A DNA stretch of 64,000 bases from an uncultured delta proteobacterium (GCA_963808235.1 CAWEEQ010000004.1:3232001-3296000), one strand, 5' to 3'. Counted from the stretch's first letter, positions 1 to 64,000 are shown. Notes: generated from the sequence alone by a model not told the origin. A program made the numbers and translations.

Positions 1-266
1 TCGGCCTGGACCGCGCAATGGTCGCCTTCGCAAATCACCGTGTCGAACTTGAGACTCAGGCCCCCTGGCATCAGCGCCTTCAGCGTCCCGGCAAGAGTCT
101 TGATCCCTTCATGCCCTCTGATCGGCGGGAAACCCTCCATCCGAGTCATCACCTTCCATTCGAAATCGCTCGCGACCATCGTGGCGAGCCTGACGGGATC
201 CGGATCCGCGAACTCACCTAGAAAGTTGAGGGCCAATTCTTTTCTTTCGGCTGGCGTCATGGGCAT
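1..266 (-). CDS. SnoaL/NTF2-like protein (3' end runs off the window)
   Basis: Not in the ORF track. Manual translation gives MPMTPAERKELALNFLGEF...DFEWKVM...PIRGHEGI...DTVICEGDHCAVQA, preceded by an AGAGGAGG RBS. Pattern typical of NTF2-like proteins. Confidence 0.7.
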   Translation of the reverse strand, partial: MPMTPAERKELALNFLGEFADPDPVRLATMVASDFEWKVMTRMEGFPPIRGHEGIKTLAGTLKALMPGGLSLKFDTVICEGDHCAVQA

Positions 267-336
267 CCTCCTCTGAGACTACAGATACCTAATCAAACCA
301 GCGAGAGTCCGCCAACACACGCCGCCCAGTCGTGTC

Positions 337-352
337 GCAAGCGCGATGCCAA
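337..352 (-). promoter_or_regulatory. sigma-54 (-24/-12) promoter for the SnoaL-like gene
   Basis: Minus strand reads TTGGCATCGCGCTTGC: GG-N10-GC with TGGCA and TTGC, about 70 nt upstream of the start codon. Confidence 0.65.
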
Positions 353-459
353 CTGGAGCGAGCCGCGCGATGCGCTTTCTCGCGTCATCGGCTGGTCCAA
401 GGTTGGAGCATTGTTCGCTTCGATGCCCACATCGCAGGCTACCGATTAGCCAATAGGCA

Positions 460-1065
460 TTAGGGCGCGGGGCTATCCGCGCGTTTTGGCTGAAACGTGG
501 GTTCTTCGCCGCGCGCGATTCGCTGAATGTTCTCTCGATGCCTGAAAATGACCAGGGCCGTCATCACGATCGCAAGCAGCAAGTACTGGCGCCGCAGTCC
601 TAGTGCCGCAACAACGGGCGGCAGTGCGATCGCGGCAGTCATCGACGCGAGCGACATGGTTCGGCTGACCGCGAATACGACCCCAAATGCCGCCAGCGCA
701 AACAAGATCGCCAGCGGCGAAATCACGAGCCACACCCCAAGCGCCGCCGCGAGTCCTTTGCCACCGCGAAAGCGGAGGAACACCGAGCAGATCGATCCGA
801 CGAATGCGGCGAACCCGGTCCACGCAATCGTCGCGGCGGGAAAACCCGCTGCGCTCGCGACGACGACCGGAATAGCGCCCTTGAGCACGTCGCCGGCGAA
901 AGTGATCGCCGCAGCGCTCATGCCTCCAGCACGCGCGACATTGGCCGTCCCGATATTTCCCGAGCCGACCGCACGCGGATCGAAGCCGCGCATCCGTCCA
1001 ACGATCACGCCGGTAGGAATCGAGCCTACGAGGTACGCGCCAACTATCAGAAGTGCTTCAGTCAT
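460..1065 (-). CDS. plsY: glycerol-3-phosphate acyltransferase PlsY
   Basis: AYLVGSIP, GSGNIGTANVAR, DVLKG, FRGGKG and RHRENIQRI motifs. Confidence 0.95.
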   Translation of the reverse strand: MTEALLIVGAYLVGSIPTGVIVGRMRGFDPRAVGSGNIGTANVARAGGMSAAAITFAGDVLKGAIPVVVASAAGFPAATIAWTGFAAFVGSICSVFLRFRGGKGLAAALGVWLVISPLAILFALAAFGVVFAVSRTMSLASMTAAIALPPVVAALGLRRQYLLLAIVMTALVIFRHRENIQRIARGEEPTFQPKRADSPAP

Positions 1066-1136
1066 TGTGTTGGCTGGAGGGCGACAGCATTGACGGTGCG
1101 GGCGCTAAACCTTCGCGGCAATTCCGTGAAAAAGAG

Positions 1137-1214
1137 TGGTCGGGGTGACTGGATTTGAACCAGCGACTCCTGCGTCCCGAACGCAGTGCTCTGGCCAGGC
1201 TGAGCTACACCCCG
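1137..1214 (-). tRNA. tRNA-Pro (anticodon CGG)
   Basis: Reverse complement CGGGGTGTAGCTCAGCCTGGCCAGAGCA-CTGCG-TTCGGGA-CGCAG-GAGTCGCTGGTTCAAATCCAGTCACCCCG-ACCA forms a cloverleaf with encoded CCA. Confidence 0.96.
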
Positions 1215-1315
1215 TTTCCGGTTGAGCGTGATCGAACGATACAGACGAATTCTTATAGCATCCGAGCCGACGCCGCGCGAGGCAGGGGCTATCGCCTCGG
1301 ACCCCCCAATGTTTT

Positions 1316-2026
1316 TCAGATCTTCTCATGCGTATGCGCGACCAGATCGCGCATCTCGCCGACAATTTTCGTGTAATCAGGCTTGCCGAAAATTCCCGAG
1401 CCCGACACGAACACGTTGGCGCCCGCCGCCTTCACGTCAGCGATATTGTCCAGCTTCACCCCGCCATCTATCTCCACATCGATGCTGAGTCCGCGCCGTT
1501 TCAGCTCGCGCCGTATGTAGCGCAGCTTGTCGAGCGCCCCCGGGATGAACTCCTGCCCGCCGAACCCCGGATGCACGCTCATCACGAGGATCATGTCGAG
1601 ATGCTCGGCGAACGGCAGTACCCGGTCAGCGTCGGTCTCGGGATTGATTCCAATCGACGCGCGAGCGCCGAGGTCCCGAATCCGTTTCGCCATCGCGGGA
1701 ATGTCCGGGCAGACCTCGCAATGCACCGAGATTGAATCGGCGCCCGCTTTCACAAACTCCGCGACGTAGCGCTCGGGCTCCGCGATCATCAGATGCGCAT
1801 CGAGCGGCAGCTTCGTTACCTTGCGCACCGACTCGAGCACCGGAATCCCAATCGAGATGTTGGGCACGAAGTGCCCGTCCATCACGTCGAAATGAATCAG
1901 GTCGGCGCCGGCCGCTTCGACCTTGTGAATCTCCTCGCCCAGCCGCGCGAAGTCGGCGGCGAGAATCGAGGGTGCAATCTTGTCTGCAGTGTCTATCGGC
2001 GAAGGTCCCCGATTCGCTCGCTTCAT
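1316..2026 (-). CDS. rpe: ribulose-phosphate 3-epimerase
   Basis: IAPSILAADF, HFDVMDGHFVPN, MSVHPGFGGQ and EIDGG motifs. Confidence 0.96.
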   Translation of the reverse strand: MKRANRGPSPIDTADKIAPSILAADFARLGEEIHKVEAAGADLIHFDVMDGHFVPNISIGIPVLESVRKVTKLPLDAHLMIAEPERYVAEFVKAGADSISVHCEVCPDIPAMAKRIRDLGARASIGINPETDADRVLPFAEHLDMILVMSVHPGFGGQEFIPGALDKLRYIRRELKRRGLSIDVEIDGGVKLDNIADVKAAGANVFVSGSGIFGKPDYTKIVGEMRDLVAHTHEKI

Positions 2027-2080
2027 GTGAAGGAGATTAAACGATCGCGCGATCGGGTTGCGAGCCGATTCGCGTCGCGT

Positions 2081-2815
2081 TCAGAACCGGGGCAACGCGC
2101 TCGCCAGCCATGTGCCGATCGGATTCGAGACCATTCGCCGCGATGAGGAATAGTGATAGCGCGAAGAACTATACGAAGAATGATAGCGACGCCGTTTCGG
2201 TGTGCTCGGCGCGAGTCCCGGCAGGTACGTCAAGTATTTCACATTGTGCGGGGCCGGGAACATGGAAGCTTCAGCATATGCAGGAGCGGCCGTGAACGAG
2301 CCTGCCGACGGCGTGCTGGTCGCGGTCGGCGTCACCTGCACTCTGCCGACGCCTTTTCCAGTCAGCCCGATTTGCTGAGCCGCTCCGTGCGACAGATCGA
2401 TCGACCGCCCGCGCACGTACGGTCCGCGATCGTTGATTCGCACCACCACCGACCTGCCGGTATCGGGATTCATTACCCTCACGTGCGAGCCCAGCGGCAA
2501 CGTTTTCGACGCCGCCGTCAAACCTTCGGGATTGTAGATCTCGCCGGTGCTGGTGCGCCGGCCTGCGAAGCCCGGCCCGTACCACGAAGCGACTTCGGTG
2601 TATGGACCCCTGGAATTTAGCGGCGAGGGCGGTGCGTAGTAGGTCGGCTCCGCGCCAATCGGCGACGGAGTGAAATTTTGCGAGGAGCATCCCGCGAGCA
2701 TGAACGCGAGCGAGGCAACCAGCGCGAGCGCCCACCGCAAGCCTTTCGAATCATCGAAATGAATCGAGCGCGGCTCCCCCGGATTCGCGTGAAAAGGATC
2801 GGCTGCGGCTCTCAC
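2081..2815 (-). CDS. rlpA: septal ring lytic transglycosylase RlpA-family lipoprotein
   Basis: Lipobox LAGC; ASWYG, TAASKTLPLGS, VVRINDRGPY and IDLS (DPBB domain). No SPOR domain visible. Confidence 0.85.
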   Translation of the reverse strand: MRAAADPFHANPGEPRSIHFDDSKGLRWALALVASLAFMLAGCSSQNFTPSPIGAEPTYYAPPSPLNSRGPYTEVASWYGPGFAGRRTSTGEIYNPEGLTAASKTLPLGSHVRVMNPDTGRSVVVRINDRGPYVRGRSIDLSHGAAQQIGLTGKGVGRVQVTPTATSTPSAGSFTAAPAYAEASMFPAPHNVKYLTYLPGLAPSTPKRRRYHSSYSSSRYHYSSSRRMVSNPIGTWLASALPRF

Positions 2816-2873
2816 GGCCGTTCGTCATCCATAGGATCAAATAATAGTCTACCCCCGCCGAGTGGGTCCAGAG

Positions 2874-4253
2874 CTAGCGCCGAATTAGCCGCGCCGCGAA
2901 AAAGCCGTCGAGTCCGCCGAGGTCCGGACGCGTTTTCAGAAATCCGCGCGCGTCGAGCAGGTCTTTCACCTGGTCGTAGCCGGGCGGCCGCGGATCGATC
3001 TCGAATTCCGCATGAGTCTTTAGGAAATCGTCGATCACGCCCTCGCCCTCGGCGGGCGCGAGACTGCATACCGAATAAACGATCGCGCCTCCGGTCCGCA
3101 GCAACGCCGATGCAGTCTCGAGCATCCGCAACTGGATCGCCGCCATCCGCGCCGGATCGTCTGGATCAAGCCGCCACCTTATTTCCGGATGCTCGCGCAG
3201 CGTTCCCATCCCCGTGCAAGGCGCGTCGAGCAGCACATACTCAAAGCTCGCCGCTCGAAGCGGCGCCGTCGCGGTCAGGTCTGCGCACACATATGCGAGG
3301 TTCGGATGCCGCAATCGCCGCGCGAGGTCGCGCGCATTTTTAAGTCCGTTGCGATTCAAGTCCACTGCAATCACGCGGCCGCGCTCGCCGACAATCTCCG
3401 CAAGATGGGTCGCCTTGCCGCCCGGCGCCGATGCGCAATCTGCGACGGTCGCGCCGGCGCGTGCTCCGAGCATCCTCGCCACGATTTGCGAGGCCTCCGA
3501 CTGCGCGTGGAAAAGTCCTTCACGATACGAGTCGGACTCGAACCGCGGCGCCGCCTTCAGGACGATCGTTTGCGGCGCGCGCCCATCCGCGCCGATCTCG
3601 AAACCATCTTTGCCGAGCCGCGCGAGTATTTCGGTGCGCGACCCGCGCGCGAGATTCAGCCGAATGACGTTCGGCGCGGCGTCGTTGTTCGCCGCCATCA
3701 GCCGCTCAGCATCGGCGGCGCCAAACCATTCGACGAATCGCTCGACCATCCAGCGCGGATGCGAATACGCGATCGCAAGAAAATTATTTTCATCGCGCTC
3801 GCGCGACGGTATCGGCGCAGTTTCGCGAGTCGCACGGCGCATCACCGCATTGACGAATCCGGATGCCCTGCGCGCCTGAGAATTTCTTTTCGCAAGGCTC
3901 ACCGCGGTGTCGACGATCGCATGCGCCGGAATTCGATCGAGGAAGCGGAGTTGAAACAACCCCATCCGCAAAATCTCGAGCGCAAGCGGCTGAATCGAGA
4001 TAAGTTCGCGGCGAGTCAGCCACGCAAGCTCGTAATCGAGACGTCCCTGCCATGCGATCGTGCCAAGCACCAGCCGCGTGATCAGGCGCCGATCTGCCGG
4101 CGCGAACTCAGGCAGCCGTGCGCCGAGCAGAACGTCGGCGTATCCGGATTCCCGATTGACCCGGAACAAAATGTCGGCCGCCGCAAGTCGTGAGGCGAGG
4201 CCCTGGTCGCGCTCCCGCGGGCGCGAACTTGGCTTAACACCCGTCTCACTCAT
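2874..4253 (-). CDS. rsmB: 16S rRNA m5C967 methyltransferase RsmB
   Basis: NusB-like N-terminus (GFVNAVMR), YSHPRW, DCASAPGGK, LLDAPCTG, VYSVCS. Start set at ATG 4253, overlapping the fmt stop. Confidence 0.93.
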   Translation of the reverse strand: MSETGVKPSSRPRERDQGLASRLAAADILFRVNRESGYADVLLGARLPEFAPADRRLITRLVLGTIAWQGRLDYELAWLTRRELISIQPLALEILRMGLFQLRFLDRIPAHAIVDTAVSLAKRNSQARRASGFVNAVMRRATRETAPIPSRERDENNFLAIAYSHPRWMVERFVEWFGAADAERLMAANNDAAPNVIRLNLARGSRTEILARLGKDGFEIGADGRAPQTIVLKAAPRFESDSYREGLFHAQSEASQIVARMLGARAGATVADCASAPGGKATHLAEIVGERGRVIAVDLNRNGLKNARDLARRLRHPNLAYVCADLTATAPLRAASFEYVLLDAPCTGMGTLREHPEIRWRLDPDDPARMAAIQLRMLETASALLRTGGAIVYSVCSLAPAEGEGVIDDFLKTHAEFEIDPRPPGYDQVKDLLDARGFLKTRPDLGGLDGFFAARLIRR

Positions 4254-5203
4254 TCGCCCAGCCGCGCGCCCGCTGCGATACGTTTGCCGCGAAAAAAATC
4301 CGCCGCAGGAATTCTCTTTCGCCCCGGCGCCTGCACTTCGACCAGCCGAAGCCGCCCGACTCCGCATTGCACCACGGGATGCGGCGTGACGCTGACGATC
4401 GTGCCCGGCACATCGCCGGTCGAATCCTCAGCCTCGACCGCCGCGCGCCAGACGAGCATCTCCTCTTTGCCGAGCCGGGTCCGCGCGACCGGCCACGGAT
4501 CGTATGCGCGCGTCATTCTCTCGATCTGCGCCGCGCTTCCGCTCCAATCGATCGCGGCGTCCTGCTTTTTTACGATCGACGTGTACGTAGCGAGCGTCTC
4601 GTCCTGCGCCGTCTCGACCAACGCACCGCGCCTCGCGAGATCGATCGCCTCCAGCAGCGCCGACGCACCCAGCTCCGCGAGCTTTTCCTTGAGAGTGCCC
4701 TGCGTATCGTCAACTGCAATCGGAATCGCGCGCTGAAGATAGGCCGGCCCCGAGTCCATCTTTTCGACGATCCGCATGATCGTCACGCCGGTCTCGGCAT
4801 CGCCCGCCAAAATCGCGCCTTCGATCGGCGCGGCGCCGCGATGCCGCGGCAGCAGCGATGCGTGCACGTTGATCGGCGCAATTTTCGGCGCCTCGAGAAT
4901 CTGCGGCGGCAGGATGCGTCCGTACGCGGCGACCACCAACAAGTCAGGCTCGAACGCCTTCAACTCGCCGACAAACTCCGCGGTGCGAATCTTCAATGGC
5001 TTCAGCGTGGGAATCCCGTGACGCTCGGCGACTTTGCCGACCTCGCTCGGCTCCATCGCAAGGCTGCGTCCGCGCGGCTTGTCGGGACGCGTTACCACCC
5101 CGAGGACGCGCAAACCGGCTCCGGAAGCGGCCACGAGACGCTCCAGGATATGAGCCGCCAGCGCCGGCGTGCCCATGAAAACGATCTTTAGTGACTCGGC
5201 GAT
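4250..5203 (-). CDS. fmt: methionyl-tRNA formyltransferase (probable non-ATG start at 5203; first ATG at 5176)
   Basis: KIVFMGTP, VVAAYGRILP, NVHASLLPRHRGAAPI, MDSGP motifs; directly follows def. Confidence 0.95.
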   Translation of the reverse strand: MAESLKIVFMGTPALAAHILERLVAASGAGLRVLGVVTRPDKPRGRSLAMEPSEVGKVAERHGIPTLKPLKIRTAEFVGELKAFEPDLLVVAAYGRILPPQILEAPKIAPINVHASLLPRHRGAAPIEGAILAGDAETGVTIMRIVEKMDSGPAYLQRAIPIAVDDTQGTLKEKLAELGASALLEAIDLARRGALVETAQDETLATYTSIVKKQDAAIDWSGSAAQIERMTRAYDPWPVARTRLGKEEMLVWRAAVEAEDSTGDVPGTIVSVTPHPVVQCGVGRLRLVEVQAPGRKRIPAADFFRGKRIAAGARLGE

Positions 5204-5204
5204 T

Positions 5205-5747
5205 TTAGATCCGTACCGCGGAGGGGCGCTCGCTGTCGGCCTTGCCCTCCTTGATCAACTTCTTGAGTTTACGCTTGTACAGCTCGCGTTTGATCCGGCT
5301 GATCCGGTCGATGAACAGCTTGCCGTCGAGATGATCGATCTCATGCTGCAACGCGACCGCGAGCAACTCGTCGGCTTCGATCTCGATCTCTTTTTCGTCC
5401 GGCGTCCATGCGCGCACCAGCACGTGCGCCGCCCGCTCGACATCCGCGGTATAATCGATCACCGAGAGGCAGCCTTCTTCCCAGATTATTTTACCTTCGG
5501 CCTCCACAATCTGCGGGTTGATCAGCTTGAGCAGATGCTTGCCCGGATCATTGTGGTCGGTGTCCAGAACGATAATTCGCTTCGACTCGCCGACCTGCGG
5601 CGCCGCAAGCCCGACCCCCGGCGCCGCGTACATGGTCTGCACCATGCTGTCGATCAAACCCTCGACATTGCCGTTGATATTTTTAACCGCGGCCGCGGGC
5701 TCTTTGAGCACATCTTCGGGAAATTTGCGAATTCTTAGAAGCGCCAT
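5205..5747 (-). CDS. def: peptide deformylase
   Basis: GVGLAAPQVG, EGCLS and QHEIDHLDG motifs. Confidence 0.97.
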   Translation of the reverse strand: MALLRIRKFPEDVLKEPAAAVKNINGNVEGLIDSMVQTMYAAPGVGLAAPQVGESKRIIVLDTDHNDPGKHLLKLINPQIVEAEGKIIWEEGCLSVIDYTADVERAAHVLVRAWTPDEKEIEIEADELLAVALQHEIDHLDGKLFIDRISRIKRELYKRKLKKLIKEGKADSERPSAVRI

Positions 5748-5805
5748 TCTCGATTACCGGATACGACTCAAATCTATCAAAGGGGCCGCGGGGCCGGAAG
5801 TTGAT

Positions 5806-6738
5806 TCACCAAAACTTCGCCGCAAGTCCGATCGGCGCGAGGAACGATTCGACCGCGCGGATGCACTCCTCGGGACGTTCGATTTGCAGAAAATGACTGG
5901 TGCCTGGAATCGCTTCGTAAGGAAGTCTCAACTCCTCGGCCATCGCGCGCCCAATCAGCGCCGGCGGCATCACTTCGTCGAGCGTCGGATCGCCGCATAC
6001 GAGTTTCACCGGCACTGGACAATGCGCCATCTGCGGCCACAGCTCCGGATTCGCGCCACTTGAAAAAACATGCGCCTCGTAGTCGCGCGGACACGCAAGC
6101 ACATAATCGCCCCGCGCGCGATCGTGACGCAGCGTCGCTCGCGCCATCAACTCGTACGCATCGGGCACCCATCGCTTGAACCGCCGCGCGAACTGTTTTG
6201 CAAGATCGATCGGATCGTTGTACCGCTCCGGACGCCGCGCCGCGCGCGACGCGAGCGATTCCTTGTCGCTGCGCTGCAGGTATTGCACCGGATGCCCCTC
6301 GCGCGGGTAAACCGGCGGATCGAACAGCACCAGCGCGTCGAAGCGCGCGCCGTACTTGAGCGCATGCATCGCGGCCGTCACCCCCGACAGCGAATGAAAC
6401 AACCCCGCGGATCGCTTCGCGCCAAGCTCGCGATTTATCGCGTGCCAGACCAGATCCATGTCATCGATAAAATTCTGCCATGTGTGACCGTCGGCGCCAT
6501 GCAGCGGGTTATGTCCATGATTGCGAAAATCGAAAACTATTACCTCATAACGTTCGCGAAGCGGCCCCCAGAACGGAAAGTAACCGTCGATCGCGAGCCC
6601 GTTGCCGTGACTGAGCACGAGCCGCGGCGCATCGGCGAGCCCGTGTTGCCTCACGTGGATAATCGCGCCGTCGTGCATCTTCACGTCGAATGCATGACGA
6701 GCGCGGGGAACATGATGTATCAGCGGAGTTTCGTTCAT
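5806..6738 (-). CDS. alpha/beta-fold hydrolase
   Basis: LSHGNGL, FDFRNHG, FHSLSG nucleophile elbow, GTSHFLQIE. True start taken as MNETPLIHH just after the priA stop. Confidence 0.85.
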   Translation of the reverse strand: MNETPLIHHVPRARHAFDVKMHDGAIIHVRQHGLADAPRLVLSHGNGLAIDGYFPFWGPLRERYEVIVFDFRNHGHNPLHGADGHTWQNFIDDMDLVWHAINRELGAKRSAGLFHSLSGVTAAMHALKYGARFDALVLFDPPVYPREGHPVQYLQRSDKESLASRAARRPERYNDPIDLAKQFARRFKRWVPDAYELMARATLRHDRARGDYVLACPRDYEAHVFSSGANPELWPQMAHCPVPVKLVCGDPTLDEVMPPALIGRAMAEELRLPYEAIPGTSHFLQIERPEECIRAVESFLAPIGLAAKFW

Positions 6739-6743
6739 CGTGC

Positions 6744-9243
6744 TCACAGCATCCTTACCGGATCGATGTCGATCGCCAAATATACATCGTCGCGCTCGGC
6801 GGTTGGCCCCACGTCGGCGCGCATCTGTGCGAGCGCCGCGCGCATCGGCTTCAGCTCGCGCGATTTTACCATCACCTGCCACCGGTAGCGCTGCTTGATC
6901 CTTTCGATCGGCGCGGGCGCCGGCCCGAGCACGCGAATACCGTTTGGCGTCGAGTTTTGCGTAAGCGACTTCGCGACCTGCTCCGCCAGCCGCCTCACAA
7001 TCGCCGGCTCCACACCCTCGATTCGCACCATCGCCATGCGCGCCGACGGCGGGTACTGAAGTTCGGCGCGCAGTTGTAACTCGCGGCGGATGAAACGCGC
7101 GTAATCCTGATCCTTGGCCGCGCGGATGCTGTAGTGGTTCGGCGCGTAGGTCTGGATGATCACCCGCCCCGGACGCTCGCCGCGTCCCGCACGGCCCGCG
7201 ATCTGGGTCAGCAATTGAAACGTGCGCTCGGCGGAACGGAAGTCGGGCATGTTCAGCGCGAGATCGGCGTTCACCACTGCCGCCAGCGTGATGCCGGGAA
7301 AATCGAAACCCTTGGTGATCATCTGCGTGCCGACCAGAATATCTATTTCGCCGGCGCGAAGCTCGGCCAGCATCCGCGCCCGCGCGCCGCGTAGCCCGCT
7401 GGTATCGGAATCCATCCTTTCGATTCTCGCAGTCGGCATCATCTCCGCGAGGGTCTCGGTCAGCCGCTCGGTGCCGAAGCCCTGCCCCTGCAACCCGAAG
7501 CCGTGGCATTCAGGACAGGTATCGGGCGCGGAATCGTGATTTCCGCAGTAGTGGCATCTGAGCGATCGGTCGCGCAGATGAAACGTCATGCTCACGCTGC
7601 AGTTCGGGCACGCGATCACATTGCCGCAGATATGGCATTGCAGAAAATTGTGGAAACCGCGCCGGTTCAGAAACACCATGCTCTGGCCGCCCGACGCGAG
7701 GTTCTCGCGGATTGCCGCTACCAGAGCCGACGACAGCGGCACCGCATCCGGAGCACCCGACCCTGTGCTCGAGGCAGGCGCCGCGCCATTCACAGCCTTC
7801 GCACTTGCGCCCGGCCGGTTCGTCTCGGCGGATCTCCGCGCCTCGGCGACCTCGCGCCGCATATCGACGATTTCAACCGTCGCCATAGCGCGATCGTTCA
7901 CCCGGCGCAAAAGCCGCAAGAGCCGGTACCGCCCGCGCCGCGAATTTGCGAACGACTCGCTCGACGGCGTCGCGGAACCGAGAACTACCGGACATTTCGA
8001 GTAGCCCGCCAGCGCAACCGCAAGATCGCGCGCGTGGTAACGGATGCCTTCCTCGTTTTTGTATGAAGCGTCGTGCTCCTCGTCGACGACGATCAGGCCC
8101 ACATCGTGGAGCGGCGCAAATATCGCCGAGCGCGGCCCAATCATCACTCGCGCCTGTCCGCCAATCGCCGCCATCCAACTCGCCCATCGCTCCGATACGC
8201 TCTGCGCACTGTGCGCGATACCGACCAGCCGCCCGAACCGCAATCGAAATGAACGCACCACTTCGTCGGCCAGCGCGATTTCGGGCACCAGCACGAGCAC
8301 GTTGCGCCCGGCGCCGAGCGCTCGCGCCGCGAGGTTCAGGTAAATCTCCGTCTTGCCGCTCGCGGTGACGCCCCAGAGCAGAAACGCCTGGTACTTGCGA
8401 TTTTCGATCGCCGGCGCGATCGCATCGAGCGCAGTCTGCTGTTCGTCGCTGAGCTCGAATCCCGCCGGCTCAGCGATGTGCGCCGGGACCTCCTGCCTCC
8501 TCGATCACGACCAATCCTCGGCGGACCAGGCTCTTCAACACCGCGCCAGCGTGGGGGATTTCGCCCTTCAGCTCCTCGACGCGCTTTCCCGCACCGCCGG
8601 CTTTTGCGATCGCATCGACGACGCTGCGCTGCTTCGGCCCGCGCAGTTCCTTGCGGCCCGCACTCGCGCCTTCACCGAGACGCGCGACGAGGTCCGCCGA
8701 CTCCCGATGCCGTCCCTGGGTGCTGTCGCGACGTTCGAGCGTGCCGTCCGCGATAAATCGCGCGAGCGCCGCGCGGGTCTCGCGCACCGGACCAAGTTTT
8801 TCGATTTGCTTATGGCTCAGCGCGCGGGAAGTTATCGCCGCGATGATCTTTTTCTCGACCGCCGTAAACGCGGCGCGCTTGAGCGCATCGGGCGGCGCCG
8901 CGAGCCGGTACGCGATCCGCGATTCCACTCGCGCCACCGCCGGAATCACGCTTCGGTACGCGTCTGCAATCGACACCATGTAGTACGAGGCGAGAAACTC
9001 CATCAGCTCCAGATGCGCCCGATCGAACAACGGCCGCGGCTCCATCACTTCGAGTATCGGCTTCAGCTCCCCGGTTGAGAGATTTTCGCCGACTTCGGTG
9101 ACGACCCCCGTGACTTTGCGCGAGCGCAACGGCGCGAGCACGCGATGCCCCGGCTGGACATGGCCGTCGAGCGCGGACGGAATCGAATACGTCAGCGTCT
9201 CGAATCCGCGCGTCGCGCCGACGATTACAATATTTGCGTGCAT
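6744..9243 (-). CDS. priA: primosomal protein N' PriA (apparent frameshift near 8495)
   Basis: N-terminal TYSIP...VLAPL ORF (8470-9243) continues in another frame with LWGVTASGKTEIY, DEEHD, GSATPS, Cys-rich Zn motifs and GTQMITKG. Confidence 0.93.
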
Positions 9244-9394
9244 CCTGGTTCGTCCAACTTATATCCGATGCCGCCGTCACCGTCGCACTGTCGTGGAATG
9301 CCCGATAACCCCCCGCTTTCGCGGGCGCGGCCAGTCTGGTTGAATCGGGATACGGCGCGCGCCCGTATGTCGCGCCAAAGATGGGACCCAACCG

Positions 9395-10561
9395 ATGCTG
9401 CGTTTTCTGACCGCCGGCGAATCGCACGGCCCCGAGCTGGTCGCGATAGTTGAAGGCGTTCCCGCCGGCTTCGACATCGACGTCGCCAAAATCAACGCCG
9501 ATCTTGCGCGTCGCCAGAAGGGCTACGGGCGCGGCGGCCGGATGCTGATCGAAAAAGACGAAGTGCGTCCGGTCTCGGGGATCCGCTTTGGCAAATCGCT
9601 CGGCAGTCCGATTACATTCACTATCGAGAATCGCGACTTCAAAAATTGGACTAAAAAGATGTCCGCCGATCCCGCCGATCGCGCCGAAGGAGTGCCCGTA
9701 ACACGGGCGCGGCCCGGCCATGCCGACCTCGCCGGCGTGCTGAAATACAATCTCGAAGACATTCGCGACGTGCTCGAGCGCGCATCGGCGCGCGAAACCA
9801 CCGCGCGGGTCGCGATCGGCAGCCTCGCCAAGCAGATACTGTCGCCGTTCGGAATCGACGTGCTCGGCTACGTCGCGAGCATCGGCGCGACCGAGGCAAA
9901 CACGCCTGCGACCCTTGGCATCGAGGAGTTGCGCCGTGTCACCGAAGCGTCGCAGGTTCGGGTTGCCGACTCCGACGCGGAGCGCAAGATCATCGCCGAA
10001 ATCGACGAGTGCAAAAAGACCGGCGACACGCTCGGCGGCATCGTCGAGGTGGTCGCAAGCGGCCTGCCGGTCGGAATCGGCAGCCACGTGCAATGGGATC
10101 GCAAGCTTGACGGACGCCTCGCGTTCGCGCTGCTCAGCCTGCAGGCCGCCAAGGGCGTGGAGCTCGGCCTCGGTTTCACCGCGGGACGAATTCGGGGCTC
10201 CGAACTTCACGACGAGATCGGTTACGACAATGCCGGTCGCCGCTTCACGCGTCACTCCAACAATTCCGGCGGCACCGAGGGCGGCATGAGCACCGGCGAG
10301 CCGCTGCGCGTTCGAGTCGCGTTCAAGCCGCTCTCGACCCTGATGCGCCCGCTGCGTTCCGTCGATATCAAGACCAAGGCGGAGGCGGTCGGCGCGATCG
10401 AGCGCTCCGACGTGTGCGCGATTCCGGCCGCGGCGGTGATTGCCGAAGCGGTGGTCGCGTTCGAGCTGGGCGCGGCGTTCCTGGAAAAATTTGGCGGCGA
10501 TTCGCTCTTCGAGATCACCCGCAACTTCAAGGGATTTCTCGAACAGGTCCGCAACTATTAA
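9395..10561 (+). CDS. aroC: chorismate synthase
   Basis: TAGESHG, RPGHAD, ERASARET, SNNSGGTEGGMS and ERSD motifs. Confidence 0.97.
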   Translation: MLRFLTAGESHGPELVAIVEGVPAGFDIDVAKINADLARRQKGYGRGGRMLIEKDEVRPVSGIRFGKSLGSPITFTIENRDFKNWTKKMSADPADRAEGVPVTRARPGHADLAGVLKYNLEDIRDVLERASARETTARVAIGSLAKQILSPFGIDVLGYVASIGATEANTPATLGIEELRRVTEASQVRVADSDAERKIIAEIDECKKTGDTLGGIVEVVASGLPVGIGSHVQWDRKLDGRLAFALLSLQAAKGVELGLGFTAGRIRGSELHDEIGYDNAGRRFTRHSNNSGGTEGGMSTGEPLRVRVAFKPLSTLMRPLRSVDIKTKAEAVGAIERSDVCAIPAAAVIAEAVVAFELGAAFLEKFGGDSLFEITRNFKGFLEQVRNY

Positions 10562-10609
10562 TCGGGCGCGCGCGCGGCTGTCCGCGCCGCAAGATCACAA
10601 GATCATCTG

Positions 10610-11185
10610 ATGACGCCCAAACTTATCCTCACCGGGTTTATGGCAACCGGGAAAAGCTCGGTGGGCCCGCTCGTCGCCCGCCGCCTCGGATGGCAATTCG
10701 TGGACAGCGACGCCCTGATCGTCGCGCACGCGAAAAAAACCGTCGCGCAAATTTTTGCCGACGACGGCGAAGCGCAATTCAGAAAATTCGAGCGTGAGGT
10801 GATCGCTCACCTCGCCCGCGATCGCCGCCGATGCCCGCATTGCCACGGACCGTATCCCGAGGTGATCTCCACCGGCGGCGGCGCGCTGGTCGAAGAGTCG
10901 AACTGCGCGGCGCTCAAGCGCGCGGGCGTGATCATCTGCCTCGAGGCGCGGCCGGAGATAGTCGCGGCGCGCGTCGAGCGTTCCAAAACCAGGCGTCCGA
11001 AATTAACCGAGAGCGGAAAGTCCACCCTGGATCGGGTAAAAGAACTCATGGCCGAGCGAACCGACGCGTACGCGCGCGCCGACGCCCGAATCGACACCTC
11101 GGATCTTTCCATCGATCAGGCTGCCGAGCGCGTGCTCGACGTCTTCAGCGCCCACGCCGCACGAAAATGCATACCATCCGCGTAA
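10610..11185 (+). CDS. aroK: shikimate kinase
   Basis: GFMATGKS Walker A, DSD, GEAQFR, ISTGGG; lies between aroC and aroB. Confidence 0.93.
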   Translation: MTPKLILTGFMATGKSSVGPLVARRLGWQFVDSDALIVAHAKKTVAQIFADDGEAQFRKFEREVIAHLARDRRRCPHCHGPYPEVISTGGGALVEESNCAALKRAGVIICLEARPEIVAARVERSKTRRPKLTESGKSTLDRVKELMAERTDAYARADARIDTSDLSIDQAAERVLDVFSAHAARKCIPSA

Positions 11186-12264
11186 ATCTCGGCGCCGCTT
11201 CGTACCAGGCACACGCCGGCGCGAACATCGTCGATCAGCTGGGCAAACTTGCGCGCGACGCGGACCTGGAACCCGGCCGATGCGCGATCGTTACCGACTC
11301 CAACGTCGACAAACTGTACGGCGCCCAAGTCGTCGCCGCGCTCGAGAAAAGCGGCTTCGCGCCAGTCGTGATTTCTGTCCCGCCGGGCGAGGCGAGCAAA
11401 TCGCTCGCGACGCTCGAAGTTCTATATGATCGAATGACCGCGGCGGCGCTCGACCGTACCAGCACAGTGTTCGCGCTCGGTGGCGGCGTGGTCGGCGACC
11501 TCGCCGGGTTCGCCGCGTCCAGCTATCTGCGCGGCGTCGCTCTGGTGCAGATACCCACCACCGTGGTCGCGCAGGTGGATTCGGCGCTCGGCGGTAAGAC
11601 CGGCGTCAATCATCGACACGCAAAAAATCTGATCGGCGCCTTCTATCAGCCGCGCCTCGTCGTTGCCGACGTTGCGATGCTCTCGACTCTGCCCGCGCGC
11701 GAGTTCCGCGAAGGATTGGCCGAGGTGATCAAGTATGGCGCCATCATGGACGCCCCGATGATCGCCGACCTCGAGCGCGATCTCCATTCGATCCTCGTGC
11801 GCAAGCTCGACCTTCTCGAGGCGGTCGTCGCGAGGTCGCTGGCGCATAAGGCCGCGGTCGTCTCCGCCGATGAGCGCGAGGCCGGCCTTCGCAAGACGCT
11901 CAACTTCGGCCATACGATTGGCCACGCGATCGAGGCGAGCGCCGGCTACGGCAACTACTTCCATGGCGAGGCGGTCGCGATTGGGATGTCCGCCGCGGCG
12001 CGCCTTTCCTCCGCCTACGCGGGACTCTCCACCGACGACGCATCGCGACTGGAACGCCTGCTCGTGCGCGCCGGCTTGCCGACCGCGATGCCCCCCGGAT
12101 GGCGCGGCGAAGACTTCATCCGCGCCCTGAATCTCGACAAAAAGCGCGCCGCCGGCGCCATCGAATTCGTCCTGCTCGACCGGATCGGCCACTCGTTAAC
12201 GCGAAGTCTGACACTGGACGAGATTGTTACGCCCTTGAGCCCGGTTCCTGACCCGCATATTTGA
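11167..12264 (+). CDS. aroB: 3-dehydroquinate synthase
   Basis: GEASKS, GGGVVGDLAGF, PTT...DSALGGKTG, KNLIGAF, LNFGHTIGHAIE, HGEAV motifs. Confidence 0.96.
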   Translation: MHTIRVNLGAASYQAHAGANIVDQLGKLARDADLEPGRCAIVTDSNVDKLYGAQVVAALEKSGFAPVVISVPPGEASKSLATLEVLYDRMTAAALDRTSTVFALGGGVVGDLAGFAASSYLRGVALVQIPTTVVAQVDSALGGKTGVNHRHAKNLIGAFYQPRLVVADVAMLSTLPAREFREGLAEVIKYGAIMDAPMIADLERDLHSILVRKLDLLEAVVARSLAHKAAVVSADEREAGLRKTLNFGHTIGHAIEASAGYGNYFHGEAVAIGMSAAARLSSAYAGLSTDDASRLERLLVRAGLPTAMPPGWRGEDFIRALNLDKKRAAGAIEFVLLDRIGHSLTRSLTLDEIVTPLSPVPDPHI

Positions 12265-12470
12265 CCCTCAGCGGGCCAAATTGGCCCTCAGATGACATTT
12301 AGTGTTCTCCACATAACCAAAAGTCAGCGCTTTGGAGCACAACTGGCTTGTGTGCGCGACCCCACTGTGGTGTGTTAACTATGTATTAGGTGGCGTACGA
12401 CGGGCTTGAGCGTCCGCACCTGACCGTAAATCGGGAGGCTGTTGGGGGGACCGACAAACGAGGTGTTCCA

Positions 12471-12707
12471 ATGGATCGAGTCGAGGAAATGAAGAGCAAG
12501 GTTCTGACGGTTCAGGAAGTGTCAACCTACCTGCGCGTCCACCCGTCCACCATCTACCGTATGCTCAAGAAAAACCTTCTCCCTGCTTTCAGGGTCGGCA
12601 GCGACTGGCGCTTCACCGTGGAAGCCATCGATAGGTGGCGCGCGTCGGTCGAGTCGGGCATACCCACGCGCCAGGCTGAGAATCACGCCGAGCTTAGCTC
12701 CAAGTAG
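12471..12707 (+). CDS. HTH_17 (excisionase-like) DNA-binding protein
   Basis: LTVQEVSTYLRVHPSTIYRM...LPAFRVGSDWRF; GAGGTG RBS upstream. Confidence 0.85.
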   Translation: MDRVEEMKSKVLTVQEVSTYLRVHPSTIYRMLKKNLLPAFRVGSDWRFTVEAIDRWRASVESGIPTRQAENHAELSSK

Positions 12708-12766
12708 CTCGCGAAAAATCTGGTGGCTATCCGCGCACCGGGCTTCCCGGCTCCCCGCCCCGCGCA

Positions 12767-13720
12767 TTAGTTCTGGAAGTACCGGCGCGGATTTTCCACC
12801 AGCATCGCGCGAATCTTCGCCTCGCCGACGCCGGCCCGCTTCAGCGCCGGCACGATATTCTTGAAGACGTGAGTCGGCGTCCAGTTCGCGATCAGCTTCG
12901 CGGTTTCCGGCGTCAGATCGAGCCCGCGTCCGAGCCAGCACGCCACCGTATCGTGCGAGAGCACGAGCTGACTCTCATATCCCACTCCGAGCAGCCCAAT
13001 CAGCGCCGCCAGGCGAAGTTTGTCGGGATGCAGGAAGTCCAGCCCGAACCTGTCGAACCCAAGCGTGCATCCTCGATCGAGCATCGCGGTGTGATAGCTC
13101 AAGTCCGATGACCCGCAGCTATGCCCGATGATCACGTGGCTCAAGTCGACGCCCTCTGAGGTGAAGATGTCGAGCTGCTCGCGGCCCATCGTGCCGTCCT
13201 CGGTATGCGTCGTGATCGGCACCCCGGTCGTACGCTGCGCGCGCGCCGCCGCCCGCAAACACATCTCCTCGTACTTCGTGACCTGTCCCTTGCCGGTGGC
13301 GCACTTGATAATGCCCGCCTTGATTCCGGTGTCGTCGATTCCCTTGGTGATCTCGCTCACGTAAACCGCCGCGATATCGTCAATGGTCCGCTGCTTGAAG
13401 TACGCCGTGTTGCCCAGATCTTCCTTGTAAAGCCCGGTCGCGCAGATTATTCGCACCCCCGACGCCGACGCGACTTCCGCCATGAAGTTCACGTCGCGCC
13501 CGATATCCATCGGACACGGATCGACAAACGTCTCGAGCCCTAAGTCGCGCACTTCCTTCAGCCGCTCGACGCAATTCTTCAGCGCCGATTTCCGCTCGAA
13601 CTTGGGCGCCGCGCAATCGAGCTCCCATCCCGCCCATCCGATCAGCAGATGCTCATGCATCAGCGTGGTGCCAAGCTGTTCCGCACTCGTGGTCCCCGTA
13701 ACCGTATTGATTGTTTTCAT
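12767..13720 (-). CDS. phosphotriesterase-family amidohydrolase
   Basis: TLMHEHL, GIIKCAT (carboxylated Lys position), ITTHT, IIGHS, LSHD and ENPRR motifs. Confidence 0.9.
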   Translation of the reverse strand: MKTINTVTGTTSAEQLGTTLMHEHLLIGWAGWELDCAAPKFERKSALKNCVERLKEVRDLGLETFVDPCPMDIGRDVNFMAEVASASGVRIICATGLYKEDLGNTAYFKQRTIDDIAAVYVSEITKGIDDTGIKAGIIKCATGKGQVTKYEEMCLRAAARAQRTTGVPITTHTEDGTMGREQLDIFTSEGVDLSHVIIGHSCGSSDLSYHTAMLDRGCTLGFDRFGLDFLHPDKLRLAALIGLLGVGYESQLVLSHDTVACWLGRGLDLTPETAKLIANWTPTHVFKNIVPALKRAGVGEAKIRAMLVENPRRYFQN

Positions 13721-13804
13721 CGCAGATGTCCCCGGCGACCTGAAGATTCCCGTCGCTGATTTGACAACTAGACCCGACGCCGATGCGCCGTCAAATGGTG
13801 CGAA

Positions 13805-14377
13805 TCAACTGCGCCGCTTGGAATCGGCGTCGGTTTCGTCAGAGCCAAAAAGCATCGCGAGAATGATCATCGTGACGCCGATCGAGATCGCGCTGTCAGC
13901 GACGTTGAACACGGGGTAGTTCAAATCGTAGTAATGCACCCGAACGAAATCGATCACTTGCCCGCGAATCGCCCGATCGATCAGGTTTCCCGCAGCACCT
14001 CCCAATATCAATGCCCACGCGACCGAAGTAACCGATACCCGCTCGGACCGAACGATCAGTACCAGCAGCACCACGATTGCCGTCGCCGCCAGCAGCATCA
14101 GAAACGATGCGCGCACCCACAGCGGCGCTTCGGCGAAGATGCTGAACGCGGCGCCCGGATTCTGCGTATACGTGAGGTCGAGGAAATTACGAATCAGCGC
14201 GATACTCTCGTAAAGCTCCATGTGCGCCTGCACGAACTGCTTAGACGCCTGATCGAGCAAAATGATCGGAATCGTGATCGCGCCGATCAAAAACAGATAC
14301 GGCCTCCGCGGCGCCCCACCCGCAGGCTCTCCCGCCGCTCGTTGTTCAGCGGAGCTTTGCGTCACCGGCGCCGGCAC
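13805..14377 (-). CDS. lspA: lipoprotein signal peptidase II
   Basis: DQASK, NPGAAFS, GGAAGNLIDR, VIDF, FNVADSAI; downstream of ileS. Confidence 0.95.
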   Translation of the reverse strand: MPAPVTQSSAEQRAAGEPAGGAPRRPYLFLIGAITIPIILLDQASKQFVQAHMELYESIALIRNFLDLTYTQNPGAAFSIFAEAPLWVRASFLMLLAATAIVVLLVLIVRSERVSVTSVAWALILGGAAGNLIDRAIRGQVIDFVRVHYYDLNYPVFNVADSAISIGVTMIILAMLFGSDETDADSKRRS

Positions 14378-14390
14378 AACGCTCCTAACA

Positions 14391-14436
14391 CCTCTCCCTT
14401 CGGGAGAGGCCGACGCGCATCGCGTAGCGACCCGTG
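14391..14436. repeat. CCTCTCCC...GGGAGAGG palindromic REP-like element
   Basis: Perfect hairpin CCTCTCCC-TTC-GGGAGAGG; degenerate relatives near 18365 and 52780-52840. Confidence 0.5.
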
Positions 14437-14500
14437 AAAAAGGTGAAAAACGAGCAATGGGTAAGGGTCCTCATTCCAGATTCCGCGTGTGCCGCCAATT

Positions 14501-17404
14501 CTACACCCTCAGCACTTCGCGACAGCGCGGATCCAATTCCGCATCCCCACCGTCATCGAAGTACTTCCAGCATCGCGCGCACTTCACCCCCGACGCATGA
14601 CGCCCGAGCATCGTGATCGCCGGATTCGCACTGGTCCGCGCAAAGGTGCCGTCGACCGCGAAATTCTCCTCCCCGCCCGCCTGCCGCCTTAACTCCGCCG
14701 CCTCTGCATCGCTCAAGATCGCAACTTCCGAAACGATAAACAGATCTTTCAGGTCTTCGCGATACCGTTTGATTGTCTGCGCGAGCCCGCTCTCAGAGCC
14801 ACCGTCAACGCCCAGACTGATCGCCGCGTCGAGCGGCGCGCCGATCGTTCCCGATTTACGCATCGCCTCGAGCAGCTTCAGCGCCTCGTCGCGCACTTTG
14901 AGCAGCCGCTCCCATCGTGACTCCAAATCGGCGTCGCGCCACTGTGGATTCGGCCCATGCATCGTCGTCAGATGCACACTCTCGGCGCGCTCGCCCGGCA
15001 CATACCCGTAAACTTCCTCGGCCGTGAACGGGATCAACGGCGCAAGCATCCTGACGATCGTGTCGAGAATATGGAACAGCGCGGTCTGCGCCGAGCGCCG
15101 CTCGACAGATTGTTCCGCCGCGCAATACAAACGATCGCGCGCGACGTCGATATAGAGCGAACTCAGATCGACCACGATAAAATTCTGCATCAAGTGATAA
15201 GCGGTCTGAAACTCGAACACTTCGTAAGCCGCGCGCACCTCGGTCTTCAACTTTTCAAGCCGTCCCAGGACAAACCGATCGAACTCCAGCATCGTTCCAT
15301 ATTCGACCGCGTCGCGTGCCGGATCGAAATCCGCCAGGTTGCCGAGCAGGAATTTGCAGGTGTTGCGAATCTTGCGATACGACTCCGACACCGCATTGAA
15401 GATCGTCGGTCCGAGCGTGATTTCCGTCGTGTAGTCGAGCGACGCGTACACCAGCCGCAACACATCGGCGCCCATCCGCCCCGCCGTGTCGACCGCGTCC
15501 TCCGAGTTGCCGAGCGACTTCGACATCTTGCGGCGCTTTTCGTCGATCGTGAGCCCGTGGCTGATCACGTTCTTGAACGGTGCGGTCCCGCGCTCCGAAA
15601 CCGCGCACACCAGCGACGAGCCGAACCATCCGCGCGCCTGCTCGACGGCCTCGAGGTACGCATCCGCCGGCCAGGTCAGTTCTTTTCGCGCCGCGAGCAC
15701 CGCGGCTTGCGATGCGCCCGAGTCGAACCACACGTCGAGAACGTCTTCCTCTTTGATAAAGGTCGCGCCGCCGCACTTCGCGCACTTCAGACTTGGCGCC
15801 ACGAAGTCCGCCGCCGGCCTGCTGTACCATGCGTCCGAACCTTCACGCGCGAAAACTTGTCCCACCCGATCCATCGTCGCGAGATCGAGCGCGATCTCGT
15901 CGCACTCCGCGCACCTGACCGCCGGAATCGGCACTCCCCACGCGCGCTGGCGTGAGATCGTCCAGTCCGGCCGGGTCTCGGTCATGTTGCGGATTCGATC
16001 CCGCGACCATCCGGGAAACCATTTCACCGCGTCGATCGCATCGACCAGCTTTTGCCGCAAACCGTTGTGGTCGATACTCACGAACCACTGTTCCGTGGCG
16101 CGGAAAATCAGCGGATTCTTGCATCGCCAGCAATGCGGGTACTGATGCTCGTAATTTTTCGAATGAATCAGCGCGCCGGCTTCCCTGAGCTTCGCGACGA
16201 TCGAATTGTTGGCGCGAAAGACATTCTGCCCGCGCCACTCTCCGCCGTCCGCGGTGAAGAGTCCCGCGTTATCGACCGGGGTGAACGGCGTCAGCCCATA
16301 CTTGTTGCCGATCACAAAGTCGTCGTAGCCGTGGCCGGGCGCGGTATGCACCAGGCCGGTGCCGGTATCCGCGGTCACGTGTCCGCCGTACATCAGCTTG
16401 ACGTCGCGCGTCAAAAACGGATGCCGAAAAATATCCTTGCCGTCGAGCGCGTTCAGCGCGTCGCGGCTAAGCGCGATTCGCTTCTCGACGATAAGTCCGC
16501 ATTCCTTTTCGACCGCGTCGGCCAGCCGCTCCGCGACCACGTACCAATTCTCGCCCGACTTGAGCGCGACGTAGTCGAACGTCTCATTGAGCGCGATTCC
16601 GAGATTCGCCGGTAGCGTCCACGGCGTGGTCGTCCAGATCACGGCGGACAGCTTGCCCGCTTTGTGAGCGGTCGCGAGCTCGGCGCCGTCTTTCTTACCT
16701 GCTGCGAGCGCGGCCGCGGCCGCGTCAGTAAGATTCGCGTTGAACTTGAATGCCACGTAGATCGACGGCGACACGTGCTCGCGATATTCTACTTCGGCCT
16801 CCGCCAGCGCGGTGCGGCAATCCCAGCACCACAGCACCGGGCGCAGCCCGCGGTACACGTAGCCGTGCTCGACCATCTTGCGCAGCACGCCGATTTCCGC
16901 CGCGTCGTACTCGGGCGCCATCGTCAGATACGGATTGAACCAGTCGCCGATCACACCCAGGCGCCGGAAATCCGAGCGCTGCAGATCGATCCATTTCTCG
17001 GCTTCTTTCCGGCATAGGCCGCGCAGTTCGAGCTTCGGAATCGTGCGCCACTTCTCACCCAGATCGCGCGAGACCTTGTGCTCGATCGGCATCCCGTGAC
17101 AGTCCCATCCCGGCACGAACGGGGTCCGATACCCCATCATCGAGCGCGAGCGCACCACGAAATCTTTCAGAATTTTGTTGAGCGCGGTCCCCAGATGAAC
17201 TCTGCCGTTAGCGTACGGAGGCCCGTCATGCAGCACCCACGACGGCGCATCCTTGCGCACGTCCATGAGCCGTTCGTAGAGCCGCATCTGGTCCCATCGC
17301 GCAAGCATCTCCGGCTCCCGCTTGGGCAAATTAGCCTTCATCGGAAACTCAGTCTTAGGAAGCTTCAGCGTCGATTTGTAGTCAGTCTCAGCCACTTCAC
17401 CCAA
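14501..17404 (-). CDS. ileS: isoleucyl-tRNA synthetase
   Basis: HDGPPYANG, HLGT (HIGH-like), PGWDCHG, IWTTTPWTLP, KMSKS and C-terminal CARCW. Confidence 0.97.
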   Translation of the reverse strand: MGEVAETDYKSTLKLPKTEFPMKANLPKREPEMLARWDQMRLYERLMDVRKDAPSWVLHDGPPYANGRVHLGTALNKILKDFVVRSRSMMGYRTPFVPGWDCHGMPIEHKVSRDLGEKWRTIPKLELRGLCRKEAEKWIDLQRSDFRRLGVIGDWFNPYLTMAPEYDAAEIGVLRKMVEHGYVYRGLRPVLWCWDCRTALAEAEVEYREHVSPSIYVAFKFNANLTDAAAAALAAGKKDGAELATAHKAGKLSAVIWTTTPWTLPANLGIALNETFDYVALKSGENWYVVAERLADAVEKECGLIVEKRIALSRDALNALDGKDIFRHPFLTRDVKLMYGGHVTADTGTGLVHTAPGHGYDDFVIGNKYGLTPFTPVDNAGLFTADGGEWRGQNVFRANNSIVAKLREAGALIHSKNYEHQYPHCWRCKNPLIFRATEQWFVSIDHNGLRQKLVDAIDAVKWFPGWSRDRIRNMTETRPDWTISRQRAWGVPIPAVRCAECDEIALDLATMDRVGQVFAREGSDAWYSRPAADFVAPSLKCAKCGGATFIKEEDVLDVWFDSGASQAAVLAARKELTWPADAYLEAVEQARGWFGSSLVCAVSERGTAPFKNVISHGLTIDEKRRKMSKSLGNSEDAVDTAGRMGADVLRLVYASLDYTTEITLGPTIFNAVSESYRKIRNTCKFLLGNLADFDPARDAVEYGTMLEFDRFVLGRLEKLKTEVRAAYEVFEFQTAYHLMQNFIVVDLSSLYIDVARDRLYCAAEQSVERRSAQTALFHILDTIVRMLAPLIPFTAEEVYGYVPGERAESVHLTTMHGPNPQWRDADLESRWERLLKVRDEALKLLEAMRKSGTIGAPLDAAISLGVDGGSESGLAQTIKRYREDLKDLFIVSEVAILSDAEAAELRRQAGGEENFAVDGTFARTSANPAITMLGRHASGVKCARCWKYFDDGGDAELDPRCREVLRV

Positions 17405-17499
17405 GATTAACGTACCCGCCCTTCATTCGCGAGCATCAACCCGAATGGGCCCTGTGGGAACGTGAAAAATGTGAAACCTTCCAAAGGTTTGCTCTGTCT

Positions 17500-17638
17500 G
17501 TGTCACTCCTTTTTCGTGTCACTCTGAGCGCAGCGAAGAACCCCGGATCTTTCTCCACGCCGACAACACCACACCATCCACAAAACCAACCGATCCGCCC
17601 GATCCCCGAATGGAAACTGTGGGAAGCGTGAAACCTTT
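17500..17638 (+). repeat. ~140-bp direct repeat, copy 1
   Basis: Near-identical to 18481-18629 (GTGTCA..CTGAGCGCAGCGAAGAACCCCGGATCTTTCTCCACGC..ACAACACCACACCATCCACAAA..CCCGATCCCCGAATGGAAACTGTGGGAA). Confidence 0.9.
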
Positions 17639-17700
17639 GGTACTGGCGTCTTTTCAGCCCCGCAGACGCGGAGTGGCGTCATTTGAAAAGTGAAGTGGCG

Positions 17701-17961
17701 TCATTTCGCTAGACGCGGATCGTCGCTGGCGACACAGATCGAGTGCTTAATTCGGCAATGAAATGAATCCGGGTCGTTCTTCTCTTCCCCCTGCATTTGG
17801 TCCAGCCGATCTATGCAAACAGTCTCGGAATCGAACGAGTGAAATTTCAGCCATTTCGTCAAGGGCGCGTTTGGATCGCAGCCAAATACGCTGTTTTGGA
17901 GAGGCGGTAGCATCAGATACCAGCCCACAAGCGCGAGCGCGGCGGCGTGACGAAGATTCAT
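17701..17961 (-). CDS. small exported 4-Cys hypothetical protein (MNLRHAAALALVGWYLMLPP type)
   Basis: Hydrophobic N-terminus, four Cys, C-terminal CVASDDPRL. I recall this as a multicopy family in Binatia genomes. Confidence 0.75.
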   Translation of the reverse strand: MNLRHAAALALVGWYLMLPPLQNSVFGCDPNAPLTKWLKFHSFDSETVCIDRLDQMQGEEKNDPDSFHCRIKHSICVASDDPRLAK

Positions 17962-17989
17962 CGAGATTTGAGATTATATCTACGGAACC

Positions 17990-18270
17990 ATTCCCACGCA
18001 CGCCGATCACAGAACCTCAAAGATTCGTCGCATTTCGATCGCTGTCCCGAACAGCTCGGCGAAGACATCCGCAGCTACCAACTGCATCTGATCCACCAAA
18101 AGGCTTCCTGGTCCCGATTCAATCAAGTGGTCTGCGCCATGCGCTTTCTGTACGCCACCACGCTTTGTCGCTCAGAGCAGATGCCACGCATTCCCTACGG
18201 CAAGAAGCCCAAGAGTTTGCCCTGCGTGCTCAGCACTGAGGAAGTGGCGTCGCTATTGACGGCGGCTCGT
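17990..18270 (+). pseudogene. tyrosine recombinase remnant (N-terminal SAM-like domain; IS91-associated/integron-like type)
   Basis: HFDRCPEQLGEDIRSYQLHL..KASWSRFNQVVCAMRFLY..TL..IPYGKKPKSLPCVLSTEEVASLL. No credible start and no catalytic GxR/HxxR/Y residues. Confidence 0.8.
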
Positions 18271-18480
18271 TACCGGCCCGCGCCGCCCCCGCCCCGTCTT
18301 CAACGCGCGGAATCGTCAAAATTCACCCACTCGATTTGCAGAAGAGGCAAAAAAGTTAAACCGGTTCCCCCTCCATCGAGGGAAGAGGCCACGATTAAGG
18401 TCGCCCGCCTCCGCTCCGCCGTCTTTTTCTTTGTGTCACCCTGAGCAAGCGAACGGCCCCCGGATCATTTTGCTCTTTTC

Positions 18481-18629
18481 GTGTCACCCCTTTTTTTCGT
18501 GTCATTCTGAGCGCAGCGAAGAACCCCGGATCTTTCTCCACGCTCACAACACCACACCATCCACAAACCCAACCGATTCGCCCGATCCCCGAATGGAAAC
18601 TGTGGGAACGTCACAAACGTGAAACCTTT
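18481..18629 (+). repeat. ~140-bp direct repeat, copy 2
   Basis: Matches 17500-17638 with a few substitutions and indels. Confidence 0.9.
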
Positions 18630-18897
18630 CAAAGGTTTCACATCCGTCCCTGGCGCGGCGAAGATTCCATCTGTGGAACCTTTGAAAGGTTCCACTCCTC
18701 CCACAGTATTAAATTCGAATCGGTCCCCTTTCCTCAAGGGACATCCGTGCCCATTTGAATCCCGGCGCCCCGCTTCGTATGATTTCGCGCGCGCACACGT
18801 ATCTTCGCCGTCCATTTGTGATGAACTGTTCATCCTTACAAATCATCTCCACTTGAGCGAAAATAAGAGGCTTGTCGAATTTCGACGCACACATTTT

Positions 18898-19200
18898 ATG
18901 GGACTCAGAAAAGTAACTCTCTTCGATAAGGAAGGCGCTACCCTCGTATCCGTCGACGAGGACGGACAGGCCAAACCCGCCGTCCTCGGCGTCCGATGGA
19001 CCAATCCGGACACCTTCGAAACCATTCGCGTGCGCGGCGGAAAACGCACCGGCCCTAAAAACGAAGTCCTGATGGAAATACCGCCGACCCTCGATACCAG
19101 CCCGTTCGCAATCGAGGATCTGCCCCCGCCCAAGGTCAAAGAAGAACTCGCGGAAATCGAAAAGCCGCCTCCCTCGAAAAAATCCGCGAAAAAACCATGA
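18898..19200 (+). CDS. hypothetical protein, ~100 aa
   Basis: From MGLRKVTLFDKEG, with host-like codon usage; ATGA overlap with the next gene. The upstream part of the track ORF is repeat DNA. Confidence 0.7.
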   Translation: MGLRKVTLFDKEGATLVSVDEDGQAKPAVLGVRWTNPDTFETIRVRGGKRTGPKNEVLMEIPPTLDTSPFAIEDLPPPKVKEELAEIEKPPPSKKSAKKP

Positions 19201-20405
19201 CTCCTTCCGATGGCGCGCTCGCGGGCCTTCGAGTCCTCGATCTCACCGGCCACCGCGCACAGCTATGCGCCCGGTTGCTCGCCGACATGGGCGCCAACGT
19301 CATCAAGGTCGAGCCGCCCACCGGCGACGACGCCCGCCGCATCGGCCCCTTCCTCGACGACCTCCCGCATCACGATCGCAGCCTGTTTTTCTGGTTCTAC
19401 AATCTCAACAAGCGCTCCTTGACGCTTGATCTGAACGATTCGCGCGGCGCCGCTATCGCGCTTCAGCTCGCGCGCTCCGCCGATGTCGTGATCGAAAGCT
19501 TCGCGCCCGGCACGCTCGACAAGATGGGCCTCGGATGGGATACCCTCCATCGCGAAAATCCCGCACTCGTCCTCTGTTCGATCGCACCGTTCGGCCAAAC
19601 CGGCCCGTATCGAGATTTCGCCGCCGATGACACCGTGCTCACCGCGATGGGTGGGATGCTCTACGTCAACGGCTTCCCGGACCATCAACCGGTTCGCCCG
19701 CTCGGCCTCCAGGCCTATCATTCGTCGGCATACTTCGGCGCGATCGCCGTGATGCTCGCGCTGCTCGCCCGCGACACCACCTCCGAAGGACAATGGATCG
19801 ACCTCAGCATGCAGGAGGCCACGGCCGCGGCCGTCGAGCACGTCGCCGCCGGATTCTTCGAACGCAAGGAAGCCGAACCGCGCCGCGGCACGCTCCATTG
19901 GAGCCGCTTCTTCCGGGTCGGCCGATGCCGCGACGGATACATCATGCATTGCACGCTCGGCGACTGGACCTCGCTCATCGAATGGGTGAAGTCCGACGGC
20001 AAAGCCGCCGACCTCGAGGCGCCTGACTATCACCAGGTGATGTACCGGTTCCTGATGGCCGAGCATCTGTTCGACGTTCTCGACGATTGGGCCAAAGACT
20101 ACCCGCGCGCCGAACTGATCGAACGCGCCCAGCTCCTTCGCCAACCCTACGCGTCGGTCCGTCCGCCCGAATCGCTCTTCGACGACGAGCAACTCTTGGC
20201 GCGCAACTTCTTCGTCGAAGTCGAGCACCCCGAACTCGGCCGCAAGTTCCGCTACCCGGGCGCACCGTATCTGTTCAACGGCACCCCGTGGCGCGTTTCG
20301 CGGCGTCCGCCGCTGCTCGGCGAGCACACCGGCAACATCCTCCGCGACGAACTCGCGATGGCTCCAGAAGCGCTCGCAACGCTATTCGCCGAGAATGTCA
20401 TCTGA
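19197..20405 (+). CDS. family III CoA-transferase (CaiB/BaiF), subunit 1
   Basis: LAGLRVLDL, LADMGANVIKVEPPTGD, NKRSLTLDL and PPLLGEHT motifs. Confidence 0.92.
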   Translation: MTPSDGALAGLRVLDLTGHRAQLCARLLADMGANVIKVEPPTGDDARRIGPFLDDLPHHDRSLFFWFYNLNKRSLTLDLNDSRGAAIALQLARSADVVIESFAPGTLDKMGLGWDTLHRENPALVLCSIAPFGQTGPYRDFAADDTVLTAMGGMLYVNGFPDHQPVRPLGLQAYHSSAYFGAIAVMLALLARDTTSEGQWIDLSMQEATAAAVEHVAAGFFERKEAEPRRGTLHWSRFFRVGRCRDGYIMHCTLGDWTSLIEWVKSDGKAADLEAPDYHQVMYRFLMAEHLFDVLDDWAKDYPRAELIERAQLLRQPYASVRPPESLFDDEQLLARNFFVEVEHPELGRKFRYPGAPYLFNGTPWRVSRRPPLLGEHTGNILRDELAMAPEALATLFAENVI

Positions 20406-20408
20406 ACA

Positions 20409-21632
20409 ATGGCAACCTTCGGCAAGGCGCTCGAAAACGTCCGGATCCTCGATTTTACCTGGGTCGTCGCCGGTCCCGTCGCAACTCGCGTCCTCGGCGA
20501 TCATGGCGCGGAAGTCGTGAAAGTCGAGCGCAAAAATCCGCCCCCGCTCGGCAACCGCAAGCTCGGCCTCCAATGCGATCTCCATCGCGACAAACTTTCG
20601 CTCGCGCTCAACATGCAGCATCCGCGCGGCGTCGAGCTCGCACGCCGCCTCGCCGCGAAGAGCGACATCGTGATGGATAACTTCTCGGCGCGCGTGATGC
20701 GCAGCTGGGGGATGGATTACGAAAGTCTGAAGGCGGTCAAGCCCGATATTATTTGCATCAGCATGTCCGGCCTCGGCCACACCGGCCCGCTTTCGAGCTA
20801 CGTCAGCTACGGACCGACGCTGCAGGCGCTCACCGGCTACACGCTCCTGATGGCCGAAGCCGACGGCACGCCCGCCGGCTACGGTTACTCGTACGCCGAC
20901 ATGTGCGGAGGATACACGGGCGCGCTCGCGGCGCTGGTCGCACTATGGAATCGCCGCCGCACCGGCCGCGGCCAGTTCATCGACTTGTCACAGTTGGAAG
21001 CAGTCGCAAGCGTGATCGGTCCCGCGCTGCTCGACATATCCGCGAACGGCCGGACCCAGTCGGCGCCTGGATACGTTTCGCAGGAAGGACCAGCCGCGCC
21101 GCATGGCGTTTACAAATGCCGGCCGCTCAAGAATGACGACGGCTCAGTCGACGACGATCGATGGATCGCGATCTCGGTGCGCACCCACTCGGAATGGCGC
21201 CGGTTCGTGACCGCTCTTGGCTCTCCGTCGTGGGCGAGCGAGCCAAGCTTCCGCACGCTCTATCTGCGGATGCGCAATGGCGCGGCGCTCGACGCGAACA
21301 TCTCGCGATGGACAACGGAGCAAACGGCGGAAGACGCGATGATCACTTTGCAGAACGCGGGCATCGCCGCCGGCGTCGTGCAGAACGGCGTCGACATCTG
21401 CGCGCGCGATCCGCAACTCAAAGAGCGCGGCTTCTGGCCGACTGTCTCGACCGCGAAGGGCGCGACAACCCAGGTCACCGGCATCCCGTTCAAGCTCTCC
21501 GGCGTTTCCGGCCAGGTCCGCACCATCGCTCCCGAAGTCGGCGAGAACAACGACTACGTCCTCGGCGAACTGCTGGGCCTGAGCCGCGCCGAGCAGGAGT
21601 CGCTGATCGCCGAAGAGGCGGTCTGGCCCTGA
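20409..21632 (+). CDS. family III CoA-transferase (CaiB/BaiF), subunit 2
   Basis: ILDFTWVVAGP, GAEVVKVE, DNFS, YADMCGG (catalytic Asp position) and APEVGENN. Confidence 0.92.
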   Translation: MATFGKALENVRILDFTWVVAGPVATRVLGDHGAEVVKVERKNPPPLGNRKLGLQCDLHRDKLSLALNMQHPRGVELARRLAAKSDIVMDNFSARVMRSWGMDYESLKAVKPDIICISMSGLGHTGPLSSYVSYGPTLQALTGYTLLMAEADGTPAGYGYSYADMCGGYTGALAALVALWNRRRTGRGQFIDLSQLEAVASVIGPALLDISANGRTQSAPGYVSQEGPAAPHGVYKCRPLKNDDGSVDDDRWIAISVRTHSEWRRFVTALGSPSWASEPSFRTLYLRMRNGAALDANISRWTTEQTAEDAMITLQNAGIAAGVVQNGVDICARDPQLKERGFWPTVSTAKGATTQVTGIPFKLSGVSGQVRTIAPEVGENNDYVLGELLGLSRAEQESLIAEEAVWP

Positions 21633-21639
21633 CGTTTGT

Positions 21640-22341
21640 TCAGCGGAGCTGATCGGCCATCTTACGGAAATCTGGATCCTTCTTCTTGCGCATGAGCTCT
21701 GCGGCGGTGACGCCGTCCTTGTTCTTGATATCGCCGCGAGCGCGATGCGCGATCAGCATCGGGAAATGTTTCTTGTCACTCGACTTCTTCAACATGTAGT
21801 GAAGTGCGGTCATGCCCTTGGAGTCCTGGTAGTTCACGTCGGCGCCGAGTTTCAGCAATTCTTCGGCGGACCTGAAGTGGCTCCATTTGATCGCGTCGAG
21901 AAACGGCCGCGCATCGACCGACGGGTCATTGACGTTCGCGCCGTGACGGACCAGCAGCCTGATTGCGTCGAGATCGTCATTGAACGAGGCCGCCCACAGG
22001 CAATAGTTCGGCGTTAAGCCCTTCTTCAGCAGGTACTCTGCGAGCGCGAGATTGTTGCCGCGTGCGATCGCATACCAGAGCGGGGTCGCCTTCCACTTCC
22101 CCTCAGTGAAGGCCTCCTGGTTGATATCCAGCCCGCGCCGGAGCAAGACTTCCGCTGTTTTGATGCTGTCACCGGCTTTCAACTTCCCGCCCTTTAAGTT
22201 CACGCCGCAGCAGAGATGGAGCCAGTTTCGACCGCGCTCATCGCGCACCGAAAGGAGATCGGGATTCCCCGCGAGCGCCTCGTCCACATCCCTGGATCGA
22301 AACTCTTTGACGAGCGCGCTCATCCCGGTTTTCGAAACCAT
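21640..22341 (-). CDS. ankyrin-repeat protein
   Basis: GRNWLHL, ATPLWYAIARG, LLVRHGANVN, GADVNYQDSKGMTALH. Its own ATG sits 2 nt after the MFS stop. Confidence 0.85.
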   Translation of the reverse strand: MVSKTGMSALVKEFRSRDVDEALAGNPDLLSVRDERGRNWLHLCCGVNLKGGKLKAGDSIKTAEVLLRRGLDINQEAFTEGKWKATPLWYAIARGNNLALAEYLLKKGLTPNYCLWAASFNDDLDAIRLLVRHGANVNDPSVDARPFLDAIKWSHFRSAEELLKLGADVNYQDSKGMTALHYMLKKSSDKKHFPMLIAHRARGDIKNKDGVTAAELMRKKKDPDFRKMADQLR

Positions 22342-22343
22342 CG

Positions 22344-24192
22344 TTAGCTCAGTCCGGCGGGGCCCCCGGCGATCGCCGGGGCTGGGGTGCCTTCTTTGAG
22401 AGATTCGATGACCTCGCCCAGGTGAGCGCGGACTGCGTCGGCGGGGACTGCTCCGGCGGCGAGTTTGCGCGCCGGTGAAAGGCGTAGCAGGTGGAATACG
22501 AATATCGCGAATGCGATTCCCGCGGTCACCACCACGATCGAAATCATCGCGCCCGGATCGGTCCGCAGCGAGCTCACGCGATGCAGCACGTATGCGATCG
22601 ACAACAGCGAGACTCCGAGCGACGGCCGCTGCTGCGGTGAGCACGTCGCGCATCGGCTGCGAACTGCCTTTGAGGAGATAGCGGCGAAGTTCGCCGGCGG
22701 AAAAATAATCGAGGAACCATCCGGTGTCGTCTTCGACCCTGCCAGTCTTGGGCGGCGGTACCATCAGGTTGGTCATCGGATCGAGCGCAGCCTCGCCGCG
22801 CTGATGGCGCTCGATGCCGTCGAGGATCGCGCGATGAATCTTTTCAGTGATCGGAAACCTCCGCGCGATCAGGAATGACAGCAATGCGAAGACTGCGGGG
22901 CCGAGCGCGAAGATCGCGCGGATAGCATAGACGACGCGCGGCGATTGGATCGCGTTGGGTACGTAGCCCATCGAGGCGAGAATCGCGATTGGGACTGCGG
23001 CGCTGGGAATCGCGACGAACTTCGGGAGCATCGACCAGAACGCACTGTACTGCGCCTCGCGCCGTTTGCCGGTGTAGAGTTCGTCGTAATCGATCACGTC
23101 GGCCTGCATCGAAGGGGTCAGGAACAAGCCCGCGCCGAATCCGATTCCGGCCCAGCAAATCAGCACCAGCAGCCACCATTCGTCGCCCGGCCCCAGCAGG
23201 AACATCGCGGCGCCGCCGGTGATACCGAGAAAGAAGCTCGCGAGATAGGCCTTCAACTTGCCGACCCTGCGCGCGATCGCGACCCACATTGGTAGCGAGA
23301 AAAATCCGAACACGAAGTATCCGAGCAGGAACATCGAAAGCCACAGCCCGGGATTTTTCGGGCGGATAACGTAGGCGTTGAAAAACGGCATCATCGTGGC
23401 GGGAATCGCGCCGGTGATGCTCCCGACCACATAGCTTGCGAGCAGAATCGCGAACGGCCGGTTGCGGAGCGCGCGCCGTACTCCGGGAACCAGCGGATTC
23501 GATTCGCGGGCGGCGAAATCCGGCCGCTCCTTCACGGTCAGCACCAGCAGGCCGTAGAGCACGGTCAGCATCACGCCGAAAAAAATCCCGAGCCGGAAGA
23601 ATACCTGCCGCTCGTTCAAGTGGAGGGCCTGCATCATGATGCCCGGGGCGGCTGAGGCGACGATCGTTCCGAGGATCGTAAACGACTCGCGCCACGCGAA
23701 CAGGCTCGAGCGCTCGTGATAGTCACTGGTGAGCTCCGGCCCGAGCGCGTAATGCGGAAGGATGTAGATCGTATGAAATATGAAATAGAGGATGAACGTC
23801 ACGCCGAACCAGATCGCGGCGCGCCCGCCGGTCAGCGACTCGGGCGGGTTCAGCAACGCGAAAAACGCCAACCCGCAGAGCGGTGCGCCAATCAGCATGT
23901 AGGGCCGCCGCCTGCCGAGCCGGGTATGGGTATGGTCCGAGATCCAGCCCATCAGCGGATCGCTCAGCGCGTCGAGCGAGCGGGCGATTGCGATCGCCAT
24001 CGCCAGGTACCCGAGCGGGACCAGCACCACGTCGGCATAGAACTTGGGCATGTGGATGAAGATCGGAATGATCATCGCGGCGCCGGCGAAGCTTGGCGCG
24101 CCGTAAAGGAGCTTGATCCTTAAGGTCAGCGGCGCCGCGCTATGTGCCGCAATCGCGGATACGGCGCCGTTTTTCGATTCCGCCAAGTCCAT
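22344..24192 (-). CDS. MFS glycoside-pentoside-hexuronide (MelB-like) transporter (frameshift near 22620)
   Basis: DALSDPLMGWISD, TRLGRRRPY, PHYALGPELT..ERSSL, ADVIDYDE..GKRRE. The hydrophobic C-terminus continues in ORF 22344-22604. Confidence 0.88.
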
Positions 24193-24326
24193 TCAGTACC
24201 TCCGGGCCTCGTTCCCGATGCGCGTTCACTCTACTTGGGGGTCGTCGATCAGGCCAATCGCTAGTGCAGTCCGGTTGCGCTAGTCTCATAGTGGCTGGCT
24301 GTTAACAGCCGGTCGGGGGGATTTGT

Positions 24327-25860
24327 TTGCACGCGAGCGTTTTATCGAGCGCGCTGGTCGGAGTTGACGCGTTTCCGGTCGAAGTCGAGATCGACATCGG
24401 ATCGGGGATACCGCCGCATCGGCTGGTCGGGCTGGCGGAGGGCGCGGTCAAGGAATCGCTCGACCGGGTCAAGTCGGCGCTCAAAAATTCGGGGTTCGAG
24501 TTTCCGACTCGCAAGATGACGATTAACCTCGCGCCGGCCGACACCCGCAAGGAGGGCTCGGCGTTCGATCTTCCGCTCGCGCTTGGAATTCTCGCCGCGC
24601 AAAACGTGCTCAAGGATCGCGCTCGGCTGCGCGCCTACCTGATCCTCGGCGAACTCGCGCTCGACGGCCGGATCAAAGGAATCCGCGGCGCGCTGGCGAC
24701 CGCGCTGCTGGCCCGCTCGGGCAAGTTCGACGGCGTGCTCCTGCCGCGCGAGAACGCGTCGGAGGCGTCGGTGGTCGGCGAGGGGACCGCGGTGCTCGGA
24801 GTCGAGAGCCTGCGCGAGGCGTTCGAGTTTTTCGAGGGCCTGCGTCCGCTTGAATCGACGCCCAGCGATCTTACCGCCGCGTTCGGCGCGGCGAATCATT
24901 ACGACGTCGATTTCAGCGAGGTCAAAGGCCAGGAGCAGGCCAAGCGCGCGCTGGAAGTCGCTGCCGCCGGCGGGCATAACGTGCTTGATGATCGGGCCGC
25001 CCGGCTCGGGCAAGACGATGCTCGCCAAGCGGCTGCCCTCGATCCTGCCGGCGATGACCTTCGAGGAGGCAATCGAAACCACCAAGGTGCACAGCGTGAT
25101 GGGTCTGCTCGACGGACGGGCGCTTATCACGACGCGACCGTTCCGCTCGCCGCATCACACGATCTCCGATGCGGGCCTGATAGGCGGCGGCTCGGTGCCG
25201 CGGCCGGGCGAAGTCAGCCTGGCGCATCATGGGGTGCTGTTCCTCGACGAATTGCCCGAGTTCCGCAAAAACGTGCTCGAGGTTTTACGCCAGCCGCTCG
25301 AGGACGCGCGCATCACGATCTCCCGCGTGATGGGGACGCTCACCTTTCCCGCTTCGGTGATGCTGGTGGCGGCGATGAATCCGTGCCCGTGCGGCTTCTA
25401 CACCGACACGCAGCACGAATGCTCATGCTCGCCGATTGGGATTCAGCGCTACCGCTCGCGAATCTCGGGCCCGCTGCTCGATCGAATCGACATCCATATC
25501 GAAGTGCCTGCGGTGAAGTATAAAGACTTGACCGATCGCATCGCGCGCGAGCCGTCGGCCGCGATTCGCGAGCGGGTCAATCGTGCGCGCGAGGTTCAAC
25601 TCGAGCGTTTTGCCGGGATGACATTTTTCTGCAACGCGCAGATGGGCGCGCGCGACCTGCGGCTACATTGCCAGATCGAAAGCTCGGGCGAGCGGCTGCT
25701 CGAGCTGGCGATCAATCGGCTCGGGCTTAGCGCGCGCGCCTATACGCGAATCCTGAAGGTCGCGCGCACGATCGCCGATCTCGACGGCGGCGGCGCAATC
25801 CAGGCGCATCATGTGAGCGAGGCGATTCAGTACCGCTCGCTGGACCGCAGCGCGCCTTAA
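24327..25860 (+). CDS. comM: YifB/ComM Mg-chelatase-like AAA+ ATPase (frameshift near 24987)
   Basis: [68 protein letters not shown]. Confidence 0.92.
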
Positions 25861-26068
25861 GTGTGCGGCCAGATCCTCTCCCCTTAGCGTAAATTCACGT
25901 TTGTTTATGCGTATTTGTGCCATATCTTCAATCCTGTTGGACCCCTCTTGATGGACCCTCTTGATGTGTCGGCGTCATCGCGCTAGCTAATTTGCCAGAT
26001 AAGTCGTGGTAATGACCTGAAGGCGCGGAAACTCCGTCTTTTCGACGGCGTTCCGCAGGAGGTCTGCG

Positions 26069-26170
26069 ATGACTGGCATGGCGCGTATGGCAATATTCTT
26101 CGTCCTGGGATCGGCAATCACAGTAGGGGCCTTGGTAGTGGCCAGCTACCTGGCGACGTCAGCCGGTTAG
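26069..26170 (+). CDS. 33-aa single-TM small protein
   Basis: AGGAGGT RBS 5 nt before ATG; MTGMARMAIFFVLGSAITVGALVVASYLATSAG. Confidence 0.55.
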   Translation: MTGMARMAIFFVLGSAITVGALVVASYLATSAG

Positions 26171-26342
26171 GTTCCAGGTCGTCGCCCGTCGCAATGACGG
26201 GCGAATATTTCGCCGACGCTCTTCGTCCGCGGCCGAGAGCAGACCGCGCAGGATGATTTCGTGCTCGGGTCCGCTTTGTCTATTCTGATGCGCATGACCC
26301 CTCGTTCAATCGCGTGCCTCACGTGAGCGCTCGAGCGCAAGC

Positions 26343-27221
26343 GTGAGCGATGCGCCGCCAGAGTTTGCTGCCCGGTACGCATCGGCGCTCGCGCGGCTAT
26401 GCAAGCGCGCTCGCGCAGAGCGGTGGAATCTCGGCACTGACGCTTTGACGGAGGCAGCGGCGCGCGGAGCGCTCAAATCGGGAGCGGCCGAAGATGTTGG
26501 CGTCGACGCATATCTCGACGCGCTCCACGCCGAGGATCTGGCGCTCGCGGTCGCATGCCGCAACGGCGATTCGCGTGCGTGGGAGCATTTCATTGCGAGC
26601 CTTAGGCCGTCGCTCTACGCGGCGGGGCGCGCGATCGCAGGCGACGAGATGCGCGGGCGCGAACTCGCCGACTCGCTATGGGCCGACTTGTACGGCCTCG
26701 ACGTGCGCGACGGACGCCGGCGCTCGTTATTGGAATATTTTCACGGCCGCAGCTCGCTTCTGACCTGGATGCGCGCGATGCTCGCGCAGCGTCACGTCGA
26801 TTACATCCGCTCCCAGAGCCGTACCGAGCCACTCGACGAGGTCGTCGAAAATTCGCGTATCGATCCGAATAGCAACCATAACGAAAGGGATTCGTCCGAG
26901 CCCGAACGCGCGCGTTACGTGGCGATGCTCGGTCTCGCGCTGGATATCGCGTTGAAGGCGCTCACGCCGCAGGACCGGATGCGCATGGCCTACTACTACC
27001 GGCATCAACTATCGCTCAAGGAAATCGGGCGCCTTTTGGGCGAGCATGAATCGACGGTATCGCGAAAGATTGCGCGCACGCGCGACCATTTGAAGAGCGA
27101 GATCGAGCGGAGGCTTCGCGATATCGAGCGCTTAAGCCAGGACCAGATTCGCCTGTGTTATGATTTTGCGGCCGGCGATTTGCAGTTCGATCTCGCCAAG
27201 GCGTTCCCGGATTTACAATGA
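26343..27221 (+). CDS. ECF sigma-70 factor with N-terminal extension
   Basis: DLALAVACRNGDSRAWEHF, GRSSLLTW, region-4 HTH LSLKEIGRLLGEHESTVSRKI. Confidence 0.88.
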   Translation: MSDAPPEFAARYASALARLCKRARAERWNLGTDALTEAAARGALKSGAAEDVGVDAYLDALHAEDLALAVACRNGDSRAWEHFIASLRPSLYAAGRAIAGDEMRGRELADSLWADLYGLDVRDGRRRSLLEYFHGRSSLLTWMRAMLAQRHVDYIRSQSRTEPLDEVVENSRIDPNSNHNERDSSEPERARYVAMLGLALDIALKALTPQDRMRMAYYYRHQLSLKEIGRLLGEHESTVSRKIARTRDHLKSEIERRLRDIERLSQDQIRLCYDFAAGDLQFDLAKAFPDLQ

Positions 27222-27300
27222 GTCTCGCAATGAATCTCGCAATGAATCGACGTTGGCAGTGCAATTTTCAGGCGCTCACTCGTTCCAAGGTAGAGGACCG

Positions 27301-28545
27301 TTGAAACGCGACGACCGCAATTCAGAACCGCTCGATGCAATCTTGCGCCGCGCCGCCGCGAGGCCGCCGGGGCCGGCCACGCCCGAGTGCGCCGACCCCG
27401 AGATGCTCGCCGCGTACTACGATCGTTCGCTCGTGCAGTCCGAGCGCGAGCGGCTCGAAGCGCATCTCGCGGATTGTGCACGATGCCAGATGCAGCTTGC
27501 CGCGATTTCCCGCTCCGACGAACGAGCCAACGATGCGGGGCCGGCGTTTGGCATCGCGTGGATGCGACAGCGATGGCGAATCGCAATCCCGGTGCTCGCA
27601 GCGGCCGCAGCGCTGTTGGTCGTGGTCCGCGCGATGCGTCCTTCCACGGAGGTCCGCCACGGTGAGCAGCTAGCGATGGCGAAGCATGAAGCTCCGCTCC
27701 CGGAGTTGGCCGCACCCGCATCGGCGCCGGCCGCTCAAGTCGCATCGGCGCCGCAGCCCGCAACGAACGAACTTGCGATGAACAACGCCAAGCGGGCCGA
27801 GCCGTCCGGGATGCATCAGATGGAACAACGCGAAGCGCATCGCGCCGCTGCGCCGCTTGCATACGCGCCCGCAGGCAAAGCGCAACTGCCCGCGGCCGCC
27901 TCGGAGGCCCGCAGCGCCGCGCTCGCATCGGGTATGCACCCAAGTGTGCCCAAGTCGCGCGCTCCGGAAAATGAGCCAACGACGAACGCATCAGGCGCCG
28001 CATACGCCCGCTCCAACGCGGGCGGCGGAAGTGCGATCGGAGCAGCGGGCGCTGCGCCGGAGACGCTCGTAATGATCTCGCCGCCGGAGCGCCCCGCGAT
28101 GCAGACGCAGACGACGAACCCGTCCGCAGGCGTTGCAGCCAGCGGAGCCCCGATAGTCGGGAGCACAATCGGCAGAGCGATGAGCGCCGGAGTGGGGGCA
28201 CTCGTAGCAAACTCGATGGGGCAGCGAGGACCGACCTGGATGGCTGGGAAACGCGGAACAATCCTGTTTCGCGACGCCAACGGAACTACTCGCCCACAGT
28301 ACAGCGGCGTCGAGGCAGATCTGACCGCCGGCGCTGCTCCGTCGGAGACGGTCTGCTGGATCGTCGGCCGAAGTGGAACGATCATCCGCACAACCGACGG
28401 CGAAAATTGGACGAAGATCGCGTCGCCCACCAATGCAGACCTCTTTGCGATCGTCGCCGACAGCGCCGAGCATGCGATCGTGACCACCGTGACCGCGAAG
28501 AATTTCGAAACATCTGACGGCGGCACAAGCTGGCATCCGCAGTAA
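27301..28545 (+). CDS. zf-HC2 anti-sigma factor with TM helix and C-terminal YCF48/BNR-like repeats
   Basis: CADPEMLAAY...HLADCARC, TM IAIPVLAAAAALLVVV, CWIVGRSGTIIRTTDGENW, TSDGGTSW. TTG start with AGAGGA RBS. Confidence 0.85.
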   Translation: MKRDDRNSEPLDAILRRAAARPPGPATPECADPEMLAAYYDRSLVQSERERLEAHLADCARCQMQLAAISRSDERANDAGPAFGIAWMRQRWRIAIPVLAAAAALLVVVRAMRPSTEVRHGEQLAMAKHEAPLPELAAPASAPAAQVASAPQPATNELAMNNAKRAEPSGMHQMEQREAHRAAAPLAYAPAGKAQLPAAASEARSAALASGMHPSVPKSRAPENEPTTNASGAAYARSNAGGGSAIGAAGAAPETLVMISPPERPAMQTQTTNPSAGVAASGAPIVGSTIGRAMSAGVGALVANSMGQRGPTWMAGKRGTILFRDANGTTRPQYSGVEADLTAGAAPSETVCWIVGRSGTIIRTTDGENWTKIASPTNADLFAIVADSAEHAIVTTVTAKNFETSDGGTSWHPQ

Positions 28546-28618
28546 AGAATCACCGCGACCGAAATTCTCTGCAAGAAAATCATCCGGCATCGTTCAAAGA
28601 GTCGAGAGGGACGACTCG

Positions 28619-29569
28619 ATGGACGCATTGCCCGCGCCGACAATCTCGATCGACACAAGCGTTTCGCGCTGGGCGCGGCTCTGCGCCGTGTCCTTTCCCG
28701 GCTCGCTGATCGATCCGCGACTCTTTCAGATCTTCTCGCTGGGCATCCTGCTCTCGGCGGGTGCGTACTTCCGCGATTTCAGCCTTCGTTCGGAGCAGGT
28801 CGTACTGACATTTGCCGCGGGCTTGCTCATGCAGCGCGGATGCTGGCGTCTGAGTCCATCGAAGCCGCGCTCGTATCGAAGCGCGATCATCACCTGCCTC
28901 AGCCTCGCGCTGCTGCTGCGCGCCGATAACCTGTTCGCTCATCCGATTGCCGCCGCCGCCGCGATCTCTTCGAAGTCGATTTTCCGATTTCGCGGGAAGC
29001 ATCTGTTCAATCCGGCGACCTTCGGCGTCGTCTTCGCGATCGTTTTTCTTCCCGGGACGTGGGTGTCGCCGGGCCAGTGGGGACAGGACTTCGCGATCGC
29101 CGGATGGGTCGTGATGCTTGGGATCCTGGTGACCGAGCGCGCGCGGCGCAGCGATATCAGCTGGACGTTTCTCGGCTTCTATCTCGGCGCGCTCGCGATT
29201 CGAGTCGCGTATCTCGGCCAGCGCTGGGCGGTCTGGACCCATCAGTTGGAGAGCGGCGCGCTGTTGCTGTTCGCGTTCTTCATGATTTCCGATCCGATGA
29301 CCGGTCCCAACGCTCGCCGCGGACGAGTCGGGCACGCCGCGATTGTCGCCGCAGCGGCGTACGCGTTGCAGTTCGGTCTCTACCGCACCAACGGACTTAT
29401 CTGGGCGCTGTTTGCCGCGGCGCCATGCGTTCCGATCTGGGACGCGATTTGGCCCGCGCGAAAATTTCAATGGTCACAAAATGGAGGTGGCGATGAAACC
29501 GTTACTGTTTCGAAAACCGATGCTCGCGATAGTTCTGTTCGCGGCGACAATGCTCGCAGGGCCGCATGA
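28619..29569 (+). CDS. RnfD/NqrB-like polytopic membrane protein
   Basis: DPRLFQI, SKSIFRFRGKHLFNPATFG, LLFAFFMISDPMT motifs. Confidence 0.78.
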   Translation: MDALPAPTISIDTSVSRWARLCAVSFPGSLIDPRLFQIFSLGILLSAGAYFRDFSLRSEQVVLTFAAGLLMQRGCWRLSPSKPRSYRSAIITCLSLALLLRADNLFAHPIAAAAAISSKSIFRFRGKHLFNPATFGVVFAIVFLPGTWVSPGQWGQDFAIAGWVVMLGILVTERARRSDISWTFLGFYLGALAIRVAYLGQRWAVWTHQLESGALLLFAFFMISDPMTGPNARRGRVGHAAIVAAAAYALQFGLYRTNGLIWALFAAAPCVPIWDAIWPARKFQWSQNGGGDETVTVSKTDARDSSVRGDNARRAA

Positions 29570-30920
29570 TGCGCGCGCGTTCTGCGGCTTCTACGTCGGC
29601 AAGGCCGACGCGGCCCTCGTCAATCACGGCTCGCAGGTCGTCGTGGCGCATCATGACGACAAGACGGTTATCAGCCTGATGAACGATTACCAGGGCGAGC
29701 CGTCGGAGTTTGCGCTGGTGGTGCCAGTGCCGGTGGTCCTGCAGAAGGGGCAGGTGCATATCGGCGATCGCGAGTTGTTCCAGAAGCTCGACGCATACAG
29801 TTCGCCGCGCCTGGTCGAGTATTTCGATCCCGACCCATGCCAGCTCATGCGGCCGATGGCGATGGCTGGAGCGGCGATTGGGCGGATGGAGATGGCCGCG
29901 CCCGCAAGCCGCGCTGAAGCCAACGCGCTCGGCGTCACGATCGAGGCCGAGTACACAGTCGGCGAATACGACATCGTGATTTTATCGGCAAAGGAATCGT
30001 CGGGACTGGAAACGTGGTTGCAACAAAGCGGCTACAAGATTCCGTACGGAGCGCAGCGCGCGCTCGAGCCATATATTCGCCAGGACATGAAGTTCTTCGT
30101 CGCGAAGGTCAACCTGGGCGAGCATCAGCGCACCGGGCTCAGCTATCTGCGCCCGATACAGTTTGCGTTCGAATCACCCAAGTTCATGCTGCCGATTCGT
30201 CTCGGGATGATTAACGCGCAGGGCCCGCAGGACCTGACTATCTACATGCTCACCGAAGAGGGCCGCGTCGAGACGACCAACTATCGCAACGTGAAATTGC
30301 CGACCGGCCTGAATATCCCCGAGTTCGTGCGTCCGGAGTTCGCCGATTTCTACAAGGCAATGTTCGACGAGCAGGTCAAGCGCAACGACATGCGCGCGGT
30401 GTTCACCGAGTACGCGTGGAACATGGGAACGTGCGATCCGTGCGCGGGGCCGCCGCTATCGCGGGAGGAGGTCAAGAGCCTCGGCGCGTACTGGCTCGAC
30501 GATCAGCAGGGCGGAGGCGGCATCGGGCGATTTCGTCCGGGCGCATGATGCGGCCCGGCGGCGCGATGCCCGGGATGATGCCGTACTTTCAGCCCGGCGT
30601 CGAAATGATACCGGTGACGCTCACTCGGCTGCACGTGCGCTACAGCGCCGACACCTTCCCCGAAGATCTTGTCTTCCAGGAGACGCAGGACCATGAAAAT
30701 TTTCAGACCCGCTTCGTGTTGCAGCATGCGTGGAACGGATCGCCCGACGCATGCTCGGAAGCCCGGAATTATTTCGAGAATCTGAACAAGCGCCGCGAGA
30801 CTGAAGCGGACGACGCTCGCGGATCTCACCGGATGGAACCTCGAGGACGTGATCAAAAAGGCCGGCCTCACGCCGGGCACACAGCCGAAGCCATGGTGGC
30901 AAGGCATCTGGGGATCGTGA
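29493..30920 (+). CDS. DUF2330-family exported protein (frameshifts near 30540 and 30810)
   Basis: Signal peptide then AFCGFYVGKAD, SSPRLVEYFDPDPC, FMLPIRLG, TEYAW, LTRLHVRY, LADLTGW...KPWWQGIW, spread over three frames. Confidence 0.8.
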
Positions 30921-30968
30921 CGCAATCTGATGGCGCGCGGGAGTCGAATCGCCCCGCGCGCCACGGCT

Positions 30969-31142
30969 TCACGGCTCGTCGAGGACTCTGATCAGTTTCG
31001 AAGTGTACGCGACCAGATCCTGGCAACTCGCACACCTTACGGTCTGCACTTCATTCTCCTCCACGTGGATGGACATCGTTTTCCCGCCGCATTTCGGACA
31101 GGTCAAAACGTTATCGGCAGGATCTGAGTTCCCTGAATTCAT
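30969..31142 (-). CDS. 57-aa zinc-ribbon protein
   Basis: CPKC...CASC pair; ATG 14 nt after the upstream gene stop. Confidence 0.55.
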   Translation of the reverse strand: MNSGNSDPADNVLTCPKCGGKTMSIHVEENEVQTVRCASCQDLVAYTSKLIRVLDEP

Positions 31143-31156
31143 CGCGGGCAGTCGGC

Positions 31157-31615
31157 TCAATCGTACAGTGCCCTGACTCGATCCTCGCACTGTCGATGTA
31201 GCGACTCGCATTCGCCATGACTCTGCTCGTCACAGCTGTGATGAGCGTCGTCACAGGCGCGATGCTGTCGCTCGCAAACCTCATGGGGCACGTCGCCCTC
31301 TCCGCTGGCCTCCTCACAATCCTGATGAGATGCTTCGCAGCGAGCATGCTGCGCTTCACATCGATTGTGCCAGTCGTCCTGACATTCCTTGTGTTCCATC
31401 TCGCACTCTCTATGCTCCCGGTCCCGGAGACGTTCCCTGTAATGGCCTGGCGGCGGCGGATGTTCCCCTGGCGGCGGAGGCTCCCCGGAGTCTTCTGGCG
31501 GTGGCGGCGGCTCCCGGTAGTGGTCCGGCGGCCCCGGTTGCGCGCGAGCCTTCATAGCCGGCCAGAGCCCCAGGAGTAGAAACATCGCGATCATCACGAT
31601 CTGGGCCTTCCTCAT
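31157..31615 (-). CDS. exported Pro-rich protein with ten HxxC heptad repeats
   Basis: CGGAGGA RBS, signal peptide ending ARA, Pro-rich linker, ten HxxC units. Confidence 0.75.
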   Translation of the reverse strand: MRKAQIVMIAMFLLLGLWPAMKARAQPGPPDHYREPPPPPEDSGEPPPPGEHPPPPGHYRERLRDREHRECEMEHKECQDDWHNRCEAQHARCEASHQDCEEASGEGDVPHEVCERQHRACDDAHHSCDEQSHGECESLHRQCEDRVRALYD

Positions 31616-31815
31616 ACGAATCCTCCGTTCGCAGAATATCCGCGAGATGATTGCACGCCCAAAGCCGGCTTCAGAAATGCTCAATGAAAGTAACTCATAT
31701 CAGGATTGACAGCGGGACGGGGGTGCCCTAGCGTGGGCGGTTTGCTAGTCTATTTATCTGGCACTTAGCGAGCGGAGCGTCCTCATCTCTACCTGCAGTA
31801 ACCGGCTTTTCATTT

Positions 31816-33157
31816 ATGTTTGATACGCTCAGCGACCGCCTCGAAGGCGTCTTCAAAAAGCTCAAAGGCCAGGGCCGAATCACCGAGCGCAACATCGAGG
31901 ATGCGCTTCGCGAAGTCCGGCTCGCGCTGCTCGAAGCCGACGTCAACATCAAGGTAGTCCGCGATTTTATCGAGCATGTGCGGACCAAGGCGCTTGGGCA
32001 GGAAGTGCTGCGCTCACTCACGCCCGAGCAGCATTTCATCAGGTTCGTCGCGATCGAGTTGCAGAACGCGATGGGCGGGTCGGCGCGCGAACTCGATCTG
32101 AAAGTCAAGCCGCCGGTCAAAATCATGGTCGTCGGCCTGCAGGGTGCGGGCAAGACGACTTCGGTTGCCAAGCTCGCGCGATGGCTAAAGTCCGAGCGCA
32201 AACGCCATCCGATACTCGCCTCGACCGACATTTATCGTCCCGCCGCGATGGAACAATTGCGCGTGCTCGGACGCCATGCGGAACGTCGCGGTGGTCGATA
32301 GCCGCGAAGACCAGGATCCGATCGAGATCGCGTCGAACGCGCTCGCCCGCTGTGAGACCGGTGGGCATGACGCGCTGCTGATCGATACGGCCGGCCGTCT
32401 GCAAATCGACGAAGAGCTGATGGACGAGTTGTCGCGGCTCAAGGCCGCGCTCAACCCGCATCACATTATCTTCGTCGCCGACGCGATGACCGGCCAGGAA
32501 GCTGCGAACGTCGCGGCGGGCTTCCACGAGCGCCTGGGCATCTCCGGCGTGATTCTGACCAAGCTCGACTCCGACGCGCGAGGCGGCGCGGCGCTTTCGG
32601 TGCGCACGATTACCGGCGCGCCGATTTTGTTTGCGGCGACCGGCGAGAAGCTCGACGCGTTCGAGGTATTTCATCCCGATCGGCTCGCGTCGCGAATTTT
32701 GGGCATGGGCGACGTGCTGACGCTGATCGAAAAGACTCAGCAGAATTACGACCAGGTCAAGGCCAAGGAACTCGAGCGCAAATTCAAGAAAAACGAATTC
32801 ACGATCAAGGACTTTGCCGAACAAATCAGGGCGATCAAGAAAATGGGCTCGCTCGGTGACTTGATCGGGATGATTCCGGGGCTCAAGAAAGTAGCGGGCG
32901 CGGCCGACTCCGAGGAGGCCAAGCTCGAGCTCGCGCGTATTCAAGCAATTATTGATTCGATGACGTTTCAGGAACGCGACAATCACCTGGTCATCAATGG
33001 ACGCCGGCGCGCGCGAATCGCCGCCGGCAGCGGGACTTCGGTCCAGGACGTGAATCGCTTTCTTAAACAGTTCGAACAGACGCGCAAAATGATGAAGAAA
33101 ATCACCCGCATGGGCGCGGGAAAAATGATGATGCGTGGACTGGGTCTCGGCAGCTAG
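31816..33157 (+). CDS. ffh: signal recognition particle protein Ffh (frameshift near 32275)
   Basis: ALLEADV, GLQGAGKTT, DIYRPAA, DTAGR, TKLDSDARGG, RLASRILGMGD and Met-rich M domain. Confidence 0.96.
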
Positions 33158-33178
33158 AATAGGAAACAGGAGAAACGC

Positions 33179-33433
33179 ATGGCACTAGTAATCCGGCTGC
33201 GCCGTCATGGCAGTCGAAAAAAACCCTTCTACCGCATCGTGGTGGCCGACTCGCGCTCGCCCCGTGACGGACGCTTCGTCGAGCAGGTCGGCACCTACGA
33301 CCCGGCTTTCGATCCTCCGCGGGTGTCGATCAAAAGCGACGCCGCCGACCGCTGGATCAAAGCTGGCGCTAAGCCCAGCGACACGGTAAAAAAACTAATT
33401 AAGCGGGCCCAAGCCGCAACGGTCTCCGCCTGA
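33179..33433 (+). CDS. rpsP: 30S ribosomal protein S16
   Basis: [30 protein letters not shown]. Confidence 0.97.
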
Positions 33434-33460
33434 TGCGAACCCCTGCATCGGAGGCATCCC

Positions 33461-33697
33461 ATGAAGGACCTCGTTCAATTCCTCGCACAGCAACTGGTAA
33501 ACAATCCTGACGCGGTGGACGTGAAGGAGACGCAAGGCGACACTGCCTCTGTGCTCGAACTTCGGGTCGCGAAAGAGGACTTGGGGCGCGTGATCGGCAA
33601 ACAAGGAAGGACTGCGAAGTCGATTCGCACCATTCTGAATGCGGTCGCCTCCCGCACCAACCGCAAGGTCGTTCTCGAAATTGTCGAAGACCGCTAG
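33461..33697 (+). CDS. khpA: KH-domain RNA-binding protein KhpA
   Basis: DLGRVIGKQGRTAKSIRT; conserved position after rpsP. Confidence 0.93.
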   Translation: MKDLVQFLAQQLVNNPDAVDVKETQGDTASVLELRVAKEDLGRVIGKQGRTAKSIRTILNAVASRTNRKVVLEIVEDR

Positions 33698-33739
33698 CGG
33701 CCGCGGTCGCCAATTGCAGCGAATCAGACTGGAGTATCG

Positions 33740-34240
33740 ATGCTGCGCGTCGGACGCATAACCGGCGCTCACGGGCTTAAAGGCGCGCTGCGCTTTCGGC
33801 CCGACAATCCCGACTCGAACACGGTGGAACAAATCGCGCGCGTGTTCATCGAAAGCGCGGGACACTCGCGAGAGTTCAGAGTTACCAGCGTTGCGCGCCT
33901 GAACGCGACCACGCAGCGAATCACGCTCGAAGGGGTCACCGATCCGGACGTGGCCGACTCGCTCAAGGGCGCAATCGTGATGGTGCCGGCGGAGGACATG
34001 CCGGCCGCCAAGTCGGGCGAGTTCTACTACTACGAAGCGATCGGATGCGAAGTGTTTCTGAGCGGCGGCGCTCGCATCGGCACGATCGAGGAAATTTTTT
34101 CCAACGGGGCGCACGACATCTGGGTGGTGCGCGACGGCGAGCGCGAGTTCCTCATTCCGGTGATCGAAGACGTGGTCAAGGCGATGGATTTCGCCGCCCG
34201 GCGCGTGACTATCGAGCCAATTCCCGGCCTACTCGACTGA
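33740..34240 (+). CDS. rimM: ribosome maturation factor RimM
   Basis: VGRITGAHGLKG, EFYYYEAIG, GAHD, LIP, C-terminal PGLLD. Confidence 0.93.
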   Translation: MLRVGRITGAHGLKGALRFRPDNPDSNTVEQIARVFIESAGHSREFRVTSVARLNATTQRITLEGVTDPDVADSLKGAIVMVPAEDMPAAKSGEFYYYEAIGCEVFLSGGARIGTIEEIFSNGAHDIWVVRDGEREFLIPVIEDVVKAMDFAARRVTIEPIPGLLD

Positions 34241-34304
34241 ACGCGGCGCACCCGGATAGATTTGGAGCCGGCGCGTGAGTCTAACCGTTCCGCCGAATCA
34301 TCCA

Positions 34305-34991
34305 ATGGAATTTCACGTAATCACGCTGTTCCCCGAGATGTTCGAGTCGCCGTTTCGTACCGGCATGATCGGCCGCGCGATCGAGCAAGGCTTGCTCGTG
34401 GTCAAAACGTATCCGCTGCGCGAGCACGGCCTCGGTAACTATCGCCAGGTCGACGACTCGCCGTACGGCGGTGGCAGCGGGATGGTGATGCGAGTCGAGC
34501 CGATTGCGGCCGCGATCGACGCGGTGAACGCCGCGCGGCCCGATCTCTGGCGAATTCTGATGACGCCGCAGGGCGAAGTCTTTGACAATTCTATGGCGCG
34601 CGATCTCGCCAAACGCGAGCCGGGCCTGATGTTTGTCGCGGGACGATACGAAGGAATCGACGAGCGCGTGCGCTCGCTGGTGGATCAGGAAATCTCGGTC
34701 GGCGACTACGTGCTGAGCGGCGGAGAACTTCCCGCGATGACGGTGATCGAGGCGGTGGGCAGAATGATTCCGGGCGTGCTCGGAAATCCCGAATCGCTGG
34801 AAGAGGAATCGTTCGCGGCCGGGATGCTCGAATACCCGCAATACACCCGGCCTGAGGAGTTCCGCGGGATGCGCGTGCCGGAGATTCTGATGAGCGGCGA
34901 CCACGGCAAGATTCGCGAATGGCGCCAGGCCGAAGCAAAACGCCGCACCGCGCGGCGGCGCCCCGATCTCGCCGATCGGCGCAAATTCTGA
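34305..34991 (+). CDS. trmD: tRNA (guanine37-N1)-methyltransferase
   Basis: ITLFPEMF, VDDSPYGGGSGMVM, GRYEGIDER, GDYVLSGGE, YPQYTRP. Confidence 0.97.
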   Translation: MEFHVITLFPEMFESPFRTGMIGRAIEQGLLVVKTYPLREHGLGNYRQVDDSPYGGGSGMVMRVEPIAAAIDAVNAARPDLWRILMTPQGEVFDNSMARDLAKREPGLMFVAGRYEGIDERVRSLVDQEISVGDYVLSGGELPAMTVIEAVGRMIPGVLGNPESLEEESFAAGMLEYPQYTRPEEFRGMRVPEILMSGDHGKIREWRQAEAKRRTARRRPDLADRRKF

Positions 34992-35008
34992 GTGTGCAAG
35001 TTCCGAGC

Positions 35009-35566
35009 GTGGCAGATCTTTTCGTAGCGCTGATTCATCATCCGGTCGTCAATCGTAACGCCGAGCGCGTCACCTCGGCGATCACCAGCCTCGATATCCA
35101 CGATATCGCGCGCGCGGCCCGCACCTACGATGTGCGCGGCGTGTTCGTGGTGCATCCAATTGCCGAGCAACGGAAATTCGCCGCCAGCGTGATCGATCAT
35201 TGGCGCTTCGACTTCGGCCGCACCCACGATTCGCGCCGCCGCGAGGCGCTCGAGCGCGTGCATATCGTCGCGGATCTCGATGACGCGATCGCGCAAGCCT
35301 CGCGAATCTCCGGCGCGCGACCGCTCATCGTGCATACCTCGGCCCGCACCGAAGCCGGCATCAGCTACACCGACTTGCGCTCGCAGATGGAAGCGGCCGG
35401 CGCGCCACCGCTGATGATCCTGTTCGGGACCGGATTTGGCATGTCGCCCGAAGTCGCCGAGCGCGCCGATATTATCCTCGCGCCCGTGCTGGGGCCTACT
35501 GACTACAATCATCTGTCGGTGCGGTCCGCGGCCGGAATTATCCTCGATCGATTGCGCGGCAAATGA
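35009..35566 (+). CDS. SPOUT-class RNA methyltransferase (TrmD-associated family)
   Basis: ALIHHPV, TSLDIHDIARAARTY, FGTGFG, YNHLSVRSAAGIILDRL. Confidence 0.85.
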   Translation: MADLFVALIHHPVVNRNAERVTSAITSLDIHDIARAARTYDVRGVFVVHPIAEQRKFAASVIDHWRFDFGRTHDSRRREALERVHIVADLDDAIAQASRISGARPLIVHTSARTEAGISYTDLRSQMEAAGAPPLMILFGTGFGMSPEVAERADIILAPVLGPTDYNHLSVRSAAGIILDRLRGK

Positions 35567-35622
35567 TGTTCAGTACGCACGACTGTGCGCAGCTATAATT
35601 GCGAGAGTGGCGAGGAGATCTC

Positions 35623-36066
35623 ATGAAAATTGAGTTTCTGATTTTGGCCGACGCCGCGCAGGTCGTGGGAGGGAAGCTGTTCATGCTAGGCGGCGCCTGG
35701 AATCTGCATCGTTCCGGGAACTATCCGTCGCAATTCCAATTTTCCATCGCGCTAAGCGTTTTGGTGGCTTGGGACGAAGCGGGAATGGCGCATCCGTTCA
35801 CCTTGACGATTGCGGATGACGCGGGCATTCCGGTTGTTCCGCAGATTCAGGGGCAGTTCGAGGTTGGCAGATCAGACCAGATTCCCAAGGGAACCACGCA
35901 GCGAGCATTGGTGTCGGTCAACATGATGATGGCCGTGCCACGTCCCGGCAAATATATCGTTTCAGCCACGGCTGGCACGTCGAAAGTAGACACCAGTTTT
36001 GACGCGATCTTCGTTGGACAGAAGGTCGAGCTCGCATCTGAGAGTTCATCGGAAAAGGGAAATTGA
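35623..36066 (+). CDS. hypothetical protein (DUF6941-like)
   Basis: AGGAGA RBS; ILADAAQVVGGKLFMLGGAW...PRPGKY pattern. Confidence 0.65.
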   Translation: MKIEFLILADAAQVVGGKLFMLGGAWNLHRSGNYPSQFQFSIALSVLVAWDEAGMAHPFTLTIADDAGIPVVPQIQGQFEVGRSDQIPKGTTQRALVSVNMMMAVPRPGKYIVSATAGTSKVDTSFDAIFVGQKVELASESSSEKGN

Positions 36067-36158
36067 ACACCGAAGCCGCAAACTGAGCACTGCCGAATCT
36101 ATTGAGTGGGCGGTCGCATTTCGGTAGGTTTAGGGGCTCGACTGAGGTCTTTCTTCCC

Positions 36159-36503
36159 ATGAACACCGTCATCCAGAAGCTCGAAGAGCGAGGGCTCCGC
36201 AAGGACCTGCCCGAATTCCGCGTCGGCGACTCAGTTCGCGTTCACGTCAAAGTCGTCGAAGGCGAGAAGGAGCGCATCCAGTCTTTCGAAGGCATCGTGA
36301 TCAAGATTAATCGCGGCGCAAATCGTGCCACTTTCACGGTCAGGAAAGTTTCCTACGGGGTCGGCGTCGAGCGAATCTTTCCGATGCATTCGCCGCGAAT
36401 CGACAAGTTGCAGGTGCTGACCCGCAGCCGCGTCCGCCGCGCCCGCCTGTATTACCTGCGGGATCTATCGGGCAAGGCCGCTCGACTCGATACCGCGACC
36501 TGA
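36159..36503 (+). CDS. rplS: 50S ribosomal protein L19
   Basis: [45 protein letters not shown]. Confidence 0.97.
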
Positions 36504-36521
36504 ACCCAAACAGAAGAAGTT

Positions 36522-36956
36522 TTATTCCGCGTCGGAAATGCCGGTCATGCGGACGGTTGCGTCCAGATATGCGCCCTCGCGAACAGTCAGGTTGCGCGCT
36601 TCGATATTTCCGAAGAATTTCGCCCGCGTCCCGAGCACGATTCGGTCGCATCCGGTGACGTCGCCGCGCAACTCGCCCATGATCAGCAAGCGCGGCGCGC
36701 AGACCTTTCCTTCGACCATTCCGGTTTCACCGATCACGACGAGGTCAATTGAGCGGACTTCGCCGCGGAAGCGCCCCTCGATTCTGACCGGCTCGTTGAA
36801 GATCAGCTTGCCGGAGACATTTACGTTGCGTCCGACTGCGACGCGCGTGCGCGCTTCCGCCCATGCGCTGCCCGCGTCGAACGGTATCTGCGTCGAAAAA
36901 ACCGATGCCTCGGTCGTCGACGCCTGTTGCTCATCGTTATGAGACTGCATATTCAT
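36522..36956 (-). CDS. bactofilin (polymer-forming cytoskeletal protein)
   Basis: Beta-helix repeats GKLIF..VRIEGRFRGEV..VVIGETGMVEGKV..GNI..LTVREGA. Confidence 0.88.
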   Translation of the reverse strand: MNMQSHNDEQQASTTEASVFSTQIPFDAGSAWAEARTRVAVGRNVNVSGKLIFNEPVRIEGRFRGEVRSIDLVVIGETGMVEGKVCAPRLLIMGELRGDVTGCDRIVLGTRAKFFGNIEARNLTVREGAYLDATVRMTGISDAE

Positions 36957-36962
36957 TGCTCT

Positions 36963-37985
36963 CTAGGGTGCGGGAAAAACGTGGCAAGCGACCGCATGGC
37001 CACCGCGTCCGGTCTCCAACTTCGGTTCGAGCGTCCTGCAAACATCTTTCGCATAAGGGCATCTTGGATGGAAGGCGCACCCCGATGGCGGATTCATCGC
37101 GCTCGGCATCTCGCCGGGCAGCTTGATGCGCTCGGGCCGCTGCGCGGTATCGACGGTCGGAATCGCCGAGAGCAGTGCGCGAGTGTAAGGATGGTGGGGG
37201 TCGCGGTAAATGTCGTCGCGCGATGCGATCTCGACAATTTTGCCGAGGTACATGATCGCCACGCGATTGCTGATGTGCTCGACGACGCGCAGATCGTGCG
37301 CGATGAACAGGTACGTCAGCTTGAGTTTCTCCTGCAGGTCCTGCAGCAGGTTGATAATCTGCGCCTGTATCGAAACGTCGAGCGCCGACACCGGCTCGTC
37401 GAGGACCAGGAAGCGCGGATTCACCGCGAGCGCACGCGCGATCCCGATTCGCTGCCGCTGTCCACCGGAAAACTCGTGCGGAAAACGATCCATCGCATCG
37501 GCGCCCATCCCGACCATCGTCAGCAGCTCGACGATTCGATCTTCCTTGGCCTTGCCGCGCGCAAGTTTGTGAATCTCGATTCCTTCGCCGACGATCGATC
37601 GCACCCGCATCCGCGGATTTAACGACGCATACGGATCCTGAAACACCAACTGCATCTCGCGGCGCAGCGCGCGTAACTCAGCGCGGCCAAGCGTCGAGAG
37701 ATCGCGGCCGTCGAAATAAACTCTACCCGCGGTGGGATCGAGTAGTTTCAGAATCAGGCGCCCGAGCGTCGATTTGCCCGATCCCGATTCTCCGACTAAC
37801 CCGAGCGTCTCGCCCGGTGAAATTTCCAGATTGACTCCCGCCACCGCTTTCACGGTGAGGCGGGTTCCGCCGATAATTCCGGTGCTTCCCGCCGGGAACT
37901 CTTTGCTTAGACCCTCGACGCGGACCAGTGCGGCATCGGCTCTGGGAGCCTGCGTGCCGAGATCAGACGCGGATGCAGGCGGCAT
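36963..37985 (-). CDS. peptide/nickel ABC transporter ATPase (OppF/DppF-like)
   Basis: [35 protein letters not shown]. Confidence 0.93.
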
Positions 37986-38925
37986 AGTGGTTCGGGGCCT
38001 TTGCTTCGAAGGGCGGCTCGATTACCGAGCAGTCGGGAATTGCGCGCGGGCATCGCGGATGAAATCTGCATCCCGAGGGCGGATTCACCGCGCTCGGTAT
38101 CGTGCCGGGAATCGCCTGCAGGCGATGGTGCCGCGTGCCATCGATTCCGGGAATCGATTCGAGTAGCCCCTTGGTGTACGGATTCAACGGGTTGCGGAAC
38201 AGTTCCGCGCACGGCGCCTGTTCCATCACGCGCGCCGAGTAAAGAATCGTCACGTCGTCGGCATACTCCGCGACGATTCCGAGATCGTGCGTCACCAGGA
38301 TCACGGCGAGGCCGAGCCGTCCTTGCAGTTCGCGGATCAGATCGAGAATCTGCGCCTGGATCGTCACGTCGAGCGCGGTGGTCGGCTCATCGGCGACCAG
38401 CACTTTCGGATTGCACGACAGCGCCATCGCGATCATGACCCGCTGGCGCATCCCGCCGGACAGTTGATGCGGATAGTCGTCGACGCGCCGCTCCGGGTCG
38501 GCAATCCCGACCATCTTGAGCGCCTCGATGGTTCGATTGCGCGTCTCTACGCGCGAGGTCTGCTGATGCAAGCGAATCGCTTCGCCGATCTGACTGCCGA
38601 TCGTGAAGACCGGATTCAGCGAAGTCATCGGCTCCTGGAAAATCATCGCGATTTCAGCGCCGCGCACGTGCCGCATCTCGGGCTCGCTCAGCTTGAGAAG
38701 ATCTTTATCGCCGAAAATAATTTCGCCGCCCACGATTCGCGCCGATTCCGGCAGCAGCCGCATGATCGAGAGCACGCTCACGGTTTTGCCCGAGCCGGAT
38801 TCTCCGACCAGTCCCATCAGCTTGCCCGGCGCCACTGAAAAACTGACGCCGTCCACCGCGCGCACCTCACCGGCCTCGGTAAAGAACGAGGTGCGCAGCG
38901 ACTTTACTTCAAGCAGCGGTTTCAC
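37963..38925 (-). CDS. peptide/nickel ABC transporter ATPase (OppD/DppD-like)
   Basis: [34 protein letters not shown]. Confidence 0.93.
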
Positions 38926-38966
38926 GAGTAGCTCAACACTATCATCAGCGCGTAGCGGCCGCGAAA

Positions 38967-40049
38967 TCAGCCGGCGCCGGAGGGATCGAGGCGATCGCGC
39001 AGATGGTCACCGAGAAAGTTGAAGGACATCACGGCCAGGAAAATGAAGATGCCGGGAATCAAAATCCACGGGTAGCGCGCGAGGTTCTGCACATCCTGCG
39101 CCTGCGCGAGCAGGTTGCCCCAGCTCGCGGCGGGCTCCTGGATGCCGAGTCCGAGCAGCGAGAGCGCGCTTTCGCCGAGGATGAAGCCGGGGATCGAAAG
39201 CGTGGCGGCGACGATCGCATAGCCGAGCACCGACGGAATGATGTGCTGGGTGATGATGCGCCATCGCGACGCGCCCAGCGCGCGCGCCGCCTCGACGTAC
39301 GGTCGCGAGCGCACCGACGATGCCATCCCGCGGATGATTCGCGCGAAGCCGGCCCAACTTATGAAACTCATGATCGCGACGATCATGAAAAAGGTCGTTA
39401 CGGCGCTCAACCCCGATGGAATCACTGCGGCCAGTGCGAGCAGAAAATAAAATGACGGCAGCGACATCTCGATCTCGGACCATCGCATGATGAGGAAATC
39501 GACGGTGCCGCCGAGATAGCCCGACAGCGCGCCGACCGTGATGCCGAGCGAGAAACTGATCAGCACGCCGACAAGCCCGATACACATGCTGACCCGCGCG
39601 CCGTAGACGATTCGCGAGTAAAGATCGCGGCCGAGGCCGTCACTGCCGAGAATGAAATACGGCTCGCTCTCAGAGTCAGTGGTGAAGAGATGGCCGCCGG
39701 TAAAGAGGTGGATATAGACGCGGCGCGAAGGGTCGGGCGCAAATTTGCGCCTGCTTTTGTCGGTCATCACCATCGGATGCGCGTAGAAAAATCCATGCGA
39801 CCATTCGGACGGGGCGCTCAGGTGGACTGCCATAGGCGGACAGTCGGGCATGTCGCGGTTCTGATAGGTCGGATCGTAACACGCAAAAAATGGCGATGCG
39901 GCTGCGAGCAGGTAAAAGACCGCAAGGCAAATCGCGGACATGCGAACGGTGTACGACGCAATCTGCCACTCGCGGACGAACCCCGATGCGCGCGTCTCGG
40001 GCGCCGCCGCGCTCTGCAGATGCGCCTGCAATGCGACGCCGGTGCTCAT
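38967..40049 (-). CDS. peptide ABC permease (OppC-like)
   Basis: LGSDGLGRDLYSRIVYGARVS, YVEAARALGA, ESALSLLGLG. Confidence 0.93.
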   Translation of the reverse strand: MSTGVALQAHLQSAAAPETRASGFVREWQIASYTVRMSAICLAVFYLLAAASPFFACYDPTYQNRDMPDCPPMAVHLSAPSEWSHGFFYAHPMVMTDKSRRKFAPDPSRRVYIHLFTGGHLFTTDSESEPYFILGSDGLGRDLYSRIVYGARVSMCIGLVGVLISFSLGITVGALSGYLGGTVDFLIMRWSEIEMSLPSFYFLLALAAVIPSGLSAVTTFFMIVAIMSFISWAGFARIIRGMASSVRSRPYVEAARALGASRWRIITQHIIPSVLGYAIVAATLSIPGFILGESALSLLGLGIQEPAASWGNLLAQAQDVQNLARYPWILIPGIFIFLAVMSFNFLGDHLRDRLDPSGAG

Positions 40050-41026
40050 TCCGCCGCCACCGACGAAAAATCTACGCGCGGATCGACCGCGACCAACGCG
40101 ATGTCAGCGAGCAGGTTGCCGACCAGCAGCAGGATCGTCCCCATCAACACCGAGCCCATCACCAGGTAGATATCTAGCGAGCGCACCGCGTCGAGCATCA
40201 GCAGCCCCAGGCCCTGCAGATTCATGACCGCCTCGACCAGGGCGGCGCCGCCGAGCAGGTCGCCCAGCGAATAGCCCGCCATCGTGACGAAGGGATTGAG
40301 CGCGTTGCGCAGCACGTGCTTGTAAATCACGACCCGCTCGGAAAGTCCCTTGGCGCGCGCGGTGCGGACGAAATCGGAGTTCTTGATTTCGAGAATCTGC
40401 GAGCGCATCAGCCGCATCAGGCCGGCCGTTCCGGAAATGCCGAGCACGAAAACCGGCAATATTAGATGATTGATGCGATCGGCGACCTTGCTCATCGGAT
40501 CGAGCGATGCGTAGTCGACCGAGAAAGTGCCGCCGATCGGGAACCATCCGGTCTTCAGCGCGAGGTACATCATCAGGAAGGCGAGGAAGAAATTCGGCAC
40601 CGACATCCCGAAAAAAGCGAGGAACGAAAGGAAGCGATCCCAGATCGAATTCTGATTGACCGCGACGATGATCCCGATTGGAATCGCGATCATCCACGAA
40701 AAAATCATGCTGCTCGCGGCCAGCACGATCGTGTTGAACGCGCGCGAGGCAATCAGCCCGGTTACACTTACCCGGTACGACAGCGAGAAGCCGAAGTTCA
40801 GATGAAGCACGCCCCATAGCCACTTCGCGTAGCGGACCATCAATGGTTGATCGAGGCCGAACTGAGCTTGGAGCTGGCGAATTACTTCGGGCGTGATGGT
40901 CGGGTTGAGCTTCAGATTCGAAACGAAGTCGCCGGGCACCAGCGACATCGCGACGAAGGAAATGAAAGTGATCCCGAGCAGTAGCGGGATCATGTTGAGC
41001 AGGCGGCGAATCAGGAAGCGGGTCAT
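40046..41026 (-). CDS. peptide ABC permease (OppB-like)
   Basis: FLIRRLL, GLDQP, FVRTARAKGL, KHVLRNAL, VDPRV. Confidence 0.93.
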   Translation of the reverse strand: MTRFLIRRLLNMIPLLLGITFISFVAMSLVPGDFVSNLKLNPTITPEVIRQLQAQFGLDQPLMVRYAKWLWGVLHLNFGFSLSYRVSVTGLIASRAFNTIVLAASSMIFSWMIAIPIGIIVAVNQNSIWDRFLSFLAFFGMSVPNFFLAFLMMYLALKTGWFPIGGTFSVDYASLDPMSKVADRINHLILPVFVLGISGTAGLMRLMRSQILEIKNSDFVRTARAKGLSERVVIYKHVLRNALNPFVTMAGYSLGDLLGGAALVEAVMNLQGLGLLMLDAVRSLDIYLVMGSVLMGTILLLVGNLLADIALVAVDPRVDFSSVAAE

Positions 41027-41110
41027 TGTGTCGGTTGAGTATCAGCGCCTGATGATTCGACGGATGCGGCGCGCAAAAGTTTCAATCGAGACGTTCAATA
41101 GCCAGGAAGT

Positions 41111-42832
41111 TCAATCGGCCTTGAATTGCATCCACTCCGGTTTGTACAACCCCCACACCGTGGGCTGATAGTTTTCGAGCGAGTTCTTCCACGAGGAGTA
41201 GCGCTGTTGGCGCACGGTTTCGATTATCGGGAGCTGATCGTGAAGAATCTGCTGAATCTTCCAGTAGTAGGGCGGGCGCTTGCTGATATCCATTTCGGAC
41301 GCGCCTTGATCGAGCAGCGTATCGATCTCGCCCTCCCACGGCGTCGCCGGAGCCGGCTGATTCGGATTCCAGATATGGAGATTGCCCGACGAGCGATAGA
41401 AGTTCGCGCCGTCGTTGGGCTCGATTCCGCCGGTGAATCCGATCAGTACGCAGTCCCAATCGAACGACGAATCGAGCTTGTCGACCAGGGTCGTAAATTC
41501 GAGCGGCCGATAATTCACCTTGATCCCCAGGCTCTCAACGTCCTGCTTGAAGATCGTGCATATCTCGTTGCGCTCGGGCGTGCCGGTATTGGTCGTCAGA
41601 TCGAACTCGAGGCGATTGCCCTTCGAGTCGGTGCGCACCCCGGGCTTCAGCAGATGATATCCCGCCGCTTCGAGCATGTCGGCGGCGAGCTTTGGATCGT
41701 ATTCGTAATCCTTGAGATTGGGATTGTGGAAGAGTTTATTTTCCGGCGAAATATCCGCGACTGCCGGCACCGCCAGCCCGTGGAAAACCAGATTGATCAT
41801 CGCGTTCTTGTCCACCATGTGCGCCATCGCCTGCAGGAATTTGAGATCCGTGAACCAGTTGAGTTTGGGATTGGTCACTCCGTTCTTAACGAAGCGGCGC
41901 GGGTTGCGGTTGAAAGAGAAGAACAGCGACCCGGTGTCGATACCGATATTCTTAACCGTGATATCGAGTTCTTTGCTCTTTGCCTTATCTTCCAGCGAGG
42001 GAACCTCTTCCGGACGCGGACCGTAAACGTCGATCTGCCCCGACAGGTAGCGCAGATACGCCGCGTTCTGGTCCTGCACGATCGTCACGGATTGCCCATG
42101 CAGACGCGGCAATTGCGCTCCTTGCTCGTCTTTCATGAAATAGTCGTTGTTCCGATCGTACTGCACGACCTGGCTCTGCGCGTATCGCGTCATGTGATAT
42201 GGCCCGTCGCCGATCAATTTGTCCGGAGGCGTATCGATTCCCCAGGTGTGATTGAAATTTCCCGATTTCCACACCGGCTCGAGGATATGCGCCGGCATCA
42301 CCGGGATTCCGATCGAGTAGAAAAGCGGAGCAAACGGCTTCGGCACATGCATCACGACCGTGTAGTCGTCAGGCGCCTCCGCGATGATCCGTTTGTGGTC
42401 GACAGTCAGCGTCGGACGAATACTATTGGGCACTTTGGGATCGTAGATGACGTCGAGGGTGAACAGCACGTCGTGCGCGGTCATCGGCTGGCCGTCAAAC
42501 CATTTAACGTCGTGGCGGAGGTGAAAGGTGATCGTCTTGTTGTCCGGCGCGACCTCCCACTTCTCGGCCAAGCCGGACTCCGGCAACGTGGTCTTCGGGT
42601 TCACCCGGATCAGACTCTCGAACAGGTCGCTCGTGAGCTGCCCCGAAGTCGCATCGGTGATCAGAATCGGATTGAAGGTACGCGGATCGCTTGCGGTTGC
42701 GGTGTAAAGGATTTGACTCGCTTCGTGATCCTTGCCGGACCGATTCACCCGGCATCCGAGCACCAGCGTCACCGCCGCGAAAACGAATGCCAACAGGAGC
42801 GCGGATCGCATCACGGATCTCTCAGCTCTCAC
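41111..42832 (-). CDS. family-5 ABC substrate-binding lipoprotein (OppA-like)
   Basis: Lipobox VLGC; LAEKWEV..TFHLR..VKWFDGQPMTAHDV, GDGPY. Confidence 0.9.
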   Translation of the reverse strand: MRAERSVMRSALLLAFVFAAVTLVLGCRVNRSGKDHEASQILYTATASDPRTFNPILITDATSGQLTSDLFESLIRVNPKTTLPESGLAEKWEVAPDNKTITFHLRHDVKWFDGQPMTAHDVLFTLDVIYDPKVPNSIRPTLTVDHKRIIAEAPDDYTVVMHVPKPFAPLFYSIGIPVMPAHILEPVWKSGNFNHTWGIDTPPDKLIGDGPYHMTRYAQSQVVQYDRNNDYFMKDEQGAQLPRLHGQSVTIVQDQNAAYLRYLSGQIDVYGPRPEEVPSLEDKAKSKELDITVKNIGIDTGSLFFSFNRNPRRFVKNGVTNPKLNWFTDLKFLQAMAHMVDKNAMINLVFHGLAVPAVADISPENKLFHNPNLKDYEYDPKLAADMLEAAGYHLLKPGVRTDSKGNRLEFDLTTNTGTPERNEICTIFKQDVESLGIKVNYRPLEFTTLVDKLDSSFDWDCVLIGFTGGIEPNDGANFYRSSGNLHIWNPNQPAPATPWEGEIDTLLDQGASEMDISKRPPYYWKIQQILHDQLPIIETVRQQRYSSWKNSLENYQPTVWGLYKPEWMQFKAD

Positions 42833-43709
42833 CGTGACGGAACGCCCCTACGTCCAGGCTCAGATTCATCAGAGTCGCTCCAGGAGCGGGTGTCAGCACG
42901 AACGTCGAATTGGGAACATCGCCATTGACGATCGGCCTCGTGTATCGAAACGTGACATGACTTTGTGCGGTTGGAAAATCCGCGTCGACGACGTACGGAA
43001 ACATCACTCCGCCGATATCATGATAGTCGCTGTAACGCACGTCGTAGTTGACCCGGCCGTCGGACCCCGTCTCGCGCACCATCGCGAGCTGCCCGTTCGC
43101 AAATCCAAGCTGACGGGTCCCCGACGGAGGCAGAATGTAGGTCGCAACCATCATCTGGCCGTCACTCGATGTCGAGTCAGGGATCATTCCGGATATGAAG
43201 TCGCGCGGCGCAAGTCCCATCAACAAACCCACCGCGTCCGCCGGAGCCATCGGAATTCGCACGTACTTGTAGAGCGTAGCCGCGTTCGCCGCGCCGCGCA
43301 TGAAACGATTCTGCCCCGGCTCGAAGATGGCGAGATCATCGCCCTGCGCCGCGAGCAGCAGCGCGACTCCGAGTGGCGACCGCGCCTCGACGCGCAAGCT
43401 GTTCGGCCGCGCCACGACGATGTCTTCCCGCGCCTTCAGATGCTGGCCAGGGGCGGTGTATTCCATGATTGCCGGCGTCTGCATCGAGGCGAGCGCTCGG
43501 TCGCGCTCGGCCAGCGCCGCAGTCAATTTCTGCACCTGGTATTTTCCGGCGTCCCATCCCGGAATCGGCGTCTCGGCGTCGGGTCCCTTGGGATAAGTAA
43601 CAACGCACGCCGAAAGACCAAGCATCGCGACCGCCAGCATCGATGCCAGCGCCGCATGCGAGATTCTTTGACGGCGGCGGAGTCGCTCAGTGCCCGGCGC
43701 TGGCGGCAT
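42822..43709 (-). CDS. LolB/DUF4292-like lipoprotein
   Basis: Lipobox LSAC; RPNSLRVEARSPLG, YSDY..IGGVMFP; follows a TPR lipoprotein. Start uncertain. Confidence 0.6.
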   Translation of the reverse strand: MPPAPGTERLRRRQRISHAALASMLAVAMLGLSACVVTYPKGPDAETPIPGWDAGKYQVQKLTAALAERDRALASMQTPAIMEYTAPGQHLKAREDIVVARPNSLRVEARSPLGVALLLAAQGDDLAIFEPGQNRFMRGAANAATLYKYVRIPMAPADAVGLLMGLAPRDFISGMIPDSTSSDGQMMVATYILPPSGTRQLGFANGQLAMVRETGSDGRVNYDVRYSDYHDIGGVMFPYVVDADFPTAQSHVTFRYTRPIVNGDVPNSTFVLTPAPGATLMNLSLDVGAFRHGES

Positions 43710-45471
43710 TCTGCAGGACCTGGATTTTATCCTTGAGCCGCGCAACCTGGTCGGTTTCCTGCGCCTTCTTCAGCGCGTCGGTGTACTCATTTTTCGCTTC
43801 CCCGACCTTGCCCAGCCTGCGATACGCATCGCCAAGATGCTCCGTAATCGTGGGGTCGCTGCCGGTCAGATTGACCGCGCGTTCCAACTGCTCGACGGCG
43901 CGCTTGTAGTCGCCCTGCTGATAGTAAACCCATCCGAGGCTGTCGACGTAGAATCCGTCTTCGGGCTCGATATCGAGGGCCCGCTTGATCAGCTTCTCCG
44001 CTTCGGGGAGATTGGTGCCCTTCTCTGCGTAGCTGTAGCCGAGGTAGTTGAGCGCCTGCGCGTTGGAAGGATTCAGCTCGATCGCCTTCTTCATCTCCAC
44101 CATGCCGTCGTCGCGCTGCTTGTTCTGATCGAGCGCGGCGCCGAGGGTGAAGTGAAACTTGTCGTTCTTGGGGTCGGCCGCGACCATTTTTCGCGCAAGT
44201 TCAATCGCCGCCGGGAAGTCCTTCTTTTCCTGGTACACGCCGACCATGAAGCCCTCGATCTCCGGATCGTTGGGCTTCTTCGCGAGTGCTTCCTTCAGCG
44301 CACTGAGCGCCTCATCGTACTTGTTCTGCTTGTCGTACAGATAGGCGAGCTGCTCGCGCGATTCCACGTAGTGCTCGTCGTCGTTCGGAATCTTGTTGAA
44401 CTCGGCAATCGCCTTCTCGCTCTCGCTGAGCTCCGTGTACACCGTGCCGAGATAGTAATGCACCCGGTAGTTCTTCGGCTCCGAGCCGAGCACGAGGTTG
44501 AACTCGGTTGCGGCATCGTCGAAATTTCCCTGCTCGACGTACAGCAGCCCGATTTTGGTCCGCGTGTCGGCGGGATTGGTCTCAACCTGCTCGACGCGCT
44601 TGAGCTCGTCGAGCGCCTGTTCATATTTTTTCTGACCGACCAGGATTTCGGCCTTGCGCTTTCGGACCAGCTCGTTGTTCGGATTGATCTGGGTGATTTT
44701 GTTGTAATAGACGAGCGCGTCCTGCGGGCGCTCCTGGCGCTCGCGGAGCAGCGCAAAGTCGAGCAGCACCAGTTCCGACTGCGGATTCAGATCGAGCGCC
44801 TTCTGATAATATTTTTCCGCCGCAGCGTAATTCTTCGACGCCACCATCACCTTGCCGGCGTAGTAGTAGCCAAGGAAGGAATTCGGATCGAGCTTGATCA
44901 GCTGCTGAAAAGTTTTCTCCGCTTCGCCGTAATCGTTGCGCTTGGCGTAGAGCGTTCCGAGATAGAGGTACGCTTCCTGGTTTTTCGGATTGAGGCGGAG
45001 CACTTCCGTGTAATCTTTCTCCGCCGCGGTGTCATCGCCGAGCGCCGTGCTGATTCCCGCGCCGAGCAGGCGCGCGTCGGCGGAATCGGGATTGATCGCA
45101 AGCGCCTGGTTCACCAGATCGAGCGCCTCCTTGAGCCGCCCGTCGCGCACGTACAGAGTCGCCAGGCGAACCTTCAGCGCCGCGTTGCCCGGATCGTACT
45201 GGGCCGCCTCGGCGTAGTCCTTCAGCGCCTCTCCGCGATCGCCCTCATTCATGGCGAACTCGGCCTTCAGGAACGCGCTCATCGCGCGCGCGTCGGAGGG
45301 AATTTCCACCGCCGGCGCGCCGCCGAAAGGATTGTCGCCCCCGACGCTTACGGTGCGAATCGGTTCGGGCTTCGCACTGGTGATTCGACTGCAGCCGACA
45401 AACGCGATCGACGCGGTCGCCAGCGCCACGCCTTCGAGCGCGATCAACGCGCGTTTAGTGAAACAATTCAT
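43687..45471 (-). CDS. TPR-repeat lipoprotein (LbcA-like)
   Basis: Lipobox FVGC; many TPR units; ALNYLGYSYA, DSLGWVYY, EHLGDAY. Confidence 0.88.
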   Translation of the reverse strand: MNCFTKRALIALEGVALATASIAFVGCSRITSAKPEPIRTVSVGGDNPFGGAPAVEIPSDARAMSAFLKAEFAMNEGDRGEALKDYAEAAQYDPGNAALKVRLATLYVRDGRLKEALDLVNQALAINPDSADARLLGAGISTALGDDTAAEKDYTEVLRLNPKNQEAYLYLGTLYAKRNDYGEAEKTFQQLIKLDPNSFLGYYYAGKVMVASKNYAAAEKYYQKALDLNPQSELVLLDFALLRERQERPQDALVYYNKITQINPNNELVRKRKAEILVGQKKYEQALDELKRVEQVETNPADTRTKIGLLYVEQGNFDDAATEFNLVLGSEPKNYRVHYYLGTVYTELSESEKAIAEFNKIPNDDEHYVESREQLAYLYDKQNKYDEALSALKEALAKKPNDPEIEGFMVGVYQEKKDFPAAIELARKMVAADPKNDKFHFTLGAALDQNKQRDDGMVEMKKAIELNPSNAQALNYLGYSYAEKGTNLPEAEKLIKRALDIEPEDGFYVDSLGWVYYQQGDYKRAVEQLERAVNLTGSDPTITEHLGDAYRRLGKVGEAKNEYTDALKKAQETDQVARLKDKIQVLQNAASAGH

Positions 45472-45734
45472 CGTGAAAAGGGATTCCTGCGAAACTTATC
45501 GATTAGAAGTAACATCTACCGCTAACATCACGCTATCCGGATCGTCAACATCGGATCGTCAAGATCAGACGTTGCGCGCCATCATACGGATACAACCAAC
45601 GCCCGGGCTTTCCCTACATTATAAGATTTCCGCACTCGGATGCGACTGGGTAACTACTCGTCGCGAGCGGACCGCAGCTTGCCACCGCCCATCGCCTCCG
45701 ATAGAGCCGGAGTCTGCGCCCTCTGGACGAAATC

Positions 45735-47108
45735 GTGGAACCAGCAACCGCCAGCACTCGAGTCGCGCGCCCCGATGCGCGCAAGCTCGGCCTGATCCCG
45801 CTTGTATGCGTGATGTATCTGGTTGTGAGCGGCGGCGCGTACGGCCTCGAGGATGCGGTCCGGATGGCGGGTCCGCGCCTCACGATACTGCTATGCCTCA
45901 TCGTGCCGATAACGCTCAGCCTCCCGACCGCTCTGATGGCCGCGGAGCTCACCGCGCTGATGCCGGTGGAGGGCGGCTTTTACTTCTGGGTCAAAGAAGC
46001 GCTCGGACCTTTTGCCGGTTTCGCAGAGGCGTACCTGACCATCCTCTACACCGCCGTGGACATGGCGATTTATCCGGTGCTGTTCGCCGGCTACCTGTCA
46101 TTCCTCGTCCCGCTCGGACCGCTGGCGCAAGTCGCAATCGGTATCACGCTGGTATGGTGCGCGGGTGGGCTTAATTTTCTCGGCGTGCGGCCGGTCGGGA
46201 TGACCTCGATTGTGCTCAGTGCAATTCTGATCGCGCCGTTCGCGGTTCTCGTGATCGCGGGATTTCCACACCTGGTCCACTTCAAAATGCCGACCCCGCC
46301 GCTCTTCGGCACCGATCCCGTGGGCGCGCTCGCCGCCGGTTTGACCGTGGTCATCTGGAATTTCGGCGGATGGGAAAACTTGAGCGTGGTCTCGGCCGAG
46401 ATCGAAAATCCGCGCCGCAACTATCTTCGCGCGATTCTGATCGCGCTACCGATCATCGTCGCCGGATACCTTCTCCCGCTCGCAGTCTCGGTCTCCGGCT
46501 CGGCCAGTGCCTCGGGATGGGGAATCGGATCGTTCTCGCGGGAGGGCTACCGAATCGGCGGCCCCCTCCTTGGCGCCGCGCTCGCAATTGGCGGCGCCGT
46601 GATGTCGTTCGCGGTGTTCGAAGCCGGGATGCTCTGGATATCGCGGATGCCGTTCATCCTGGCCCGCGAGCGCTACCTGCCGGCCTCGCTAACCAAGCTG
46701 TGGTCCGCGACCGTAACCCCCGGCAGATCGATCCTGCTCTGCTGCGTCGTCTTCACCCTGCTGGTCCCAGTGGGCTTCGTGGCCCTGGTGGTGCTCGACG
46801 TCTTCTTCTACATGGCAGCGCTGACATTGGAGATGGCGGCCCTGATCCGCCTGCGCCAAACGATGCCCGATCGAAAGGAACTCTTCACAATAGGAGGCGG
46901 CCGCGTCGGCCTGGCCCTGGCAGCTATCCTCCCAATCCTAACCTGGCTGGCAACGTTCGGCCTGGCAGTATCAAGCGGCGACGGCAAAACGGACTTCATC
47001 CTCGCAATCGCCCTCGGCGTCTGCGTATGGCCAGCCTATGCACTGTGCCGTCGCCATTACGGCGGGCCTCCACCGATCGATCCTCCGCCAACAACCATCA
47101 CCGCCTGA
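45735..47108 (+). CDS. APC-family amino acid/polyamine permease
   Basis: VSGGAYGLED, AELTALMP.EGGFYFWV, WNFGGWE, EIENPRRN; about 12 hydrophobic segments. Confidence 0.88.
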   Translation: MEPATASTRVARPDARKLGLIPLVCVMYLVVSGGAYGLEDAVRMAGPRLTILLCLIVPITLSLPTALMAAELTALMPVEGGFYFWVKEALGPFAGFAEAYLTILYTAVDMAIYPVLFAGYLSFLVPLGPLAQVAIGITLVWCAGGLNFLGVRPVGMTSIVLSAILIAPFAVLVIAGFPHLVHFKMPTPPLFGTDPVGALAAGLTVVIWNFGGWENLSVVSAEIENPRRNYLRAILIALPIIVAGYLLPLAVSVSGSASASGWGIGSFSREGYRIGGPLLGAALAIGGAVMSFAVFEAGMLWISRMPFILARERYLPASLTKLWSATVTPGRSILLCCVVFTLLVPVGFVALVVLDVFFYMAALTLEMAALIRLRQTMPDRKELFTIGGGRVGLALAAILPILTWLATFGLAVSSGDGKTDFILAIALGVCVWPAYALCRRHYGGPPPIDPPPTTITA

Positions 47109-47221
47109 ACCCGGCTCCTTTCCCTCGCCGGCCGAGTGTTGACACCGAGGGTAGGTATTAAGTTGGGACGACTGTTCGCCTTCAAGCTATAATAGTTCTA
47201 TCCCACGCCAAGGAATCACCG

Positions 47222-48217
47222 ATGGGCCTCCTCGTGAACGGCAAATGGCGCGATGCCTGGTACGACACCGAAAATACCGACGGCCGGTTCGAGCGCCGTG
47301 AAGCTGGGTTCCGGAATTGGATCACTCCCGACGGCGTTTCGGGGCGCAGCGGCCGCGCCGGATTCAAAGCCGAGCCGGGCCGCTATCATCTCTATGTATC
47401 GCTGGCCTGCCCATGGGCGTGTCGCGCGCTGATATTTCGAAAACTCAAAAGACTCGAAAATATTATTTCGCTGTCGGTCGTTGACCCGTTTATGGGCGAG
47501 AACGGATGGTCTTTCTCGGCGCCCGATGGCTCGATCACTCCCGGATCGACGCGCGACGACATGATGGGCGCGCGTTTTCTCTATGAAATTTACCTGAAGG
47601 CGGAGCCTTCCTACACCGGACGCGTCACCGTCCCCGTGCTGTGGGACAAGCGCAAAAGCACCATCGTAAATAACGAATCGTCAGAGATAATCCGCATGCT
47701 TAACAGCGCTTTCGACGAATGGGCTGGCTCGAAACTCGACTACTATCCGGCGGATCTTAGCGACGAGATCGATCTCATCAACTCGGTCGTCTATGACAAC
47801 GTGAACAACGGCGTATACAAATGCGGCTTCGCCACTTCACAGGACGCTTACGACGAATCTTTCGATGCGCTTTTCAAGACCCTCGACGATCTCGAGGCGC
47901 GCCTTGCTCGCCAGCGCTACCTGGCCGGATCCCAGCTCACCGAAGCCGATTGGCGTTTGTTCACGACACTGGTCAGATTCGATTCCGTTTACTATGGGCA
48001 CTTCAAATGCAATCTGCGGCGCATAATCGACTACCCCAATCTATGGAACTACACCCGTGAACTCTTCCAGCTTCCCGGAGTCTCCGAGACGGTGAACCTG
48101 TTCCACATCAAGCGCCACTACTATGCAAGTCACGTAACCATAAATCCCACGCGCATCGTCCCAAAGGGCCCGGCAATAGATTTCACCATCCCCCACACCC
48201 GCGCGCGCGGCGCGTAG
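47222..48217 (+). CDS. yqjG: glutathionyl-hydroquinone reductase (YqjG/Xi-class GST)
   Basis: GRYHLYVSLACPWA, VTVPVLWD, VNNESSEII, NNGVYKCGFA, HIKRHYY. Confidence 0.92.
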   Translation: MGLLVNGKWRDAWYDTENTDGRFERREAGFRNWITPDGVSGRSGRAGFKAEPGRYHLYVSLACPWACRALIFRKLKRLENIISLSVVDPFMGENGWSFSAPDGSITPGSTRDDMMGARFLYEIYLKAEPSYTGRVTVPVLWDKRKSTIVNNESSEIIRMLNSAFDEWAGSKLDYYPADLSDEIDLINSVVYDNVNNGVYKCGFATSQDAYDESFDALFKTLDDLEARLARQRYLAGSQLTEADWRLFTTLVRFDSVYYGHFKCNLRRIIDYPNLWNYTRELFQLPGVSETVNLFHIKRHYYASHVTINPTRIVPKGPAIDFTIPHTRARGA

Positions 48218-48418
48218 TCCGCCACGCCCGAACCGAGCTCACCCTGTCGTCCCGAACGCAGCCGAGGGAGGTCTGCGAAGCGATTTCTTTCCGATCCGCG
48301 CCCCGCCACCGGTTGATACCTCTGCCTGAACCTGAATCGAAAGCAAACAGCAAGTTAACACGCGTTGCGTTGCCATTGCATTTCGTGTACATGATTTCGC
48401 CAGTCTCGGGGGGAAGCG

Positions 48419-49690
48419 TTGACCAGGCTCAGAACGATCTCGCGATGGATCTCTGTCTCGTGCATCCTCGCTAGCCTGGGTTTGGCTCGCCCGGCGTTCT
48501 GCCAGCCGACCCCAAGCGCAACGCTCACTCCGACCGCGACGATCACTCCGACGCCGACGCTCACGCCCACGCCGACCCCGACCGCCACACCGACACCGAC
48601 CGTGACGCCCACGCCAACCTGCGATCAGACTGCGAGATCTCCCAGGCCGATCCTGCCCGGGATCTCGGGTGGCAACGAATTAGACTTCGTCGGAGTCAAT
48701 GGAGTGCGCGAGTGCTTCGGAGGAACGCTTGGCTCTCTGGTCCAAGATTCAAGTGGCAAGGACTACTTCATCTTGAGTACTAATCGGGTTCTCGCGCGCG
48801 TTAACAAAGCCGCTCCGGGCGAACCTATCGTGCAGCCAGGGCGGCAGGACACCGCGTGTAGAACGGGCCCGCGCAACGTCATCGGCAAACTGACCGAGTT
48901 CGGCGCGATCGATTTTGCCCATGGTGCGGAAAACTTGGCCGATGTGGCGATCGCCGCAGTCAACTCCAAAAAAGTCTCCTTGACCATGGGTATCTTCAAT
49001 ATTGGTCCCGTTTCGGAGACGCCCATAAGCGTAGACCCGAACATAAACCCGGCAATCATCGGGCTGAATGTCCAGGAGATGGGCGCGGGAACTTGCCAAA
49101 CGCTGGCGGTGGTAAACGCCGTCAACGTAAACGTGACGACCAACTACGGTCACTTCCCGAAGCCCAAACTCGCAAACTTCGCAAAACAGATTCAGATCAC
49201 CTCGATGAACCCGTTCACGACGGACGACATAGGATCGCTCGTGGTGACCGGGCCGACCGACGTATCGTGTCCTCAGCCCGTTGGCCTTCTGTTTGCCATC
49301 GGCACTGTTAACGGTGTCGGCGTCGGCTTCGCGACTCCCGCCCAAGCCGTACTTGACCGCCTGAATAACCTGAAAAAAGGAACGGTCAGCGGCCTGCAAT
49401 TCGTAGGCTCATGCACCGCTGCGACGGTCGCTCCCGCCGCGCCCACCGTCAAGGGCTTCAGCGCTGAGACGATTCAGGCCGCCACCGATACCAGAGACCA
49501 TCACGTCGAGGAATTGATGAGCGTTCCCGGGGCCGTCGGGACTGGAGTCGGTTTCGGCGATACTCGCGACCAGCTCGCGATCATCGTCTATGTAAAACGA
49601 TTGACTTCAGAACAGCACAACACTGCTCTCAGCGAGATCGAAGGGATTCCCGTGGTGCTCAGAGAGACGGGAGAAATTGTCGCTTACTGA
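48419..49690 (+). CDS. exported trypsin-fold (Nal1-like) protein with degenerate catalytic triad
   Basis: Signal peptide, (TP)n linker, GTLG..ILSTNRVL, VQPG, DVAIA, DDIGSLVV, VGLLFA. Confidence 0.7.
   Translation: MTRLRTISRWISVSCILASLGLARPAFCQPTPSATLTPTATITPTPTLTPTPTPTATPTPTVTPTPTCDQTARSPRPILPGISGGNELDFVGVNGVRECFGGTLGSLVQDSSGKDYFILSTNRVLARVNKAAPGEPIVQPGRQDTACRTGPRNVIGKLTEFGAIDFAHGAENLADVAIAAVNSKKVSLTMGIFNIGPVSETPISVDPNINPAIIGLNVQEMGAGTCQTLAVVNAVNVNVTTNYGHFPKPKLANFAKQIQITSMNPFTTDDIGSLVVTGPTDVSCPQPVGLLFAIGTVNGVGVGFATPAQAVLDRLNNLKKGTVSGLQFVGSCTAATVAPAAPTVKGFSAETIQAATDTRDHHVEELMSVPGAVGTGVGFGDTRDQLAIIVYVKRLTSEQHNTALSEIEGIPVVLRETGEIVAY
48506..48620 (+). repeat. coding Thr-Pro repeat linker
   Basis: PTPSATLTPTATITPTPTLTPTPTPTATPTPTVTPTPT. 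Confidence 0.85.
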
Positions 49691-49816
49691 GGACAATTGA
49701 CCTGGCCCGATCGCGCGTCTGGCCCTCGCCGTCGCCATACCCGCTAGAGGATTACGAGCGCCTGTAGACAAACAGGCAAGGTGCGGATTTAATTCTGCGC
49801 ACCGGAGCGGACACCA

Positions 49817-50554
49817 ATGCGACGAAACCTCTCTTTTTCTAAAGCCCTTATAGTCATCTTCTTTTGGAGCGCCGGCGCTCTTGCGCAGACCGGACCTTCT
49901 CCGACATCCGCGTGCTTAAGCCAAACAACCAACCTCGGCCAGCTCAAGACCGCTCTATTGGATTACGAGAGATCTGGCGGCTACGAACGTGACATCAAAA
50001 CCACCGTCGATGGGGCCAAAACCTTTCTGGCGAAGCAATCCGCTCGAAAAGGGAACCTCGCGATCGTGCTCGACATCGACGAGACTTCGCTATCGAATTG
50101 GCCCGAGCTCAACGCGGACGATTTCGGATACTTCCGCACGGGACCCTGCAATCTATCGGCTGACGGGTCCGTTCAGGCGCCGTGCGGATGGAACCAATGG
50201 GTTGAACTGGCGAAGGCGCGACCAATCGAACCCACCCTCGAACTCTATCGTCAGGCGCGAGCACAGGGCCTGCACGTCTTCTTCATCACCGCTCGCAGCG
50301 AGTCTCAGCGCCTACCCACTGCAGCTAACCTTCGGGCCGCGGGTTACGAGGGATGGAGTAACGACGACCTCAAGATGAAACCCGACGACTTGCATCGACA
50401 GTCTGTAGCTCCCTTCAAAACCGATGCTAGGAGGAGGATCGCCGAACAAGGATATACCGTCGTGCTGAACATGGGCGATCAGGATAGCGACCTCACAGGA
50501 GGCTACGCCGAGCGAACTTTCAAACTCCCTAACCCGTTCTACTACATTCCCTGA
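49817..50554 (+). CDS. exported HAD-family acid phosphatase
   Basis: Signal peptide; VLDIDETSLSN, FFITAR, K, MGDQDSDL, KLPNPFY. Confidence 0.9.
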   Translation: MRRNLSFSKALIVIFFWSAGALAQTGPSPTSACLSQTTNLGQLKTALLDYERSGGYERDIKTTVDGAKTFLAKQSARKGNLAIVLDIDETSLSNWPELNADDFGYFRTGPCNLSADGSVQAPCGWNQWVELAKARPIEPTLELYRQARAQGLHVFFITARSESQRLPTAANLRAAGYEGWSNDDLKMKPDDLHRQSVAPFKTDARRRIAEQGYTVVLNMGDQDSDLTGGYAERTFKLPNPFYYIP

Positions 50555-50555
50555 C

Positions 50556-52643
50556 CTATGGGGTTCCGATGATCGTGAATACGCTCGTAGTTGGCAAACT
50601 CTTTGCCGATTTGAACAACCCGACAAGTTGTAAGGTCATATCCATTATCTCAGGTGTTCGACCGGCAAACTCCGGACCGGGAACCACATAACCTTCGCCA
50701 TCGTACGTTACCCCCAAGATCGGCCAGTAGGTCTTCGCCACCGGTGCAGTTTTGTTAAGTACGAACATGGGCTCGCATCTGAACCCACTGTCTTCACTCG
50801 TTCGATAATTCAGCGTGACAGCAGCCGGATTTTTTTCGTTGGGCGGAGCTAAGCAAATGTCATCGGGTATAGTTCGATTTAATTCAGGATTGTACTTAAT
50901 TGCGATTGTTCGTAGCGGTGTTGGCCGGTTGTCCTGTGGATCTGTTGGTCCTATTTCTCTCCGGACGATCTCCCCTAGGTAGTAGATGATACCGTCGGCT
51001 GATCTCGGAGCTAATTCGATTTGAACCGCCTTCGAAAAGTCTATCTCACTTCCGTGGCTCTTGCCGTACTTCGAGCAGCTCGGCTTAGCTTCGCCAATAC
51101 CCTCAGTGCATTCTTTCTTTAGATGACCTTGACCAGGAATGAGCATGCAGTCGGCTTGACAATGAGAGTATTCGGGGAGCAGATCGGGAAACTTCGTCTT
51201 TTGCTTCCCACTTTTCAATTTTACCTCCTCCGTGTTACGGCGCCAGTCCGGGTTGTCGATAGCGGTTAGCTGCAACGCGATTTCCGGACCTAGAGTCAGG
51301 GCTTTAAAGCCCAATTGACTAGGGGCGTTCGCGCTATCTGGGGTCAGACTGGCAGCGCCGCCGTTTAGGGTCCCTGCGACCGCTGTATTTTGCGGCAGTG
51401 TCTTCTTCTTGCCACCGCACGCTGCTGCACTCTTGGCAATCGAGTCGGCGATGGCGGAATGCAGTTCGCTCGGCTGAGGACCGCCCCAACGAGGCGGGCG
51501 GAAGCATAATTGAAAGCCCGAGCTGGACTTCTGAGCGCGATAGAGCGTGGATGGCAGATCCGAAAGTTGGTCGCTGAGTTTGCTCGCTTGAACATCCGCG
51601 TCTTGGAAATTACATATCTTATTGAGGTCCGCGACTACTTCGTCGTCAGTTTTACCAGGAACTGGATGTCTACGAAGAGAATCGCGCCAATCGCTCTCAT
51701 CGCCATCACAGTTTGTTATCCCGCTGCTAGGAGGCACGACCGTGGCTATTTGGCCGGCGAGATCGGCAAAGGTCTTCGGAGGATCGCAGATTCCCTGGAG
51801 TTTCTTGAGGTCGTCTTTCTCGTTACCAGGGTCCAATCTGGCAAGTAACTCATTCCTTTCGTTCGCAGCGAGATCGCACCACTTTACTTGTTTGACGTCC
51901 AGCCCCGCGGTCGCAGCTCGGGACAGATCAGTAAGCTCTTCTGCTTCGTCGGCGGTAAGCACTGCACCAACTGTGGTGACCTTGGATTTCGACTCCGTGC
52001 TAAGCCCCAGGTTGAGCAAATAGTCGATCACAACTTGAAAACGATCGAAGTCTTGATCTCTTCCGACGTTGTTGGGGATTTCCAGAATGTTGGTATGCCC
52101 TTGCTTGTCAGTCTGTTTGATTACGATCTGAGCGACAAAGAGATTGAAGAGCATCGTCGCGGAATACCGCTGCTCGTAGTACAAATCCAGCGTATCCAAA
52201 GGAATTGGACTCATGATTCCTTCGTAGAAATCCTGCGTATCCAAAATCGCTACTGCGAAGGTCGGACCTCCGGAAAACGTCGCGGTCGGCGCTAACGTCG
52301 TCGCCACGCTGCCGCCGCCCTTCCTCAGAGGCCAGCTTCCACTTAGCCCTCCCGTGGAGGTAGCGTTACCAGACACGGTCGTAACGCCACTGAATTCTAG
52401 CGGGCGGCGCTTGCTGGCGCGCAGGACGTTCAGCAACAAGTCTTGATCCTGGACCTCTTCTGCTTCCTTGTTGTACTGCACCGCTCGGTCGGAGAATCTA
52501 TCGACAACCACACAACCCGCGATACCAGAAGTTGCCGCCAATAGAAGCACAATCGCCGCGCGCAGCCGCGGACGGCTCAAGGTCAACTGCCAAATCCGTC
52601 GCCTGATACCAGGCAAGGTCTCTTCCGACCTGCTTTGAGTCAT
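50556..52643 (-). CDS. large hypothetical lipoprotein
   Basis: GGGGGAG RBS, lipobox IAGC, LLLNVLRA motif; about 695 aa open frame in AT-richer DNA. Confidence 0.75.
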   Translation of the reverse strand: MTQSRSEETLPGIRRRIWQLTLSRPRLRAAIVLLLAATSGIAGCVVVDRFSDRAVQYNKEAEEVQDQDLLLNVLRASKRRPLEFSGVTTVSGNATSTGGLSGSWPLRKGGGSVATTLAPTATFSGGPTFAVAILDTQDFYEGIMSPIPLDTLDLYYEQRYSATMLFNLFVAQIVIKQTDKQGHTNILEIPNNVGRDQDFDRFQVVIDYLLNLGLSTESKSKVTTVGAVLTADEAEELTDLSRAATAGLDVKQVKWCDLAANERNELLARLDPGNEKDDLKKLQGICDPPKTFADLAGQIATVVPPSSGITNCDGDESDWRDSLRRHPVPGKTDDEVVADLNKICNFQDADVQASKLSDQLSDLPSTLYRAQKSSSGFQLCFRPPRWGGPQPSELHSAIADSIAKSAAACGGKKKTLPQNTAVAGTLNGGAASLTPDSANAPSQLGFKALTLGPEIALQLTAIDNPDWRRNTEEVKLKSGKQKTKFPDLLPEYSHCQADCMLIPGQGHLKKECTEGIGEAKPSCSKYGKSHGSEIDFSKAVQIELAPRSADGIIYYLGEIVRREIGPTDPQDNRPTPLRTIAIKYNPELNRTIPDDICLAPPNEKNPAAVTLNYRTSEDSGFRCEPMFVLNKTAPVAKTYWPILGVTYDGEGYVVPGPEFAGRTPEIMDMTLQLVGLFKSAKSLPTTSVFTIIGTP

Positions 52644-52857
52644 GAACTCCCCCCGAACTGGTAGCGCCCCCCTACCCACTTAAAGGCGGCGAAGATACGC
52701 GCGCACTTCTACACGAAATCCATTCCATGTGGCAACAGGGAGTCACCAGCAGAACCCGATCCGCGCCAACAAGCATCGACCTTCGGATAGGGAGGGCGGG
52801 CTCGGGGCCAACCGAGCGTAGCTGGTAGGTGAGGGTTCCCGCGCTGTGACGATGCCT

Positions 52858-54636
52858 CTACTTCGGCGTCAGCCGGTACAGCGCAACTGCCTGATTCTGC
52901 TGCACCATCTCGACACTAAACTTCGCCGCCAACTGATCGAGTTCGCCCTTGAGCACGTCGGCATAGTCCTGCGTCTCGGGCGCGGCTATCAGGAGAAAGA
53001 CCGGCGTCCTCGCGCTGATTGCCGATGCGAGCGCGTCCGTCTCGCCAGTTATCTGCCCGCCATCGAACACCACCGGCGGCACCGCGCCGTTCCATCCCGC
53101 GGCGCGTTTTTCGTACAGGCGATGCAGATGGTAGTCGGTGAATCGCTCGCCCGGGTCGAGTGAGTTCAGACCAACGAAGCGCCGATTGTTCGAGGGCAGA
53201 TACAGTTCGAGAAATTGCAGCGAGATGTTGCTGACCACGGTCGCATCGCGAGGAATGGATTGATCTAATGACACCAGCGAGGCGACCATCGGAGATTTCG
53301 ATGGCGTCGCGCTCAACCGTGCGACCGCTTCTGAAGCCAGCGACACGATCAGCAGCACGTCGAGCACGATCACGCCTGCCGCTGCCGCGAGCTGACCGGC
53401 GCTGCGATTAGGATTGCGCAACAGGTCGCGCATCCATCGATTCGCCGTCGCCGCTCCGGCGCCCGCCGCGATGAACAATACAAACGCCGCCGGCAAAATG
53501 AACGCCACGTCGGTGAACAGGTAGAAGCAGTACAGCCCGGCCAGTGCGGCAAGGTATCCGAGCCCGAACCACAGGATGCGCCGCGCCGCGGGCTTGTCCG
53601 ACGCGCGAAGTATCGCGAGGAATCCGACAATCGCGAACATCGCCGCCGCGAATGGGTACAGGAAGTAGCGCACGTCGCCGCGATCACCGAGCATCCCGTC
53701 GAGTCCCAGAAGCGTCGTCACGTAAACCAGCACGTTGCCATGCGGATTTCGCGGCATCGTCGGACCGAACAGATACGCGATGCTGAAGGTCTTCCCGCCA
53801 CTGCCATAGACTTCCGGCACCCACCACGCGTAGCCGCTGGCAAAGGCACTGCCGAGATGAATCGAGTTCTGATGCAACTGCCACCCGACCGGAATCGCAA
53901 ACCCGATCGCGATTGCGATCGCCGCTTTAACGAGACTCGAATGATCTCGACGCTCGAGCGGCACCATCACGACGCACAACGCGAGCCCGGCAAGTATCGT
54001 GACATTGGTCGGACGAATGATCGTCGAGAACCCGGCCAATAAACCGAACATCAACCATGCGGACATGCGCGCCCAGCTCGGCGATTGAGGCGCGTCGTCT
54101 GCAGTCGCTACCATCAGCATCTGCGCGGCACAAATCGTAACGAATAAGGTCGGTACGTCGCTCATCATGAGGGTCGAATATGTGATGAAGACGGGCGAGA
54201 GCGCGAGCAGTAGTGCCCCAATCACCCCTGCCGCGCGACCAAACGCCCACACTGCCAACACAAAGATAGCGAAGACCGATAATATCCCGAGCGCACAAGA
54301 GAGCAGCGGAACTTGTGAGATTGCGCCGTGGCAGAAGGATTCCAGAATCAGCGGGTAGCCGCCGGTGTACCGCGACGGGTAAGTATATCCACCGAAATGC
54401 AGTACCGCACCGCGACCATTCGCCAAGTTCACCGCCGATGCGGCGTACTCAAGTCCATCCGGCCATGGCATCAACTCAAATCCGCGCCGCCAGCCTGCAG
54501 ATCGGACCATCATCAAGGTGAGCAACTCTATCGCCAGCAAGATTCCCCAACCGACGATTCCCCACTCGAGCATTCCAAATTCGAGGAAGCGCGATTGGGA
54601 TGCGACGGGCTCCTTCGATGACTTCGCGCGGCTCAT
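52858..54636 (-). CDS. GT-C (ArnT/PMT-like) membrane glycosyltransferase
   Basis: PDGLEY after TM1, GYPLIL, ALSPVF..MSDVP, IRP; many TM segments. Confidence 0.75.
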   Translation of the reverse strand: MSRAKSSKEPVASQSRFLEFGMLEWGIVGWGILLAIELLTLMMVRSAGWRRGFELMPWPDGLEYAASAVNLANGRGAVLHFGGYTYPSRYTGGYPLILESFCHGAISQVPLLSCALGILSVFAIFVLAVWAFGRAAGVIGALLLALSPVFITYSTLMMSDVPTLFVTICAAQMLMVATADDAPQSPSWARMSAWLMFGLLAGFSTIIRPTNVTILAGLALCVVMVPLERRDHSSLVKAAIAIAIGFAIPVGWQLHQNSIHLGSAFASGYAWWVPEVYGSGGKTFSIAYLFGPTMPRNPHGNVLVYVTTLLGLDGMLGDRGDVRYFLYPFAAAMFAIVGFLAILRASDKPAARRILWFGLGYLAALAGLYCFYLFTDVAFILPAAFVLFIAAGAGAATANRWMRDLLRNPNRSAGQLAAAAGVIVLDVLLIVSLASEAVARLSATPSKSPMVASLVSLDQSIPRDATVVSNISLQFLELYLPSNNRRFVGLNSLDPGERFTDYHLHRLYEKRAAGWNGAVPPVVFDGGQITGETDALASAISARTPVFLLIAAPETQDYADVLKGELDQLAAKFSVEMVQQNQAVALYRLTPK

Positions 54637-56171
54637 CGCAGCGCGTCTCCGCGACCGCCGACAGTGCCGACGCCGCGCGCATCGGCGGATGGCTCCTCGT
54701 CGTGCTGCTCATCCCGCGGATCGTGCGGATGCTCTATCCCGAAGTTTGGGTCGAGGACGATTTCTACCTCGAAAGCGCGTGGCTGGTGAGCGTCGGGATG
54801 CGCCCGTACCTGGATTTCGTTCATCCGCATATGCCGCTGCTCGAATGGATCGCGGGTGGCTACCTCAAGTTGTTCGGCCCGAGCCTTCTGTCGCTCGAAG
54901 TCCTGAACGAAGCCGCGATTTTCGCCTCTAGTCTCCTTACGTACTCGCTGGCGCGCCGCGTCTCCGGTCGCCCGGCCGCGATCGCCGCGTCGATTCTATA
55001 CGGATATAGTTCGCTCGTCTTTCGCTACCATGCCTACGAGCGCGAATCGTTCATCGCCCCGCTCATCCTGCTCGCCGCACTCGTGACCCTCGACGACACG
55101 ATGCCCGCAATCCGCCAAGCGGTCATCCTCGCGATAATTTTCTTTGTCGCATGCGCGATCAAGCTGACCGCGGTGATTCCCTATCCCGTGATTCTCTTGT
55201 TCATCGCGATCGCCTACCGCCGAATCGGGGCCGCGGTCATCTCGGGCGCCTTCTTCATGCTCGCGCTTGCCGGTTTCAGCGCAGTGCTCTACCGGCTGTA
55301 CGGCTACGAGTTCGTTTTCCAGACGTTCGTATTTCACTTTCTGAAAGGGCGCGATTCCGGCTTCGACATCGCGCTCTACCCGCGCATGATCCTCGACATC
55401 CTGGGCCCGCTTTTCGTGCTTGGATGCTGGCGAGTCTACGCCGATCGGATTTTCAACCGCCGCGTGATTCTAATTTTGGCGACCGTGGCGGCTGAATATG
55501 CGTTTTATGGAGTGCTCAGTCCAACCGCGTGGGGCCACAACTACCTGGAAGCGATCCCGTTCATTGCGATCGTCGCCGGTATCGGCGCTGCGGGGCTGGT
55601 TGCCGCCGCCGAAGATTCTCGCGAGCGATGGCGCCGGCTCGTGACGGGCGCGGCCCTGATCGTGATCTTTCTCTTCTGGATCACGCCGCTTGTGAACGAG
55701 AACTGGCTTCATGGCAGCGTCTATGGATTCGGTTTCGTGCCGCGCGCGGAAATCGCGCAGCTCGCCGACGCGCTGCGCATTTCCAGCAAGCCCACAGACG
55801 ACGTGATCGCGCCGTCGTTCATATGCTTCGCGGCCGGGCGCCGCGAGCTGATCCGCTATCCGGAAACCTACGGCGTTTACCGCGAAGGGAAAGAGGAATT
55901 CGAGCGTGACGGATTTTTCGCCGCGCGTCGCCATCTTGGCAAGGCCGATTTTTTTCAGCTGATATCCGATACCAGGCATTTCTGGACCGAGCAGATGCGC
56001 ACCGCGATTGGATCCGGAAAAGTCTCCGCCGTCATTTCCGACTCGCCGGTTCAGTTACTGCCGCTGGTTTTGATTCCCGACAATTATTTGACCCAGAGCG
56101 GTTTCCATCCCGTGCTGACCACCGAGCATTTCACGCTGTGGACGCGTGGCAACACCGGCGCAGCGCCCTAG
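54618..56171 (+). CDS. GT-C membrane glycosyltransferase
   Basis: VEDDFY after TM1, GMRPYLDFVHPHMP, IKLT, HNYLE; many TM segments. Start uncertain. Confidence 0.75.
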   Translation: MTSRGSSQRVSATADSADAARIGGWLLVVLLIPRIVRMLYPEVWVEDDFYLESAWLVSVGMRPYLDFVHPHMPLLEWIAGGYLKLFGPSLLSLEVLNEAAIFASSLLTYSLARRVSGRPAAIAASILYGYSSLVFRYHAYERESFIAPLILLAALVTLDDTMPAIRQAVILAIIFFVACAIKLTAVIPYPVILLFIAIAYRRIGAAVISGAFFMLALAGFSAVLYRLYGYEFVFQTFVFHFLKGRDSGFDIALYPRMILDILGPLFVLGCWRVYADRIFNRRVILILATVAAEYAFYGVLSPTAWGHNYLEAIPFIAIVAGIGAAGLVAAAEDSRERWRRLVTGAALIVIFLFWITPLVNENWLHGSVYGFGFVPRAEIAQLADALRISSKPTDDVIAPSFICFAAGRRELIRYPETYGVYREGKEEFERDGFFAARRHLGKADFFQLISDTRHFWTEQMRTAIGSGKVSAVISDSPVQLLPLVLIPDNYLTQSGFHPVLTTEHFTLWTRGNTGAAP

Positions 56172-56765
56172 CTACTTTTTGCGGCGCGGGGGGCGGTAGC
56201 GCGACGGAACACGGCGATGAGGCGGCGGATTGTAGACGTGCATGAACGAGAACGCGGCAATCGTCAGCGCGTGCATGATCGCGCCCGTCGCGATGAGTTC
56301 GCGAATCTCGGTCATCGGCACCAGCACTACTTCGGTCTCTTCGTTGCCGAGTGCCACCGGGCGGTCCACCTCGCGCACGTTCTCGGCGAGAAACGAGAAA
56401 CAGATGTTGCCCTGGATCGCGGGATTCGGATGGACCCGGCCGAGTTCCACGATAGTATCCGAATCGTAGCCGCTCTCCTCGATCATCTCGCGACGCGCCG
56501 CATGCATCGGGGCCGCATCTTCCGGATCGATCATCCCGCCAGGAATCTCAAGGGTGAACTCGGCGATTCCGTGCCGCCATTGGTTGATCATCACGACCTT
56601 GCCGCTTCCCGTCAGCGGAATGATATTCACCCAGTTCGGCGCGTCGAGGATGAAGAAGTCGTATTCACCGCGCCGCGAATGTATCGATCGGCGCCGATGT
56701 AGATCGAAGATAGGAGTGCGATAGGCGACATCGCTCCGGAGCGTTTTCCACTTGCGCGGTTTCAT
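56172..56765 (-). CDS. NUDIX hydrolase (ADP-ribose pyrophosphatase-like)
   Basis: QWRHG, LEIPGGMID..AARREMIEESGY Nudix box. Confidence 0.9.
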   Translation of the reverse strand: MKPRKWKTLRSDVAYRTPIFDLHRRRSIHSRRGEYDFFILDAPNWVNIIPLTGSGKVVMINQWRHGIAEFTLEIPGGMIDPEDAAPMHAARREMIEESGYDSDTIVELGRVHPNPAIQGNICFSFLAENVREVDRPVALGNEETEVVLVPMTEIRELIATGAIMHALTIAAFSFMHVYNPPPHRRVPSRYRPPRRKK

Positions 56766-56784
56766 AACGCGGTGGGATTCGCGG

Positions 56785-57214
56785 CTAGAACAAGCGAGAG
56801 AATTCGATTGCCGGGCAGCGGTCCATGATTACGGTCATTCCGGCTTGCTGGGCCCGGCGGGCCGCATCGAGATGGATCACGCCGAGCTGGCACCAGAGGA
56901 TGCGCGCGCCCTTTGCGATCGCGTCTTCGAGGACCCCGGGCACGAACTCGGAGCGTCTGAAAACGTCAACTATTTCGACCGGCTCCGGAATCGACGCGAC
57001 ATCGGGGTAGCATTTTTCACCGAGCTCAGCTTTGAGCGCGTCGGCGCCGAGTTGCGGATTGACGGGAATCACCTTGAAGCCGCGGCTTTTTAGCAACTTG
57101 GCGATTCGAAGCGAGTCGCGCGCCGGATTATCCGAGCATCCCACGACAGCGACCGTCGCAGGCCGCGAGAGGATCGCGCGAATCTCCGAGTCCGGCGGAT
57201 TGCGTGAATTCCAT
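56785..57214 (-). CDS. CoA-binding protein (YccU-like; frameshift near 57203)
   Basis: NPPDSEIRAIL..VAVVGCSDNPAR, PVNP, VDVFRRSE, WCQLG, MDRC. ATG at 57214 is one base out of frame. Confidence 0.88.
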
Positions 57215-57219
57215 CGCCG

Positions 57220-57741
57220 CTATTCCTGGAACAGGCGCTCGATGATTGTCGGGACCAGGCGCCTGATTTCCTCGCGGCACTCGGCGAACACCAGGTCGCC
57301 CTTCTCGTATGGATCGTCGATATCGCCAGTCTCGCCGGCGAACGATCGGAGTGTAAAAACCGGCCGTGCGTTTGCGCCCGGAAAACGATCGACCAGCTCG
57401 CGCGCCTGCTGCTCGGTCATCGCGATTATGAGGTCGGCGTCCTCGAGCATCTCGGGATGCCGTTTCAGGTCGGTCGAGACGGCCTCATCGCCGAGATCGA
57501 TGCCGACTTCGCGCAGCGCCATCCGCGTGTCGAGCGAGACCAAGGCTCCGTCGCGCGCATACGGCGCGATTCCCGCCGAGGTGATGGTAATTTGATGGTC
57601 GAAGCCGAGCGCGTCGAGTTCGCGGCGCAGAATATGTTCCGCCATCACGCTTCGCGCGGTGTTGGCCGCGCAGATGAACAGGATAGAACGAAAGCGCGGC
57701 TCACGTGGAGCCGCGCCTTTCGGTTTCGCATTGGTGGTCAA
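57220..57741 (-). CDS. low-molecular-weight protein Tyr/Arg phosphatase
   Basis: ILFICAANTARS (CX5R), SAG, ADLIIAM, DIDDPY. Start uncertain. Confidence 0.87.
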   Translation of the reverse strand: MTTNAKPKGAAPREPRFRSILFICAANTARSVMAEHILRRELDALGFDHQITITSAGIAPYARDGALVSLDTRMALREVGIDLGDEAVSTDLKRHPEMLEDADLIIAMTEQQARELVDRFPGANARPVFTLRSFAGETGDIDDPYEKGDLVFAECREEIRRLVPTIIERLFQE

Positions 57742-57764
57742 AAATCTGTACGCGTCGGGACGAC

Positions 57765-58697
57765 CTACACGCCTCCGCCCATCACCTCGCCCATGCTCTC
57801 TTTTTTGGAAACGCCTTTGGCGATTTCTTCCTTGAGCTTGGCGCCGAGTTCCGCCGGCTCCCACATCGAGCCTTTCTTCGAAACCTTAGCCGCCGTGTGC
57901 CATCCCTTCATCAGCCACACGTTGCCCATGCCCACGCGGAACACTTCTCCGTGACAGTCTTTGGCGTCATCGCTCGACAGCCACGCCACCAGCGGCGCGA
58001 CGTGCGCAGGCGTGAACGCGTCCCATTGTCCCGCCTTTTGCGCCATGCCGGCGGCGGTCTGCGGGGTCGCGTCTACGGTCAGGCGGGTGCGCGCGACCGG
58101 CGCGATCGCATTGGCGGTGACGCCATAGCGGCTCATCTCGCGGTCCACGATTATCGCCATCGCGGCGACCGCGGCCTTGGCGGCGCCGTAGTTGCTTTGT
58201 CCCGCGTTGCCCAGGATGCCCGAGTCGGAACTGGTATTGATCAACCGTCCGTTGAGCACGTTGCCCGCTTTGTGCTGCTCGCGCCAATAGGCGGTCGCGT
58301 GGCGAGAAACGTTGAAGGTGCCCTTCAGATGGACGGCGACCACCGCGTCCCAATCCTCTTCGCTCATGTTGAAGACCATGCGGTCGCGCAGGATGCCGGC
58401 GTTGTTGACGACGATGTTGAGCTTGCCGAAATTGTCGATCGCGCAATCGATGATTCGCTTGGCGGACTTGAAGTCGGTCACGCTCTCGAAATTGGCGACC
58501 GCCTCTCCGCCGGCCGACCGAATTTCCTTGACCACGTCCTCGGCGGGCGAGCGCGATTGCCCGGTACCGTCGAAATGTCCGCCCAGATCGTTGATCACGA
58601 CTTTCGCGCCGTGCTTGGCGAGCAAGAGCGCCTCTTCGCGCCCGATACCGCGGCCCGCGCCGGTAATTACCGCTACTTTTCCATCCAGTAGTGCCAT
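57765..58697 (-). CDS. short-chain dehydrogenase/reductase
   Basis: TGAGRGIG, NNAGILRD, YGAAK motifs. Confidence 0.93.
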   Translation of the reverse strand: MALLDGKVAVITGAGRGIGREEALLLAKHGAKVVINDLGGHFDGTGQSRSPAEDVVKEIRSAGGEAVANFESVTDFKSAKRIIDCAIDNFGKLNIVVNNAGILRDRMVFNMSEEDWDAVVAVHLKGTFNVSRHATAYWREQHKAGNVLNGRLINTSSDSGILGNAGQSNYGAAKAAVAAMAIIVDREMSRYGVTANAIAPVARTRLTVDATPQTAAGMAQKAGQWDAFTPAHVAPLVAWLSSDDAKDCHGEVFRVGMGNVWLMKGWHTAAKVSKKGSMWEPAELGAKLKEEIAKGVSKKESMGEVMGGGV

Positions 58698-58701
58698 CTC
58701 G

Positions 58702-59304
58702 CTAGTTCCTCTTTTTTTCCTTGTCGTTCGGATTTTGAGCTTGTGGAGCTTGCTGGGCGATTTCGCCCGGCCCTATTACGTCGAAGTCTTCCTTGGGTTC
58801 CATCAATGATTCGTCCAGATGCGCGGGTAATTCGTAGATCAGATCGATTGTCATGCGCGACTTATCCGCGTCGCTCGGATACAGCATGATGCTTCCCGGA
58901 CGCCCGTTGTAATGAAAGTCGCACGACCAGGTCTTGCGCGCCGACATGATGAGCGACGAGGTTATCCGAAAGTCATTCTTCTTGAGCGCGTCCTTATAAT
59001 AGCCGACCATCTGCGGGAAATCGCCCTGCGCGCTTAGCAATATCTCGCGCATCGCACCCTTGGGTTTGCGTACATGCTCGACGACCGCGCCCGGATACAT
59101 CGGCATCTGCTTGTACAGGTCCGGCGGCAGCACTTTGCTCGGTTCATCGGGCGCCGTCATCGAGGACTGCACGGGCGGAGGCGCGGTGATTGGCGACGGA
59201 GGAGTTTTGCAGGCGGCGAGTCCAGCGAACAAGGCTGCGGTGAGCAGTCCTTTACCCGGGAGCGACCGTGCAAGTCTTGAAATGAACAAGTCGGGCGGAT
59301 TCAC
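58702..59304 (-). CDS. hypothetical lipoprotein
   Basis: Lipobox LAAC, Pro-rich tether, MPMYPGA motif; divergent from exbB. GTG start inferred. Confidence 0.7.
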   Translation of the reverse strand: MNPPDLFISRLARSLPGKGLLTAALFAGLAACKTPPSPITAPPPVQSSMTAPDEPSKVLPPDLYKQMPMYPGAVVEHVRKPKGAMREILLSAQGDFPQMVGYYKDALKKNDFRITSSLIMSARKTWSCDFHYNGRPGSIMLYPSDADKSRMTIDLIYELPAHLDESLMEPKEDFDVIGPGEIAQQAPQAQNPNDKEKKRN

Positions 59305-59388
59305 CGTCTTATTAATTGAAAGAAGGCCGTTATTTTTCAAAACGTTAATCGACAAAAAAATAATGACCGCATCGCGGTCACGATCTGG

Positions 59389-59426
59389 CAAGTTCTGGAT
59401 AGACTTGCAAGTTCTGGATAGACTTG
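59389..59426. repeat. perfect 2 x 19-bp tandem repeat, each unit with inverted ends
   Basis: CAAGTTCTGGATAGACTTG twice (CAAGT-N9-ACTTG). Confidence 0.9.
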
Positions 59427-59880
59427 AACGACCGATAAGTCAAGGCAATTCGATCCCAGGGAGGATCGGTTCGCGCTTGATTTCCCATGGTCGAGCGGCC
59501 CGCTTTTGGCGTACAATCAAATCGGGTTGCGGCTCGATGATCCAGAATCGCGCAACCTTTTACGGCTGCGGCGCGAGCTACCAGGTTTGCGCTGTGCCAA
59601 TCGGATCGACCGGCGAACGATCCGATTTTTTACGCGCCGAGAAGCGACTCTTGACAAATACTTGGCATTGTTGCATTCAGACTTTCCGCCATATCCGGAA
59701 GACTTTATCGTCTCTGGCCGGCCGGTGGGAGCTTGATTTGTTGGGGTTACGGCTCGACGGCGCGGGACTCGTGCCGGAGAGCATCGCGAAAGACAGTTTG
59801 GGACAGTTTGGGGTAACGGTTCGGGGCGGACCAGAATATCTCCGCCCAGATCTATTTTAACACTTCTAGAGGGATAAGAG

Positions 59881-60522
59881 ATGCAAAGCAATTTTGGAAT
59901 TTTGGGAATGATCCAAGAGGGTTACTACGCTACGTACCCCCTGCTGTTCATTTCGGTCATCTGCCTCGCGATCATTTTCGAGCGCGTGTGGGCGCTATGG
60001 GGCGTCGGCCCGAAGACCGCGAAGCTGGCCGACTCGCTGGTGCCGCAACTCCGCCAGGGCAAGTTCAACGAGGCGTTGCAGGCAACCCAAGCGCGGGGCA
60101 CCGCTGCCGAGCGCATCTATCACACCCTGATCTCGGGATCGCAGACCATGGACCGCGACCATCTGCTCGAGCTCGACGACGAGCGTCGCTACCAGGAAGG
60201 GCTCGAGTTCAAGCGTTACATCTGGGTGCTGGCGACCGCCGGCGCGTCGGCGCCGTTCATCGGGCTGTTCGGCACCGTCGTCGGAATCCTGGTCGCATTC
60301 CAATCGATGGCGATCATGGGCACCGGCGGTTTCTCGGTCGTCGCGGCCGGTATTTCGGCGGCGCTGATCTCGACCGCGCTCGGACTTGCCGTCGCGATCG
60401 TCGCGGTCATATTCTACAACTACTTCTCGGTTAAGGTTGAGAACATCAACGCCATGCAGCACATCAACGATGATCGCCTGATCGACGCCGCGCTGCAGGG
60501 GAGACAGGCGCGTGGCAATTAG
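59881..60522 (+). CDS. MotA/TolQ/ExbB proton-channel protein
   Basis: IIFER, LATAGASAPFIGLFGTVVGI, AGISAALISTALGLAVAI..FYNYF. Confidence 0.93.
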   Translation: MQSNFGILGMIQEGYYATYPLLFISVICLAIIFERVWALWGVGPKTAKLADSLVPQLRQGKFNEALQATQARGTAAERIYHTLISGSQTMDRDHLLELDDERRYQEGLEFKRYIWVLATAGASAPFIGLFGTVVGILVAFQSMAIMGTGGFSVVAAGISAALISTALGLAVAIVAVIFYNYFSVKVENINAMQHINDDRLIDAALQGRQARGN

Positions 60523-60964
60523 CGGACCTCATACCGGCGGAGGCGGCGTCTTCGACAGCATTAACATCACGCCGCTCACCGACATCTTCCTGGTCCTCCT
60601 GATCATCTTCATGGTGACGACTTCCGTCACCATCGAGTCTGCGGCGCACGTCGACCTGCCCAACGCGACCAACACTGCGCCCGAGAACAAGGGCGTCATC
60701 GTCACCTACACGACCCAGCACGAGCTGTTCGTGAACTCCAAGGACGTGCCCGAGCGCGAACTGCGCTCCAGCCTGAGCGAGGCGCTGGGCAAAGTCGATG
60801 CGAAGATCGTCGTGTTCCAGGGCGATCGCAAAGTGCTGCTCGGCGACATGGTCCGGATTCTGAACATCGCCAAGGCCGCCGGCGCAACGCAAATAGCGAT
60901 CGCGGCCAAGCGGGCCACGGGTGCGCAGATGGCCAATTCCTCGGGTGCAGGTGGAGGACAATGA
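60512..60964 (+). CDS. ExbD/TolR protein 1
   Basis: INITPLTDIFLVLLIIFMVT (conserved Asp), VDLP, FQGD. Confidence 0.93.
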   Translation: MAISGPHTGGGGVFDSINITPLTDIFLVLLIIFMVTTSVTIESAAHVDLPNATNTAPENKGVIVTYTTQHELFVNSKDVPERELRSSLSEALGKVDAKIVVFQGDRKVLLGDMVRILNIAKAAGATQIAIAAKRATGAQMANSSGAGGGQ

Positions 60965-61019
60965 TCGGGTCGCGGTACGCTCGAGACCTGAAAGTCACCG
61001 CCCTTAGAGGTGTTTGCTC

Positions 61020-61478
61020 ATGGCAATGACTTCAAATCAAGGCGGCGGGGTTTTCTCCGACATCAACATCACCCCGTTGACCGATATTTTTCTCGTCCTG
61101 CTGATCATCTTCATGGTGACCACCGCAGTGACGATCGAATCCGCCGCGCACGTCGATCTGCCCAAGGCCGAGCAAGCGGCCCCGACCGACAAACCCAAGG
61201 GCATCATCGTGACTTACACCGCGGATCATCAGATCTACGTGAACGACAAGATCGTAACCGAACCGGAGCTGGTGCCCCAGTTGCACGCGGCGCTACAGAA
61301 TTCGACCGACAAGATCGTAGTATTCCAGGGTGACCCCAAGGTCATACTTGGAGACATGGTGCGCATCCTGGATCTCGCCAAGTCGGCGGGTGCGGAAGCG
61401 ATCGCAATCGCAGTGTCGTCACTTCCTCCCGGTGGCGGTGGCGCGCCGGCCGGTGGAGCGCCCGGCGGCGGAGTATAG
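61020..61478 (+). CDS. ExbD/TolR protein 2
   Basis: Same TM motif INITPLTDIFLVLLIIFMVT, VDLP, FQGD. Confidence 0.93.
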   Translation: MAMTSNQGGGVFSDINITPLTDIFLVLLIIFMVTTAVTIESAAHVDLPKAEQAAPTDKPKGIIVTYTADHQIYVNDKIVTEPELVPQLHAALQNSTDKIVVFQGDPKVILGDMVRILDLAKSAGAEAIAIAVSSLPPGGGGAPAGGAPGGGV

Positions 61479-61564
61479 GAGTTTGATTTTCGAACCAAAT
61501 GGAATGAACGAGGATCTCGGCTCGGTCGCGGCAATCGCGGCTTAGGCAGGGAGCGCGCGCAAAT

Positions 61565-62791
61565 ATGATCCCAGTAATTGTAGTTTTACTTGTCCTCTCG
61601 ACCTTCGTGGTCGCCTTCATCTTTTACCGCATAATCGGCAAGCGCGAGCGTTTAGCCGAGGCCAATCGCGACGACGACGAAGCTGATGCGACCCGCCTGC
61701 AATCGATGAAAGACGCGCTGGGCCTGCTGATTGGGCCCTTCCCGCTCTCAGTCGCTCTGCACGTTATCGCCCTCCTGTTCCTGATCATCACGGTCCACGA
61801 ACAGCGCGGACGCGAACTGATCATGGTGAACCTGGAAGCAGGCGGCGGCGGAGGCGGGGGCAACGAGATGCAGGATCTCGATATGCCTGAAGTGCCGATG
61901 CCCGACACGGCGCCGCAGCAGATGGAGCAGCCGACCGCGGTCGACACCTCGCAAGCGGTGGGCCTGGCCAATGATTACGTGCGCGCGGCCGGCGGCGGCG
62001 GAATCGGAATCGGGCGCGGCGGCGGCATGGGCTCGGGCTACGGACACGGAATCGGCTCAGGGTTCGGCGGCTTTATAGGCGAACTGCGGCGCAAGGGACT
62101 CGACGTGGTGCTGGTCATCGACGGGACCGGCTCGATGAACCTGATCATCGACGATGTGAAAGCCAAGATGGCGCAACTGGTCCAGTCGATCCATCGGCTG
62201 GTGCCGATCGCGCGCATCGGGATCATCGTGTTCGGTGGCAAGGGCGAGAAGATGAGAATCCAGCCGCTGACGCTGTCACCGCAGAAGCTTGGCGACTTTT
62301 TGAACAGCATCCAGGCGATGGGCGGCGGCGAATGGGAAGAGGATACCTACGGCGCGTGCGAGCAGGCGATGGAGCGGATGGACTGGAAGCCGTACGCCAA
62401 GAAGGTGGTGGTGCTGGTCGGCGACTCGCCACCGCACAAAGAGGACTTCGGTCCGCTGCTCGCAATGATCCGCAAGTTCAAGGACAACAACGGCACCTTC
62501 AACACGGTTGACGTAGCGGCGGAAGAGCATGAACGGTTCGAGCGCGAGTTCTGGCTGAAGGTGCATCGCGAAGAGCCGCCCAAGATCTCGCCGCTGCCGG
62601 AGTTCTACCGGCAGACCCAGGCGGCGTACAAAGTGCTCGCGAGCGCCGGTGGCGGCTCGATGAAATCGCTGACCAAGGACGCGAAAATCAACCAGCAGGT
62701 GCTGATCCTCGCCTTCGGCGAACAATGGCAATCGCAAGTCTCCGCCTTCGGCCGAGGCCTCGGCGGCGGCTCGGGTGGCGGCGGCGAGTAA
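61565..62791 (+). CDS. membrane-anchored TonB-like-linker VWA-domain protein
   Basis: Two hydrophobic helices (second LSVALHVIALLFL), Pro/Gly-rich spacer, LDVVLVIDGTGSM, GGGEWEE, VVVLVGDSPPH. Confidence 0.85.
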   Translation: MIPVIVVLLVLSTFVVAFIFYRIIGKRERLAEANRDDDEADATRLQSMKDALGLLIGPFPLSVALHVIALLFLIITVHEQRGRELIMVNLEAGGGGGGGNEMQDLDMPEVPMPDTAPQQMEQPTAVDTSQAVGLANDYVRAAGGGGIGIGRGGGMGSGYGHGIGSGFGGFIGELRRKGLDVVLVIDGTGSMNLIIDDVKAKMAQLVQSIHRLVPIARIGIIVFGGKGEKMRIQPLTLSPQKLGDFLNSIQAMGGGEWEEDTYGACEQAMERMDWKPYAKKVVVLVGDSPPHKEDFGPLLAMIRKFKDNNGTFNTVDVAAEEHERFEREFWLKVHREEPPKISPLPEFYRQTQAAYKVLASAGGGSMKSLTKDAKINQQVLILAFGEQWQSQVSAFGRGLGGGSGGGGE

Positions 62792-62844
62792 AAGTAAATA
62801 TATGGGACCGGCCCGTCGTCCAGTATGATCAGGGCCAGGACGCC

Positions 62845-63438
62845 ATGAAAAACTTCAGGATACTTAGCGCGGTCGCCGTTGCGGCCGCGCTTTTCTTTTC
62901 GCAAGGCGTAACCCATGCGCTTGCGATGGATCTGCGGCATGCACGCGCGCAGAAGGATCTCACGCCTGCGCTTCAGCAGTCGCTCGAGGACAAACTCTCC
63001 GACGTGGCCGAGCCTTACTTCAACGAACAGGACGAGGCGAAAACCAAGGGCGGGAAGTACCTCGACTTGCAGCAAAAGTTCGAATACCTGCCGACCTACG
63101 GACCGCGCGGGCAGCTGACGGTGAGCTGCAAGATGGGCGGCGTCGAGTATGACCTCTCGAAGAAAGACGCGAAGGGCGCCACCTCCAAGGGCCTCGCAAC
63201 CGGCGTGTTGAAATACCTGGTCTTCACGTACGCACTGGAAGGTGGAAAATGGGTCCAGGTCGCGAAGCCGAAGTGGGAATCGCAGGATCTCGGCGTCGCG
63301 GGCGCCAAGCAGATGAGAGAGAGCCTCGCACGCGGCGAACAGCGCAAAGCCGCGATGCAAAAATCGATGCAGACTCATCAGGCCGCGTCCGCAGCCGCCG
63401 CTGCCGCTCAGAAAGCCGCCGACAGATCGAGCCAGTAA
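62845..63438 (+). CDS. exported hypothetical protein
   Basis: Sec signal MKNFRILSAVAVAAALFFSQGVTHALA; Ala/Gln-rich helical tail. Confidence 0.8.
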   Translation: MKNFRILSAVAVAAALFFSQGVTHALAMDLRHARAQKDLTPALQQSLEDKLSDVAEPYFNEQDEAKTKGGKYLDLQQKFEYLPTYGPRGQLTVSCKMGGVEYDLSKKDAKGATSKGLATGVLKYLVFTYALEGGKWVQVAKPKWESQDLGVAGAKQMRESLARGEQRKAAMQKSMQTHQAASAAAAAAQKAADRSSQ

Positions 63439-63516
63439 GCACGACGCCCCTATTAGCCTCGCTCTGACAGGAGACCCTTGCATAACCGGCTGTTGGAGTT
63501 GGCGCTACAGCGCTCG

Positions 63517-63750
63517 CGCGCTCTTTTTGTGTCATCCTGACCGAAGCGAGCAACGCGAGCGTAGCGCAACGACCTCGGACCGCTTCGCGCAATCGAAGCC
63601 GGTTCCGGTTTCGAGTCACCGCGTCCAATCCATCCGTCGTCCTGAAAGGAAGCTTCTGGAGTCGAAGGACCTCCGCGAAACGACGCTTTCTTACTGACGC
63701 GCTCTTTTTTTGTGTCATTCTGAGCGCAGCGAAGAAACCCGAATCTTTCT
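63517..63750. repeat. cluster of GTCAT(T/C)CTGA...CGAAG(A/G)A REP-like elements
   Basis: Three related units near 63529, 63636 and 63712. GTGTCATTCTGAGCGCAGCGAAGAA is identical to the copy at 18499. Confidence 0.75.
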
Positions 63751-64000
63751 CGGAGCAAAACACTTCGACTTCACTTAGGCTTGCGAAGCCGACCTGCTCC
63801 GAATTCAATATACAGTTATGCAAAGGGAAAGGCCGACGCTCTTCGCGTAGCGGTCAGTAAAAAACGAGCGGCGGCTGAGGGTCACTTCGGCAAGTCGATT
63901 TGGAGAAACCGAAGAAAGTGATCAAGCCGCTTACTCGCCAACGAGCCTGTAGCCTCGAGACTCGGGTCACCCGCCTGACGCGGCGGCGCGATCGACAGCG

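Follow-up and report, generated by a model that had tools for sequence, protein, structure and literature searches.

An operon of the soil bacterium Candidatus Binatus (Binatota) joins the genes of an ExbB/ExbD motor to a gene for a 408-residue membrane protein that carries a TonB/TolA-type TM helix and ends in a VWA domain. Directly seen are the genes, their domains, the fold, a conserved motif and the gene linkage. The locus matches the vWA force transducers by description, and we consider it fairly probable that a proton-motive-force-driven ExbB/ExbD pulls an envelope partner via the VWA head. The design is real and conserved, yet it was proposed from genomes in 2025 as a computational prediction of a protein class (Williams-Jones et al., Mol Biol Evol 42:msaf138, PMC12204202). 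The initial annotation had called the locus a candidate new machine, and this fails because the available text of that paper already holds the architecture. Seemingly new beyond the published description are the duplication of ExbD, the operon being the only non-Tol stator found in the genome, and a tonB-linked paralogue of the exported protein.

The window, which is the whole stretch of 64,000 nucleotides that was analysed, contains five co-oriented plus-strand ORFs at 59881-63438, namely exbB, exbD1, exbD2, the 408-aa VWA gene and an exported-protein gene (Table 1). This is the cluster that the initial annotation had described, confirmed at its coordinates, with Pfam matches for the first four genes. 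The first 11 nt of exbD1 are also the last 11 nt of exbB. The genes directly flanking the operon in the window encode an SDR, a lipoprotein and an amino-acid permease.

Table 1. Features of the operon, of the 408-aa protein and of the neighbouring lipoprotein gene (positions in the window)
Feature	Position	Strand	Details
Putative lipoprotein	58702..59304/59391	-	L-A-A-C lipobox; divergently transcribed
ExbB/TolQ-like stator subunit	59881..60522	+	213 aa, three TM segments; Pfam MotA_ExbB 3.7e-26
ExbD1	60512..60964	+	150 aa; Pfam ExbD 6.4e-23; TM helix ITPLTDIFLVLLIIFMV retaining Asp
ExbD2	61014..61478	+	154 aa; Pfam ExbD 3.7e-25; same TM Asp as ExbD1
Putative TonB-like VWA transducer, whole gene	61565..62791	+	408 aa
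Extra N-terminal TM helix	61568..61636	+	residues 2-24; hydropathy 3.01
Docking-type TM helix	61718..61795	+	residues 52-77, with S62-x3-H66 (S-V-A-L-H, 62-66)
Gly-rich linker	61796..62062	+	residues 78-166, predicted periplasmic; AlphaFold2 pLDDT <50 at 82-165
VWA domain	62063..62764	+	residues 167-400; AlphaFold2 pLDDT 80-94, alternating beta/alpha pattern
Exported protein	62845..63438 (ORF 62725/62845-63438)	+	237/197 aa; signal peptide ending AxA

Soil metatranscriptomes (three runs from three studies) contain short contigs that map to exbB, exbD1 and the VWA gene. Most of them are 90-95% identical, and one contig of 241 nt is identical over 61529-61769. No such contig lies on 62844-63105 of the exported-protein gene or bridges exbD2 and the VWA gene, which is no proof of absence. 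The hint of expression is weak because RNA libraries can contain DNA.

The 408-aa protein has two TM segments by hydropathy, at about residues 2-20 and 59-77. The second carries S-x3-H, which in a TM helix is the motor-docking signature of TonB and TolA. The initial annotation had pointed to S-V-A-L-H there, to D-G-T-G-S and G-D-S-P-P-H in the head and to an extra TM helix at the N-terminus, and all of them are found in the translation or the hydropathy profile. In alignment A1 (16 sequences), H66 is invariant and S62 is kept in at least 90%. Distant representatives, judged by eye, have S-x3-H in 17 of 18 and the His in all 18. Of 80 loci from other phyla, 74 have S-x3-H according to a motif script. 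These loci are relatives of four profile-search representatives (narrower alignment A2) and no random sample; the other six gave Arg-rich wrong-frame segments and were unscored. Orthologues are 90-96% identical within the genus, and homologues in other Binatia families are 33-44% identical over the VWA part.

The extra N-terminal TM helix is specific to the lineage. It is kept as protein within the genus (P0102, P0048) and is absent from 12 homologues of other families, and genus paralogues have a zf-HC2 domain in its place. The spacer behind the docking-type helix had been annotated as both Pro-rich and Gly-rich, of which only the latter holds, with 27 G in 99 residues and the Gly-rich run GGGGIGIGRGGGMGSGYGHGIGSGFGG. 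Its length and sequence differ among the relatives (A1).

The positively charged GKRER directly follows TM1. In relatives, the same TM helix is either the only one, with its N-terminus inside, or is preceded by a zf-HC2/FHA domain in the cytoplasm. From these positive residues and the relatives' topology, we infer that the VWA domain is periplasmic rather than cytoplasmic.

The C-terminus is VWA rather than TonB_C, as had been annotated. Pfam matches the 408-aa protein with VWA_2 (5.5e-11, residues 181-288), VWA (1.6e-6) and VWA_4 (1.5e-6), all above cut-offs, and neither Pfam nor NCBIfam matches it with TonB_C or TolA at E<=0.1. VWA folds occupy the Foldseek PDB matches listed, among them BatB (3ibs, E 2.6e-9, TM-target 0.67), 4jdu, Rpn10, ITIH1 and integrin I domains.

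VWA domains bind ligands via a metal ion. Since the C-terminus is VWA instead of TonB_C, the expected grip is a metal-ion site, not beta-strand pairing with a TonB box. The first MIDAS loop is D186-G-T188-G-S190, where D186 and S190 are invariant and T188 is kept in at least 90% (A1), and E259 is also invariant (A1). The MIDAS is non-canonical in missing the usual Thr; GGGEWEE occupies its expected place, and GGG[DE]W does so in the alignment. Alignments of ITIH4 and collagen VI have an acidic residue at or beside the Thr position. D287 within G-D-S-P-P-H (286-291) is S, G or T instead in other Binatia families (A1).

Docking, the transmission of force, a grip that depends on metal and the target's identity are inferred. 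The mechanism would be that ExbB, ExbD1 and ExbD2 form an inner-membrane stator driven by the proton-motive force, with ExbD1 and ExbD2 possibly as a heterodimer. The 408-aa protein would dock on it by the second TM helix (S62-x3-H66) in the TonB/TolA fashion, and its flexible linker of about 90 residues would span the periplasm. The VWA head would grip an envelope partner through the MIDAS-like metal site, and the motor action would tug on the gripped partner.

The VWA gene is linked with exbB and exbD in many genomes. Within the genus, the series exbB-exbD1-exbD2-VWA-exported protein is kept in 12 of 12 loci. In other Binatia families the order of genes varies, and all 12 loci contain exbB and exbD on the same strand, with the VWA gene directly adjoining them in 10. 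A TPR gene lies between the VWA gene and exbB/exbD in one of the others (L014), and the second has a gap of similar size there (L020). Such a TPR gene adjoins the system in all six loci scanned from other Binatia families. It is absent from the window's operon, and a homologue of 837 aa with 23-29% identity is located about 515 kb off, at G000:C4:2715152-2717665.

A profile of the Binatia VWA proteins reaches 546 representatives at E<=1e-30. Other phyla (uncultured Gammaproteobacteria, Myxococcota and others) supplied the 80 loci, 60 of which have ExbB and/or ExbD matches. Among the 56 whose flanks reach 2.5 kb or more on each side, exbB occurs with one or more exbD in 45 and with two exbD in 37, and neither exbB nor exbD is nearby in 11. 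The linkage is not by chance. Three outcomes that the initial annotation had named as refuting its idea, namely loss of S-x3-H in orthologues, no exbBD linkage in other genomes and a cytoplasmic VWA domain, were checked and none was observed, the domain being predicted as periplasmic.

This linkage bears on an alternative model, where the operon is a housekeeping Ton stator and the VWA protein, anchored in the inner membrane, does no more than share it as a passive periplasmic scaffold or BatA/BatB-like adhesin, with S-x3-H serving helix packing or membrane insertion instead of energy coupling. BatA/BatB (3ibs, 4jdu) likewise have membrane-anchored bacterial VWA domains, and the structural search ranks BatB and a Bacteroides membrane protein related to aerotolerance highest. 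Moreover, genus paralogues that are near-identical (86-91% from residue 47 onward) sit away from exbBD, and the operon motor probably serves the canonical TonBs in any case. However, the exbB/exbD linkage lasts class-wide despite the changing gene order and extends to other phyla, and the His at the TonB/TolA position is invariant. Relatives such as G017 keep a dedicated exbB-exbD-exbD-VWA operon although they also have exbB-exbD-tonB as an operon of its own next to a receptor gene. As for the 408-aa protein being BatB itself, this was rejected with 16.8 bits in NCBIfam BatB (NF047506) against a cut-off of 350, and the genes directly flanking the operon are not MoxR or DUF58. We regard the passive scaffold as unlikely and prefer the motor-driven VWA transducer, against which stand the non-canonical MIDAS, the 11 loci of other phyla lacking nearby exbB and exbD, the genus paralogues away from exbBD and the absence of the TPR gene from the operon.

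Some relatives have the same TM-linker-VWA module fused to cytoplasmic signalling domains, which are zf-HC2 anti-sigma in the genus paralogue P0106 (24.5 bits, cut-off 22.2) and FHA in P0176, P0181 and P0203 (39.7-55.5 bits, cut-off 20.7). This favours trans-envelope signalling, in which a periplasmic or outer-membrane ligand would be sensed by the VWA head and the signal passed over the inner membrane by the motor-coupled helix, acting here on the motor or through the extra TM helix in place of mechanical work on a substrate. The window's protein, however, is without a cytoplasmic domain, its cytoplasmic portion being a 27-residue loop only, besides the extra TM helix. In addition, the operon has no regulator gene, and three scanned loci with zf-HC2 paralogues show no sigma factor gene next to them, so signalling appears improbable here.

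Two MotA_ExbB genes were found in the genome, one in a complete TolQRA-TolB-Pal-CpoB cluster and the other in the operon. There are also two TonB_C proteins without stator genes and two TonB-dependent receptors, all outside the operon. The window had been reported to have no TonB-dependent receptor, TolB or Pal, and those found are all outside it (C4:3232001-3296000). The genome search gave no further non-Tol stator, and the operon's motor, judged by gene content, therefore probably serves both canonical TonB proteins besides the VWA protein. S-x3-H is present in the TonB at L034 (SIAAH), and the one at L035 is probably another S-x3-H protein. Hence, the locus provides a case of one motor probably shared by TonB and a VWA transducer.

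With one motor and at least three S-x3-H proteins in the genome (the VWA protein, the L034 TonB and probably the L035 TonB), the VWA protein might instead be a competitor or regulator at the TonB docking site of the single Ton motor, tuning the TonB-dependent uptake. Yet the conserved folded VWA head and the first MIDAS loop are superfluous for a pure competitor, and the class is found in species without discernible TonB and TolA, according to the available text of PMC12204202. Competition as the sole role is therefore highly unlikely in our estimate, and we return to the force-transducing VWA protein and its stator.

ExbD1 and ExbD2 share 63% identity over 140 columns and are sisters (support 100/98) inside a Binatia ExbD clade, which in turn is sister to the TolR of the same genome (95/92). 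On this tree, they are a recent lineage-specific duplication. Myxococcus Agl-Glt gliding has a stator of one TolQ-like and two TolR-like proteins. Its VWA adhesin, CglB, is an outer-membrane lipoprotein and not an inner-membrane S-x3-H protein. The initial annotation had likened the stator set to AglR/AglQ/AglS. The one-plus-two number is indeed common to both, as is the presence of a VWA protein in envelope machinery driven by a motor, but the analogy is numerical only because the two ExbDs are recent sister duplicates, and AglRQS orthology was rejected for the same reason.

To our knowledge, detailed understanding of the force transducers of ExbBD/TolQR-type motors is limited to TonB and TolA. 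The operon shares with ExbB-ExbD-TonB the stator genes, the Asp in the ExbD TM helix, an S-x3-H transducer, a flexible spacer and the transducer's position after exbD. It differs from TonB in the C-terminal VWA instead of TonB_C and in the linker being Gly-rich, not Pro-rich. Common with TolQ-TolR-TolA-TolB-Pal are the best-scoring models, TolQ for ExbB and TolR for the ExbDs, although ExbB with 100.7 bits for TolQ and 76.6 bits for ExbB in NCBIfam is under both equivalog cut-offs. Unlike Tol-Pal, the operon has no TolB or Pal, and the complete Tol-Pal-CpoB cluster is elsewhere in the genome.

Among open PMC papers and bioRxiv, we found no description of the vWA force transducers besides PMC12204202. 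The first family, with Tichowtungia aerotolerans as its type example, has in the available text a TM helix of the SHLS type with Ser and a conserved His, a linker (domain II, about 100 residues) that is disordered or Pro-rich, a globular vWA fold at the C-terminus, and one tolQ-like and two tolR-like genes upstream of the transducer gene. The Binatus locus has these in common, with a linker that is disordered and Gly-rich rather than Pro-rich. The AF3 models in the paper seat the transducer His on the motor in homologous systems, and the paper notes that deletion phenotypes are yet to be reported. The second family (trans-pore-helix, tolQ only) has the transducer replacing ExbD, with an ExbD-like Asp in its TM helix and no exbD gene nearby, and was rejected for this locus, which has no TM Asp in the transducer and has two exbD adjacent.

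Several features are unlike those in the available text of the paper. Binatota is not among the phyla listed there, so the locus extends the class to this phylum, and does so alongside canonical Ton and Tol, with TonB and TolA coexisting. Here an extra N-terminal TM helix is present, and the TPR gene, which according to the paper often accompanies the transducers and is not defining, is not in the operon. The ExbDs are recent duplicates, not an old heterologous pair, and a family-specific exported protein is encoded downstream. A third type of head, if true, would mean that proton-driven motors power further, so far unidentified envelope processes; that question was opened by the 2025 paper (PMC12204202), not by the locus here.

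In 12 of 12 genus loci the gene for the exported protein comes after the VWA gene, and in 9 of 9 loci a paralogue stands directly behind the canonical tonB. The 197-aa protein is modelled with a core of a helix and a four-stranded sheet and a long C-terminal helix (AlphaFold2 pLDDT 82.7). It has no family match in Pfam or NCBIfam and no Foldseek match at E<=0.001. The wide structure search (VIA) returned cystatin/NTF2-like and coiled-coil rows with Z of 6-7, which is the background level, and the ESM Atlas gave clusters without names at 0.86. Complex prediction of VWA residues 120-408 with the mature exported protein scored 0.00 in both runs, which is uninformative either way.

The exported protein is a candidate partner or accessory of the VWA protein, and its family is a concrete candidate for pull-down or co-purification. 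A broader and unlikely model is that Binataceae have one ExbB-ExbD1-ExbD2 motor with interchangeable heads, two TonB_C and one VWA, and that each transducer gene comes with its own paralogue of the family-specific, cystatin/NTF2-like periplasmic protein. The window's one would be held by the MIDAS-like site or would hand the target over to it, and the ExbD duplication would give two periplasmic faces for different transducers. If true, this would make the small exported proteins a novel class of adaptors or ligands, each specific to its transducer.

The lipoprotein gene on the exbB side has no family match in Pfam or NCBIfam, and its membership in the system is uncertain. It is matched in 24 of 24 genus genomes and lies about 2.2-2.7 kb from the VWA gene wherever both share a contig.

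The initial annotation had read a cluster of five co-oriented genes as a candidate new machine driven by the proton motive force. The five ORFs are confirmed on a common strand, and all the quoted motifs are found in the translated proteins. The spacer of the 408-aa VWA protein is Gly-rich (27 G in 99 residues) as described, but not Pro-rich. The stator proteins are nearest TolQ and TolR in NCBIfam, yet far under the equivalog cut-offs. In Pfam and NCBIfam, neither TonB_C nor TolA was detected in the 408-aa protein at E ≤ 0.1, and no family was matched by the downstream exported protein or the putative upstream lipoprotein. The putative lipoprotein gene has matches in 24/24 genus genomes and adjoins exbB wherever the contigs allow. 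Metatranscriptome support consists of short contigs, mostly from relatives, and the RNA libraries may contain DNA.

Features of the operon, its surroundings and its unlinked relatives (window positions unless a locus is named)
Feature	Position	Strand	Remarks
Putative lipoprotein	58702-59304	-	divergent from the operon; lipobox L-A-A-C
ExbB-like	59881-60522	+	213 aa; Pfam MotA_ExbB 3.7e-26
ExbD1	60512-60964	+	150 aa; Pfam ExbD 6.4e-23
ExbD2	61014-61478	+	154 aa; Pfam ExbD 3.7e-25
VWA protein	61565-62791	+	408 aa; Pfam VWA_2, VWA, VWA_4 in residues 180-319
Downstream exported protein	62845-63438	+	197 aa from the ATG preceding the signal peptide; 237 aa with the upstream ATG
Hairpin	62866-62891	+	11 bp, GC-rich
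tonB-linked paralogue of exported protein	L034:5244-5768 = G000:C4 about 2450243-2450767	-	source genome, outside the window
TPR protein	L038:6152-8665 = G000:C4:2715152-2717665	-	source genome; 837 aa; unlinked, amid unrelated metabolic genes
zf-HC2-VWA paralogues	L025:3797-5251, L026:7477-8931, L027:3662-5137, L028:5482-7086, L029:5911-7422, L030:3626-5080		other Binatus genomes

Two TM helices are evident from hydropathy in the 408-aa protein. AlphaFold2 on a 16-sequence alignment places helices at residues 2–36 and 58–92, leaves residues 82–165 unstructured (pLDDT below 50) and folds residues 167–400 confidently into an alternating beta/alpha domain (pLDDT 80–94). The matches listed by Foldseek against the PDB are VWA folds throughout, including BatB (3ibs; E 2.6e-9, TM-target 0.67), 4jdu, Rpn10, ITIH1 and integrin I domains.

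This class had already been predicted computationally in 2025, so the claimed novelty does not stand. Williams-Jones et al. (2025, PMC12204202) describe vWA proteins tethered in the inner membrane whose helix bears the SHLS motif and is joined to a C-terminal vWA domain by a disordered linker, encoded beside one tolQ-like and two tolR-like genes. Their AF3 models position the transducer His on the motor. According to the paper, a deletion phenotype has yet to be reported for the class. The phyla given in its available text are Proteobacteria, Planctomycetes, Verrucomicrobia, Bacteroidetes and Rhodothermaeota, with Binatota not named. No further description of the class was found among open PMC papers and bioRxiv. 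With the window operon, a class so far only computationally proposed gains a further member and a further phylum. What its locus adds are the ExbD duplication, an exported-protein family with a tonB-linked copy and the zf-HC2 paralogues. Thus the initial observation holds, and its interpretation, a motor pulling on a periplasmic target through a MIDAS grip, is supported in part only. Docking, force and metal binding are predicted from the architecture and the published models.

No N-terminal charge precedes the first TM helix and GKRER comes after it, which would place the 27-residue loop in the cytoplasm and the VWA domain in the periplasm. This topology agrees with homologues from other families, which have an Arg/Lys-rich N-terminus and then one helix, and with paralogues carrying a cytoplasmic zf-HC2 or FHA domain ahead of the same helix.

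The motor-docking signature is kept in orthologues, as the initial reading needed. Besides the window protein, the alignment includes two orthologues of the genus, a single paralogue and 12 homologues drawn from other Binatia families; in it H66 is invariant and S62 at least 90% conserved, the homologue at locus L017 having A-x3-H in place of S-x3-H. With its profile, 16,104 representatives score at E ≤ 0.001, generic VWA proteins included, and 546 at E ≤ 1e-30. Among 18 distant representatives whose sequences were inspected, S-x3-H is present in 17 and the TM-helix His in all.

The first MIDAS loop has invariant D186 and S190, with T188 conserved to at least 90%; outside that loop, G253, G254, E259, P289 and P290 never vary in the alignment. 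D287 (GDSPPH) is found in the window protein and most distant representatives (GDAPPH), but the other Binatia families have S, G or T there. The family lacks the MIDAS Thr that is usual elsewhere. HMMER alignments with ITIH4 and collagen VI lay its GGG[DE]W over their GGT, which puts an acidic residue at or next to the usual Thr position. Integrin beta I-domains use Glu at that position.

The VWA gene is linked to exbBD well beyond the window. The order exbB-exbD1-exbD2-VWA-exported protein is found in 12/12 genus loci. Across other Binatia genera, a VWA homologue at E ≤ 1e-49 was found in 12 of 16 genomes and not in the other four; at all 12 loci exbB and exbD lie on its strand, and at ten they are direct neighbours. 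The gene order is either exbB-exbD-VWA or VWA-exbB-exbD. A TPR gene intervenes at locus L014, and a gap of similar size at L020. Every other-family locus scanned with Pfam (6/6) has a 696–852-aa TPR protein inside the cluster; the homologue in the source genome (23–29% identity) lies ~515 kb from the operon. Several genome counts take in the unpublished genomes G018 (source of locus L032) and/or G023, and no conclusion rests on them alone.

Outside Binatia, an alignment of four distant representatives located 80 loci, which belong to uncultured Gammaproteobacteria, to Myxococcota and to a small number of other groups. ExbB and/or ExbD matches occur at 60 of them. Where at least 2.5 kb is available on both sides (n=56), exbB and exbD are present at 45, exbB and two exbD at 37, and neither at 11.

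Within the Binatia ExbD clade, ExbD1 groups with ExbD2 as its sister (100/98 support; 63% identity). The two ExbDs of gammaproteobacterial clusters form two deep clades in the same tree. The 1+2 stator here therefore stems from a recent, independent duplication, at a node unaffected by the long branches elsewhere in the tree. The TM Asp is kept in both copies.

The source genome assembly (4.59 Mb, 4 contigs, 92.95% complete), in which the window spans G000:C4:3232001-3296000, holds only two MotA_ExbB genes. Near-identical proteins carry the source names Candidatus Binatus or Binataceae. One MotA_ExbB gene heads a complete TolQ-TolR-TolA-TolB-Pal-CpoB cluster (locus L033), and the other belongs to the window operon, the only non-Tol stator found. 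Outside the window, two canonical TonB_C proteins are encoded with no stator genes alongside, one of 352 aa at L034 and one of 259 aa at L035, where a TonB-dependent receptor gene adjoins. A second such receptor is present. The canonical TonBs are therefore probably driven by the window motor too. A third stator occurs in the complete relatives G017 and G006, in G017 within a receptor-exbB-exbD-tonB operon (L127, G017:C1:1436000-1448000). At L035 (G000:C4:666000-678000) the orthologous receptor, 78% identical to that of G017, adjoins tonB with no exbB/exbD between.

The exported-protein profile has matches in 10 of 14 further genomes from the taxonomic family to which the window belongs, and in none of 106 searched genomes of other Binatia families. 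Two copies per genome are typical. The second, ~39% identical, lies directly 3′ of canonical tonB at 9/9 loci, in the source genome and all eight genus genomes examined. The model of the exported protein (pLDDT 82.7) packs a helix on a four-stranded sheet, and the VWA-linked copies have an additional C-terminal helix of ~45 residues. The hairpin, with TTTCTTTT after it, sits among the signal-peptide codons of the exported-protein gene, 20 nt past its start. It may act as a partial terminator or attenuator separating this gene from the VWA gene, or may simply be a by-product of Ala/Phe codons.

Some Binatus genomes carry VWA paralogues, 86–91% identical from residue 47 on, with an N-terminal zf-HC2 anti-sigma domain (H-x3-C-x2-C; 24.5 bits against a cut-off of 22.2 in the paralogue P0106) where the window protein has its extra TM helix. 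Their genes do not adjoin exbBD, and a scan of three of the loci showed no neighbouring sigma factor gene. Three metagenome proteins of ~700 aa (P0176, P0181 and P0203) have an N-terminal cytoplasmic FHA domain above the Pfam cut-off fused to the S-x3-H helix-linker-VWA module, a hint that some class members signal across the membrane.
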